From Paraphysomonas bandaiensis (taxonomy: Eukaryota; Protista; Chrysophyceae), in contig CBFFRP010000143.1 of NCBI GenBank assembly GCA_965644295.1, positions 160,701-224,700 on the forward strand: a stretch of 64,000 bases of DNA, written 5' to 3'. Positions 1 through 64,000 of the stretch are shown here, one piece after another; the first letter of the stretch is position 1; every line of letters starts with the position of its first letter. Made by a program: the position numbers and the translations under genes. Under the pieces are notes generated by a model. The model searched no databases and had not been told where the DNA came from. It saw only the letters and a list, made by a program, of their open reading frames with translations.

Positions 1-51
1 GTTTACGTGTAGAGCAAAGTTAACTTCAGTGAAATGTCCAATTCTAACAGT

Positions 52-180
52 CAGGGCTAGAAAATTGTACATTGTAATACTATTGATCTACTGATAAATA
101 CATAAATAGCGTCCCATCAATAGTATAGTATAGTAAGCCGTTCAACAATAATATTGCATTATATTTATATATTAGTATAG
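52..180 (+). repeat. Dispersed CAGGG-starting transposon-end/MITE-like repeat; related copies at 48511-48640 and inverted at 5031-5050
   Basis: Shares CAGGG(C/A)TAG, AATACTATTG, ATAGCGTCCCATCAATAGTAT and TATATTAGTAT with 48511-48640. Reverse complement of 5031-5050 (AGGGCTAGGGAACAATATAC) matches the start of the 48511 copy. Confidence 0.6.
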
Positions 181-668
181 CAATTGCCGGGAACCATGCA
201 CCAGGCCCAGTTTTACCTATCAACTATAATGAAGTCCTCTATACATTGATTGTGAGGCATTATAGTAAATAGTTTATGTGATTAGGCTGGTATACTGATA
301 TTGAATATGATGTAAAAGGTAGCAACTATAAATTATTTATAGCAGGCAATTTTTTAATTTAAACATTTGCTTGCAGCTTCGCGAACAGGTCCTTATAATT
401 GTTAATTGCTAATATTGTGGAGGAGAAATCTAGTGTTCGTGAATAAAGAATAAGGGCTATGAGCTGGACAAGGCATCCTTGTATCGCATGCAATTTAATG
501 AAGATATCATGCTTACGACAGCTTTCAATTCAGCAACGAAGGCGAGATGGCGCAAAAATATACAAAGTAATCCCGATTACTTAATATTTTAAACGTTCTG
601 TCAAGTTGACATAAAACATCACATATCAACGCCGGCAAATTTCGCGTTCAGACAGACGTATACGAAAA

Positions 669-2037
<1,369 letters not shown>

Positions 2038-2538
2038 ATCAACTATAAGACAATTGCAGGACGAGCTGTTTCAACTTTAACAATAGCGAAGCAACGCAAA
2101 TGAGACGACTGTAAAGGAGCATGCGCATATATGTACAGTGTATATATATACTGTACATACAGCAGTAGGCTACCACCTACATATACACACACACCATCAG
2201 AGCACACAACTGGAACTGTATCCCCTATATGGGATATCAGCTTCCTACGTCACTGATAGGCCGGAGAAGATAATTCAGTTTAGACCTGCGACCGCTGAAG
2301 ATATAATTCGCCGCAAGAAAGAGGCAATACATCATACAGCAGTGTATACCACCATATCATACGCACCACACCAGGCCTGGTGCTGTGTACAAGAGACCAG
2401 CTCTCTGTATGACGGTGAGGTATCTCCGCATGTGTTGTGCGTGTACTTGTATGACATAACAACTCTGCAGTTACTTAATTAAACCAATACTGGGGCTCAT
2501 CACACTAACTTCTCGGTTTATTTTGTCATAACAAATTA

Positions 2539-4681
<2,143 letters not shown>

Positions 4682-5060
4682 AAAATATGTCTTCGCAGCA
4701 ACACGATTAGAGTATAAGCCCTCTAATGTCCTTGATTGGTACAATTAAGAGACTGTTAACTGGACTAAAAGTATGATTAGCTAGTGTAGAGTGCTATTGT
4801 CTGCAAATATATCAGGTTATGCGTCTTTATTGTAATACGCGGATCATTATTTAAAAAAATTTTGGATTTGCTATTACACACTGCATGTATTTTCAGCGGA
4901 AGTGGAAATACGAATTAGCAGCAATGAGCAAGACATATGTGCTGTCAGTAGCGCAGCCTCGCCGTTTTTTAGATAACTAGTGCAGTGCTAGTGGTTACGT
5001 GGCTACAATAAAATTTTCTTTTAGTCAAAAGTATATTGTTCCCTAGCCCTATGCATATAG

Positions 5061-6243
5061 CAGGGCTGCGTATCACTTAATTGACGGAGATTGTAGTCAA
5101 TTATAATTGCAATTATTACTTGCTGTCTCAATTTCAATTATCTGCAATTATTTAGTACTACAATACACCAGCTGCCATTATAGCTACCTCAACTGTCATT
5201 TCATTCCAGAGGCGACGATTCATGCGTTAAAATATAATTAGCTCTTAAATGTTGAGGAGTCACGCTCTTGCGCAAGCCCGTCATAACAATCGTAGCTCTA
5301 CTGAACAACCTTTCAACCTTATTTTGGTTGTAGCATGCAAGTGTTTCATGCTGCGGTAACGAGTTTGATGGTTACGTCTTGCTTGCTTCCGCTGCCTGCT
5401 ACCATCAATCAAACGTTGCGCTGCGTCGTCATTCGGAAATAAACTTGCACCGTCAAAATCATCATCGAGCAAAAATATTTTAGTTTGATCCTTTGCCCTC
5501 CGAGTTACGGCTTCGTTGCCACATTGAATCTTCACGATTTTCGAAAGCAGCGTTATGAATAATAGCAGCACTACCGCCCAGATGACGCTCAATAATCGGG
5601 TGTCTTATGAAGAGTTCGTCAAACAATGTACAAACGTCGTGGAGGTCAAGATGGTGTTAACCTTACTTCTGTAATAGCAAGGACAGTAGTTGAAACAATT
5701 CCTATTCCTCCCGTATTGCACGAGCTTGGCGTGCACCTTTACAGTTGGCATTAGACTTAACACGTCGGAACTAAATTAGAATGATCGCATATGATTACAT
5801 AGAAGCAAGTAGCGGTCAATCACGGAAAATGTGGAGCCCCTTTTTTCCTACAGGACAAATCTTTATATTGCAGCCTCTTCGTTGCTATTATCATTTTCGT
5901 TCTCAAATAATAACACTCGTACAATGACTTCTGGTGCCAGTTTGTTGCTCATATCGCTAATTAATTAAATGAAATACTATGTGAGATATCCTATGAATAT
6001 TACAGTCTTTCACCAATCTTCTATTTTTATTCTAAAAATTGGATTTTTTAATAAAAATGCCGTTTTTTAGCAACTTTATAGCATAAAATGGTGGATTTTA
6101 ATATCAATTAATTGAAGCGAGCTGGAGTCCATTATAATTGCTATTGTGATTTGTTGTCCCAATTTCAATTATAGCAAATTTCAATAGTTGACAATATATT
6201 GCTATTAATTGAAAATCAATTAATTGATACACGCAGCGCCCCG
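5061..6243 (-). mobile_element. Internally deleted, degenerate hAT DNA transposon
   Basis: Left end CAGGGCTGCGTATCACTTAATTGA; reverse complement of right end CGGGGCGCTGCGTGTATCAATTAATTGA. 8-bp TSD GCATATAG (5053-5060) / CCATATAG (6244-6251). Frameshifted minus-strand peptide LFDELFIRHPIIERHLGGSAAIIHNAAFE..IVKIQ..NKVERLFSRATIVMTGLRKSVTPQHL..LIIF*RMNRRLW resembles the hAT C-terminal dimerization region. Confidence 0.8.
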
Positions 6244-7013
6244 CCATATAGTACGAAATTGAATACATGATACGAAAAGTTTCCTTAAAATGTAACATAG
6301 TTCCCCGACAACCCCTATGTTTTTACTCTTTTGTAAGATAGACGATGTACATCTACGCTGTTTACAAACATATAATAGCTTCGTCTGCGTAGTCCTCGGC
6401 ACTAGATTTAAAAATAACTTTTAGTCTACATCACAAATTGTGCTACAATACGAAGTAATATGTAGTATATAGTGTGTGTAGTGTATTATCTGCTAAACAG
6501 CCATGAAGCTAAAAGCTAAAGTATTCTGAAAGGTAGTAGACGAACGATATTGAAGAATGAATGATGGGCTCATGAGAACTAGCTACTGTTGGACGATTAA
6601 ACGCTGTATTTCAAGGTTTCTGAATTATAATTTTTTGCTTGAATAATATTCAGTATTCAGGGCTCGTAACAATTAATCGTTAATTTACTAGCGTTGTAAT
6701 ATATAATTAAAATATAGGGCCAGAAATTCGAACTGATCATTTAAAACTTTCTTCAATTAATTGTCAATTATTGCAATTTTAACTGGAATATTTTTAATGC
6801 AATCATTTTGAATGCGTATACTTTAGTTACTGCAAATAATCATAATTTCAAGTGAAATAGTGGAGCATGAAGTACGGGGAAAGATTTGATATTATTTCAA
6901 CGTGTGTGTGTCAATAGAATTACTGAAGGAAAATATCACCTCGAACTCTACAAAGTTCATACATATTAACAAACTCTTTACAAGGCTCCTAATCGCGAGC
7001 ATCATCTAGGTGC

Positions 7014-7120
7014 CCTCAACAAAGTCGGACTCGCACTTTTTCATGGTGTTTTGGGGGATAAGCACAGGAAATATTTCTTCAGGAAAATAACGTGAACCGC
7101 ACATATACAGTCAGCAGATA
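7014..7120. repeat. ~110-bp dispersed repeat, second copy at 14621-14730
   Basis: Both copies read CCTCAACAAAGTC..GGACTC..TGGGGGATAAG..GGAAA.ATTTCTTC.GGAAA.TAACGTGA..GCACATATA.AG.CAGCAGAT, roughly 80% identical by eye. Confidence 0.75.
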
Positions 7121-7822
7121 ACGTTCTGCCCAGTCATAGCCGAATGCTTGTGTGTTGTACAAGGGACACTGAAATATAAGACATTACTACTACTCATCTA
7201 GGCAACTATGCTGCTTTTGACAAGAGTCGAAGATAGCTATATATATATACGATATATGCGTATGCAATGTATCCAGAATGTATAATGGACTACAACCTGC
7301 GTCCTCAACTAATTGTTACCACATAGACCTTAATTCAGAGTTTATTTTATTGACCAACGTTTAGTTGAAATACTCGCACATATTTTTGGCACTGGTTACT
7401 ACAATGTTAGAAACAACAGTTTTCAAAAGAATTGGAACAGGTAAGAGTGGAGATGCTATACCTGTTTTATGCTCTGACAGTGTCATAGACATAATAATAC
7501 TTATATGAAGTCAATAGTCATACATCAGTTTGATTTGATTTCATCAAATCTAACCATCAGAGCATAACTATCCCTGTACTTCAATATCCCACATAAAAAT
7601 AATATACAGTACAATCCGAGTGTCCTTAGAAGCCACTATTAAACATGACCCAAAGACGCAAAACCAAGAATACATACAGCAGATAATATGTAAAGATATT
7701 TATATTTAAAGGTGATATCGCTACTATCATGAAAACTTCACAACAGTAACAACACTTTAATATTAGTCACAATACAAAAAGAGTCATGGCTACGATTATG
7801 TCGAATCGCATATTACCGTATA

Positions 7823-9354
7823 TTAAGCGTTGTCCGCAGCTTCACTTTCACCAGCGAGACAAGAAGTTGTTATATCATTGACAGTGCTACTTTCCATACT
7901 TGAGTCTCCCTCTGTAAGTACGATTACGCACGTACTGATACGCAATACATTGACATGAAATGTACTTGTATGTACTCAGTAAACACTTATACGATCAAGC
8001 ACGCATATGGCTTCAATGTGTCAAAAAGTTTCATCACGCACATCACTCACCAGTATCGCCGACATCTCCCTTCAACTCGTTGCCATTCTCATTCATGGGT
8101 GCCTGCCCTTCAGTTACACTTGGGCACCCCAGCTTTTCCCGCTCGGATGCCGTGAGAGGAAGACTTGTTGGACGAGCTGCAATGTAGATAAGCGTACGCT
8201 ACACACAGTGCGCAAAACTCACGTATATCAATTTTTTCTACCAGCCCGGAGACGTCGTTGTCTTCGCTCAATATTGCACCCTTGCTAGTTTTGCTAAAAG
8301 TAGCGCTGCGGCGTTTTCCTGCAGAACTCTCACAGCGGGGGCGCGTCAACGTAGTCTATACACTGATCACAAACTACAACAGCATAGTCACAGGCAGACT
8401 TACATGCACCAGTTCGCCATCAGCAGACTGATTCGGAACTGTCACTGACCGACTCCTCGATGCAGTGCTCTCCGACGAGGGGGGCACAGTAAATGACGGT
8501 CGTGGACCGCCTGGTACTAGTGCACCAACATTAATTTTCCCAAACAAACTTGGATCAAGCTTCGAGGTCCGTCTGCTTGTCTTCATACCAGCAGTACCAG
8601 AATTATCCGGCACAACTAACGACGCAGCTCTCTCTTTCACCGACATACCCACTCCAGATGGCTTAGATACATCCTCTTTATCAGCATCCGTTGATGACTG
8701 TGATGTTGATACTGACTGAGATTGGGGTGTTCCTGAGCCAACTGAAGAGCCTGCCTTCATCAGTGCGGCTCTCTCTTTCACCGACATACCCACTCCGGAC
8801 GGCTTAGATACATCCTCTTTATCAGCATCCGTTGATGACTGTGATGTTGATACTGACTGAGATTGGGGTGTTCCTGAGCCAACTGAAGAGCCTGCCTTCA
8901 TCAGTGCGGCTCTCTCTTTCACCGACATACCCACTCCAGATGGCTTAGATACATCCTCTTTATCAGCATTCGTTGATGACTGTGATGTTGATACTGACTG
9001 AGATTGGGGTGTTCCTGAGCCAACTGAAGAGCCTGCCTTCATCAGTGCGGCTCTCTCTTTCACCGACATACCCACTCCAGACGGCTTCGGTGTAGTCTCA
9101 CTCCCAGATGACTCACTGGACTTGTTCGTCGACAATACAGCGGAGGTAGAGGTTATAGAAGCCGCTCTCTCTTTCACAGACATCCCACTACTGTGAGATG
9201 AAGAGACATTCCCACTGCTTCCTTCATTTGTATTACTCGAAGATATGTTTATGTTGGCTACAGTGGCTCTGTGTTTGCGAGGGCTCGGCACTGGCTGATC
9301 CTCAGTGCTCGTTGATTTCTTATTAAACGCAGCTATTCTATCTCTCACTGACAT
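7823..9354 (-). CDS. Ser-rich disordered protein with 47-aa tandem repeats and a capping-protein-interaction (CPI) motif; CapZIP/FAM21-like
   Basis: ORF 9354-8374 splices H|gtaagt..tatag|TTLTRPR to give LVHTTLTRPR. Further exons PRPTSLPLTASEREKLG.. and EGDSSMESS..AADNA* end at 7823. Repeated MSVKERAA / MSVRDRIAA motifs. Confidence 0.75.
8626..9082. repeat. Coding tandem repeat, 141-bp (47-aa) unit, about 3.2 near-identical copies
   Basis: CTCTCTCTTTCACCGACATACCCACTCC recurs at ~141-bp spacing; peptide unit KPSGVGMSVKERAALMKAGSSVGSGTPQSQSVSTSQSST(N/D)ADKEDVS. Confidence 0.95.
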
Positions 9355-9536
9355 TTTATTAAGATGATTGGAATAACTGAAAAGTTGAAACCTCTACTCA
9401 TACGACAGTAAGGGAGCCGCGATGGTATGTGTATCTACCCATCTAGATTCGATACCAATTCGAAGCAACCATCATACACACATCTCCATATATACTTAGC
9501 TGTATATATGGGCATACAATACATGGATATTGCTGG

Positions 9537-9944
9537 TATGTATGTATGTATGTATGTATGTATGTATGTATGTATGTATGTATGTATGTATGTATGTATG
9601 TATGTATGTATGTATGTATGTATGTATGTATGTATGTATGTATGTATGTATGTATGTATGTATGTATGTATGTATGTATGTATGTATGTATGTATGTATG
9701 TATGTATGTATGTATGTATGTATGTATGTATGTATGTATGTATGTATGTATGTATGTATGTATGTATGTATGTATGTATGTATGTATGTATGTATGTATG
9801 TATGTATGTATGTATGTATGTATGTATGTATGTATGTATGTATGTATGTATGTATGTATGTATGTATGTATGTATGTATGTATGTATGTATGTATGTATG
9901 TATGTATGTATGTATGTATGTATGTATGTATGTATGTATGTATG
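9537..9944. repeat. Perfect (TATG)n microsatellite, ~102 units
   Basis: 408 bp of uninterrupted TATG; the MYVC/YIHT ORFs are artefacts of it. Confidence 0.98.
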
Positions 9945-10160
9945 GTACACATAGAGGACCAGCAGCAGATTCAGAATGTGAAACGGCAATTGCAGTGGTA
10001 TGTGTATGTGTATGTGTATCTGGATGCTGGTGTCATATTTACCGCATTTCTTTCATGCAGCTGTAAGAAGCGTAGACTCTTCTAGTTGTCAGAGTTATCG
10101 CTTAGATAGATTTCCCATTTCCGCAGTCCAGTTATAGTAAGCAACTCAACAGGTATAGTT

Positions 10161-10745
10161 ATGGGCGCCGACAGTAGTAAAATGGGCATCTCTGCGATTG
10201 CCATAGTCTCTGGAATCGAGAAAGAACACATACTCAAACTTCGTACCAGCTTTCAAAACTTCTGTGATAACTCTGGAGAAGTCAGTGTTGTATCTAGAGC
10301 TGACTTTGACAGCGCTCTCAAATCATTAGAAGGCCTAGAGCCCTCGGACGTTGAGTTGCTGGACAGACTTTTCATTTTACTCGATGAGTCCGGTGATTGC
10401 AAGATTGATTATAAGGACTTCCTTGTGGGTACGGCGGCTTTAATCACAGGAACTGTGTCTGAAAAAATTCTTTTCGCGTTTAACGTTTACGATGAAAGCG
10501 ATTCAGGGGAAGTGATGTCCGGTGATATGAAAAAAATATTTACTGCTCTCAATGCAGTTGCGAGCTTCTTTGGAGATCCTGTTATGACTCCAACCCAAAT
10601 AAAAGAATTGGTTATTGATGTATTTAAACAGGGTTCCAGCCCCTCTGCACCTCTTCGTTATGAAGATCATTTAGAAGTCATATCTTCGCACCCTGTAGTT
10701 TCCCAGTTTGTGAATGGCAAGGGCAGTGTACGCTTTGGGCGATGA
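10161..10745 (+). CDS. N-myristoylated EF-hand Ca2+ sensor (calcineurin B/recoverin-like), intronless
   Basis: MGADSSK fits MGxxxS myristoylation consensus; EF loops DESGDCKIDYKD and DESDSGEVMSGD; EKILFAFNVYD segment typical of CNB/NCS proteins. Confidence 0.85.
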   Translation: MGADSSKMGISAIAIVSGIEKEHILKLRTSFQNFCDNSGEVSVVSRADFDSALKSLEGLEPSDVELLDRLFILLDESGDCKIDYKDFLVGTAALITGTVSEKILFAFNVYDESDSGEVMSGDMKKIFTALNAVASFFGDPVMTPTQIKELVIDVFKQGSSPSAPLRYEDHLEVISSHPVVSQFVNGKGSVRFGR

Positions 10746-11658
10746 TGAACAGTAACACCCGATGCATCGTTATTGATGTAACGAATAAGCTGACCAGTTT
10801 TATATGTTTTGTTTCGCCCGAGCTGATGCGAGCAAATTGCCAATTATGTTAATAATAAGTCTTGTTTCTAACATCGTACTTCGGTTACCCGAATACTACA
10901 AGAGTGAAATTCATTAAGACTATTTTAAATCGTTTCAATGTTATTGTAGCTGGATCTTTGCTACTTCATTGAGTCGAAGTTGTATCCCTGTTGAGTAAGT
11001 GTAGGGCGGCGCATTCTTGACATTTCTGGTGGTTGGTGGGACGAAAAGGACTTCTACTTTCGTATTTCGTAGTGGTGAGTGCATCACTTGAGAAGCACTG
11101 CACTACTTTGATATTGGTTATATATATATGTAATAGCTCACAGGTCTACATTTTCACTGAAACGTGACTAGTTTAAGTCACTTATTTTTTGACGAGGCCA
11201 ATTGAACATTTTGACTAGGGTCAACAATAGACATTAATCAATAGACAATAGAGTGCTGGAATACGAATGTTTAGTGCTTGCGGCGACGCACAAGCAGCTT
11301 CTGTAGCGTTAAATAGTAGGATAATGGAATTTGTACGGATTAGTTATGGGTAGAGGTCTAACTAGCTAACTAGTATGTCTAGCATTCAACTAGCCACTAT
11401 ATTGGTACAGGTTTCTAACGCCTATTGCTAAATAAAAAGACTTTCAATATACGAATGTTTCTCTAAAATGACACTGTGAATACGTTAAATACAATGTAAA
11501 AACAGTAATACGTAGTCAAAGATACTATGTTATAGCTATAACTGTGAAACTGAAGTATTGTATCATGAATCATGACGATTCAAGATACGGAAGTTGAGCA
11601 GTGGTTGACAAGAACGAAATATACTATCATGTTGTTGACATGTACCAATGTTTTACAT

Positions 11659-11763
11659 ACTAAGTGTGAATAGAAGTAAGTGTTACTAAATGTAAATAGA
11701 AGTAAGTGTTACTAAGTGTGAATAGAAGTAAGTGTTACTAAGTTTCGAATGTAAGTGTTACTA
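11659..11763. repeat. 26-bp minisatellite, about 4 copies
   Basis: Unit TAAGTGTGAATAGAAGTAAGTGTTAC repeated with minor divergence. Confidence 0.85.
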
Positions 11764-12253
11764 CGAGTGATGACAATTCGCTGTAGAGAACAAAGATATC
11801 ACCATATTGCCGAGTGATCTTGGAGGGACCTCTTTCACATAATAATATTTTCTCGACACCTAGGAGCCCCTGAGAGTAACGGAGGGTTAGGGTTAGCCGA
11901 GAGCGTGCTCTACGATGTTATGTTATTTGGGGTCGTATGGCTTCAAACTGAATATATTCTGCAGGTGTGAAGATATTCTTCAAACGAGTTCACTTCCTCC
12001 TCCAAAAACAACATTTTTGATTTTTGAGTGCCCATATCTCACGACACAGACAGAGTCACTATAAAGTTCAATATAACGAAATGTTCAGCATTTTATGGAC
12101 TATTTATTTCGTGTTAAAATCACAGTATTTTTATTGCTAAAATGAAAAAGTTATGGAATTAAACATAAAAGACACTTTTTCATATGATTTTTTTCATGAT
12201 TTTTGGCCTTTCTCTTCTCTACAGCGAATTGTCATCACTCGTAGTATCGAATG

Positions 12254-12870
12254 TTAGTTAATGTAAAAATTGGAACAAACTAAAAAATTGCTAAGGAACA
12301 GATGGTAAAAAATATTCAATCCATCTTTAAATAACTCGTCTGCATGACAGTTCAAATCATCTTTGTCGTGTGACATGTAATAAACTTTGCCGTTCTCTCT
12401 ATAGAAGTATCTTAAATATCTATTTTCGCCTGTTTCTTTGTTATATACTCTCTCTTCACCATTCTTACTGATAAACTTTCTTTTATTAAAACTCATTACT
12501 ATATATTATATATATATAATAATTCTTTATATTATTTTAAATTGTTTTATATTAATTTATTTTTTCACATAGAAATCAGCATATACAAAATCAAGAAACT
12601 TTTTATCGTCTTTAACTTTGTTCTTCAAATATTCTACATCATCCCAATCTTTAATTTCGTTGTCTTTAAAACTCTTTATTGTTAAGTATCTATTGTCAAT
12701 GGTTTTTATAGATATGCTTATTTTATGTCTGTCTATTCCTTTATCATCTAACAATGCTTTATAAAGTTTTCTTATATCATTTATTTGAAGCTTATTCCCT
12801 GTTTTAGAGGTCTTATTCTCTTTGCTCCTAACTTGTATTTGCCTTTTGATACAATATCAACATCTTTAAC
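12254..12870 (-). other. Very AT-rich island with two small intronless Lys/Asp/Asn-rich ORFs; possible endogenous DNA-virus (virophage/Polinton-like) fragment
   Basis: Abrupt compositional shift. Tandem ORFs 12557-~12850 (5'-broken) and 12254-12496 separated by a ~60-bp nearly pure A/T spacer ending ATATAGTAATG. Codon usage unlike the host genes. Confidence 0.45.
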
Positions 12871-13799
12871 CGTAAAAAGTAGAAACAAACGATGGAGAAA
12901 GAAGTGTTAAATTAGCCGACGGAAATGTATTGGTTTCAGTGAGGTGGTCATGATTCCGTGAATTCTCCAGTTCGGCTGTTCGAGCTGCCACATGCTGCTG
13001 CTCGTTGAAATATTGATTCTGTTGCGCGAATATTAGTAACGATTTGAATCATTTCATCCAGTGTATCTGGACAAATAAGAGCATGCAATGTCTGATATAA
13101 GGGATCAGGACTGCGGTCTTCTTTTGTGATCGAATACTCTGCAGGATCGTCAGGCAAGGGAGTAAAATCTTCCTCCAGCTCCAGAGCGCAAGTAAAAATC
13201 CAGGATCGTCAGGCAAGGGAGTTTTACTTGCGCTCTGGAGTATATTCTGGATGCATACGAGTGTATGTATGGGAGTTATATGAGCTCTACTGAGGATACC
13301 CTTCGTGCTAACGAGAACAAAAGCGTCTTGTCCAAAAAAGCATACCGCAGAAGCCAATCAGAAATGCATGGAGCTTGTCAATAAAAAAAGTGTCACTCCA
13401 ACAGTCACTGTGAGGACAAGAATCTTTGTAGTGATGATAACTCTGATTTGATTGCAGTGAAATTGTGATTGTATAGTAATAGCAAATGCTATGCGGCTGA
13501 CTAAAGTGTGACGTCGAACAGAACATTGAAGTATTGACAGGCACTGGTATAGGGCAGCGTTTTGGAACTCCAAGAAGCAGATTAGGGATGGCTTGAGGGA
13601 ACAAGTCATCGTTATCCAGCTGAAATCTTGATGTCATGTTGCTCATAATAAAAGAAACCGCAACTTCAATTTTGAAGTAGCGAATACCACGTACTTAGTT
13701 TTGTAATTTGGAATTTCAATAATAAAGCAATTTGAGAGAGAGAATACACTGTGAATTGTGCTATTATTAACTGTGAGTTTGTATAGCAAGCTTCAATAC

Positions 13800-14213
13800 T
13801 AACTGTATATGCGGGAGAGCTGTTGTAAAGGTTTAGGCCTCATTATCGACACGATGAGCGTGACAAGTGGGTTCCCATGACATGTAGAAATGCGGAGAGT
13901 GTAGATGGAAGTGCACCAATTTGTGCTGTGTGTCTCGAGGTTGTTGAAGATGACGCAAGCACTATGCCTGTTAGTATTAGAGGGGAGTAAATAATTTGAA
14001 GTGCGCAGTGAAGTTCAGTCCGAGTACGTTGTTGATTTATGTGCTGATTTACAGTATGAAACCGTGTTTGAAATGGAAAAAGAAGACCATGCAGATGAGG
14101 CAGTGGATAAGCTCGACTTACTGCGCAATGCTCTCAGTCGTGGTAAAAAGAGAAATGCATCAGAAATGGCTTTCAACTCCAGAGACTGCCGGCTAGTGTC
14201 AGTTAATAAGTAG
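13800..14213 (+). pseudogene. Degenerate fragment with a PHD-finger-like Cys pattern, probably transposon-derived
   Basis: Frameshifted NCICG..HDERDKWVPMTC..APICAVC pattern inside a stop-riddled region. Confidence 0.3.
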
Positions 14214-15089
14214 TGGTGTGTGGCTCACACTCTACTACTCTAGTTACATGCGCAAGCAATAATGAGAACTAGATGGTACTGTAATGAACTATGAGATTAG
14301 GTGAAATTTATATATGCTCAAGATTTGTCGTTAATTTTACGTGACAACACACACAATTGTATATGCAATGTAATAAAAGAGTCTATCTAGTTTGATTACA
14401 ATAAACTTCTCTTAACGATTTTAATTGTGAAAATGGCCAATAGGCATTATATATAGAATATAGAGGCATGCTAGATATCACTTTTACTGCTTTGATTATA
14501 TAAAATGATGAGGCCGAAAGAGCACAGCTGTCTAGTTATTCTAAGATATAATATCTTGTGTATTATACGGGTCACTTCTGCTTGATTGATATAAAACAAT
14601 TACGGATTACGGTAGTTTACCCTCAACAAAGTCCTCGGACTCACGCCTTTTCGTGATGTTCTGGGGGATAAGTACCGGAAACATTTCTTCGGGAAACTAA
14701 CGTGAGCAGCACATATATAGCCAGCAGATGTCTTGTCTTCTCCTATTCAACAATTAGTACAACTGTCACTCTGCAAGCATATTTTATATGCACTTATCAT
14801 ATGTACAAATGTCTTCCTTAATGTGGCGCATCTGAATCCTTTTCATACTCCTTGCCATAAATTAATAATCAAGCAAAATAGCTGTGTTTCCTAATTAATG
14901 TGTATGTGATTATAATTCACCAACTTTAAAATTGAACAAACAACTCATCAATAACCCACATTTTACATATTAAAATACGACTGGTTGATGTCTTTCGTTA
15001 TTATAAATTACATCACATGCCTACATATAATATAGTTTAACACTGGCTATCGACAATGCACAGACTCTAACGACGTCACTTCAAATCTG

Positions 15090-18000
15090 CTACATAGGAG
15101 TAAAGCCGCAGTTATTTTCATTTTCCGTCTCAAGTATGTCATCACTGCAATTGCTACTTGTGAGGGATAACTTTCCCTAATCACACACAGCATAAATCGT
15201 ATGTAAATTCTGTGTTAATCAAATACCTTAGAGCCACTCGTAGAAGTTCCAGAAAACTGGTAATCCGCAGGCATAGGTGCCCAAGCAATGCTGCACTGGC
15301 GCCTCGCCCACTCCTTGTCTTCAATACTATCACCCGCCTGAAAATATATGATGCCAACGGAAAGATTAGTGACACATATACTACCTTATCCTCACTGGCC
15401 ACAGGAAGGGGAATAGCGTCACCAGCGTGAAGTGACAGCACATCTATCGTATGGTCCGCGTTTCCACAATCCAATCCAGTAATAAAGGGGTGCTGAGTTG
15501 CCTCGCGAACACTGTACCTGCGTGACGGTTCTAGAAAAAATATATATATTACGCTCTGAACGACATACGGAATGAATTACATACCTAGCTGCAGCAACAT
15601 ATCTATCAAGTTCTTAGGACTTTCAGGGATTGAACTATCATCCATGTCGGGACAGCCAACGGTGGCGTCAAATTTAACTTCTTTCGACTTCGACCCCGAA
15701 GAGTCCAGAGACTCAGATAATTCGGGATAATCTACACATACTTGGACCAGCACCTGTCATATTAAATTTTATTAAAAACATGTAGTCAAAAATATGCAAT
15801 ACTGAAGCTGGACCTGATGAAACGTAGTTCCGTAATACTTCGGCTTCCCGACAAGACAAAAATAGAGTACGCATCCCAAGGCCCATGAGTCGCCTGCCAA
15901 ACCAGGAATAGACCCAGAAATTAAAACTTCGGGTGGAAGATAGCCTGGGGTTCCTTCGGCATCAACACTACTACTGTCGTTTGAAGAATTTGAGTTCGCA
16001 ATATCGTCAATAGTCAAATCATTCCTATTAGAACACATTAGTATATTGCATTGCAGCAGTCAACAAAAAGTCGTGTGCGTTACGCGCACTATCATGATAT
16101 CAGGAGCAAAATTTGTGAACGGACCTAATTTCTGAGTTATCCCTCCAATCTCCGTCCCGAATATTCTTTATTAACTCGTTGCCTTTCAGTAGCAGAGCAT
16201 GTCCATCACTTGTGACAGCTCGACAAGCACCAAAGTCTGTCAGCTATAAACAAAATTAGCAGACACGTTAGATTATTCACAAAAACAGCTACCTTCACAT
16301 GACCCAAAGACGTTATGAGTATATTCTCTGGCTTAAGGTCATTGAAAGACAAACCCAAGTCATGAATGGAGAGCAGCGCGGCACATATCTCTCCAATGAT
16401 AAATCTTTGCAACAATAATTAAAACTAAAATCATGGATCCGCTCCATATCAAGGTACCTCGAACAAAGTTCATCCAAGGGGCCATTTTTTAAAATCTGCA
16501 GCCAATAGTCAAGGTATACAGTAAACGGGACCACTTACATGTGTATGGAGGTCTCCATTCGCGGCATACTCAAGTACTAAATAGTATCCATCGGTATATC
16601 TGAAAGCAATATTGTTGACACGCAGCTACAGCATCTGTACAATAACCTGAATGCCGAGATTAATCTAGCGATTCCAGGGTGGGAGAGTTCCTGAGTCAAC
16701 AGCCTTGTCAATGGTTGACAAAAAACTTGTGATCACTTACATGGAGAGCAGCAATTTCTCGGCATGCAATATCTATACAACTTCGCCCGATCTGAACCAT
16801 TCTCTTAACAGAGAGAATCTGACTAGCTGATGAACCAAAGATTAGAAATTACAAACAGTATACCACCTTAACAGCATATTCCGGCCATTGAGACCTACTA
16901 GCGTTTGGACCCTATAGAGAAAAGCGTTAGCATCATAGGAAAAGCAAAAGTCATTTACCTTCAGTATACGTCGGCAATACTTTACAGTTCCAAACGAACC
17001 TTCACCCAGTTGTCTATGCAAGTATCACATGCATAAAAGTCAATTATAGAAGTAGGTATTATCTTACTGTCCAAATACAAGATCATGAAACTTCAAGTCA
17101 GGCAGAAGACTTGGCTTTGATGCTGCCTGTTCCCTGACCCAGAATGGCCCGTGCCCATCTTCTTCGTCACCCCCACCGCCATTTAGACGGCATCGCTCAA
17201 TGTACTCCATCACAACATTGGCTGCTGTGAATACATAGGTATCATAGGTGTAGACGAATGGTATAACTCTTACCCGAAATGACTTCGTTTTTAGCTGATT
17301 CCATTGACTTTACATCACCTATACTTGATGTACCAGTGGGTTCCTTTTGGTGCTTGAATGCCCAGGGCGCAACTCCAGTTATAGTAACAGGAGGATTTTC
17401 GCCTGGCTTAATTGGACCTGCAGATTTCATCATACACCACACGTTTTGCCATCACATTTTTATATCACCTGGGTGAGCTTGCTTAATGGTATTGGGATTA
17501 AGCTTCGAACGTGGGAAAGTTGACATCGGCGAAAATTTTCCAGGGGGACGCTCTGAACAACTGGACGAGGACTCCGTTTTCTGCCCTGAGATTGTGTCTA
17601 CATAAAAAGGCGGCAAATTCCATGAATTTAAAGACACGTAAATAGCTAATGTTCTCACCACGTTCTGGGGTCACTTCCGACGGAGGTCGCTTATGAGCCC
17701 GCACAGAACGAATGGATGAAGGGGGTAGACTTGGGTTACTCTTTTTTTCCGAGGGAGCCGTCACACTGGGCGTCTTTCCAATCAGATGCTCCGCAGCAGC
17801 ACAAAAAGCATCATCGTCCATTTCCTGCGAAATTTTACATAATCTGCACCACATCACAATGGGTAAAGAGACCTTCAACTTTTTAAGAACAATTGCTGTC
17901 ATTTTATTCACAGTTTGGTTCCAGAAGAGCTTACCACCGCGATATAGAGGCGGGAGAAAGCCAGATATAGCTTCAAATGCATGTCTAGATATGTGGTCAA

Positions 18001-19332
18001 TAAATATTTTATTTCTATAAGTAAAGCATATAAGTAAGGCTGAGATTCACATAGACAACTCTTACCTGAACATTTGGAGTGTACGTTGGAGGGGAATCAT
18101 ATTATCATGACTAAGAAGACTCTTTAATCTGCTCTATTAAAATATTTATACAAAAGTAAACACAAACTGCCGAGGTATACCATGACGTATGGAAATACAG
18201 CGTCAAACTCCACGTCCGAAGACATGCCCAGTAGCTTTTCCAACTTCAAGTCTATCATTAAAAAGGCATGGAAATCATGATGAACATACCTCATGTACGA
18301 AAAGTACTTCTTTGGGCGTATTGGAATTGAATCCCTCAGGCCAGAGTGATGTCACGAGAACGCGAATAGTGTGAGCTAGCATTGTGTTCGGTTCTTGCAT
18401 GTGCTTTACACCACCATGCATTCTCTCCCATTCAGCCAGCCGGACAAGACAGAGCACCAAGGCTTCGTGATAGGGCTGTGGGATGTCAAGCCTGTCAGTC
18501 TACATGAACAGCGCTTACCTGCACTACAGGAAGCTGGTCCCGCCATTCAATCATTCCGTTGGGAGTGTGTAAAGGCAATAGAACTTTCACAAGCAAATCC
18601 CACTGCACGCGATGACAATCAGGTCGGTATTGTGTAGTTCTCGCATTTGCAATCGATTGATCTGTCATTCCTGCTACAATCTTGGCGACAAGCTGGGACA
18701 GTCAGATTATAACATAAATACTGACATTAAATAATAGTAAACCTTAAGATGTGGTCGAATATCAACACTCTTCAACAAATCTGGAGAAGCGGAATATCGG
18801 ACAAGCTTCGAACCAACCATCAGTCTAATGCTCCCACGTAGATCGATACGATGCCTGTAAACCCACATTAACACATTCCCAGTAGTAACACTAGCCTCTT
18901 TCTGTCCACGATCAAAGCTTTTTAGCACTGAAATTCGAAATAATAGATGAAAAATGAACTCAATTTGAACATAGATTCTTACACTTTAAACAGAATTCCT
19001 TCGATATGCTGTTGACTATGGTGGATATCGCAGAGCTCGTGTTGGTCTCAGGAAACTTCTGTAATATTTCCCAACTATTGAGCGCGAGCTCCTCTATCTG
19101 TGAATGCCTCTGGTTCCAGCAGACCTCCAGTGAAGCCATCACTGATATCACCACTTGTTCGATATCCTGATAGTCTCTTATCTGTATGGGGTATGAGATG
19201 TATCTATCATCATATCATCTGACTGCAGTGTACCTCCATAGATTTAATCATATCGTACAAGACAGTCATGTCCTCTTCACTGGGCATGCGCTCAATGCGA
19301 CTCAACAGAGATATCAACTCCTCTCTGTTCAT
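15090..19332 (-). CDS. PP2A B56/B'-like domain fused to a PDK1-like (AGC-related) Ser/Thr kinase, many introns
   Basis: Kinase: LGEGSFGTV, EYAVK, FNDLKPEN, LTDFG, EGTPGYLPPE, DSWALGC. N-terminal B56-like segments: LLVKVLLPLH, YHEALVLCLVRL, LWPEGFNSNTPKEVLFVHE, LYRGGKLFWNQTV..EMDDDAF. The linker exons splice in frame between the two parts. Confidence 0.85.
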
Positions 19333-21000
19333 TGATATGAATAGCTCTTCTCGACTGATGCAGTTGTTATCTCCCGTCAACTCCGACGAGCAGATCTATA
19401 AGTGAATCTACAGAGAGCTCAGCCGGCTGCTGATCGCTCCACACACACCAGAATAGTGGGAGGAATTCCTCCACAGTACTCCACTGTATCTACAGCAGTA
19501 CAATTGGAGTACTCCGGTACAGTACTGTATATGTGTGTATTTGAATAGAACACGAATTTTTCTCATCTACACCATATACAGCGCTATATACGGTGATACG
19601 GTGGTGTCCATGTTCAGATAAGGACCCTGCACCTACTCTGTATATCCACACAGCAACACACACTACGATCTGATAGAGGCAGACACAGATGATCTCACTG
19701 TACAATGGCCTGCAGCAAGGACAAGATCCCATTGCTCGACTGTGATTGGCATCGCAGGACATGCTGTAATCACCTCGTCACCGTTAGTTTCTGCTACAAG
19801 GCACAAGGGTTCAATACCTTTGAACTGATGACAGCGTGGTGATTGTTGCTGTGAGGGTATGTGGTGATCGTAACCATACACAGCCGCATTGTGTCCAATT
19901 GATTTTTCTTTCATGTTCCGTTTGATTGCGCGCATACGAAGCGCTGTCAAGTCTATAGACAAGTGGGAACTATAAGATGCATGTCCGTACATATTTTGAC
20001 TTTTACCACTTTATAACACTGTTTACCAAGGTGTTTGAATGGTGTTTGTTTGAATGGTGTTTGAATGGTGTTATTTATATTTTATACAGCAACACACTGT
20101 GTTCTCTTGTTATTGATGCTTTCTCAATTACTGGACGGAGATAACCCGCCAGTTCCTCTCGATTAGCCCTTTTTGTGTTTCCTATTTGCCATAGGCGACT
20201 GAACATGTCGACCACTGTTAACTTGAGAGAGGGATGATAGAGGGGGAATGGATAAGAATTCTGATGTAAAGATCATAGCAGCGAGTTCAGCAAGGAATAG
20301 ACAAAAGGAGATAATTCAGTTGCAAGAATACAATTATCACGTAGAGCAAGTGCTTTGAGATTTGTCAATCGCAGAGACTAAAAGAAGAAATGCGTCATAT
20401 TTTATAAGTGTTGGTAAAATCTGAGCAGCGAGTAATGCATAGGCAAGATGCCTTGGTATCTCAAAATACTCGTTTTTAGTGTGCTCTATATTTTACATAC
20501 GAATGGCTTATATTCGCACATGTTGTACAACTATATATAGATGGAATTGCTGTCATAGTGTAGGATATTTACTATTAGGAAACAGAATGGAAATATAGCA
20601 AATATAGGACTCTCCTGTCGAATGCGATAAATTATAAATATATATTGGACTGGTTGAAAGTATCATTTTGTATTATTTAGGCTTTACGATGATAGGAATA
20701 CATGATATAAGCGTAAATAGGTGGTACTTGTTTCCAGTACAGGAGTGTGTCGTTGTTGGCCTCGGGGCATATTAACATAATCGTCGCTGTAAAATAAGTC
20801 TTGTAATGAAACGAGACTTCTCGAGATAACTGAGATACCCATACAATGAACCCAGGCGTCACTCGTCCTATGGTGTAGAGGGTGTACAGTGTACAAAAAC
20901 CTTTCATGGTTTAATAACTATTTAGCTAGGTATTCTAATCATTATTTTATAGAAACAAGTATTTTGGTGACGCCAACTATTACCGTTATTTATAACTTAA

Positions 21001-24000
21001 CTATTCAACGACTCGTTGTGCTTTGCATGTGGGACCGTCATCGTTAATATCTGCACGGTCGCCCCGCTTTTGCCCACACGTCGTAGTATCTGAAACGCCT
21101 ACCTGTAATATATTGCTATTCTCGGCAATAGTGCCTTCTCCTAATTCGCAAAGTGAGGTGTCTCCCTGCACTGTAGCCCCATTTACGACAGACTCGATAG
21201 CACATTCCGCAATCGAGGGTTGATCTAACTGTTGTGTTGTCAGTGCACCACCACAAGTCGCCCAACTTCCGTGTTGTTCAAGATCGCTAGGAACGCAACG
21301 TGACGCTTCCTCTGGTTCTACGACATTAGGTAATTTGTCACATTCAACGCTATTGTAACATGTACGTAGCGCGTTGCTTTCTTTTCTACTTTCAACAGGA
21401 TGAGTTCCCACAGAAGGGCCCCGAGTTATATCGTCTTTCAGACAACGGTCTTTTGCGCCAAGTGACGCCGCATCACTGCGACTCTCAGGTTTGTCAGAAT
21501 CATCATATTTGGATTCGATCTCACCATCATCGCTTGCAATTCCCAAGACATTCGCTCTGTACTCCTCCAAAAGAGCATCGGTGTACGCCTGTGCTCTGTG
21601 ATAACTCCTTGTCACTCGCCTCTCTACACCTCGACGCCAAGACAGCCCCCCCTCGCTGTGCGTCACGACATCTAAAACAATGTCCGGCCAAACAAACGGC
21701 ACCTTATCTTTATTGTCCTGAGACTCATCACCATGATGCTGCACCCATTCGTATAATGCAAGCAATCCGTGACAGAAATCGCACGACCGTTCATCATCGT
21801 ACTCATTGAGAACTTTCATAGTTAGCGGCTCCATATCACATCGCCTTTCTTCAATTTGAACACGACGCTCCGACAGGCTAATTGGAAATACGAAAAATGA
21901 CTCATTGCGTTCTTCTCCCTCATATCCATAGAATATAGCTGGCATGCATCGTTTGGTGAGCCAAAAAAGATTAGTAGGATTCACTGACATATGCGCAGTA
22001 CTGCTGGGAACCGACACAATGGAGACTGAATCGCTAACAGTAACTGGATTATGAATGGAGCCCGATTGCTCATTCTTCACATATATTTGTTCTGAGTCTG
22101 CATTCTTTGGTGCCATTGCTGAAGTACAGGAAGCCTCGTCCTCAGAACTATCATCGTCAAACATGCTGAGCTCTTCCAGGTACTGCTCTTTCAACTTGTT
22201 GACATATGCAATCACACGGACGTTTGCTTTGCCCGTCTTGGCCATACTTCTCTCCACACTACGCGACCACGGCCTCCATGAGCTGTTATGCGCGACCAGG
22301 TCCAAAATAAAATCCGGCCATGCATACGGTTCATCCTCATCACCTGACACATTAGGATCTAGAGAAGGGAGCATGGAGGGCTCACTTTTGTCCTCTGTTG
22401 GTAACATAGACGGACAAGATGGTACAATATCTGATGCAGTGTCACAATCGGTTTGTTGAATCAAATCGGCAGTCTTGCATCTGTTAATATCCCATTCGTA
22501 AAATTGCAGTAAAGCTTCCGCAAAATCTCTGGTGCGTTGGTCGTAGCAGCCTTTTAAGTTGGATAGCGTTAGTGGCTCAACCTCTCTGAACGAAATATCC
22601 ACAAAATACGTATGACACATAGCATTTATTGGTTGTACTTTGAATGTATTCTTCTTATCGTTGCCTGGTGTATCGTAGAACATAACGGGAAGTCCCATTT
22701 TGTTTGACCAGAAAAGATTAGATTTATTACACCACCTGGTGGGTAACGGCTTCGGTGGGGGCTGATATATTACGTGAGCAATAAGAGAAATTCCGATTTC
22801 AACAATACCTGCAATGCTGGTTTTATATCACTTTCGGAGATCTTCTTTCGGCGACCAGGCCCTTTTTTCACCAACTTGGCTGAATCTGATACTAACGATT
22901 TCTTTTGCTTCTCAGCATCTGGAGGCGAAGTGGCAGAAACCAGTGAATCAACTGTTTTACTCGGCCGCTTGCTCTCTTTTTCCTCCGCTCCTCGACTGAC
23001 TTTCCTCTTCTTTATCACGGGGACGGGGACAGAAGATATAGGTGGTTTCTCCTCCGGAGAAGGAGGTGGCACTGGTACCATGATTCCATCATCCCATGGA
23101 TACTCAGCATCCATACAACGACTATCAGAATCCACTCGCTCTTTGTACTCCTCATACAAAGCGTTGAAATATTTACTACGCCGGGATTCTTGGTGCCTTG
23201 GCGTACCAGATCCTGTCCGGCCTTTTTCAGCTCGCCTTCTCCAAGACAGCCACTTCGTACCAGAATAAATCAGCTCCATAATGAACTCTGGATATATATA
23301 CCACTTGCATTTCGGGTACATGGTAAGTTCCATTTCTGCTATATCCATCATGGCTAAGGCGAAATCAGCTGTGCGACTATCATGCATCTTCGCAGCGATT
23401 CCTTCAGTCATGGGGGTCAATGATGAAGCCGAGACTATCTCACTCTTGTAAGGAATATCACATCGAAACGGCAACACGTGCAACGCCGCCCCCCCCGTCA
23501 ACTTCGTCGTTTCTTTCGGATTTATCTCTAGGGAGGTACATATACAAGGACACCCTTTATTTTTGACCCAGTATATATTGTGTGGTGTAAATTTAAGACC
23601 ACTGGGCCATCTATTCGGCACGCCTTCGAGGACTTGTGTGTATGATATACGGGAATCACTTGACGGAGCTATAGCCCTTTGCGATCGGCGTTTCACTGGT
23701 GTAGCTGTAGCTACGAGATCACACTGCTCACGGTCCGGGTAGAGGCAGTAGTACATATTGATTACATCCTTCATTTTAACTTGGTGCTGTAAATTCTCGC
23801 TGCTATCAAAAGCAGACTCTAAATCTCCTGAATTAGAAAATATCTTGCGCAATGAGCAGTAGACGTCACGAATGCTGTCCGTGGGGTGGCTGCGAACACG
23901 TAGTGAATATACTGTGAAACGAGAATACAATTACAAGGTACCTTGACACTTCAAAAAACGATTGCAACAGCTGCACTGGCCACGCAGTACCAAAACTGCT

Positions 24001-26142
24001 ACTCACAGAATTTGCGACAGTATCACGAACATATTTCAATGCCTGCTGACAATCATAGTTACAATAGTGCAGAACTTCCAGAGCCCTGTCCTCATGGTAG
24101 AACCTTGCTCTGCATTCACTTGTTGGTACTGCGAATGCTTCTCTACCATTTCGGACAGAAGCAACTAGCCTTCTTGTTGTGACCGGAGATGACGCCCGGT
24201 CTGATGCCGAATGCAGGACAGTCTCATCACCGCCACTCGGGATGCTCTCACTTGAACTGAAACTTTGGTTCAGTGCAGCGCTTCCAATGGTCTCATCAGG
24301 CGCAGATACCGTCGACTTCCCGTCTTCGCGCACATCCATTACAACATATAGTCGGCGTCTATTAGCGCTCGCCGCGAGTTGTGTGGACTTTTGCCGCTCT
24401 TGCTGTGGAACGTTTTCCTTCCACGCATGCGACGTTTGCCCAGAAGGAGTGGAGCTGCCAGTCACAGAAGATATGGACGGCTTAACTGTATCGACCAGCA
24501 ATCCCGGTCGAATTGGGAGACACGCATATGCCTCAGATAAGTACGCATTCTCTACACTATCCAAAACTACATCAGGGCGATATACAAGCCCAGAGGTAAC
24601 GGACTTGTCCTCGTCTTCTGTTTCGCTAGGTGCGACAAATGGTGAGACCTCAACTTGGAACGATGACCCCACACGGCTTGAGTGTCTTTTAAAATCTTTA
24701 TCCTCGACACCCTGAGCAGTCGAACGCACCCCAGCTATCAGGGTCATGAGACAAGATTGTATGGGATCAACACTAATGGCATCTATCATAGTAGTGTGGG
24801 TACTCATAGCATTGTTGGGTTGGGGTAGAGCATCTTCCAGACCATCCAGCAGACTTAATACTTCGGATTCCCACCCTAACAAAGAAACACATAGCGCAAA
24901 CATGTATCGTCCTCTCCTTTCCATAAGAAGTCTCTGCAGAACCGGGTGACATTCCTCGGCCTCCTTTCTCCATTTCTTCCATTGCTCTGGATGTTGGATT
25001 AGGTCCAAAACGACTGGTCTCCACTCATAGGAGTTACTGCCAGGGTCATCCCACTCAGATAAAAATGCCATGGCCAAAGCAAAATCAGACGACTCAGGGT
25101 CGTCCATAAGCTCCGCATAACTCTCTTCGAACATAATAATATTACCTCGCCGATCTGTCACTTCTTTATACTCTAATGCCCGGCAGTCCACAGGAACCAA
25201 ATTGACTACGTCGTTCAAAGATGGTCCAACAGTCGGCTCTTCAGGCCGTTTCAATATGTAACACATTCTTCGCTGTGGACTCCAATATAACTCATTACTG
25301 CGAACAATTAATATTAAATATATACTACTAATGTGAGTGGAACAATGCCGCACCGTGGTTCCTCGGCAACTTCGTATTTGCTTGTGCGACCCGAATCATC
25401 AGATACTGCATCGGACAGTTCAGATAAATTTTCATCATCCATGTAGCGCTTGAGGATCGCCTTACATACATCCGTCCCGAGGTTCTCTTTCGTAAACAAC
25501 TATAACCACAATCATTACTGTAATCATTGACAGGAAAGGTGCAGAATTACATATTTCTCATTAAGGTCCATTCGTTTCCACACAGATGATCTAATGCGTT
25601 TGAGTGCCTTTTCCAGGCGCTTCGGATAGCGATGCGATATATAATCTCTCAACGCCTACATGGTACATATGAATTTAAAGAGCTACCACACAATATAATA
25701 TTACAAGACCTGAGTAAACGCATGGAAGTGTCGAGTAATCTTTCCCGTGCCACGACGATCACAAGTTTTTTCTCCACTCAGTTCATGCAACGCATCATCC
25801 AATTGTGCCTCACAGTCTGGTTGATAAGAATCTATCGACGAAGAGGACATTAATAGTTTGGAGCGTGTTGGTGTTGGAATATCCGTATGACGATCCCCAT
25901 CTATAGACCCTCGATCCGAGTTATCTATATCAGAGTAATTGCTACCTGAAAACAAATATAAACGCCCGCAGATAACACCCGATCCCCTCACCGTCCCCCT
26001 CCCGTATATCCTCAGTGTCATCAGATGATAGAATGGACTCCATCTCTTCTGAGTCGATTCCGTCCTCACAGCGCCTCTCTATCCTACCTACAGGTACACA
26101 GACACTCATAACACCGCCCTGCTCAACAGGTTTCTCATCCAT
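21001..26142 (-). CDS. Large putative chromatin protein: ELM2-SANT-like module plus four copies of an unassigned ~120-150 aa domain
   Basis: Long same-strand ORFs separated by short intron-like gaps. ELM2-like SSRVGSSFQVEV..EDRALEVLHYCNYDCQQAL followed by SANT-like AWPVQLLQSFFE; basic NLS-like stretches. 5' exon structure is uncertain. Confidence 0.7.
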
Positions 26143-26734
26143 CTAGACTGGGTAGGTCCAGTATGTTAATTTCAATTTCAAATGAATTGGAGGAAATCGA
26201 TGTGGAGAATGGCACGTACATGTATTTGGTATGTGGGGCGGGTTGTAGTATTGTACTACGTACGAGAACATCTGCCTACTCAAATTTGTCTTTTTTGAAA
26301 ATCGAAATCTTCAAAATGCGTATTTTTTCCCTTAAATTTTGTGAAAATATGGAGCTCACTCTCGACGGTATTGATATTAGGACCTAATGAAGTTACAGAT
26401 ACTTGGATAATAATGGAAATACAACTTTCCTCGTGCTGTTCATTTTGACAACCCATGCTTCATAGATAGGTATATATCTCATTAATATTGTCCTTTTGTC
26501 TTTTGTTTGTCTTTTGTTCAATATTGCAAAAATCTTCAAAAAATGAATGCAAGGATTGTGTCTCCTCAAGATACTTCGCATTCATGCCTCATGTCAATAA
26601 CAATTCAATTGCACAAACTTGCTTTTCGAAATAATTGCTCTAAACTAATAGCTAGCGGGAAGCACAATTATCCACTCCAATATTCTCATTGAGATTCTCT
26701 CGGGAGAGGTCTCTAACTGCATATTATGACACGC

Positions 26735-27044
26735 AACAAGGAACAGGGGAACGGGCCGCTTGTGTCGCTGAGGCGTCCGTCTTGCGCCGGGAAGGCACTT
26801 TGTCTCACAATAAAAAATTTTATATTTTATTTTTTTAAAGTTTAATTCTTTAATATTGTTATATAAGAGTATTTAAAAGTTATTTATAATATATATAAGA
26901 TAATTTATTATTTAAAGTATGGTATTTTTAATATCATTACATAAGAACTTCGAGTGTTAAGGAAAGAGTAATAAAACAAAGCGCCTTCCCGGCGCAAGAG
27001 GGATGCCTCAGCTGCACAAGTGGCCCGTTCCCCTGTTCTTTGTT
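26735..27044. mobile_element. Foldback/MITE-like element with 68-bp GC-rich inverted arms and an extremely AT-rich spacer
   Basis: 26735-26802 versus the reverse complement of 26977-27044: 61/68 matches; spacer ~175 bp, mostly A/T. Confidence 0.75.
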
Positions 27045-27899
27045 TTGTTTTTATGACTTTTTAAATAGGGTATATTGCGTTATATAATCAGTATTAGATA
27101 TCATGGTATATAACAGGTATATAGCAAGAACTATCCTGGCTCAGCAACATTAAATGCCATTTTATTACATCTAGCAGCACCATCAAGATGTACTTGTTCA
27201 CGGAAAGAGTTTAATTGTATATCGAACTTTTGCCAACGTGTGCGGGAGAGCGAATCTTGCAATATACTACATGCACTGTTGTGTGCTTTGGAGGAGTTTT
27301 ACAGGAATGGAAATCTTCCCTCAACCTTACACCACCAGATTGATAGTGGTTCAGAGAATGCAAATTCAGAAATATATATGCTGTATATGCATTGCTTGTT
27401 TCGACTGGAGTTGTCGACAACGTTGCTCACACAGAGAGGGTCGGACAGCTGGGGCGTTTGAGCCGATATGGAAAGCCTTTCTGGCTTACGAAGAAAACCT
27501 AAGCGGCTCAAGCGCCCGGCTGCTCCCTCCCTCTCTGTGTGTGGTGTGTTGACTAGTTTACGAAGATATCGACGGTATCTTTGCGTTGATTAAAAGAGAA
27601 AATTGAAGGACGTGAACAGTTTGACTCCATCCGACTTCGGAAGTTAACTGTACAAAGCCCAGAAAGTGGAGTAAATGTAGTATATATGTTGGCGATTCCG
27701 GACGTTGATGTATATAAGGGGTAGGTTGAACTTTGGTACACGCAGATATAAGAGTATCTGATTATTACATGAGAACGGTTGTAACTAGAATCTATATATA
27801 TATTATATAGAACTTGGTTTGCAATATTATACTAGTGATGGATCAACCGTCTCGGGACTACTTGTGCATTTTGCTACCATGGCGCCCCTTGTAGTGAGG

Positions 27900-28740
27900 T
27901 TAGTCTGGGGGTCTACCTCTTTGGACAATGTGCCTGGCTGGCCTGTACCACAGATTAGTTGAGGGGTGGCCGTGTAGATGAGAGTGTATAAAAGTCAATG
28001 GGGGGGTGGTCGAGGGCAAAGAGTAGTTGTTTCCGGAGTGGGTGCGCTTGCTGGGTTCGGACTCTTGGGGGGAATGGGGTTCTAGTAGGGGTAGATGTCG
28101 CCTGCTGAAGTAGCTGAAGTATATTTTTGGTGCTTGGTATATGTATCCTGGGTTTGTTGTCGCTGTGGGAGTGTGCTGGGATCGTGATCGGTGTTTTTGT
28201 TGTTGTGACAGTGTTGTGGTATCTGTGGCCACTGTTTCGGAGCATGCGGATTCCTGATTCCTCCGTTATAGAGGGGAAACAGGATAGAGGTGAGGGATTT
28301 TTCGAAAGTGTAGAACTGATGTTCGAACAGTGAGGTGGATATGTTGTGCCCAAACTGGACATCGGCCAGTTGTGGGGCAGTGATGTGGCTGGTTCAGTGT
28401 CGCTCAACATGGAGGAAGTTTGAATTCCATGCTTCTTTAGCTAGTTTGGATATGGCAGCGTGAAACCATGGGTGAGAAAACGTTTGTTAGCGTATTTTGT
28501 CAAAAAGCATACTGTGATGTGCTTGGAAGAATGATGTCAGGATGAGAAGCATGTGAGCACAGTCTGTGCATGTGGCAGCCGTGGTGTGTTCAGACTCGGT
28601 TTTGCCTTTGGCTCGATTTCTTCCCATTGCGTAGGATTTATCCCAGACGTATGCCGTTTCGCGTAGGCGGTCTCTGGGAAGGATATGCAGTGTTTAGGGA
28701 AGTTATGTGGGTACTATATATACTAAAATACACGGATAGG
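27900..28740 (-). mobile_element. Degenerate non-LTR (LINE-like) retrotransposon remnant
   Basis: Minus-strand peptide RDRLRETAYVWDKSYAMGRNRAKGK..ATCTDC is homologous to the remnant at 54290-54450; strong strand compositional skew; many stops. Confidence 0.55.
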
Positions 28741-31672
28741 ATGGAGTTTGTGTGGGAGCCTCGTTTCACTGCATATGTCCAATACTGCGGGTCAGGTTAT
28801 ACTACTAGTACACACACACAGATAAATAAAACAAAGTAGATGCGGCTTAAGCGCCCGCCCGGGCTCCCTCCCCCATTCCGGTCACTATATATATATATAT
28901 ATATGTATGCTAAAGAGGAGTGGACCCAGCTGCAATTCAATTTTGAGCATATATTGAGTCGGAACACATGCAGTCATCATACCAGACCTACTGCTACTAC
29001 TACACTCCCACAACTTGTATAAAAGTTGTTGGTAAGATGTGGGCAGAGTTGTGTCCTTAAAGTGATGATACCCAAGATGCGTGCTTCTATCTCCGGTCGG
29101 GATGCGCTGTTCAGTTGCACACTGATGTTCCACAATACAAGAGGTGCTTTTTCCAGAGAGCACGGTTAGAGAGTAAAACGTTCGTCGTGCAGTGGGACTA
29201 TTATCTATAATATAGATCGCTATGTATAAGAAAATTTCGCTCTATCTATATATGTCATGTATGTGTATTGCATTCTGGTAGTCATATTCAACAAGAAAAG
29301 CCCACTCAAAAGGGTGACGGATCCGAGCTGTGGTTGACGTGTACCCATTTGGGATGCCTGCTGATAAACGGCGTGAAAAACGCAGAAAAGAAGAAACTGA
29401 ATATCTCTTTATTAAGAAGAGCAAGTTTGTGCGTTGCCGCAACAACTCGCGCGACACGAAGCATAACACGGCTCTCACTTTTAGTTGCTGCTGCTCCGGT
29501 GCATGAACCGACAAAGTTCAACTATATATAATATATATATATATATTTTGTTACAAAAATACAATCTGACTCCAACATATCTTCCCTTCATTGTGTGCAC
29601 TCTCATCTTCCGAGTGATTTGAGCTAGTAGGGAACTGGGCACCCTCCGCTAAAATAAATGAAAACGTACTAATAACCAAGAAATAACATACAGCACACAC
29701 AAATGTACCTCTAACACTTCTTCTTGGAAAACAGTGTCAGATCCTAGTGACAATATAGCTCTATATGGCCTTGGTCAGTAGTAGATAAATTGTGGTAAAA
29801 CATATCAGGTCTACTCACATTTTTTCATGCAATGGCAGCATCCATTACATATATATTATTACCTGGTCCTTGTTTTGGTTAAACATACACAGATGCTGGA
29901 TTATGTGAACTCATTTTAGCATATATCACCCAAGACAAAGGCAGTGAACAAGCAGAATGTTGATATATACCTCTTACGTCTCTCTGATTTTTTTTCAGTA
30001 GACGAGGGCCATCATAGAGCAAGGAACTAGTTAAAAAGGTGACATCGAACAGTAACCAACAAATAAATTAGTGCTTGTGAAAATATAATTTTGGATGATA
30101 AGATTTACGAAAGCAAGCATTGTGGAGCAATATCAATTGTTCAAGAAGTATATTAAACCCATTGCTCTAGGAAACTAAAAAGATTACTCTCATTTTGTAA
30201 AGAAAAGATGCTACTTGCTTTTCTCTTTTACAGTTTTATACATATCTGTATTGTTTCTCTTTAGTATATTTCTAATTTTTGAGTGCATTTTTGGCCTATG
30301 TAAAGTCATCACAAATCTACCGCTTATTAGTCACTCAAGATGACTTCAATATCTGCCCTTCTGCTTTCATTCTATATGTACACTCGACTAGAATATCCAT
30401 TCACATTGACCTTCTCCACAGGGTGACGCTATCCACTTACCAGAGCTCAAATATAGATATTATAATAAAACATAAAAATAAACTCAAGCAGAGATATTAG
30501 CTGCTGAGCCAGGAGTAAACAGCAGGCAGTCTAATAAACACTTTTTTGAATCATGTGAGGTGACCAATACCAGAAATTGTCGATTCCCAGAGACATGTAC
30601 TTACTTATATCATCCAGTCCGTTTTCATTAAAGAGTATATCGCTTTTACTACTATTAGTTGTAGGTTTTTATCCGAAACTACTGTTTTAGAAAAAGTAAA
30701 CTCCGGAATAAAGGTCTAAGGTACAATAGAGAGATGTAAAAGAAAACACCAAACGAGTAGGATCTTAAAATAGTACGACAGTCACTAACTACCTCATGTC
30801 GTACTTATAGACTTTAGGCATTGCATTTAAGAGCACAACATGTAGTTAGAAACGGCGTTGCTACAAGTAGTAGGGCAATGTCTGCTCGCAGCTGCATTTA
30901 TGTTGTTCATTACGATCATTGGATGTTGATAGTAGTATATGGGCAGATAAAATCGGATCACTGGTAAGCTGGTAAGCGTAAATATGCTTCTATAACCTAT
31001 AAAATTTCGGTCAAAACTAATAAAACTGTTGTCTAGTAACCAGTTGTTACATCCCTTATTGTTACGAATTGATTGTCACAAATTTGCTTTTCAGATATGC
31101 ATGTATAGTGGTCAGCAAAAACGTCCTCGTTATATATTCACTGCCTCACTTTTATCAGAAATCAAGCAAATCAATTTCCAGGCCATTTTTGCTAGACGAC
31201 GTTTTAGGGATACTTGCAAATTTAATATCGATCATTCAAAGCGAATGCGTTTAGAAAATGGAAATTCCATTCGAATCCTTTAAGGTGAAGGCCATTTCGT
31301 ACACCTTTAACTAGCAATCTATTCCTTCCTCGTCTCGTCCTTTTCAAGGCTCAAATCAAATTCCATTGGAAATACATAGTTGTGTTACCCTTTTACGTGG
31401 TTTCTCCAAGAAAATCATTTATGGCGCTTATTTTTTGTAGACCACCACAACACACCTTAGCTCAAGGTTGGATATCTAGGACATTTTGTAGTTGCCATTT
31501 ACTCTAAACTAAATATATTAGGACACACGGCCGAAGCTCAAAGAAATGAGGCGCATGATAGATGATATTCAGATGCATCTCACAAAGTCTAATCTGGCTA
31601 ATATTGATCCTAATGTGATGTCACAATACACATCACACTTTAGCGCACCACCTACCATGGTGACAAAGAACA

Positions 31673-32274
31673 TTAGCTCAAAACTGAATAGCGATACCTA
31701 GAGTTGGTAGAGTCCTCTAGAATGTACATGGTGCACAATACCATTCCAAATGTCGCGCACACCAGCAGAAGAACAGATCCTTCAAGAAAATATCCGTTGT
31801 TGGAGTTCCAGTATATGAAAGGGAAGAAAACAAATGCACAGGTTACGTAGCAGCAAACAGACATTGGATATATATATCTCGTTTCAAACTTCCATACGCG
31901 ATAGCATTTGATTATCGCGAGAGCACATGCCAACAACGAGGTTAGTGCACCCATAGTAAAAACTACACAGATAAACACCGACATATATATGTACTTCTTG
32001 TGCACATTGTGATCAAAGCTAACTGTCTCGTTATCAACTGTGCTATGACGATCGTATATACAAGGATCGCCAAAGCAGTGCGTCAGCCCAATCGTGACGG
32101 GTATTTTGAGATGCCAGGAGCCTGACTCACACCTTTAACGGACTAAATAACAAAGCAATGAAACGCACCTTCGTTTATAGGGATAAAAACAGTAGCCCAC
32201 GGTAGATAAAACGAAACTATATAACATGATATGTGGATGAAGCCTCCTATCAACAGAATACTGAAGGGGCTCAT
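31673..32274 (-). CDS. Small four-TM membrane protein, claudin/PMP22-like topology (one intron)
   Basis: MSPFSILLIGG.. (TM1), intron gtgcgt..agtcag, loop W..GLTHCFGDPC, then three hydrophobic segments in ORF 31673-32005. Confidence 0.6.
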
Positions 32275-32664
32275 TGTACATTGAAACTGCAGCGGACAAC
32301 TCACGCACGTTTCAACCACATATCTACCAACAGACGTAACTCGAGATCTAAAATACTCAACAGTAAGAGGTAGCTGCGCTTCGGCTCTACCCATCATGAC
32401 AGTGATATCCTACCAGCCTACCGCCCTACGATCGTACCTATACCATATAGTATACAGTACCTACCTACCTACGTACCTACAGACAGACAGAGATCTCGAC
32501 GTAGGAATTCCTACTGCTGTATTTGGAGTGTGAGGTATGCGGTGTGTGTTCATATATAGGGGGGGTGTAGGGAGCAGCAAGCAATGCATGTCTAGATGTG
32601 GAGCTACAAAATACAAGCAACTAAGTCTCGTTAAGCAAAGCTATTCCGACTCTCGGTGTTTATT

Positions 32665-34023
32665 ATGTTTAAGTTTCTGATATCTTCTCTAGCGGTGGCT
32701 GCTGTGTCGGTAGGGGTGTTTGTCTCTCTCTCATGTCATCTCATCTACAGCAGGCTGATGTGGTCCATTTAACCAAAGAGAACTTCAATGACTACGTTGA
32801 TGGAACAAAGAACGTATTGGTTGAGTTTTATGCTCCTTGGTGCGGGCACTGTAAGGTATAGTGTTGCATACTACAGAGTCGTCTCATTCTGAGGGGTTGT
32901 TCTAGAACCTTGCACCGGAGTGGGCTATCGCGGGATCGACCTTCGATGAGAACGATGATATCGTGATTGCTGATATCGATGCCACCGCTGCTCAGGAGCT
33001 CGCTTCAAAGTTTGAGGTCCGCGGTTACCCCACTATCAAGTTTTTCCCTAAGTCCAAGGTGCCGGAAGAGTACACTGGAGGGCGAACAGCAGACACCATT
33101 GTGAGCTGGGTCAATGAGAAGATCGGCACCCGTAAGGCAGTTAAGAAACCACCAACCGCAGTCACAGTCCTGGATGATAGCAACTTTGACGCTATTGCTC
33201 TTGATCCGACAAAGTATGTGATGGTCGAATTCTATGCCCCATGGTGTGGCCACTGTAAGGTAGTCGACTGTACTTTCTTGTACCTGTGGCATCTCACCCC
33301 GCTGTTGTCACTTGTATGAAACTAGAATCTAGCTCCAAAGTACGAGCAGTTGGCCAAGGTGTTTGCCGGCGAACAGGAGGTTGTCATCGCGAATGTCGAT
33401 GCCACCGAGAATCCGGACCTCGCTTCCAGGTATTTGAACAAAAAGAAGCCCGATTTATTATTTTTCTAATGCTCACTCAAATTTATGCACTTGCGAACAT
33501 ATATATACCTATCATTTTCATGGTTTGAAAGATATTATCACAACGCATTTGATGTATAGCATAATTGCCTACTGTATCTGAATTTAGATATGATGTATCC
33601 GGCTACCCCACTATCAAGTTCTTCCCCGCTGGGTCCTCTGAACCCGTTGACTACCAGGGTGGAAGAGAAGTGGAAATGTTGGTCAACTACATTAATGAGA
33701 ATGCGGGCACCTATCGTCTACCAGATGGATCTCTTTCCCCCGCCGCTGGCTTGGTGGAAGCCCTAGATGAGGTTATTGCAAATGCTGCAGCCTATGATGC
33801 CACTTTCGTGGAGTCTTTAGAGAATGCTGCCTCTGAAATCGATCACCCATCATCCAAGACGTACATCTCTTTTGCCAAGAAGATTTTATCTAAAGGAGAA
33901 GGTTATATTGAGAAGGAGATTGCGCGTCTTCAGGGTATGACTCAGAGCAAGAGTGTATCTGCTGACAAGAAGAAATCCTTCTTTCTCCGCTTGAATATAC
34001 TCAAGAAGTTTGTTAAGGCTTAA
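32665..34023 (+). CDS. Protein disulfide isomerase, a-a'-D type (ERp38/Dd-PDI-like, ERp29-like C-terminal helical domain)
   Basis: Signal peptide [15 protein letters not shown]; two [11 protein letters not shown] sites; two GYPTIKFFP; C-terminal [17 protein letters not shown]; no KDEL. Confidence 0.95.
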
Positions 34024-35496
34024 TCACTAACGAGAAGAATGTGAATGATCTAAAGATAGCTACCCTTGTCATTGATTTTTGTAGAAGAATCGGTGCACTT
34101 TGTTAGCGTTAAAAATCTTAGTTATTGAAAGTCGGTATTAAAATATAGATTTCCTTCAAAATGCACGCACGCTTACTGCATGAAAGACCGTACAAAAGAG
34201 GAAAATAAAACAGAACATGAAATATTACTACTACTTCATCGATGTAACAAATATCAGTTCTTCGCTAGGAACTTTGACAAGAAGCTGAGCAGTGAAGTCC
34301 AGCTATAGTTGGATTGTGCCTTGTACTAGAAATAGTATCGTACTGCTCCCGTTGTTCAATCAATGCAATCTCTTTAAACATGAATAATTCCAAATATAAG
34401 GCACAATGGCAAAATATCAGTTAGTTACTGTAAACGTGCTCGATGACAGTATACCAGCTGATGACTGCGGCTGTTCGCTGTTTTTATGTTCTCCCACATT
34501 CGATGTGTGTAGTGCTGACGTGAGTGGTAAAGTATCTGGAACTTCCTGTCTAGAAGTAGTAATATATCAGGAGTAAGAGTTCCTTAAACCCTATACAAAA
34601 AATATACGTAATTTGTTGGGGTGACTTAAAATACAACACACACTTGACACCACAAGGATATATCGGAGACTGCACCGAGGTAAAAACTTCCTTGCGGAGA
34701 GTCGCGTATTATCGTAGACTTCTATCTGCGCAGATGGAATTGAGGTTTTCTATCAAAATGAACCGTCACATCTGTGCTGCGATAAGATGATTCACTCTAT
34801 TGCTGAATAATTGAGGTAGGGAGTTGACCCGATGATACGATACACTTCGTCTCTCCTGAAATGCCTGTAAGACGAGCTCCACACTCTTTTAAGTGAACGC
34901 TATTTATGTGACCTCGATATAAATTGAGCATTCATATACTCCAATAACTTCGCAGCAGATGGCTAGGAAGGGTGCATCACATCAATGCGGCACAAGTTTA
35001 TTAATTGTGTGTGTATAAGAAATGAAAGAGTCACACACGCTACAGTCAGCTTCTGAGTGTAGCTGCACAGTACATGAAACCAACATATATCCTGTGCACA
35101 TCTCTCTCTCTCTATATATATATATCTTCCACGTGACACACAGAGAGCAGAGGATCCAGCTAGACTACATCTAGGAATTCCTATAGAGACAAGAGGACGC
35201 GCATACATACAGTACCCATCCTGCTGTAGGAAGCAGCAATACATACTACGGTTGTATACAGCAGTGTATGTATAGCTTGCACAGCATGAGTGGGAAATCG
35301 GCCATAGCGCTATGGTGTCCACCGCATGTTCACATAACAGCAACCACGATACGTGCATATGAGTATGTATAGCTGTGGAGTGTTTCCATCACAATGCTAT
35401 GCGTTAAATGTTACATCTCTCAACTGATCGGTTTATGAGAGAGGTGTCTCCTTCTCGAATACTCATCTGATTATTTCGCACTTGTATTAATAGACT

Positions 35497-36440
35497 ATGA
35501 AGAGATTTTTAGTGAGCGTCCAGTACAATGGTTCATATTATAGTGGCTGGAGCAGGCAAGTGCCAGAAAAGTACGTGAAACCTGGTGTTGAGCACGTCCT
35601 TCTCACATCTTTGGAGAAGTTTCTTGGAAAAGAAAATTTCAAAAACTTCTTCGGCTCCAGCAGAACGGACCGGGGCGTCCATGCGCTACGAAATTATTTT
35701 CATGTTGACATTGATAGTCAAAATATGAGAGCAGATATCAATGGAAGAGTTGTCAAGAAGGCACTGAATCACTTTCTATGTAATGAAAATGTTACAGTCA
35801 TTGATTGTAAACAAGTGCCAGTAGAGTTTAATTGTCGAACTAATGCAACATCGCGATCGTATATGTACCGTCTAATCAATACTCCAAACAATTTCGCGTC
35901 ATCCAAGCAATGGGTATTTCAAGATGACTTGGCTTGGAACGTGAAGGGGTTAAATATTGAGTCAATGAATCGTGCAGCTGGGCTACTGACTGGGATTCAT
36001 GACTACTCTTCTTTTCGAAATGCGGACTGCCAATCAAGCAGTCCTTATAGACATATTTGGTCAATCAAAGTGAATGAGCACACCCTGGCCGGAATACAGA
36101 AATCAGCAGATGGCGAAGTTGAAACTGCACGTGCCTACGATCCTTATCTCATGGTGCGTTTACTTATGTAACAGGCCTTATTCTAATTCCTTGTTTACAC
36201 GAGCAGGGTGACAATCGCCTCGTGACAGTCACAATAACTGGAAATGCTTTTTTATATAGAATGGTGAGGAATATGGTTGGAACTCTTGTACATGTTGGAC
36301 TCGGGAAAATCCCTGCGGAGGAGATGACTCGAATTTTGGAGGCCAGAGATCGCAGTCTCGTTCCTGCTGCTGCTCCTGCCAGAGGTCTTTTTCTATGTGA
36401 TGTCACCTACAATGAAAAAGACATTGAGTTATATAACTAA
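35497..36440 (+). CDS. truA: tRNA pseudouridine synthase A family (PUSL1-like)
   Basis: YNGSYYSGW, SSRTDRGVHA (catalytic Asp), GIHDYSSFR, GNAFLYRMVRNMVG, AAAPARGLFL. One intron near 36154-36206; a short upstream exon from 35408 is possible. Confidence 0.92.
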
Positions 36441-37137
36441 CCAAAGTTATGACTAGGACCAATATAAAGCAATTGTTCAAATATTTTCCTTGAAATGTAA
36501 TTTTCTTCCTGTTTTGTCACCACTCTTAGACATGCATTGAGTCAGAAGTCTATGCGTTTGCATTACGTAATTGCAGTAGTTTATTATATTATATGTTTAG
36601 CGAGTATGAAAGGGCATGTAGGCCATAAACTATGCTGGAATAGAAGTGTACTACATGTGTCTATAATACAGGTGTATTTGTGACTGGAAAGGTGTGATGT
36701 ACAATTGATTCTATTTCTATGTAGACAGTATAAATGGTTGTACGTTGTACTATTAGATGTGTAATAGGATGGGTATACGTCGTCACCGTAGAGTTGTAAT
36801 ATAAGCAATAAGCAACGTTTACAAAGGACTAAGCATGTAGTTGTGTAAATATGCAGATATACACTCACACAGAATATTTAAGTCGACGATTTATTAGGAA
36901 AGTGATGTAGGTCAACAAGATAACTATGTAAAAATATCTTTAAAGCCACAACGTTGTTAGTCTACAGGACTTCTATTCAACCAACCCAAAAATCGAAATG
37001 TTATTGAACTCAATCACTAGATATCAATATTTAATCGATGGGTATAATAAGGTTTTTATTACACAGCAATAATACTCGTGAACAAGAGTATGATATTGTA
37101 TATTAGCAGTGAACACAATCAAACTCGATTTCACACA

Positions 37138-38084
37138 TTATTCAACATGTCGGACCCAATCCGGCAGGCCAGCAGGAAACTCTTTTTCTAGCATTGCATC
37201 GAATACGTCATTATGTGCAGTGGTAAAGAGATTTTTGCTATCTCCAATTTCACCTTTACGAATGAATTCGAATCCTGGCTTCCATCCTACCGACACTGGC
37301 TCAAATTTCTCGCGGTTGGATTTCATGTAATCCAAAGAAACTTTAGGAATAATTTTCTCCGATATATCATCAGAACTGTACGTGCACCCAATATGTCGCG
37401 CGACTCGACAGAGTGCTCCTAATAAATCATATTTCATATCCTCATATCTGATTAACAAGATGCGATTTCTCGAATCAGAGGCCGCAGATATCCAGTTTTT
37501 CAAGTGTTTCGCCCAACCTCCAAATACGATTCTATTATGAATCCAATCCGAAAAAAAATCATCAAAAGAGCCTTCAAAACCTCCTGAATCAGCTTGATTC
37601 GATAAATGATGAAAAAATGATGTAACAACATCTTTTCCATTGCGGTACACATATATGTATACAGCACCGTCCCCTTTCGGCATTAGGTCCCATCTGCAAT
37701 TGACCAATAAAAATATCAATCCAAAGAATGTACATCAATGCACGCAAACCTTAAATGTGTGTTAAATATTCTACAATTCAAGCTGTCATGATTCGATGAG
37801 TAACAAGCATTCACAGCACCACTCTCGTCCCAAGTCCCGTCAGCCTCATAGAACGGGGAATAGTCTGATATATGAGACAGAGCTCCACTACCACCAGTGA
37901 GTAAAGCATATACACATGCCTGCATCCATGTAGTTCCTGATTTCGGATAACTGGCTATGAAAACTGTTTTGCCACTGCAGACATCAAGAGACTGGCAGTT
38001 CGATAGAGTTTTCACAGATGTTATTGGAAGGTATGCAATGGGATCGTCTTGGATGTCCGTGGTATCAGTTTTCTCTTCAGTCAT
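37138..38084 (-). CDS. Cytosolic-type PAPS-dependent sulfotransferase
   Basis: 5'-PSB loop ASYPKSGTTW, RIFNTHL, 3'-PB motif YVYRNGKDVVTS, RYEDMK, FIRKGEIGD; one intron. Confidence 0.92.
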
Positions 38085-39490
38085 ATTAATGGAATGGAGT
38101 GATACGATGCATTTAGATGTATACTTTAATATCCATGATGCAGTCCAGTGGTCCACTCTATGCATGCATCACTATATATCTATATAAACAGCAGCGTATC
38201 GGCATCCTGTGTATATTTTTGTTCACATAAGCCTCTAATATTGAGAGAACAATTATGTGTATTATAGCCGTAGTTGTATGTAAGTAATATAGAGTATATT
38301 TGATTCAATTAATTACCGAAAACTAAGATGCTGACTGCCGACACGAGTACAGCTACGCATGTCCTGAGAGACGTATACCTGATATACAGCAGAGTAATAC
38401 AGTAAGATATAAGATACAAGGATCATGTCTCGTTGCTGCTGTATACCGTATATACTGCTGTATACAGTGACCTCTTAACACCCACATACAGTATGACCAG
38501 AAGATCCCAATGCAGCTCCATCCGTCACTCTCAAGCACAGGGATGCGGGATGCCGCCTACAGAAAGATCGCCTACTCCGCATTGACCCCTCTGCAATACA
38601 ACCACACATGATACTATGTTTCTCTGGCAATATCGAGATATCGGCTCCGCTTGACTTACCCTGAATATGTTACTGGTTTAGGAGTTAAGTGTAATTCTGT
38701 CAAATGTACTACCTGATTTTGCCATGGTTATGGATACTATCCCAAGCGACGCAGTGGGCAAACATTGAGCTCTATTTCTGACAGATACACACAGAGAGAA
38801 GGCCGCACGAACACTTGAAAAGTTGACAGTATAACATACCTATTAGTATCTGGATGATGTCATAAACAGATGTGAAATCTCTTCGAGTTATATAGTTCAT
38901 GGATTATTTTCGGGAAGGGTAATCGTGAATGGACTTTACGTTTTGTGTGTTTTGGTTCAGTAATAAAAGTAAGGGTCTATATCTTTTCTTTCAAAATTCG
39001 TTTTGTCACACAGAACTGACGAACTTATTTCACTAAAATTCTGGTGTGCGTAATCGTATCGCACATGCGTATACTCTTGTAGCGTTGTAATACTCGATAT
39101 ACTTGCTCTACATCGCTTCTGCAAGACCCTACTCTAAAAAAGACCAATACGTATAACTGATAATGCCGTCATCTTACAATACCAGCATACTCATTACATA
39201 TTACGCATGCACCTCCTCTGCTATATTTATTAAGCATGTTGGCAAGAATTTTCTTAAACCAGTTATTTTTTCTTTAGAAAACAATTCACTTCTTGTTATC
39301 GGAATGCTGTAACATTACATTGAGCTTCCTATCTAGTCTTGCCGGCTAACTACAGTTAGTTCTTCACATTGGAATCACTACAACAACACATGTGTTCATA
39401 AATCGAAATGCTTCAACTCCACCCCATAATAATATCACAACGCCCAGAAACCTATCTAGTAGTCAATATATTAAACGTGCTGTTATCCAA

Positions 39491-41815
39491 CTATTTCTCT
39501 CCCAGTTTTCTTAGGGGTTTCCCAAATGAATTCCAGTTCGGACGAGCACCCTTTACACAAAATATGGTCATTCAAATAAACACACACACTAGGTATTTTA
39601 CCTCTTCTCCCATCTCCGCTCTGATTTGATCTAACTTCTTAGAAAGTGAATCCATCTTGGGCAAGTGGTGGGGTCTGGCAACTGCAAGCCGAGAAACTAG
39701 TGGCGGTGTTTCTCCTTTAGCTGATGACTGAACTGAAGATCCACCCTTAACATCACTTCCACCTTTTTCTGACGCTGTACATTCTGACAGAGAATTCGAC
39801 CGTGGTACGTCAACTGATGACCCTTTGATTGAGGCCTTTTGAGACTGTCTTTGTTTCCCCTCCGCGATATCATATTCATCGTCAAAAACTGTACCCGCGT
39901 CCTCGACGTGATCTGTAAAGGAGTGAGAATTTCGCGTAAGTGCTGCTTTTGCTCCTGCGGGTGTGGAAAGCTCATCTTTGGTAGCAGGCGAATCCTCTGG
40001 ATTGATCTGCTCAGATGTACTCTCAGTTGCCCCCGTTTCAATTACCCTCTTGGCCTCAGCAAGGCGGGCCGCTCGGTCACGGAACTCCTGTTCCAGAGCC
40101 GCCACAGTTTGCCAAATGGTAACACGACGTAAAGAAGGCCAATTGTCAATGCCATCAGGATAAGACTGAAGCTGGTACCCTCGTCCCTTAGCAGACACAT
40201 CCGGAAAACGGGAGTCGAGTAGGGGGTTTTCCTCACCACCGTCCACCACCGATACATAGATCACTTTCTGCAGCATAATACGGTCATGAGATACCACACG
40301 ATATTTATTGTCACAACATCACACATTAAAACACTCTGACAGACTACATATCAAATATAATATGTTCGACATACCTGGAAAACAATCGTAATAGTGATGA
40401 TCCCAGATGGGTGGTAGCATTTCGATGCAATCAGTTCCATTCGCTTAAGCGCCCTACAATTCAAAAGATTCAATACCATATCTAATATTATTATGATAAC
40501 AGTGCAATTGCAATATAAAACATGCACGAAGCAGCTTAATACAACGGTAGATACATAGTAAGCTCTCATACCTTTCCATTTCTGGTGTTGGAGCGAGTCG
40601 AAACTCAAAAAAAGAGTTGGTTGAGTCACCCTCTAACCACTTTGTCACAGATTCACCCAGCCCCATTCTACTCAATCTGTCTATGAGTGCACGCAAAGTT
40701 TCTTCTGACTTGTATATTTCTTCTTCAATAAAAGGCGTGAGGGAGTGGATCAGCTCCATAGGTTTTGTGAAGTAGGAAGCATTTGGCATACGGTTAACGT
40801 CACAAAAGTAGTTCAAACGGCTCTGCTGCATACGGAGTGCAGGTATGACATATGGCACATCAGTGAGATTAATAACAGGGGTCAATTGCACTCGACCAGT
40901 GTAGCACCAGCTACCAAAACGAAAGAGTGCCTCGTGGTGAACGGAGAGCGTGCCGGTGTCATGATTTGGCTCACTTTTCATAATGCAGTACGTTTGAATA
41001 TACTTATCACTTGATAAGTTGGATGTGCTCAGTTTGGGAATATCTCGATCAATGTCGACGCCACCGTTTACTTTAGCCGTTAGAGTATGCCAGAGCGTTA
41101 GTTTTTTCCAAAACGACAAGTTCTCTGGATAGCTCGCGATATGCAGACCTTGTCCGTGGCTGGATACATTAGGGAATCGCACATCCAATAAGTGCTGGTC
41201 ACCTTCACCAGCCTGGAGAACAAAGTATAGTACTCCTTCAAAGTAAATAGCAATTATAATCAGGCCACGAGAGTATGTTTTGCTCGCTACAAGGGATACT
41301 TTTTTCATGAAAGGGGGAGGGTCCATTGTCAATTCAAAATAAGTGGATGCGTTATCATCATCAATCCACGAGAAGACAGACGACCACTTGTTTAACTCAC
41401 GGTCGACATGTTCGGAAGTGATTTCCTTTGCAATGAACTCACATGCATCAGAGACAAAGTCAAGGGGATTCGACACATCAGGATGAACAGATATACTACA
41501 AATAGTTGTGTTACGGAACATCTGTATATTCAATGACATCGCCTACCTGCTAGTATTACAATAGTAGCGAAGAGATCCCTGTTGCCGCTGTAGCGTTGGT
41601 ATGATGATGGGAAGATCAGCTGTACCTATAGTTGTTCCAGAGAAATCTATTGGGCCTTTATAGCACCAATTCCCGCATCGAAAAAATACTTCATTCATAT
41701 TAAAGGCATCTTTTTCATCCTGCTCAGGAGAGGGATAAATAACATACGTTTGATTATATCCCTCGCGCATGGAAACAGCCGTAGCACTGGGCACCTCCTT
41801 CGCGTCTCCGCTCAT
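39491..41815 (-). CDS. Unknown protein with a duplicated ~200-aa domain and a low-complexity tail
   Basis: Same-strand ORFs joined by short GT-AG introns; two homologous halves (see findings); last exon GARPNWNSFGKPLRKLGEK*. Confidence 0.75.
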
Positions 41816-42280
41816 AGTGAAAGCTCTCTGTTATTTATATTATGTAAGACTGAAACCTAATTGATATGATTTTAATGCATATCGCTATCTAATACATCAA
41901 CAGAGATATCAACCCTGCCTCTTATTGGCACCCAAGTTATGGATATATAGTTGTATCAGGGTCGTGGAGCTCCGCCTTAATTTAAACAGCCAGAATTCCG
42001 TCCGAATTCTCGTTTTAACATCCGCATGTACGTATACAGCACAGCAGTATGCGTATGCTGCTGTATATATAGCTGTGTACTACTGCATAGATACATACGT
42101 ACCTATACAGAGATGTTAAGGGACTGAGCTGTTCGGATATCCGGGGTACGGTACGATATACAGGACTACAGCTATATATACCGTATACCCCACACTGGCG
42201 TGCCAAGACTGCTTGGAGTGCTGTCAGCTGCAGGTGTATGTAGACGGCACAGATCTGCAGAGGAATCTCCTCTCATCTCA

Positions 42281-45200
42281 ATGAAAGAATGCATCTTTAT
42301 GGCCCATTGCACTGTTATCATGCTGCTGGTGCTGCTGGCCTGTGCAGCTGCGATGAAACAGTCCGAATGGAGTCCTCGTCCGGCCTATGCAGAGTCCACG
42401 TGGAGTATATCGCTTAGTTTAGATGATACAGCCACTGTATGTGAACCGATTGGTCTTCTTCACTCTGTCAATGTTTCTTCTGTTAGTGTTGATGTTAGGA
42501 ATGCACTCACTAATGAAAGTTATGGTGGCGATCGTATTTTAAAGTTTGTTCGAATCTCACCACCCGGCGACCATGATGTAGAGAGTGCAGTTTGTCTTGA
42601 AGTTGAAGGTTCAAAGGATGAATCTTTTTCTGAATACTGTGGTACTGTTTATTCTCTTTCTGCATGGGATGTGGTCAGACATTTTATTGATATTGAAGGC
42701 CACTGGAGCGTATGTTTTAAACTTGCAAATGAGTTTGTTGTGTATGCTATGCCACGACAACATCATTTCTCATATAATCATTCTGGTCAGTATGTGTTTA
42801 CGAATTCCGTTAATGTAACTAGCTTTATCACTGTTACTTCCCTCTTGGAGTGGGATGAGCCAGCCCCCAACAATGGCAAAGATATATTAATTCAGCTTGA
42901 GTATGCGGCTACCCCTGTGGTAGTGGTAGTAGACTCTGTATTGGACTCTCTCCCCGATGCCTCGCTTTGTAGCCCTAACGGTAGTGCCACGAGTGGGTCG
43001 TGTACTCTTCGATCGGCGATGGCGTACTGTATCTCGATTTCTTCCACATCAGAGAAATGCATCATTACAATGCCCTCGGATGAGACAATCTTTCTCAACG
43101 ACACTCTTGGTGAGTTGGAAATAGAAGATGTCACCGTCGGTATTACGTTAGAGGGCAATGGTTGCACTCTATCTACCAAATCAGCAGAGCGGAATTCGGT
43201 TAGAATGCTCAGGGCTCTAGTATCCACTTCTCATGTTCTTCACTTGGCCCTGAAAAACTTGAATGTAGAGCAATTCGGAGATGGATCGACAGATGGAGGT
43301 GCGATATATCTCGAAGGGGTTACATCAGTTCGTTTTGATAATGTATCATTTGTACAAAACTGGGGGCTGCAAGGTGGATCAATATATGCGACAGATTGCA
43401 GCAACGTTAGTATCACAGACAGTCACTTTATGATGTCGAAGGCCGAAGGCGATGGCGGTGCAATATATGTTGATGAATACTGTGATGATTGGAGTATCAC
43501 CAACACATTGTTTATCAGTAATAACGCCTCTACTGGAAATGGTGGAGCTGTGTGCTCTAACTCCCATAACAACTACATGTGTTTCAGTGGCTGTGTCTTT
43601 ACTGGTAATGAAGCAAGTTATGGCGGTGGTGTGTCATTTGAATATCTATCAAATGACATCGATATATTGAATACTTCGTTTTCAGATAATGTGGGCACAG
43701 AAGGTTCTAGTATATATCTGAATAATATCATCGACACTGTTTCAATCGACAATTGTAGTTTTGTTGGGGACCTTGCCCAGATTGGTGTTCTGAGTGTTAC
43801 TTCTTCGTGCTCTGACGTGTGGATAACAAATAGTGTGTTCCGAGATAATATTGCGACTTCCTTTAGTGTCATTGTTCTTTCGATTAGTAATGATCACATT
43901 TATATGGAAGGCTTACTATTCGAATCAAACATTGTATATCAAGGGGCAGTGGGAATTCTCTACAGTAATTCGTATGTAACTATAACGCGCTGTGAATTTA
44001 GAGACAACACCGGTTTAATAGGTTCCGCCCTATATGTCATGACGGGAAACTTTGATTACACTGTTGAAGATACCACTTTTACTAGGAACAGTTGTCAGGG
44101 CTCTGGCGCTGTATATGTAGCTGATACTAATACTTATAATTCATTTCGAAACTGTACGTGGACAGATAATGTAGCCGTCTCTGGGGCAGGTGGAGGTCTT
44201 TTATTTGGAGCGATGAATAATTTTCTCTCCATAGAAGATTGCAGATTTTATAATAACTCTGCGGATACTAATGGGGGAGCATTGGCTATACTTGACCAGC
44301 ACTATGACATCAGCCTATTGAATTGTACTTTTGAAGCGAACAATGCTGGACTCTACGGTGGCAATGTCTATATTTCGCAAATGAATAATGCTATTAGAAT
44401 TGAGAAATGTGGTATGAGCAGCGGAACTGCAGCATATGGAGGAGGAATTCGATTTGAATACAGTAATTCCATGATTAACATGATGGATTGCATGTTTCAG
44501 CATAATGCTGGTATGGAACACTCAGCGTTGTCTTTGGGTAAACTGAATACCCAGGTTAAGATTACAAATTGCAATTTTGTAAACAACTCTGCTTTGATTT
44601 CTGGTTCGGGTGGTGCCATTGGTGCCACAGAGAGTAATGCATTTGTTGAGATTCATGACTGTCAGTTCATTAAAAATATGGCACCTCTCCATGGTAGGAA
44701 GTCTTCGACCTATACTCATAGGATTAGTCATTGATAATGTTTTTTAGGCGGCGCTATAGTGCTCTCGAAAAGCAACACATATATTAGCTTGCGGAGATCC
44801 TTATTCGAGGCAAACGAAGCAGCTTACAATGGGGGAGCTATTTTTATGGACGGCAACAATTACTATATCGAGGTATCACATTGCACCTTTACCAGAAACA
44901 TCGCGACCTATGACGGTGGAGCAGTGCATGTCGCGTACCATGGTGTTCAAATATACTTTGATTTTTCAGTGTTCTTGTTTAACAAAGCTATGAATGGAGC
45001 AGGGATCTGTATCAATAGTCAAAACATTGACGTTTTTGTTGAGAATAGTGTCTTTTTTACAAACGTAGTTAGTGATAAAGGTGGAGCTGTATTTATTAAA
45101 GATAGCAATATCCGAGTATTTCTATTCAATAACTCGATTGAGTTTAATTCAGCCCTCTACGGTGGTGGTATTTCCATGCGCAGTGGAAATCAAATGACAA

Positions 45201-48200
45201 ATATTGCGAACTGCACATTTATGAGCAATACTGGACGCAGTGCTGGAGGTGCTGTGTATTCCTCTATTTCCAACAACAACTTTGTCATTGAGCAGTGTAC
45301 TTTAAGTCAGAATGACGCGGCTTATGGAGCAGCTGTTATACTTGGAGAAGATCATCGAAATTTCACCATGAGAAATTGCAATGTTTATGGAAATAAAGCA
45401 ACATATGGGGCAGCGGTATACATATCTAGTTTTAACTCAGGCATTTCCATTGCAGCATGCAATATTACCGGAAATGAGGCAACTTCGAGTGGGGGTGGAA
45501 TATATAGTTTAGCTGAGAACATTGTGGTTGAGTACTCAATCGTAAGTGAAAACAGGGCACAGATTGGAGCAGGCATGTTTGTTGATACAAACGAAATAAT
45601 TCGAATTTACCGCAGTGATTTTGTTAATAATACTGCCTCTGCACAAGGTGGTGGTATTACTGCTACAAAATGCACATTTATTTATGTACTGGAATCCAAA
45701 TTTTTGCGTAACAGTGGGATGAGTGGAGGTGCTATTGTACTCATCAAGAATAACGCCATTCGTATCAGTGAAAGTGATTTCGTATTAAACAATGGTTCGC
45801 TCGGTGGAGCAATACTAAGCACTTATTCAATCAATGTGTCTTTTAATGGCTGTGTATTCGACAGCAATCTCGCTGAGACTGGAGGAGCGTGTTATTCCAC
45901 AAACGATGAACTATTAGAGTACGTTGCAGTGGCTTTTTATAGTAATTCTGCTGATCAAGGTGGTGCTCTTTATCTGCGACAGTCAGATAATTGCAGTGTC
46001 ACATCTTGTGTTTTTAGCAATAATAAAGCTTCAACTAGTTCAGGGTCTGCTATTTGGATATCGGATTCGCCGTCAAGGCTGACCACTAGTCAATTCGTTA
46101 GTAACAGTGCCAACAGTGGCGGTGGTACCGTATACTGGTCTGCTTTGAGTGGAATGATGGAGCCAGACGGTTTGCGTACAGATAGCAATTTATTCAGAAA
46201 TAACTCTGCTGCATATGGAGCCGACTGGGCCACCGAAGGCATCAGAATCGATATTGATAAGAGCGTTATAAATGTTGATCAATACAGTTCTCCTATTCCC
46301 GAATTGAGTGTGGTGATGCAGGATTACTATGATCAAACTGTCGTAACTGAATCTGCGGCTTTAGTTGAGATATCTATTCTCTCCGAATATTTGACGCCGG
46401 AAATGTGTTACGACGGTGTGGGATACATAACAGGCGATTACGTTGAGTTTATGGTTGGCGGAGTTGCTAATATTTCGAATCTTCAAGCGTATTGTGCTCC
46501 TGGTTATACTTTAGGTCTTAATGTGTCGACCTCATCTTTTTGCGTGGAATCGGTGAGTTTGTCTCTTACAGCATCATTTCTATTGAATTTCAGGGAATGT
46601 TCACGTGGCGAGTACTATAGTAGTAAAGCATGCTTATTGTGTGGTAATGGTACGTACAGTCTAAAGGAAAATGCCGATTTATCGGTGACGCAGTGTGTTG
46701 AATGTCCACAAAAAGCAGATTCTTGTTATGGGGACCAGTTGAAGCTGAAAGAAGGTTACTGGCGTATGAATTACGATGCGACGAGTATTCTTGCATGTCC
46801 ACTTGACAAGAGAAGCTGCATTGGTGGTTGGGGTACAGGGAACGATCTCTGTGCAGAGGGTCATATTGGCGCCCTATGTGCCGTGTGTGACGCATCGTAT
46901 TACTATAATTCAGCTTCAGGGAAGTGTGAAAAATGCGAGGAGTCAAGCTGGGGTGACCCACTGATGTTTATTGGTGTCATTATTGTCATAGCAACTCTTT
47001 TATTTCTCGTAGTAAAGAGATCTCCCGATTCATCACCGACTAGCTTATTGAAAAAAGTGACCATCGAAGTAATGACCTGGTGGGGTGTACGGTTTGAGAA
47101 CAGAATGGAATTAGATGAATATCTTGCCATCCTAACACGCCGTCTTCAATCCCGGCTGAAGGTCTACGTGGTGTTTTATCAAATCGTGTCATCACTGCCG
47201 TTTGTATTGTATGATTCTAAGTTTCCTCTGTCCTATATGGAGATTGCTTCGGTGCTGAATGTGGCGAGCCTTACTGCCTCTCACAGTTCCCTTGTTGGGT
47301 GTAGTTTCGCGAAACTGGACTATGTTGATTTCCTTATGATTGACACTCTATACCCGATTGCGTTAAGTCTCTGTATGTGGTGCGTTTGTAGAATACATAC
47401 GTTTCTAAAGTGTAGAACTGGTCTTGCATATGGCACACATGAAATAGTGAAGCTGCAGTCTAATTATTTCTCAGTATGGTTGATGATTATATATCTCTTA
47501 TTACCAGGAATATCAACAACTATATTTCGAACCTACAGCTGCCAAAATATTGATCCAGATAATGTGGAAGAAGGTTCTAATTGGTACATGCGAGCAGACT
47601 ACAGCGTATCGTGTTCTTCTAACAGATACTTCTTTGGAGCATCATGGGCGACAGTTATGCTTGTAGTATACCCCATCGGGATCCCATTTTTATTCTTTGT
47701 GCTTCTCTATCGGTCCCGTGATACGATTAAGAGTAGACACATGGTTTCGAGAAATACAGAATGCGAATCGATCAGGGAAGTAGAACTCAAGCCTTTACGA
47801 ATTTTGTATGACTTTTACAAGCCTGAACGATGGTGGTGGGAGCTTGTTGAAACATCCTTTCGTTTAAACTTTACCGGGCTATTGATAGTTGTTAAACAAG
47901 GATCTGCTACCCAAGTCATCGTGGGGATAGCAGTTGCAATTGCTTATATTAAATTGTACCATGTGTATATGCCGTATTCAGATTCATTCATCGGATCTAT
48001 TAAAGAATTGACCATGTGGCAACTATTTACGGTGCTGCTTCTTGTGCTTATTGTCAAAGCTGATTTTAGCGCTGTTAGCGACGCGAGACTGGTTGTTGCA
48101 TTCATATTTGCCGTCTTTATCAATCTCATATTCGAAATGGTATTGGTATTCATTCGTGCTGTTAATAAGGATGGTGCAGCAAGTAAGTGTGATATTTTAG

Positions 48201-48325
48201 GACATAATGATGACGTCATTGTGCACAATGAAGTTGGGAACGAAGTTTTACGGCGTCGTTCTCCAAAGGCTGATGTCCAAAAAGCTGTAGAGCTTCAGGA
48301 ACGACAGATATCAACTTGCTTTTGA
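42281..48325 (+). CDS. ~2000-aa surface protein: signal peptide, CSLREA-like motif, parallel beta-helix (Pmp-like GGA/FxxN) repeats, Cys-rich region, multi-TM C-terminus
   Basis: VIMLLVLLACAAA signal; SCTLRSAM; many FxxN..GGA(I/V) repeats; GYWR..ACP..C.GG..C.EGH.G.LC.VC; LKVYVVFYQI, RADYSVSC, YPIGIP, WWWELVE; about 6-7 hydrophobic segments. Single intron ~44693-44748. Start could be 42281 or 42299. Confidence 0.88.
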
Positions 48326-48703
48326 GATATTGGTAATCTTCGAAAGATCAAAGATGCAGTCATTTCGTTTATACCTCAGTATTTCTAAATATAGTATATA
48401 TAATATTTTCTAACTAAACATTTCTAAAATGCCATTTCTGTCGCACTGAATATTTTAAACAATTTAGTCACTTGTATATTGCATGTGTTGAGCTCTGCCC
48501 TACTCTATACCAGGGATAGGGAACAATATATTGCAATACTATTGTTAGATAGCGTCCCATCAATAGTATTGATGGATTTTTTAAACCGGTCCTACAATAC
48601 AATTAAAATATATTGTCAATGTATTGCAATATATTAGTATGACTAATCAGTAGGTAAACGCATCCGTAGATTTCATTTTTAGTATTAGTCATTAAGATCA
48701 CAT

Positions 48704-51700
48704 TAACAGAAGTTGACATTATTTGCTAAGGTTTACTATTCTCAACTGATAAGATGAAATTATAAACATTACATGATAAAGAACCTAAGTTGTGTTCGAT
48801 GTGTTCAACACCATTCATTTACTACTATAGTGTACAACCACACACTCAGTCATCGTATCCTGTATAGTCATCCACTTCTACTTCAGTTTCATACTACATA
48901 ATATAATGTACTAATTACATATATATCTTTCGATCCTTGCATCTCACATAATACTGCACTCAATTGCAAGTATATAGAATCTTCAGATCTCAACACTCCC
49001 CCTCAATTGAGTGTTGTACTATGACGCCTCCCAGCTATTGAATGCCTGAGATAAAAAAATTCTTGACAGTAAAATAGACTCATCTCTAAGTCTAAACCTC
49101 TGTCTAAAAAACTCAGTACCTACTTGCGCCTTCTTTTATCCCTTGGTCCCTCATTAATCACTTCAGTGGAACTCTTAACTTTCTCTCCAAGATTTCTCTT
49201 TCTCTGCTCCATATATGATAAACCAACCAATGACTTTGTATAAATATCTGCTGCTTGTTGCGATGTATGCACATGCACTAACTTAATCGTATTGAACTGA
49301 TTGGGATCCACGTGCTCTCTCACCATGTGATACTTAATCTCAATGTGCTTCGACTTCTTGTGAAACACTGGGTTTTCGGCCAAATCCTGGGCACTCTGAC
49401 TGTCGATGAAGAATGGTGTGGGTTTGATGAGCCTCAACTTAATCTCACCCGTCACCCCCCGAACCCATAGCACTTCTTGGAGACCCGAGTAAATACACTG
49501 ATACTCAGACTGCATGCTTGACGTTGCCACTGTCGTCTGCAGTTTGGACTGCCAGACTATAGGCCCTCCCGCTGCAAACCCAACGTACCCCGACGTGGAC
49601 TTCCTGGAGAGCTGATCTCCCGCCCAATCCGCGTCAGTAAACATATGGAAGTCGAACCGTCTACTCCCATATTGAATCCCTTTGTCAATAGAACCACGAA
49701 TATATTGCCATACATGTGTTAATAGCTTGCATACTTCAATATTCACCTTATTACTGAACCGAGACAGTACTCCCACTGCATAGGCAATATCCGGCCTCGT
49801 GTTCATCGATAGATATAGTAATGCACCTATCAGCGGCCGATATGGGAAGTTATCTACTATAAGCTGTTCCTCCTCGGTATGCTCATGCCGCGCCCCTTTT
49901 GCCACTAAATCCATTGCTTCCGCCGGTAGAGGACTCTTCCGTACCTTTCGCGGTGGCCCAAGATACTTTTCAAACTTTTCTAAGATCTTAGCCGCATATA
50001 CTGATTGGTCAAGACGAATATACTCTGGCGTTCTTGTGACTCGAACATTCAGAAAATGTTCCATCTCGCCCATATCCTTCATATCAAACCGGGCACACAG
50101 TTGAGCTTTAATATCCTTCACTATGTTGACATCACGACCTAACACTAGGATATCATCCACATATATCGTTAATAATATCAATTCATCGCCCTTATACTGA
50201 TAATACAAACACGGGTCTAATACACATGGTTTAAAATGCATAGATCGTATGAATTTATCCAATGTTTTCCACCACGACCGCGGGGAACTCCGAAGCCCGT
50301 ATAACGACTTCTTCAACTTAAAGCAGTACCCCTCAGGCAGCTGAAAGTCCGGAGTTGCCTTCATATATACATCCCCCTCTATATCTGCATATAGAAATGC
50401 GTTAGACACATCCAGTTGATGAATTACCATGTTCATCACGAAAGCTATGGCGATTAACAGTCGCACTGTTACCCCCTTAACAACGGGTGCGAAATGGTTC
50501 GCCCAACCACTCGACTGCTGTCCACAACCGATTGCTACAAGACGAGCCTTATATCGGCGGACCTCTCCCTCCTTATCGTACTTCTTTCCATAGACGTACT
50601 TGGAGTGCAGTGGGACGACTCCGTCCGGTATACGAGTCACCTCCATGGTATCTCGCTTCGCCAAACCCTCTCGCTCTACACGGCGAGCTCGTCTCCACTC
50701 CCTGTGCTCGGCACTCTCCAAGGACTCACGATGTGTCTGAGGCACTGTCGACTCTTCCGCTGACATCCACACTGAGTCTGCCTCCTGTAAAAGGTCACTC
50801 ACATCACTCTCATCACTCAAATGATGGATTTGTCCTAACACCGACACATTCGTTACCGTCCTTGGAGTTCTTGCGCGTTTGCCGTGCGGATGATTCTCGG
50901 CAGGGGTCCCTTCCCCCGAAGGTAATGCTGAGTCAGCCTGGGGCTGCACCTGCCCACTTTCCGACTGCTGTGGCACCACTCCGCTGATACCGCCGTCACG
51001 GTTGTCAGTAACTCTGGCCCTAACCACCCTCTGCGCAAGATCCTCTGTCATCTTCTTGATGTCAGCAATATGAATAGGAGTTTTATCCTCCACTTGAACC
51101 TGGTTACCAGTAACCAACGACCGGTATCCCACAATAAGTCCCTTCCTTATCACCACTCTGTTAGTCTTGTATAGCAGACCACCATCCTCATGGTGCTTTC
51201 CGATAAGATACTCAAACTCACCCGGTTGACGAGCCTCGGGATCTATAGCCACTTGAGCCTCCTCCAGCTCTCTATAATAATCCTGAGACCTCTCAGGTAC
51301 CGATTCATCAAATAATACATGTACAGAGTGTACTACGGTGTCCCCCACTAGCACCTTGTATCCTTTTCGATCAGCTGGATACCCTATGAAATAACCTGTC
51401 ATTGCTTTGTCCTCCCAGTCCTTCCTCCTGTCGGCCTTGGGTGTTAGCACATATGCTTTGCACCCCCATTTCCGTAGCCACGATAGGCTGGGAACGCTCC
51501 CCCCTGGGACACACTCATATGGAGACATCCATCCTTGCCACGTCCGAGTTGGCATTCGTCGCACAATGTAACATGCAGTTTGATAAGCATCAGACCAGAA
51601 CGACTTTGGAAGTCCAGATGCCGTCAACATCGTCAGTGTCATCTCCCCAATTGTTCGGAATTTCCTCTCAGACACCGCGTTGAGCTCTGGCGTGTCTCGT

Positions 51701-53994
51701 GTTGTATGTGACACCCGAGTCCCATATCGCTGCAACAGATACTCTCTTATCTGCTGACTAATAAGTTCGGATCCTCCATCGGCATGATACTCCACTATAC
51801 GGTTCCACCCCTCGTACTTCACTAAGTGGACCTCGCACAAGTGTCGTAGACATTTGAACACCTCCTCTCCGCTTCGAGTCCTCAATCCATATTCCCATAT
51901 CATCTTTGTTGCTAAGTCCGTAAATAGGAGCACGTACTTATACCCTTGTCTGGATTCACAATTGAGATAGACGGAGATGTCCGCTGTTACTCTTTCCAGG
52001 AACCTGACTGCGCTTAGCTCTTCGTTGTCCCGTGATTTGAACGAATGCCTGGTTATCTTCGCCTTGGCACACCATTTACACAGGGGTTTCTTGCAACTCT
52101 TCTCCTTTGCCTTCGAAAGGTGATGTCGTTGTAGTCCTGATCCTCTGAATAACATGTGTCGGTGAGCTTCTAATAACTTCGATTTCGAGACATGTCCAGT
52201 ACGCTCATGTAAGCGATCCAACGCATCTTGTCCTGTATTATCCGACAAATTTACCTCCTCCATCTGATTGCACATAGACACATTTGGCAGATTTAACACC
52301 TCCATCAAGTCCACATACGGCATCCCTCCATGCTCATCGTACTCTCCAGTCAACACCTCGTTTCCAGAGTCCAATTCCACGATTTTAGGCTTTCGAAGCA
52401 GTTGTAATCCGTATCCCATTGATCTCAGCATCCCTCCTGACACAATGTTCTTCACCGCTTCTTCACTAACTCTGATGTCTCTCCATTCCCCGAATGTACC
52501 AGCCCCCTGTGTCTCCAATTGAGAACCCTTTCTAGTTAGTTGGATTGCCCCAAACTCAGGAGTAAATGACTCCAGTGCAATTTTATCCTTTACTATAAAC
52601 AGTCTTTTACTTGCACAACTGTCCAGATATACACGAGGTTCTTCCGACGTATCCACCGATAGCAAAACCTCTTCTCCAAACATATTCGCTTCATCATCCG
52701 ACGACTCTCCGTCGTTGACGTATTTCTTCCATTCTGTCTCGAATTTCCTGTTCGATTTTCGAGGATTCTCATTATCCGGGTTTTTTATGTTCTTCCGTTT
52801 TTTCGACTTGCACTGTCGGGCTTTATGACTAAAATCTCCACAGATATGACAACCAGTATAATCCTTTGATCCTGGCTGCTGCACACTCTTCGAAGCCTTT
52901 TCCTTTGTCTTCCCTTTTCTTTTGAACTTATCCATTTTTCTTTGTCGTTCCTTAGCATAACAATTCGCTGCTACATGTCCCTTCTTCCGACAAAATGAAC
53001 AAACCACTGGCTCCTTCGACGCCGTAAAATTGATCTCTTCAGATTTGTCTCCCTTTAGTTTCTTCAGCTGCGTCATAGCCTCGTCATACTCTTCACAAGC
53101 CTCTTTCACCGAATCAAATGTAGTTGTTGCTTTAGGCATCATCGCTACCGACATCCATAAATCATGTAATTCCTCTATCTGCAGCGCTGCTTTTATCTTT
53201 GCTAATTTACTTGCCTCTGTCTGCGGTTGTCCCAATTTTATGAGCTTCTGGATTATACCGTTCAGTCGATCTACCCCAACAGACACCTTTTCCCCCGGCC
53301 TTATTTTGAACGAATGGTATTCTGCCGTAGTCTTCTCCAATACAGTCCCAATCTCGCCTCTGAACCTATCAACCAGTGTCTGAAGGAGCTCACTGGATAA
53401 CACCTCCTTAGCAGGATCATCAGCAGGTAAAATTGCCTTCCCCTCCAAATATTGATTGGCTACCTCCAACACATCAGGGTCATGCTCGCAAGCCTCCCAA
53501 ATAGTACTAACACAGGTATCATTACGCTCTCTCCATGACTCTAAATTCCTTCCTCCGGCTGGCGGGTCCTCCAAGCCAAGATGGTTTCGGTTTTTCTTCA
53601 TTAGATGCATCTTGATTTTTCTCGCTGAATAGTCTGCTTGGTTCTTGTCAAACCGTAGCTTCTTGTCATCTTCCCCATCCCTACAACTAGCATTCGCTAC
53701 CATAACAGAAGTTGACATTATTTGCTAAGGTTTACTATTCTCAACTGATAAGATGAAATTATAAACATTACATGATAAAGAACCTAAGTTGTGTTCGATG
53801 TGTTCAACACCATTCATTTACTACTATAGTGTACAACCACACACTCAGTCATCGTATCCTGTATAGTCATCCACTTCTACTTCAGTTTCATACTACATAA
53901 TATAATGTACTAATTACATATATATCTTTCGATCCTTGCATCTCACATAATACTGCACTCAATTGCAAGTATATAGAATCTTCAGATCTCAACA
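48704..53994 (-). mobile_element. Intact full-length Ty1/copia LTR retrotransposon
   Basis: Identical 292-bp LTRs at 48704-48995 and 53703-53994; TSD CACAT at 48699-48703 and 53995-53999; PBS TGGTAGCG directly after the 5' LTR; purine tract (GA-G-run-AG) directly before the 3' LTR. Confidence 0.98.
49120..53718 (-). CDS. Copia gag-pol polyprotein (2 zinc knuckles, protease, GAG-pre-integrase, integrase, RT, RNase H)
   Basis: CSFCRKKGHVAANC, CHICGDFSHKARQC, YLDSCAS, HERTGH..CKWC, ADGGSE, PELNAVSER, YKARLVA, LDVSNAFL, LKKSLYGL, IYVDD, TDADWAG, KHIEIKYH; INT precedes RT (copia order). Confidence 0.97.
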   Translation of the reverse strand: MSTSVMVANASCRDGEDDKKLRFDKNQADYSARKIKMHLMKKNRNHLGLEDPPAGGRNLESWRERNDTCVSTIWEACEHDPDVLEVANQYLEGKAILPADDPAKEVLSSELLQTLVDRFRGEIGTVLEKTTAEYHSFKIRPGEKVSVGVDRLNGIIQKLIKLGQPQTEASKLAKIKAALQIEELHDLWMSVAMMPKATTTFDSVKEACEEYDEAMTQLKKLKGDKSEEINFTASKEPVVCSFCRKKGHVAANCYAKERQRKMDKFKRKGKTKEKASKSVQQPGSKDYTGCHICGDFSHKARQCKSKKRKNIKNPDNENPRKSNRKFETEWKKYVNDGESSDDEANMFGEEVLLSVDTSEEPRVYLDSCASKRLFIVKDKIALESFTPEFGAIQLTRKGSQLETQGAGTFGEWRDIRVSEEAVKNIVSGGMLRSMGYGLQLLRKPKIVELDSGNEVLTGEYDEHGGMPYVDLMEVLNLPNVSMCNQMEEVNLSDNTGQDALDRLHERTGHVSKSKLLEAHRHMLFRGSGLQRHHLSKAKEKSCKKPLCKWCAKAKITRHSFKSRDNEELSAVRFLERVTADISVYLNCESRQGYKYVLLFTDLATKMIWEYGLRTRSGEEVFKCLRHLCEVHLVKYEGWNRIVEYHADGGSELISQQIREYLLQRYGTRVSHTTRDTPELNAVSERKFRTIGEMTLTMLTASGLPKSFWSDAYQTACYIVRRMPTRTWQGWMSPYECVPGGSVPSLSWLRKWGCKAYVLTPKADRRKDWEDKAMTGYFIGYPADRKGYKVLVGDTVVHSVHVLFDESVPERSQDYYRELEEAQVAIDPEARQPGEFEYLIGKHHEDGGLLYKTNRVVIRKGLIVGYRSLVTGNQVQVEDKTPIHIADIKKMTEDLAQRVVRARVTDNRDGGISGVVPQQSESGQVQPQADSALPSGEGTPAENHPHGKRARTPRTVTNVSVLGQIHHLSDESDVSDLLQEADSVWMSAEESTVPQTHRESLESAEHREWRRARRVEREGLAKRDTMEVTRIPDGVVPLHSKYVYGKKYDKEGEVRRYKARLVAIGCGQQSSGWANHFAPVVKGVTVRLLIAIAFVMNMVIHQLDVSNAFLYADIEGDVYMKATPDFQLPEGYCFKLKKSLYGLRSSPRSWWKTLDKFIRSMHFKPCVLDPCLYYQYKGDELILLTIYVDDILVLGRDVNIVKDIKAQLCARFDMKDMGEMEHFLNVRVTRTPEYIRLDQSVYAAKILEKFEKYLGPPRKVRKSPLPAEAMDLVAKGARHEHTEEEQLIVDNFPYRPLIGALLYLSMNTRPDIAYAVGVLSRFSNKVNIEVCKLLTHVWQYIRGSIDKGIQYGSRRFDFHMFTDADWAGDQLSRKSTSGYVGFAAGGPIVWQSKLQTTVATSSMQSEYQCIYSGLQEVLWVRGVTGEIKLRLIKPTPFFIDSQSAQDLAENPVFHKKSKHIEIKYHMVREHVDPNQFNTIKLVHVHTSQQAADIYTKSLVGLSYMEQRKRNLGEKVKSSTEVINEGPRDKRRRK

Positions 53995-54199
53995 CACATG
54001 ACAACCAAACCAACTGCTGCTTATAGCTACTAAAAATCCACCTCGTCCTCATCCTCTGAGCCATCATCGGTGACGTCAACATCACAATATTCATCCACAG
54101 AATTAATTGAAATATGCTAGTATCCGGCCATAACTGTCGAATAGCTTTCAGAAACAACAGCATATTAAGTAGGATGGATGCATTTGGCAACACTGATAT

Positions 54200-54799
54200 A
54201 TTATTTTTAGCTGTGCTGTACAGAAGTTCCCATGTACGTTTCCCGTAAACTGGCTCTGGCAGATCAAAGGTTAAGGACAGTTCACACCTACGATAGCGCA
54301 TACGCAATGAAGCCCTGACATGGAAAAATCCTTCAGCATTGGCAGGAATCGGGCCAAAACAAAACATGGCTTAGACCTGAATAAAGCCACATACTCCGAT
54401 TGTGGTTTTCGACTTGACTCTCTCAAACATATGTGTCTTGATTGTCCACACGACTCCATTTCGCAGATACGAGAATCCGCCTTTAGAGACACTCCAGGAG
54501 CTACAACGAGACCCTACCCTAGCAACTTGGAGTGCAGCTATTCCCAAGAGGCTGTCCAGCAGAGCCTGGAACACCTCTACCGCAAGTTTTTCTGGACGGG
54601 GGCTATTACTGAGGCCCAGCTGGAGAATGTGTTTGGCGCGGAATATGATTGTGCTTTAAACTCGCGAGGACTTCGTAATCTAGAAATAGTAGTTGTAAAC
54701 CTTCTCCAGCCGCTCTACGCTGCAGCCAAACAAATGATTCAAGACCGTAGTCGCCGCAACAAGTCCTGCAGGACCCTACCCCAAGGGACGTCCCCTTGA
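54200..54799 (+). mobile_element. Degenerate non-LTR retrotransposon 3' remnant with CCHC-type zinc finger
   Basis: W-KSFSIGRNRAK..YSDCGFRLDSLKHMCLDCPH (Cx2Cx7Hx4C-like with the first Cys lost); homologous to the 28570-28680 remnant. Confidence 0.6.
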
Positions 54800-55880
54800 A
54801 TAACGTTCATAGAGAACTTTTCCTTCACATACAAGAACGAAAGCAGCTTTCGTAGCATTATATAGTAGGATATGAGAATGTACAAGATAGATACAGGTAG
54901 ACGCCTATCTAGCTTGACTAGTTCCTTATCCAGTTACTAATCTGGTGCTGATTCTCAACGCTTATTGCCAATAATAAGACTTTCATATCACGGTGTTACT
55001 TTTCGATCTGATACACAAACGCATGTGTGCAATTGAGGTATCCGTAAAGCATTGTTCCAACGAATGAATGACAAGTAACGTGTGAAGATGTTGGTTGTAA
55101 CTCCATATAGTTAACTAAATGTGTTGTATAGTGCACCACTTCTCGCGTATGCAATCTGAACTGTATCTCTGTGTATGCATCACTTCTACTCTGCATTTTC
55201 AGCTCTTCGCTGGAATGTTTTTATGTATGTGTAAACTAGAGGCTGTCGCTTCCATTATCACACTAATTCTCTTCATTGTGATACCAGAATTGAGTTTTTG
55301 TTACAGTGGCTTGTAAGAGTCTTTCGTGCTGAGCCTTCCAGGATACGCCACCATACCATGGCACACTGACTCACTCACCGCTGCAGATATGTAGATATCG
55401 CTCATCATGCTGCTAGGTAGAGATACAGCAACATCCTCTATGAGATAACTGTCCGTCCGCCCGTTAACGGCCAGGGATGGAAAAACGGGCTACCGTTGTT
55501 GGAGGGAATTTTATGTACAGAGCAGCACGAGGAGCACACCGACACCTACGACATCATGTACTGCTGTATATACCATATATCTACTGCTGTATACAATATA
55601 TGGTGCCTACAGTATGGGCTTGTGTGGAAGATTGTTTGATATGATGGTATTCTATTCTGATTCTCGTACACTGTACTCATCCAGTGACTTCCACTCCTCA
55701 CATCACTCATCGCATACAGACACTTCATTCGAAAGAAGTGTTTATATTTCGCTGCGTATGACTGTATAGTACAGTGACTGACGTATCAGTGTAGTCGTAT
55801 AGTATCATATCGTGTAGTATCGTATAGCTTGATAGGGACCTACAAGTCCATTACATAACCACCCCCATCATCCTCCCGGT

Positions 55881-57768
55881 ATGTCGGATCCGGCTATTCA
55901 AACAGAGGCTGAAGTTAAAGGTCGCTTCAAAGTGAAGCATGTAGGGCCTGTTGATGTCAACACACGTCTGTCTCATCTCTTATATGTCCCGCATATCTCC
56001 AGGTGAAGCCCACAGGGGATGAGGCTGATCACAAGACTGCTCCTACAGGTGGAGGTGTTGAGTCAGGCGGCGATATGATATCATCTACTGTTCAATCATC
56101 AGCAACAGCAGCAGCATCAGCAGTGAAGCATATCGACGCAGCTGCGACACAGGAATCAGAAATAATCGGACGATTTAAGGTCAAGCATGTAAGTTATTCC
56201 TTCCCGCTTCCATACCATACATCTCTGATACTGGAGCAGGTGAAGCAGAGCGATGATACTGCGGGCGGAAATGAAGTTAAAAATAAAGCTGCTGTGGAGA
56301 ATAGCAGTAGTACTGGGACGGCGAATTCCGGGGTAGAAATACTTAACCCACAGAGCGAAGATGGAAAGGTATCAGGCCCAGTTACTAGCGGAACAGTTGC
56401 CAAAAAGAGTAGATTCACCGTATTATCTGGAGGATCTGGCAGTCCTTCTAAGCATCTACCACCCTCTTCGAATGATGCAGGCCCGACTCCCACTATAGTA
56501 AGAGTGGGAAGTGGAGGTACTAAGCCTCAAGTTGCTGTTGCGGACGAGAAAACAGCATCTGAAGTCCCCGCCGCTCCAACTAGCACAACTAAGGCACCGG
56601 GCAGGAAGAGCAAGAGTCGTTTCACTGTGAAAACTATTCCCATTGAGGTGAATAGTTACAATGTGTGATGTAAGCATGACATTGTGGTATCGCAGGACGA
56701 CAAAGAAACCTCCGACCACACAAATCAGAGCTCCGCTGGTACCTGCGTTGTATTTCTTCCGTATTTTTTAACTATTCTTCCTGCATAGGTGTAACTTGTC
56801 CCTCTCCCACACTGCGACCTCTTCCTACTACTCGAAGGCATACTTCACAAGGATTGGAAAGCACCCCTGGTGATACAGACTCCCCGCTAGGCCTTCAACT
56901 GCTTTCTCTGCAGCAGCAGGGGGGTGCGGGGCGTCTACAGCAGCTTCTTGAAAGTAATTATCACATCCTTGCAAGTATCCAGAGCGCTCTCGCCACTTCC
57001 AGTGATGCTCGCCCTCGCCCTTCTTCCGCTATGCAGCAACCAGTTCATCAGCAGCAACCATCTCGGCCGCCTGCAACCCAACAGACTGGTGGTGTAGGAT
57101 TCAAGCCCATTGAATGTCACACCGCGGGCAACAGTGAAGCACCACCACCGGACGCCCTGCATACCACACGCCCCCCTTCTATTAGTACCAACAGCAGTCG
57201 AGAAAAGGACAAGCCCTTTGGCAACATGCTGCACCATTTGAATGAAATGAAGAAAGAGGTAGACGAGGCTGCACATGCAGGAGAAATACATCAAATGGAA
57301 AAGCGAATGTTGAGGGTAAAATGCGCAAAATTGGAGGAGAAATTGCAGTTCGAGCGCAACGTAAGAGCATCTTTGGAAGAGCGGTTGGAGAAAGCTTTGC
57401 AAACTCAGAGGCAGTTACAACAGCAGGTCGACGCCTTGCTTCACCAGCAGCAGCACGGAATGCACCACGAACAGCAACAGGCTTGCCCGATACTGCAAGG
57501 TGGTTCCGACCACCTGCCTGTCCCTACAACCGGTATAGGAGCAGGAGACACACGGAACCGGCAGAGTGGGTCTTGTTTACAGGAAATGGAAAATGCTGCG
57601 CTCTGTAGTATAGGCTCCCCATCTGTTGCTTCCTCATTAGGAATTGGACAGTCAGTCAGAAGCAATGGAAGTGATGACTTCGACTCTTTTTTTGCCTCTC
57701 GCGGCGTGTGGCCGGAGAGTGAACAGACTTTGAATTTGAATCACAATGGCAGTGTTGGTGGGACTTAA
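55881..57768 (+). CDS. Disordered, Q-rich coiled-coil protein with four RFxV motifs
   Basis: MSDPAIQTEAEVKGRFKVKH|intron|VK.., IIGRFKVKH|intron|VK, KSRFTVLS, KSRFTVKT; heptad-rich LNEMKKEV..LQQQVDALL in the last exon. Confidence 0.8.
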
Positions 57769-59037
57769 ATATCCTTCTCAAACCAGACATATTAGAGATA
57801 GAGCTTGCGTGCTTGTTGTGTGCAGTGTGGTGGTAGTAATTCGTAATGCTGAAGTTGAGTATTGCAATTCGAAATATGTTGCTGGGTGTTGAATCTGGAT
57901 TGGACATATTTAATTTGAGCGAGTGGGTTAATAAAAAACTTGTGCTTTCAACCTCTGTTTTTGTCCTACCCTATATCGTAAGAGATGCGGTTCGCATGTT
58001 CTGCCTGGGACAGTAGATTCGGATACCTCTCCACCTTGTCGGTCCAAGACTCACATTCCTAGCGTTCTCAACAACCCCAAAACTTTGGTCTCCCTCTCAA
58101 AACCCGATTATCCAACTATTCACAAATTGCAGGCAGATCTAACCTTACTGTAGTCTTAGCTCCTCATCTTGAAACTGCGCTGTATTTAGTATCTGGTACA
58201 CTGGTATATGTCCTTTAATTGCTGAAACCCGAATATATCAATGCTATTAAACATGCCTTATCTCATTTGGTGTGTTAATATCTTTTTCAACTGTTCAGTG
58301 AATACTTTCTCCTTCTGAATTCTTGTGACCTTATGTGCCACGGATTTGACTTGCCCTTGTCCGCTTGGTTTATTCTGATACCAGGCAAGTTGTCAAGTTA
58401 CACTTTCTGTAAAAGAAATTCCATTTAAAGTTAGGGTAGTTTAGATGTTGCGCAATCGTTACTTCAAGTCCTAAGCTTACAACAATAGGATTTACGTATT
58501 GTGTATAGTGTATAGTATTCTGATGGTATCGTTTGCGATGTCAAACTATGACTCGATTAAAAGAGTCATAAAATTCCCATGCAAATATATAAAACGTAGA
58601 CATAGATATCATTATGATGTTTACTGTTATTCATGTAGTGTTGGGTGTAGGGTATACATTCAGTTCCCATATCGAAGTTAGGTCCAAAGACTAAAGACAA
58701 TAAGGCTTCATTACAAACGCACAATGAATAATGACAGGACAATAGGAGTGTGCATACTATAAGTGAAATTCCTGTGATGTACCATGACTTCTATTATGTA
58801 TTAGTTATGGTTCTGTCGGTAAGTTTTAGGGAATATGTAACCAGCGTAACCTCTTTAACTGGTGCTGTAAAGTGTAAAGGCATCGGTTGCTACATACGAA
58901 TTACAAATGCCTTTTCAGTATAGGTGCACACCAACACTCTATTTCACTATCGTAAACTTAACTATAAACTTCTAGTAAGTATATTGGTTCCAAAAGATAA
59001 ATATCTCTATACAATGAGAGCTGCAAATGACTCTACA

Positions 59038-59675
59038 TCATGCTCGGGTCACCATCATACAGTTGGGGTACTTCGTGGTGCATCTCGAATGCCTGAGCAC
59101 AGAGCTCGCTGGAGGCGTCATTATCACTAGCACAGGTCCATCCTTCTTCTTCAGGTATATGCAGACGCTATTCATCAAATTAAACACTTCAACGTAAAGA
59201 AAGAAGTTCTATTACCACAAATACATTCTGTCCTTTTTCAACCACAGCGTGGCTCCTCTGTACAACCTTCAGTACGTATCATTACACAAACTTCCCTTAT
59301 TATGATGCTAAAACCTTCCCAGTCTTCCATCCTGTGGGCGTGGGAACCCCTCCAATAATGTCTACCCCTTTGTATGCTTTTATTCCATCGTCAATAGATA
59401 CGAGGAACTTATGCCTGATAGGGAGGTTTATAGTGCATTGATTGATACTCCATCACTCACCATGGGCAGGATACCACACTCTTTCCTATGTCTTCAATGT
59501 CTATGACATTGCCAAGAGTGAGAGGTCCTCCAGCGTGATGGCATATGGAGTCAATGCACGACAATCTGCCTTTATGACGGAACACAGTCACATACCTGCC
59601 CTCGATACACGTGTGAAGTCTCTCACCGTCTCGAGGGAAGGAGGATGCAGACACCAACCACCACAGCCCTGACAT
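59038..59675 (-). CDS. Rieske [2Fe-2S] domain protein (RFESD-like), multi-exon
   Basis: DSICHHAGGPL (CxH) and VSCPW|H (CxxH, split by an intron); later exons KFLVSIDDG, VVQRSHAV, CASDNDA. Confidence 0.85.
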
Positions 59676-60439
59676 GAGTGGTGTCTCAAGTGTATTTCTA
59701 TCAGCTGCAACTGCTCTCTCGCTCCATATATACACACATACACAGCAGTACGAGCACCAACTGAGAGTTAACCAGCTGTTATACGGGCGTATACTGCACG
59801 TATTTTGGAAAGGACAAATAAAATGTATAGCCAATCAAATATATCCAGCTGAAGTAACTGTATATCTATTGGCCAATATCCACTGAGAGTGCTCGACATG
59901 TATGTACAGCAGGAGGTGCAGGTGCATGAGAGGACGATACGGTTAAGAGCAGAGCTGAGTGGGTGGGTGGTCCTATCGAATCGAGGGACTGAACAAGCCG
60001 AATACTCATCGCTGTTCATCAGCTAAGACCACAGTCTGTTGATGATGGACTGCTGTGTATCGCATAGTCTGAGCATACGAACATGCTGTGAGTAGCTGTG
60101 CACTCACATACGGCTCCAGTTTTCTGAGAGAATCCCACGAAAAAAGTCACTATACGTCAATAGTAATGCACGTCTATTGGTGTATTTTTCTGGCTGAATC
60201 TAAACGCCTACTCACAGGCAATCATACAATAGAAGAACTATTGAATTGTATTTTACATCGCATAGACGATTTCACACTGTAATTAATCACGAAAAAGATA
60301 TATATACTGACTCTAAGAACAACTTCGCCGGCGCGTCAATATATGATTTTATATGAATTCCATCAAATAATTCAAGGTTCTTCATGCTGTAGTTCTTCCG
60401 CAGCCAAGTTCTACTCGTTTCATTTCATGCCCCACTCTC

Positions 60440-61075
60440 AACTTCAGTATATGCTGAGTTTCACAAGATGGTGGCTCAGTTGCTGTACCTGGCCAAAGGG
60501 TTAGACCAGACATACTGCTTACAGTCAACATAGCACGAGAGTCAAAGAATCGACGCGCTTTGACATGGAGAAGCTTGGCAGGGTGACCGCTACCTGAACA
60601 CTGACTAAGGGACAGGACTTGTTGCTGTGCGTGGAAAGAATCTTACCATTCTGGATACGTCGATGCGGCATTTGGGGACTCCTGAAGATGGAAAGGGTCA
60701 TTCGGGTCTGGTCGTAAAGGTGGGGGATGCAGCAATTATACTTACAAATCGTCGAAACAGCGCATTGTGACACGTGACTCGACGGGAATCGGGAGTTGGT
60801 AGGTCTATCAGATATTATTGATGATTGTGCAATGGTAAGAATTCATAAGGAACAAGGATACAGTATTGTGCACCTCGAGTATTTGCAAGACAATGCCTCG
60901 ACTCTATCTCTTGTAACGAAAGGCGGAGGCAAAAATGTCGTACAAAATACCTGCGTGTGAGAGGCGTGAATTCATCAAGGAAAGGGCAGATGAAGGAAGC
61001 ATTCAGTGGAGTACTTACCCACAAGATGATGCTGGCTGATGCGTTGACGAAGCCCCTCTCAAGGTACTCTGGCTA
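60440..61075 (+). pseudogene. Degenerate copia RT/RNase H remnant
   Basis: Frameshifted FHKMVAQLLYLAK, STRVKE, YVDAAF, GHSG, KSSKQRIVT, ELVGLSD, RTKYLRV, MLADALTKPL. Confidence 0.8.
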
Positions 61076-61474
61076 GGATTTATGACATGCTTGATATCGT
61101 GGGAAATAGCCCACATGCCACAGGGTGCGTGAAGCAAATAGTGATTCAGTATAGAGAATCCCAGTGATGGAAATGAAAGTCAACGTACACATTCGTTTTT
61201 GTCACAGTGATTGTTTTCAGTTATTGTACATGTGTGACTCTAGCCCAGGATGCAGTGAGAGTGTACAGTAGAACAATCAACTGTAGTATTATTGTGTTGT
61301 AAGAACCTGTAATTTTTCTATCACTAACGATTTCTGTAGTATTTGCAAGACTTGTCTTTTGCCTACCTGTAGTGTAGATTTGAACGGAGGACAACAGGCG
61401 ACTGGATCCGTGGTGTTTGATTAAGTCTGTAGTATCAGTGTTGTATTTTCGATCCAAGTACGTATTTCTCTACG

Positions 61475-61549
61475 ATGTATGTATGTATGTATGTATGTAT
61501 GTATGTATGTATGTATGTATGTATGTATGTATGTATGTATGTATGTATG

Positions 61550-61581
<32 letters not shown>

Positions 61582-61622
61582 TGTATGTATGTATGTATGT
61601 ATGTATGTATGTATGTATGTAT
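61475..61622. repeat. (TATG)n microsatellite with one interruption
   Basis: About 36 units with an ATATGT slip near 61551. Confidence 0.95.
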
Positions 61623-61739
61623 TGTGGCATGAAACTCTAGTTTTTAGAGGCTGGGATTTCTTTCACTTCGGGAAACATTAGGTTTCCCTTCCAGGATACA
61701 GTAGTCTAGTGGCTGTAGTTTCATGCCAGACTAGTCATA

Positions 61740-63600
61740 CATGATTCTTATATGCGTAATAATCATTATATTCCTAGTCAAAGCCTTTTCTTGTTGTCTC
61801 GCGTAGTTCCATCACAATATCGATATTTGAACGAATTATGACTGAATAACACAAGGAAAGTGCTAAGAAAGTAGGGAAAAAGATAGGAGTGTGCAGGTTC
61901 AGAAACCCGTGGCTTCCACCTCGAGGGAGGAGGAGGAAGGGCGGTAGTCTCTCTGGATTCGAACCAACGCAGGGGTTGCGGAGGAGAGTCGTTAACTACT
62001 CGAGAATGTCTTCAGGAGGTAGTGAATGAAGGAAATCAAGGAAATCGTGGAGAAGTCTGGATGGGAAGTGGAGACTTGGGCTGCGCTGGAGCTCCAGTCG
62101 GTGGGGGTTTGTCACTTCCGCCAAACTCTAGTTCTGAGCAGAGGGAAGGTTAATTACCAAGGTAGGGAGAGAAAGGAATAAAGGTCAGCAAGGGAGGTGG
62201 GGAGAAACTTAGGGAGAATAAGGAATGGGAGGCCTCTAGGGGGCGAGAGTCTCCCAAAGGGAGGGAGGAGAGGAGTTCCTCGGGGAATTTTGAGAGGGTC
62301 AGGGAGATCGAGGGAGAGATCTCGTAGTTATTCCGACTCCGGGAGAATGAAGAGCAGGAAGATATGAGCGCTCTTCCCTCAAGGAAGAGTATTATGAGCG
62401 GTGGAAGATCGAGAAAGGGACGATCGAGTTGAAGTAGTAGATCTCAGGAGTAGAGAATCAAAAAAAGATCTCGTCGCGAAACTCCAGAAGGTTGAGAGCC
62501 TCTGAGCTAGAGGTGGAAAGTCTGCAGCAAGGGGTGCAGCAGTTAAGGTCGTCGTTGGAGGGGCAGCGTTCGACGGAGGGGACAGGTCCGGAGGAGCACC
62601 GCCATACCGCGACAAAGCAGTATAGGGAGGGCAGAGGAAGCTAGCTCGTCCAGTAGTACCCTCCTGGTTACGTCTAATGACGTTCCTCCATTAGTCGCGA
62701 CACGAGCGCGGTGGAGGTTATATTGAGAAGTGTCGCCTTTACTTTCACAAGAGTGGTGGGAGAGAGGTAGACCACGATCGCCTTCAATCTCAACCAAAAT
62801 GGCGGCTAAGATAGACTTTTATGAGGAGACGTTAACGGGAAAGTTGACGACTGGAAGGATCCGAAGGTGTTACCGTCGGAGGATTTCTATACACGTTCCT
62901 TCGTAAGATGGTGAAGGATCTGAGGCATATGGAGGTAGTGGAACCTTTTCAACATATTCGCGAGTGGGCTCGCGAGTTTCACCTTCCGGAATGTCAGAGA
63001 TGTTATGGACTGGGGTGCGGACCTCAAGTTGAAATTGGAAAAGGAGGAAGGATCCAGCACATGGGAGAGGAAATAAGGTTTGGATCGAAGATTTCAAACG
63101 TTCCCTCCCGAATTGATCTTCCGTTCATGATCAGGCTCGAAGGAACAGATTTCTGACAGAAGGTTCAGCCCATTTTTGAGGAGTTTGTCGGAGGACAAGC
63201 GAATTTGTTGGAGTTATTTGACAGCCTTGCACAAGAGCCGTTACAGCTATTAGGGATGGCTGGAGGCTGTGGGGCCGCACATGACTTATTTGTGGCACGA
63301 CGAGTAGCCCCGAGGATCGATGGGAGGGCGATCCGAGGCAGACCAACAGGATCGGAAGGGGGCCGATCAACGGGAGAGAAAGCGCACGCATTCACCTGCG
63401 AGGAGTTCGCAGGTGGTTCGTCTAGTGCTGGAAAAGCGACAAGAGAGCGAAGAGTAGCTCTCAAACGGATGTGTCCGAAATTCTTGAATTCAGATCGATG
63501 CAATGTGTGTGGTCATAGGGAGTGGCACAAGAGTGCGGGTGTCACTTAAGCAAGCTGGGGCAACTTGGATCAAACGTAAAATGGAGAGAGAGTGTGCAGT
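61740..63600 (-). mobile_element. Probable degenerate LINE 5' part (Pro/Ser-rich ORF1-like region plus start of an AP-endonuclease)
   Basis: Purine-skewed plus strand; broken Pro/Ser-rich minus-strand ORFs; NIDIVMELRET near 61795-61830 resembles the APE DIxxLQET motif; no introns. Confidence 0.35.
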
Positions 63601-64000
63601 AGCTAAGGATATTTTGTGAAGAGGGCCAACATGCATTTACTAGAGAGGATGGGTCTTAAAACCAAAGCGGTTCATATGGAAAAGGGGCTCAAGGTGAGAG
63701 TCCCATGACGATGTGCATTCTGATGGTATGACTGTTATGGCCGCAAGTCTTTTCTTCATTGCCGTTCATAGCAGTTTGTTGTATGCAATGAACAGGGGGA
63801 AGAAAAGGACATGTAAAGCTCTACTGGATACAGGCATAGGCTAACTTCATCAATGCAGAATGTAGCTGAATGGTTAGTAGATAGTAGTTCTATTCCTATT
63901 CCCGTAAGTAAGAATATCGCTGGGGTTTAAATCAGCAAGTGCTTTGTGTGAGAGGGTGTGTCCCTCAGAGATCTTTACGAGGTAAAGGAACCTCCAGTGT

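Follow-up and report, generated by a model that had tools for sequence, protein, structure and literature searches.

PP2A-B56 and PDK1 share a class of targets, the activation loops of AGC kinases. To our knowledge, in the organisms studied so far the two meet only by transient docking. A kinase is also found with a PP2A regulatory subunit in STRIPAK, in which the striatin B''' subunit holds GCKIII kinases. BubR1 or BUB-1, in turn, binds B56 through an LxxIxE motif (PMC4930772, PMC7787666). In both BubR1/BUB-1–B56 and STRIPAK, a kinase-fold protein lies beside a PP2A regulatory subunit, coupling phosphorylation and dephosphorylation on shared clients, and the association is non-covalent. No covalent kinase/PP2A-subunit pair is described in the literature searched. 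Here, we analyze a gene in a 64,000-nucleotide stretch of Paraphysomonas bandaiensis DNA (the window) whose product would likewise couple the two activities, but through a covalent link and with a PDK1-like partner. The original prediction proposed, from the sequence, that a B56-like regulatory subunit and a PDK1-like kinase are encoded there by one gene.

Results

The coding sequence occupies 15090..19332 on the minus strand, running from an ATG at 19332, which is preceded by an in-frame stop codon on its 5' side, to a stop codon at 15092-15090. As rebuilt from the sequence, the gene has 25 exons, and its 2988-nt open reading frame (ORF) encodes 995 aa. All 24 introns are of the GT..AG type, 43-100 nt long, and phase-compatible. 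This rebuild bears out the claim that phase-compatible GT-AG introns join the N-terminal exons to the kinase without a stop. The peptide strings quoted in the original prediction were all found on the minus strand in the order claimed, and the two kinase motifs that it singled out, FNDLKPEN and PPE in place of APE, are seen at aa 698-705 and within YLPPE (aa 783-787). A chance origin of the B56-kinase frame is excluded.

The spliced mRNA extends over 14978..19391 (minus strand), as defined by two transcript contigs, one of 3143 nt from run X1 and one of 3155 nt from run X4. These contigs come from two differently labelled samples, differ by one base, and span 14978/14981 to about 19391 with the introns removed; depth is zero beyond the mRNA span. 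The contig joints compared with the model, 15 of the 24, from 15175/15226 to 17415/17467, all agree with its junctions, and contig pieces agree with the model exon boundaries for exons 2-5. The linker introns 17224/17274 and 17415/17467 are spliced out in frame. A third contig (X6, 1962 nt), from a polyA metatranscriptome, covers the kinase, the linker, and exon 9. The 3155-nt contig corresponds to the 2988-nt ORF plus about 59 nt of 5' UTR and about 109 nt of 3' UTR and therefore has room for no other ORF. The B56 and kinase halves are thus carried together on contigs from both samples, rather than on two separate transcripts, which confirms the proposal that both domains lie in one gene. One expressed gene yields one 995-aa B56-kinase protein.

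The B56-type pseudo-HEAT domain covers aa 1-385 (exons 1-9, 17786..19332, minus strand), as delimited by a family profile and the fold of a relative. The spliced window protein itself was analyzed by BLASTP, alignment, motif, tree, and profile comparison; Pfam, AF2, and Foldseek were applied to P0057, its nearest relative at 42% identity, or to alignments of the family. Residues 7-393 of the window protein score 330 bits against a family N-terminal profile built from 20 relatives, with the window protein left out. Compared with PDB, this profile matches B56 chains only (E 1e-60), across residues 135-413 of B56gamma, and its match to canonical B56 covers HEAT 3-8 and the C-terminal helix; aa ~74-380 of the window protein align with B56gamma ~141-404. 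Profile comparison detects no sequence similarity to B56 in the first ~70-100 aa, which correspond to HEAT 1-2. When single N-terminal exon pieces were searched against Pfam, exon 8 was the sole scorer, with a B56 match below threshold (E 0.038, 13.4 bits), and the other pieces gave no match. The top six PDB matches of exon 8 are all B56 (E 0.12-0.27), and exon 5 has no PDB match. The relatives exceed the Pfam B56 cut-off, with scores of 64-156 bits against 25, and one of them, P0011, combines a B56 match of 156 bits with a Pkinase match of 158 bits.

The AF2 model of the N-terminal 380 aa of P0057 is all helical (pLDDT 89, pTM 0.85). When this model was used with Foldseek, the top 23 PDB matches were all B56 (TM 0.65-0.79), in alignments of 345-419 columns that include the N-terminal ~100 aa. 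On the model of this 42%-identical relative, the domain is a solenoid of eight pseudo-HEAT repeats, the fold of canonical PP2A B56 (human PPP2R5A-E; PDB 2NPP, 2IAE, 8U1X). Across the family, the motifs that canonical B56 conserves most, LLPLH, YH, WP..SPKEV..L.E, and HWN.T, are retained or close to invariant. The window protein shares LLPLH, YH, WP..PKEV..L.E, and WN.T with canonical B56, together with groove residues Y190, R197, R201, I231, and G234 (B56gamma numbering). Unlike canonical B56, it is fused to a kinase, its HEAT 1-2 are unrecognizable by sequence, and its LxxIxE-binding residues are changed. The N-terminal ~390 aa therefore constitute a divergent yet complete B56-type (PP2A B') domain, and the predicted B56 likeness is found in both the profile and the fold of P0057.

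The HEAT-3 helix lining the B56 peptide groove was located by alignment at aa 118-134 (18824..18874, minus strand), with residue roles taken from PMC4930772. In B56gamma, H187A or R197A abolishes LxxIxE binding, whereas K240A or H243A weakens it (PMC4930772). The window protein keeps only R197 of these four residues; the K240 and H243 positions fall in a variable, gapped loop that cannot be aligned. Met is found at the H187 position and Trp at R188, and Y190 and R201 are retained with R197. Within the family, the H187 position is His in about half of the members (23 of 48), and K240 and H243 show no conservation; Y190, R197, R201, I231, and G234 vary little or not at all in 55 members. The groove is thus partly under constraint in the family. 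The pocket of the window protein is not intact, and the original proposal that the protein could recruit the PP2A core or LxxIxE substrates is less secure than the domain assignments. Because of the Met and Trp substitutions and the absence of K240 and H243, recruitment of canonical LxxIxE substrates by the window protein is doubtful. As a separate observation, the HEAT 1-2 sequence unlike that of B56 and the degraded LxxIxE pocket both speak against a role of the domain as a PP2A module.

The linker, assigned from the family alignment and the P0057 model, comprises aa 386-555 (17115..17785, minus strand). Its first ~85 aa show low conservation and occupancy in the family alignment, and residues 375-466 of P0057 are disordered in the AF2 model (pLDDT < 50). 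Farther along lies the motif PPVTITGVAPWA (aa 479-490; 17359..17394, minus strand), which corresponds to the family consensus PPxTxTGVAPWA and is nearly invariant across the family. The motif probably acts as a short linear motif for docking or autoregulation. The AF2 model of P0057 shows no intramolecular docking of the motif, for which pLDDT is about 30-35.

Pkinase matches and motifs place a PDK1-like AGC kinase domain, with an N-terminal extension, at aa 556-900 (exons 12-23, 15475..17114, minus strand). Window exons 19 and 21 match Pkinase in Pfam. For the kinase domain of P0057, PDK1 is the best match among PDB sequences (1e-30; SGK1 and Aurora A rank lower) and also the best match by Foldseek (TM 0.85-0.88). 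The window protein retains the Gly-loop, the VAIK Lys, the alphaC Glu, the catalytic Asp and Asn, and DFG, and the corresponding phosphotransfer residues, including the Asn of LKPEN and the Asp of DFG, are nearly invariant in 55 relatives. The catalytic loop, FNDLKPEN (16323..16346, minus strand), aligns as a non-RD loop. In the family, the loop has the consensus [FY]-x-D-LKPEN, and no member has Arg at the RD position, where N, G, S, T, or A stands instead. The non-RD loop is shared throughout the family, as are YLPPE and EGT. The activation segment, which alignment places at 15928..16237 (minus strand), begins with DFG (aa 718) and ends with YLPPE (aa 787); it contains an insert of about 40 aa between DFG and PPE, with IRDGDWR at 16162..16142 (LRDGDWR in the family). 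The fourth position before the conserved GT is Asp in the window protein and mostly Arg in the family.

The kinase shares YAVKIL, LKPENIL, DFG, and GT..Y..PE with PDK1/PDPK1 (fungal Pkh). In contrast to PDK1, it has FND for HRD and Asp at the Ser241 position, followed two residues later by a conserved Glu, so that both the RD-type HRD loop and the phosphorylatable T-loop serine are missing; it also carries the activation-loop insert, lacks a PH domain, and has instead a conserved C-terminal tail with an acidic-Phe motif at its end. The exon 22-24 pieces match no Pfam family, PH included, and the PH family is absent from the Pfam lists of all fusion relatives. The C-terminal tail (aa 901-995; 15093..15474, minus strand), recognized by family conservation, contains the conserved motifs W-x-RRQ-x-S-x-x-WAPMP at 15310..15269 and, at its end, I-x-ET..E...F at 15137..15102. 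The C-terminal half is thus a PDK1-like AGC kinase of the non-RD type with PPE for APE, as originally described, that keeps all of its catalytic residues and is predicted to be active.

A survey of the domain pair, as the original prediction had suggested, returned about 60 database proteins with the same architecture, in stramenopiles and alveolates. The full-length window protein was itself not among the matches of the protein searches. BLASTP aligns the spliced window protein with P0057 over aa 20-962 at 42% identity (E = 0) and with more than 25 other members at E values of 1e-176 to 1e-108, full length and collinear. The window protein has the collinear arrangement of B56 domain, linker, and kinase with all of the family signature motifs, sharing PPxTxTGVAPWA, WPEYAVK, [FY]xDLKPEN, LRDGDWR, YLPPE, and RRQxSxxWAPMP with the Tribonema-type fusions, whose domain order and full-length alignment are the same. 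It is divergent within the family, even its nearest relative, P0057 from a sequencing-run assembly, being only 42% identical. In the tree, it pairs with P0057 (support 100) inside the fusion family, in a 14-member clade of environmental sequences that stands apart from the brown-alga/Tribonema and alveolate clades. Two relatives have the fusion as one intronless ORF on genomic contigs: P0152 (1004 aa), whose contig measures 1.45 Mb, and P0045 (903 aa). The suspicion that such fusions are already annotated in other stramenopiles proved correct. The Tribonema minus entry KAG5176227.1 / UniRef100_A0A835YLX0 is named for both domains, the NCBI title reading '3-phosphoinositide-dependent protein kinase Serine/threonine protein phosphatase 2A, regulato...'. 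Unnamed fusion products occur in Ectocarpus, Scytosiphon, Hapterophycus, Chrysoparadoxa, and Amoebophrya, and fusion fragments occur in Symbiodinium. A full-text literature search of incomplete coverage (B56-kinase; oomycete, diatom, and brown-alga kinomes) returned no paper describing the fusion. The fusion family is conserved in stramenopiles and alveolates, and the window protein is a real member of this already catalogued, uncharacterized family. The collinear full-length alignment, together with signature motifs common to several clades, suggests that the fusion had a single origin and has been maintained by selection.

Discussion

Our preferred reading, to which we assign a probability of about 0.5, is that this real fusion gene encodes a B56 domain that serves as a PP2A module and tethers a phosphorylation-independent PDK1-like kinase, with clients common to both. 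The B56 domain would most likely still be a PP2A regulatory-subunit module with putative A/C binding, and it would bring the kinase beside the PP2A core and the peptide ligand of a modified HEAT 3/4 groove. Writer and eraser would then act on the same clients. Obvious candidates for such clients are the T-loop sites of AGC kinases, at which PDK1 is the writer and PP2A-B56 the eraser. Throughout the family, neither the RD Arg nor a phosphorylatable T-loop residue is kept; this loss would free the kinase from any need for activation-loop phosphorylation and, as a consequence, make it immune to its tethered phosphatase.

Part of the same evidence can be read differently. A tentative but serious contender is that the B56-like domain has left PP2A and now serves the kinase as an internal regulatory or docking domain, binding the protein's own linker motif, or substrates, by way of the remodelled HEAT 3/4 groove. 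The protein would then amount to a kinase with a B56-fold adaptor. The AF2 model of full-length P0057 has a pTM of 0.70, higher than either domain alone could give, which implies a fixed mutual arrangement in which the B56 and kinase domains pack on each other. Such packing may occupy the PP2A-binding face, which would favor an intramolecular role over a tethered holoenzyme. The unrecognizable sequence of HEAT 1-2 fits this idea, as does a groove that has lost the part that binds acidic residues while keeping its hydrophobic and backbone-binding spine. Within the linker motif, the register I/V-T-G-V-A-P resembles LxxIx(E), with Pro replacing Glu; however, AF2 leaves this motif undocked. Moreover, the canonical B56 motifs have been kept after very old divergence, beyond the usual need of fold maintenance, and intramolecular docking and PP2A binding can both hold.

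It is improbable that the kinase half has only a pseudokinase or scaffolding role, which would leave the protein to act solely as an unusual PP2A B' subunit whose kinase-fold appendage binds substrates, much as BubR1 is a partner of B56. The FND loop lacks the His and Arg of HRD, APE is replaced by PPE, and the activation loop carries its long insert, all of which would suit a scaffold. However, every phosphotransfer residue is present and nearly invariant among the relatives, Phe or Tyr as the first residue of HRD is normal for an AGC kinase (YRD in PKA), and non-RD kinases are generally active. Far less probable still is a gene-model artefact that merged neighboring B56 and kinase genes across a spacer. 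The mid-linker is poorly conserved, and contigs alone cannot prove transcript ends. Against a merger, spliced contigs from two samples cross both halves at a length that matches the ORF and short UTRs, two linker introns are removed in frame, about 60 proteins share the architecture and the invariant linker motif, and relatives hold both domains in a single uninterrupted genomic ORF. The spanning contigs and the intronless P0152 and P0045 effectively refute the two-gene merger, which we reject.

The tethered PP2A module that we prefer can be extended to a hard-wired PP2A/PDK1-like holoenzyme of SAR protists, in which A-C docking, a kinase made T-loop-independent so as to survive beside the phosphatase, and gating by PPxTxTGVAPWA, as a docking motif not recognized before, through the remodelled B56 groove or PP2A-C would be combined; we consider this fuller version possible but rather unlikely. 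If this holds, the family would represent a naturally occurring Rosetta-stone fusion of the link between B56 and PDK1-AGC kinases that is non-covalent in yeast and animals. The conservation of a B56-kinase fusion across stramenopiles and alveolates itself argues for a functionally meaningful pairing. The architecture is already in databases, with one entry named as a fusion, and the value of the present work lies in pointing out and characterizing the family. The fusion offers three experimental handles: a kinase seemingly built to resist its own phosphatase, a B56 groove with changed specificity residues, and an invariant linear motif, which is duplicated in about 9 of the 27 aligned members.

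One spliced gene encodes both domains

Minus-strand translation of 14900-19500 recovered all peptides quoted in the original prediction, in which a PP2A B56-like regulatory subunit (Pfam PF01603) is linked to a non-RD PDK1-like kinase (Pkinase, PF00069) by stop-free, phase-compatible GT-AG introns. The gene was rebuilt by hand and checked by script, and its 25 exons run from an ATG at 19332, preceded by an in-frame stop, to a stop codon at 15092-15090, exactly the predicted endpoints (15090-19332). All 24 introns are GT...AG, 43-100 nt long, and phase-compatible, and splicing affords a single open frame of 995 aa, bearing out the proposed linkage.

Four public runs were compared with 14800-19700, and the gene region occurs in shares as expected for spliced RNA. 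Transcript contigs from runs X1 (3143 nt) and X4 (3155 nt) span 14978/14981 to about 19391. The 15 contig joints listed by position (nine more were counted) coincide with model junctions, including linker introns 17224/17274 and 17415/17467, and the pieces for exons 2-5 agree with the model exon boundaries. Because the 2988-nt ORF and UTRs of about 59 nt and 109 nt fill the 3155-nt contig, a second gene has no room. A 1962-nt contig from a polyA metatranscriptome (X6) covers the 3′ end, the kinase, and the linker and reaches into exon 9. At 15145, in the last coding exon, the window's C is replaced by G in X4, a run with a different organism label; the substitution is strain-level and shows the X1 and X4 assemblies to be independent samples. 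At the exon 8/9 junction (17826-17880), the X6 contig ends in 11 loose letters whose first 7 nt agree with exon 8 before the sequence diverges, which could reflect an alternative junction, a related-strain variant, or a contig-end error.

Rather than two separate transcripts, single spliced contigs (X1 and X4) cover the whole gene. A two-gene artefact was rejected because these contigs span both halves and relatives are single genomic ORFs: P0152 (1004 aa) and P0045 (903 aa) carry both domains in one uninterrupted frame on genomic contigs of 1.45 Mb and 12.8 kb, respectively. These data show that one expressed polypeptide joins a B56 fold and a PDK1-like kinase.

B56 fold and kinase domain

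Single-exon searches cannot decide B56 identity because each exon is too small and has diverged too far; exon 8 alone gives a marginal Pfam B56 match (E 0.038), and its best six PDB matches are all B56, with weak E-values. A whole-library protein search queried with exons 8 and 9 plus the in-frame 48-nt intron between them matched 27 proteins, the long ones bearing both Pfam B56 and Pkinase: P0011 (943 aa; 1.9e-45 and 4.9e-46), P0018 (658 aa; 1.5e-17 and 3.6e-29), and P0025 (721 aa; 7e-25 and 3.8e-48). A profile built from the N-terminal domains of 20 relatives, with the window protein left out, covers B56γ 135-413 and matched 14 PDB sequences, all B56 chains (E 1e-60 to 1e-48). Residues 7-393 of the window protein score 330 bits on this profile, end to end. 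In AF2 models of P0057, the nearest relative, the first ~370-380 residues are confidently helical, and the best 23 PDB matches of the domain model are all B56 chains (TM 0.65-0.79, 345-419 aligned columns). Given the extent of this alignment, the first ~100 aa are folded in the model as the first pseudo-HEAT repeats, though they have no sequence match. An ESM-Atlas feature search returned B56 clusters only. The profile and the P0057 model both give B56, as originally predicted, and the model of this relative shows the N-terminal half as a complete B56 fold. Three B56-subfamily proteins that match this domain, P0010 (581 aa), P0020 (459 aa), and P0171 (754 aa), have no detected kinase domain and may represent either paralogues without a kinase or gene calls cut short.

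Window exons 19 and 21 match Pkinase, and the protein bears GEGSFG, YAVK, the αC Glu (REIAALH), DFG, and the predicted FNDLKPEN and PPE motifs, the latter as YLPPE. The P0057 kinase domain is closest to PDK1, which leads the sequence matches at 1e-30, with SGK1 and Aurora A behind it, and is also the best fold match (TM 0.85-0.88). The kinase is PDK1-like and, by its motifs, catalytically competent-looking, and the oddities seen originally are family traits, not accidents. The catalytic loop is [FY]-[NGSTA]-D-LKPEN in 27/27 aligned members; YLPPE prevails, a minority replacing its first Pro with A, S, or L; and WPEYAVK precedes the catalytic Lys. In contrast to PDK1, the family has about 40 inserted residues, LRDGDWR among them, between DFG and E-G-T, a non-phosphorylatable residue at the Ser241-equivalent position, and no PH domain, either in the window exon pieces tested by Pfam or in the relatives' Pfam lists. 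In place of the PH domain, the family carries a conserved tail that reads W.RRQ.S..WAPMP..Y and closes with I.ET..E...F.

A catalogued but unstudied family

After two word-index searches, the family comprised about 60 proteins bearing both Pfam domains. The window protein is collinear with family members over its full length, its best match being P0057 (42% identity, aa 20-962, E = 0), and sequence comparison shows the fusion architecture as conserved family-wide. The domain-pair survey across databases found it in stramenopiles (the brown algae Ectocarpus, Scytosiphon, and Hapterophycus; Tribonema; Chrysoparadoxa) and alveolates (Amoebophrya; fragments in Symbiodinium), plus a Bolivina transcriptome, possibly through contamination. 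The guess that similar stramenopile fusions were already annotated proved right for Ectocarpus, Scytosiphon, and others, and Tribonema KAG5176227.1 even bears the name PDK1 / PP2A regulatory subunit protein. A full-text literature search found no description of a B56-kinase fusion. In the tree, the window protein pairs with P0057 (support 100) inside a 14-member clade of environmental sequences, separate from the brown-alga/Tribonema and alveolate clades. The window gene is thus a divergent new member of this family.

Between the domains, the stretch after B56 is poorly conserved, and P0057 residues 375-466 are disordered in the AF2 model (pLDDT below 50). Within the linker, PPxTxTGVAPWA is almost invariant (window aa 479-490, 17394..17359), behavior typical of a short linear motif and making it a candidate docking site; the P0057 model leaves it undocked. 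The motif is single in the window protein and duplicated in about 9/27 members, a few dozen residues apart (P0155, P0157, P0055, P0032, P0159, P0071, P0164, P0158, and P0152).

Possible functions of the fusion

In B56γ, BubR1 binding is abolished by H187A or R197A and weakened by K240A or H243A; hydrophobic pockets are lined by H187, Y190, I227, and I231, and K240 and H243 hold the Glu of the LxxIxE motif (PMC4930772). These positions were mapped via the P0057/B56γ alignment and family alignments. Y190, R197, R201, I231, and G234 show little or no variation, and Trp occupies the R188 position in most members. The H187 position is His in 23/48 members and Met in the window protein, and K240 and H243 fall within a variable, gapped loop. 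By this pattern, the groove remains under selection and has lost the part that binds the acidic residue. The window protein is unlikely to recognize canonical LxxIxE motifs, and the proposed recruitment of LxxIxE substrates is not supported by inspection of the pocket. Of the predicted kinase/phosphatase switch, the architecture stands, with both domains on one mRNA.

We give a probability of about one-half to a reading in which the B56 domain would still serve as a putative PP2A B′ module, tethering a kinase that would not need T-loop phosphorylation beside the phosphatase and the groove's ligands. Such a kinase would have to stay active beside PP2A, which would fit its non-RD loop and missing T-loop phospho-acceptor. 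The remodeled pocket favors the main rival, a less probable one, in which the B56 fold has been repurposed as an intramolecular adaptor; the full-length AF2 model of P0057 (pTM 0.70), for which both domains must be placed relative to each other, also points this way. That the kinase half is a pseudokinase is improbable, as its catalytic residues are intact. In animals, PP2A-B56 counters PDK1-site phosphorylation of Akt and S6K, and in yeast, Rts1 works within the Pkh/Ypk network; this background is consistent with a Rosetta-stone reading of the fusion.

Other features of the window

An uninterrupted 1532-aa ORF at 49120-53718 (minus strand), with integrase core, retroviral SH3-like, and RVT_2 reverse-transcriptase domains, is apparently an intact Ty1/copia-type retrotransposon polyprotein. 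At 42200-48325 (plus strand) lie two neighboring ORFs of great length, 844 and 1188 aa; Pfam detects nothing in them beyond the Chlamydia polymorphic-membrane-protein repeat (PF02415), and together they may belong to a single large, repeat-rich surface protein. A 224-aa ORF at 35497-36171 (plus strand) matches tRNA pseudouridine synthase (PseudoU_synth_1).

Follow-up and report, generated by a model that had tools for sequence, protein, structure and literature searches.

Gene structure and product

The window, which is the whole stretch of 64,000 nucleotides of DNA from the free-living marine flagellate Paraphysomonas bandaiensis analyzed in this study, contains a real and expressed gene on the forward (+) strand, to which all coordinates below refer. 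Its whole coding span runs over five exons from the ATG at 55881 to the TAA at 57766-57768 (55881-57768). The exon borders were read from the sequence and from the translation of each exon, and were then compared with public transcript contigs. Two full-length transcript contigs of 2048 and 2071 nt join the exons exactly at the predicted borders, while contigs from polyA metatranscriptomes confirm three out of four exon joints. The mRNA spans 55669-57951 (transcript contigs X1, 55669-57927, and X3, 55673-57951), with a 5′ UTR of about 212 nt and a 3′ UTR of about 180 nt. All four introns (62, 51, 48, and 50 nt) have GT..AG borders and are confirmed by transcript contigs.

The coding part of exon 1 (55881-55940) encodes 20 aa and ends with GRFKVKH before the 62-nt intron (joint 55940>56003). 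Exon 2 (56003-56188; 62 aa) likewise ends with GRFKVKH before the 51-nt intron (joint 56188>56240). These two exons look like tandem duplicates, both ending with this heptapeptide and an intron and both being followed by an exon that starts with VK. Exon 3 (56240-56647; 136 aa) is rich in Ser, Thr, Gly, Ala, and Lys, is confirmed by transcripts, and is disordered according to the AlphaFold2 prediction. Exon 4 (56696-56738) counts 43 nt and ends in phase 1 (joints 56645/7>56694/6 and 56737/8>56788/9), and exon 5 (56789-57768), supported by transcripts and a protein match, continues to the TAA.

The spliced product is 558 aa long. A database search with exon 5 returned a single protein, the near-identical P0001 (557 aa), which stems from transcriptome MMETSP1103 (taxon id 36769, the genus Paraphysomonas; chrysophytes, Stramenopiles). 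It differs from the spliced product by one Ser fewer and one A>V substitution, and the transcript of the strain from which it originates has the same differences. P0001 was used as reference for the whole product, while database searches were performed with the individual exons. A Pfam search of each exon (E ≤ 1) gave no domain, merely sub-threshold coiled-coil noise. The family to which the protein belongs has one copy in this genome.

Domain organization of the protein

AlphaFold2, run with 29 family sequences, predicts a largely disordered protein (pLDDT below 50, without secondary structure) with the exception of two helices. Residues 1-278, the N-terminal region that carries the motifs described below, are predicted to be disordered throughout (pLDDT below 50). 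The first helix (56929-56991; residues 279-299 of P0001, pLDDT of about 70) is short and conserved in the alignment, with the family pattern LxQLLExNxQ[IV]L. The second helix (57214-57480; residues 374-462, pLDDT 97-98) comprises 89 residues with an unbroken heptad register, in which strong hydrophobics make up 50% of the a/d positions versus 26% of all positions, and represents a predicted coiled coil with the family-defining core EKDKsFGK..HY.NEMKKEL...QRLREKCQQLE..LEERLEK. Q-rich stretches are found on both sides of this long helix. Near the C-terminus, the alignment of relatives reveals a conserved acidic-aromatic motif (57673-57711; D-[DE]-F-D-x-F-[IF]-A-S-R-G..W).

Four RFxV motifs in the N-terminal region

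The N-terminal region contains four RFx[VI] motifs, which can be divided into two subtypes. Motif 1 (55920-55934; GRFKV, extended form GRFKVKHV) and motif 2 (56168-56182; GRFKV) are of type A. Motif 3 (56408-56422; SRFTV, preceded by KK) and motif 4 (56615-56629; SRFTV) are of type B and are both encoded by exon 3; the extended form of motif 4, SRFTVKTIP, is the one most widely kept in the family. The double Lys present in most relatives is missing at three out of four motifs in this protein. The motif peptides have a net charge of +3 to +4. An earlier reading of the sequence alone (hereafter the sequence-only reading) had reported two GRFKV and two SRFTV motifs, all of which were found exactly where it had placed them, together with Q-rich parts and a coiled coil and without a catalytic domain. 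Each of these parts was confirmed in the sequence, and the multivalent, disordered, coiled-coil architecture that it had proposed is borne out by the motifs and the AlphaFold2 prediction.

The motifs are far more frequent than the composition of the protein would predict. Four out of only ten Phe residues lie inside an RFx[VI] motif, and 0.042 motifs per protein are expected versus four observed (Poisson P(≥4) of about 1e-7), with none out of 20,000 shuffled sequences containing at least four. This raw count overstates independence, since both pairs of copies, GRFKVKH and SRFTV, are duplicates within the protein and the motifs do not represent four independent events. That the motifs are not due to chance follows rather from their conservation in other species.

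A family of proteins with conserved motifs

An exhaustive HMMER search against 1.84 billion cluster representatives (E < 0.001) yielded 32 relatives, giving 33 clusters including the protein studied here. The family has no name and no Pfam domain. All 32 relatives align to residues ~355-450, with the approximate consensus EKDKsFGK..HY.NEMKKEL...LE.QRLREKCQQLE..L....LEERLEK (alignment A2), and in those with a readable N-terminus the coiled-coil core is 26-46% identical to that of the protein studied here. Many of them also keep the short helix and the C-terminal acidic-aromatic motif.

Five relatives are full-length at the N-terminus. P0017 and P0025 contain one RFx[VI] motif each, while P0021, P0026, and P0039 contain two each, in nearly uniform contexts such as KKGRFKITNIP, KKGRFKVTNIP, KKSRFTVKTIV, and KKTRFTVKKIP. 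All remaining relatives are metagenome gene calls whose start lies at an internal Met, and the upstream exons of six of them were read from the contigs. The closest orthologue, L015, contains four motifs and matches the gene in the window in its exon layout, while L013, L016, L017, L018, and L019 contain two each. The tandem duplication of exons 1 and 2 is, on sequence evidence, older than the split between the species studied here and that of L015.

The motif [KR][KR][GST]-R-F-x-[VI]-[KT]-x-[VI] is thus present in one to four copies in each of the 12 members for which the N-terminus is readable. Across the 24 motif instances from these 12 proteins, R and F never vary, V or I always occupies +2 and G, S, or T always -2, and Pro never occurs at +1 or +3. 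Type A motifs (KK[GS]RFKV[KT][NH]V) are found near the N-terminus, while type B motifs (KK[GST]RF[TIV]VK[TA][IV][PS]) are followed by acidic residues; the protein studied here and its L015 orthologue have two of each. An alignment of these two proteins shows identity in 19 out of 20 motif columns versus 80 out of 316 (25%) of the remaining N-terminal columns, a contrast that we read as the mark of a functional short linear motif within disordered sequence. The sequence-only reading had suggested motif conservation in orthologues as a check on its proposal, and the motifs are indeed kept far above their surroundings in every relative with a readable N-terminus (12/12). With their R-F-x-V/I core, a small or polar residue at -2, the lack of Pro, a disordered context, and conservation above background, they have the features of the CCT-binding RFxV/I class.

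A genome-wide search at the DNA level with the pattern KK-x-RF-x-[VIM]-[KTN] gave 49 matches versus 21 with a reversed control, about 15 of the 49 being a single dispersed repeat. The four best-looking matches are located in open frames of 29-62 aa without gene context and were treated as chance. This pattern is no census of ligands, because the motifs of the gene itself are not matched (their last or first codons differ).

Two WNK kinases with a CCT-like domain

Two WNK genes, found on C120 and C69 by a search with the N-lobe of the pseudokinase described in the next section, encode the candidate partners P0050 (948 aa) and P0051 (931 aa; both MMETSP proteins). P0050 matches WNK3 with an E-value of 5e-76, while the next kinase family follows at 6e-32. 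Both proteins have intact HRD and DLG motifs, a Lys in the glycine loop (GAYK), and no β3 Lys (VAWN). We classify both as genuine active-type WNKs on account of the glycine-loop Lys and their closest similarity to WNK. No RFx[VI] motif was found in the two WNKs themselves.

About 250 aa past the kinase domain, P0050, P0051, and seven metagenomic homologues have in common a strongly conserved domain some 90 residues long, which lies at about 566-660 in P0050. Its match to the Pfam family CCTL2_WNK (PF24889) has an E-value of 0.028 and scores 14.7 bits versus a cut-off of 27. A profile built from this domain and the corresponding segment of the pseudokinase (A4) was run against all PDB sequences and retrieved WNK1 CCT1 (E-value 0.0032), WNK2 CCT1 (0.0038), WNK1 CCTL2 (0.016), and WNK3 CCT1 (0.023), followed by weaker matches to one unrelated uncharacterised protein (0.31) and the OSR1 CCT domain (about 1). 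The invariant F-x-F-D/N..D....E-M aligns with IEFSFDLERD..QEM of WNK1, and its F-x-F, D, and E-M are also kept in the pseudokinase.

In the AlphaFold2 model of the WNK domain, the core reaches a pLDDT of 75-84 and the elements follow in the order strand-strand-strand-helix-helix. The six best Foldseek matches (5g3q with two chains, 2lru, 6fbk, 5o2c, and 6elm) are CCT structures of WNK, OSR1, and SPAK, with 6fbk being the WNK2 CCT-like 1 domain with a bound RFXV peptide. In VIA-align, CCT structures occupy all seven top ranks, in the order WNK1 CCTL2, WNK3 CCT1, WNK2 CCT1, OSR1, SPAK, a second OSR1 structure, and WNK2 CCT1 with peptide (Z 5.9-7.8, rmsd 2.2-3.9 Å, 71-84 residues); as fold matches with a Z of 6-8 can arise from common arrangements, the weight lies on the CCT structures holding the top ranks. 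The predicted domain has the three- or four-stranded sheet on two helices that marks the CCT fold and the conserved F-x-F, Asp, and Glu of the groove, the fold evidence pertaining to the WNK domain only. The CCT-like core has a net charge of -12 over 63 aa.

A WNK-derived pseudokinase and the CCT census

A six-frame search of the genome with the Pfam profile OSR1_C (PF12202) gave two sub-threshold matches, C514 and C248. C514 was dismissed, as the match falls within an ordinary coiled-coil protein. A further candidate, C627, came from a search with the C-lobe and is a MAP2K-like kinase without CCT domain.

The best PDB relatives of the kinase domain of C248 are WNK3 and WNK1 (E-value of 1e-8 for the N-lobe exon). 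Compared with WNK3, it has within one exon HRN..T..S for HRD..K..N, and GMW for DLG. It keeps the glycine-loop Lys of WNKs and has no β3 Lys. As the catalytic aspartates as well as the Lys and Asn of the catalytic loop are missing, C248 is predicted to be a WNK-derived pseudokinase. About 250 residues past the kinase domain it contains a segment (L002:7072-7380, minus strand) that matches PF12202 with an E-value of 0.0027 (18.2 bits versus a cut-off of 22.4). Its ten best Atlas clusters are all OSR1_C, NRBP-like, or WNK-CCTL2 (score 0.90, 196-197 out of 256 features shared). These sequence comparisons suggest that C248 carries a CCT-like domain, while that of the WNKs is backed by both a profile and a predicted fold. 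C248 thereby combines a WNK-related fold lacking the HRD/DFG residues with a C-terminal CCT-like domain, as NRBP-type proteins do.

A profile of the CCT-like domains of this lineage, run on the whole genome, detected exactly three loci (the two WNKs and C248) and nothing else. No CCT kinase of the OSR1/SPAK type was detected in the whole genome, either with this profile or in the six-frame PF12202 search. The search for CCT-domain proteins proposed in the sequence-only reading is thus answered by two WNKs and one WNK-like pseudokinase with CCT-like domains, while SPAK/OSR1, which it had named beside WNK as a candidate partner, drops out, so that any partner would be a WNK or the pseudokinase. 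All three CCT-like domains score under the curated Pfam cut-offs, and surveys based on Pfam would therefore miss the CCT-like domains of these protist WNKs.

Published background on CCT docking

Animal RFxV/I motifs bind CCT domains by β-strand addition, with the Arg on acidic residues and the Phe in a hydrophobic pocket; Gly is preferred at -2, where Ser, Thr, His, and Asn are found as well, and Pro is disfavoured around the core (PMC12413468). The long TSC22D isoforms are mostly disordered and dimerize via a C-terminal TSC22 domain, and they contain three motifs with separate targets, specifically RFRV for WNK CCT1, RWTC for the NRBP1 CCT domain, and KKKSxFQITSV for WNK CCT2 (bioRxiv 10.64898/2026.04.15.718729; PMC12266122). 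NRBP1 is a WNK-related pseudokinase without DFG, HRD, and VAIK that activates WNKs (PMC12266122). The assembly of WNK, NRBP, and TSC22D is the current model for the sensing of crowding and osmotic shrinkage in animal cells. According to Xiao et al. (bioRxiv 10.1101/2024.02.13.579840), TSC22D and the part of NRBP that binds it are limited to Metazoa, with no TSC22D found in choanoflagellates, filastereans, and ichthyosporeans. Our full-text literature search found no paper on RFxV docking in stramenopiles or other protists.

Proposed mechanism and alternatives

We propose, with a probability of roughly 55%, that the four motifs dock the CCT-like domains of the WNK-family proteins of this organism. 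The gene product would be a dimerizing, largely disordered adaptor, whose basic-hydrophobic motifs most likely enter the acidic CCT-like domains by β-strand addition. The docking targets would be the two WNKs and/or the WNK-derived pseudokinase. More broadly, the family would supply the adaptor for a module of WNK-family proteins among chrysophytes and related protists. The long helix would dimerize the adaptor and double its valency, such that a coiled-coil dimer presents eight motifs and could gather several WNK or pseudokinase molecules, following the same logic by which animal TSC22D bridges NRBP pseudokinases and WNK kinases. Subtypes A and B may each be directed at a different CCT-like domain, in the way that the TSC22D motifs have separate targets. 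We infer the motif-domain binding, the dimerization by the helix, and a possible link to osmotic or volume control. The form of the motif (invariant R, F, and V/I, with G, S, or T at -2 and Pro absent from +1 and +3) agrees with the measured ligand preferences of animal CCT domains (PMC12413468), while KK ahead of the core and [KT]-x-[VI] after it recall KKKSxFQITSV of TSC22D. More tentatively, and with less than even confidence, we suggest a three-part stramenopile module, in which an active WNK, a WNK-related pseudokinase bearing a CCT-like domain, and a disordered dimeric RFxV adaptor would work like the WNK-NRBP-TSC22D sensor of crowding and volume in animals.

The conserved motif might alternatively mediate docking or targeting without any CCT domain being involved, with a likeness to RFxV that is convergent in form only. 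Candidates are an importin-α nuclear-localization signal with a hydrophobic extension, a patch that binds membranes or nucleic acids, or a motif recognized by a lineage-specific domain. Speaking for this view are the shortness of the RFx[VI] pattern, the strongly basic character of the motifs, and their K-K-x-R, which agrees with the pattern of a monopartite nuclear-localization signal. Invariant F and V/I, a small residue at -2, and the avoidance of Pro are dispensable for such a signal, however, and yet are found in all 24 instances. They are the CCT preferences, and acidic CCT-like domains with conserved groove residues are encoded in the same genome. We regard a non-CCT role as less likely than CCT docking, although it is the alternative to be taken most seriously. 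That the motifs are a functionless by-product of low complexity or of recent internal duplication has in its favor that the GRFKVKH copies and the SRFTV copies are internal duplicates. This explanation is refuted by conservation, as the motifs are kept in every readable member at core identities down to 26% amid unconserved flanks; shuffling, too, never reproduced their number.

The protein might also be a true but very divergent TSC22D homologue, with a core derived from the TSC box/leucine zipper and an NRBP-TSC22D-WNK module going back to an early eukaryotic ancestor. The parts of both proteins follow each other in the same way (a disordered, motif-bearing N-terminus, then a putatively dimerizing helix), the form of the motif lies between RFxV and KKKSxFQITSV, and the genome encodes a WNK-related pseudokinase that carries a CCT-like domain, much as animals have NRBP. 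Against this origin, the Pfam family TSC22 (PF01166) was absent from the exons (E ≤ 1) and from the families reported for 30 family cores (E ≤ 10), a search of the family profile against the PDB (E ≤ 10) gave no TSC22/GILZ chain, and the nearest Atlas clusters are unnamed. The helix is central and about 90 residues long instead of a short C-terminal zipper, there are additional conserved parts that TSC22D does not have, and no TSC22D was detected even among the nearest unicellular relatives of animals (Xiao et al., bioRxiv 10.1101/2024.02.13.579840). Common descent with TSC22D is hence improbable in our view, and docking of the CCT-like domains of WNK-family proteins is the reading we retain.

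If the three-part module holds true, its design would either predate Metazoa by far or have two separate origins, and the docking of motifs on CCT domains would be a way of wiring WNK kinases that is general among eukaryotes. A chrysophyte with all three kinds of parts would alter the picture of a metazoan invention. It would also offer a simple unicellular system, with a single-copy adaptor, two WNKs, and one pseudokinase, to study the control of WNK by multivalent motif-domain interactions. What is new here is the definition of a protein family and the presence of plausible WNK-type receptors in the genome of a lineage outside the described animal system.

Comparison with known systems

The motifs resemble those of known RFxV/I ligands (WNK1/4, NKCC/KCC, and other SPAK/OSR1 ligands) in their R-F-x-V/I core, the G, S, or T at -2, the lack of Pro, the disordered context, and their conservation. 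Unlike in these animal ligands, the putative receptor is a CCT-like domain of the WNK type, no kinase of the SPAK/OSR1 type having been detected in this genome.

The pseudokinase C248 resembles NRBP1/2 (Madm) in its WNK-related fold, the loss of the aspartates of HRD and DFG/DLG, and a CCT-like domain C-terminal to the kinase. It differs from NRBP by its WNK-like layout, comprising the kinase domain, a long linker, the CCT-like domain, and about 500 residues with a coiled coil, and by the retained WNK glycine-loop lysine. C248 may be either an NRBP orthologue or an independently degenerated WNK paralogue.

The adaptor itself is organized like the long TSC22D isoforms (TSC22D1.1, TSC22D2, TSC22D4, and Drosophila Bunched A), with a disordered N-terminus containing basic-hydrophobic motifs, followed by a helix, and in both cases a WNK kinase and a WNK-related pseudokinase are present as well. 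The differences are substantial. The protein gives no TSC box/PF01166 signal, and its helix is central and followed by a second disordered region and the acidic-aromatic C-terminal motif. Its motifs belong to one RFx[VI] class with two subtypes instead of the three kinds of TSC22D, and the family motif KK-x-R-F-x-[VI]-[KT]-x-[VI] is intermediate between canonical RFxV and KKKSxFQITSV. In addition, the organism is a stramenopile, while TSC22D is reported to start with Metazoa. Of the ‘TSC22D-like’ label given in the sequence-only reading, the analogy in design stands (motifs in a disordered N-terminus, then a helix), while kinship finds no TSC22 box in the exons, the family cores, or the PDB profile search. 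As it has no TSC22 box, the protein is not a TSC22D member. We regard it as a member of a new family that, by analogy, would be a functional counterpart of TSC22D in design and probably works like the TSC22D adaptors of animals.

Exon duplication and conserved elements in the putative adaptor gene

The first two exons of the putative adaptor gene, which encodes the disordered coiled-coil protein with four RFx[VI] motifs, have repeated ends (positions 55920-56005 and 56168-56245 of the window). In each, GRFKVKH stands at the end, with GT after it, and the exon downstream begins with VK. Exons 1 and 2 are a tandem exon duplication, which is also present in the closest orthologue, found on a metagenome contig (L015). 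At codon 56171-56173, the arginine of motif 2, the genome reads CGA, while the end of one low-depth metatranscriptome contig (run X5) reads CTA (Leu); the same contig end carries CAG instead of CAT two codons further on. An error at the contig end, or a strain variant, probably explains both differences.

The protein family shares two further conserved elements. A short amphipathic helix, LxQLLExNxQ[IV]L (56929-56991), is predicted by AF2 (pLDDT ~70); it separates the motif region from the coiled coil and occurs in most full-length relatives. In addition, a C-terminal acidic-aromatic motif, D-[DE]-F-D-x-F-[IF]-A-S-R-G..W (57673-57711), is common to many members of the family and likely represents a second short linear motif.

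Repeats elsewhere in the genome

The 23-nt word AAGAAGGAGAGATTTCAGATGAC, translating as KKERFQMT, has identical copies on at least 15 contigs of this assembly (e.g., C65:5126-5148, C70:39157-39179, and C113:39925-39947), and presumably belongs to a dispersed repeat or to a mobile element. Long (TACATACA)n-type microsatellites, a simple repeat common in the Paraphysomonas bandaiensis genome, translate as YIHTYIHT... or CMYVCMYV... and occupy the stretches L002:9440-9900, L008:2200-2580, and L004:2440-2740, positioned upstream of the WNK-like genes and on contig C514.

WNK paralogues and a WNK-derived pseudokinase

Two active WNK paralogues are encoded on contigs C120 (L011) and C69 (L012) (proteins P0050 and P0051). 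Their CCT-like domain is strongly conserved, with a sub-threshold score of 14.7 bits against the Pfam threshold of 27; Pfam-based surveys would count these protist WNKs as having no CCT domain.

A third gene lies on the minus strand of contig C248 (~38600-42400; L002:5586-9361). Its product of ~1100 aa retains the WNK glycine-loop lysine, with HRN replacing HRD and GMW replacing DLG. The protein also has a CCT-like domain and a coiled coil, and its tail is long and disordered. Judged by its sequence, this protein is a WNK-derived pseudokinase, which by analogy would be NRBP-like in logic.
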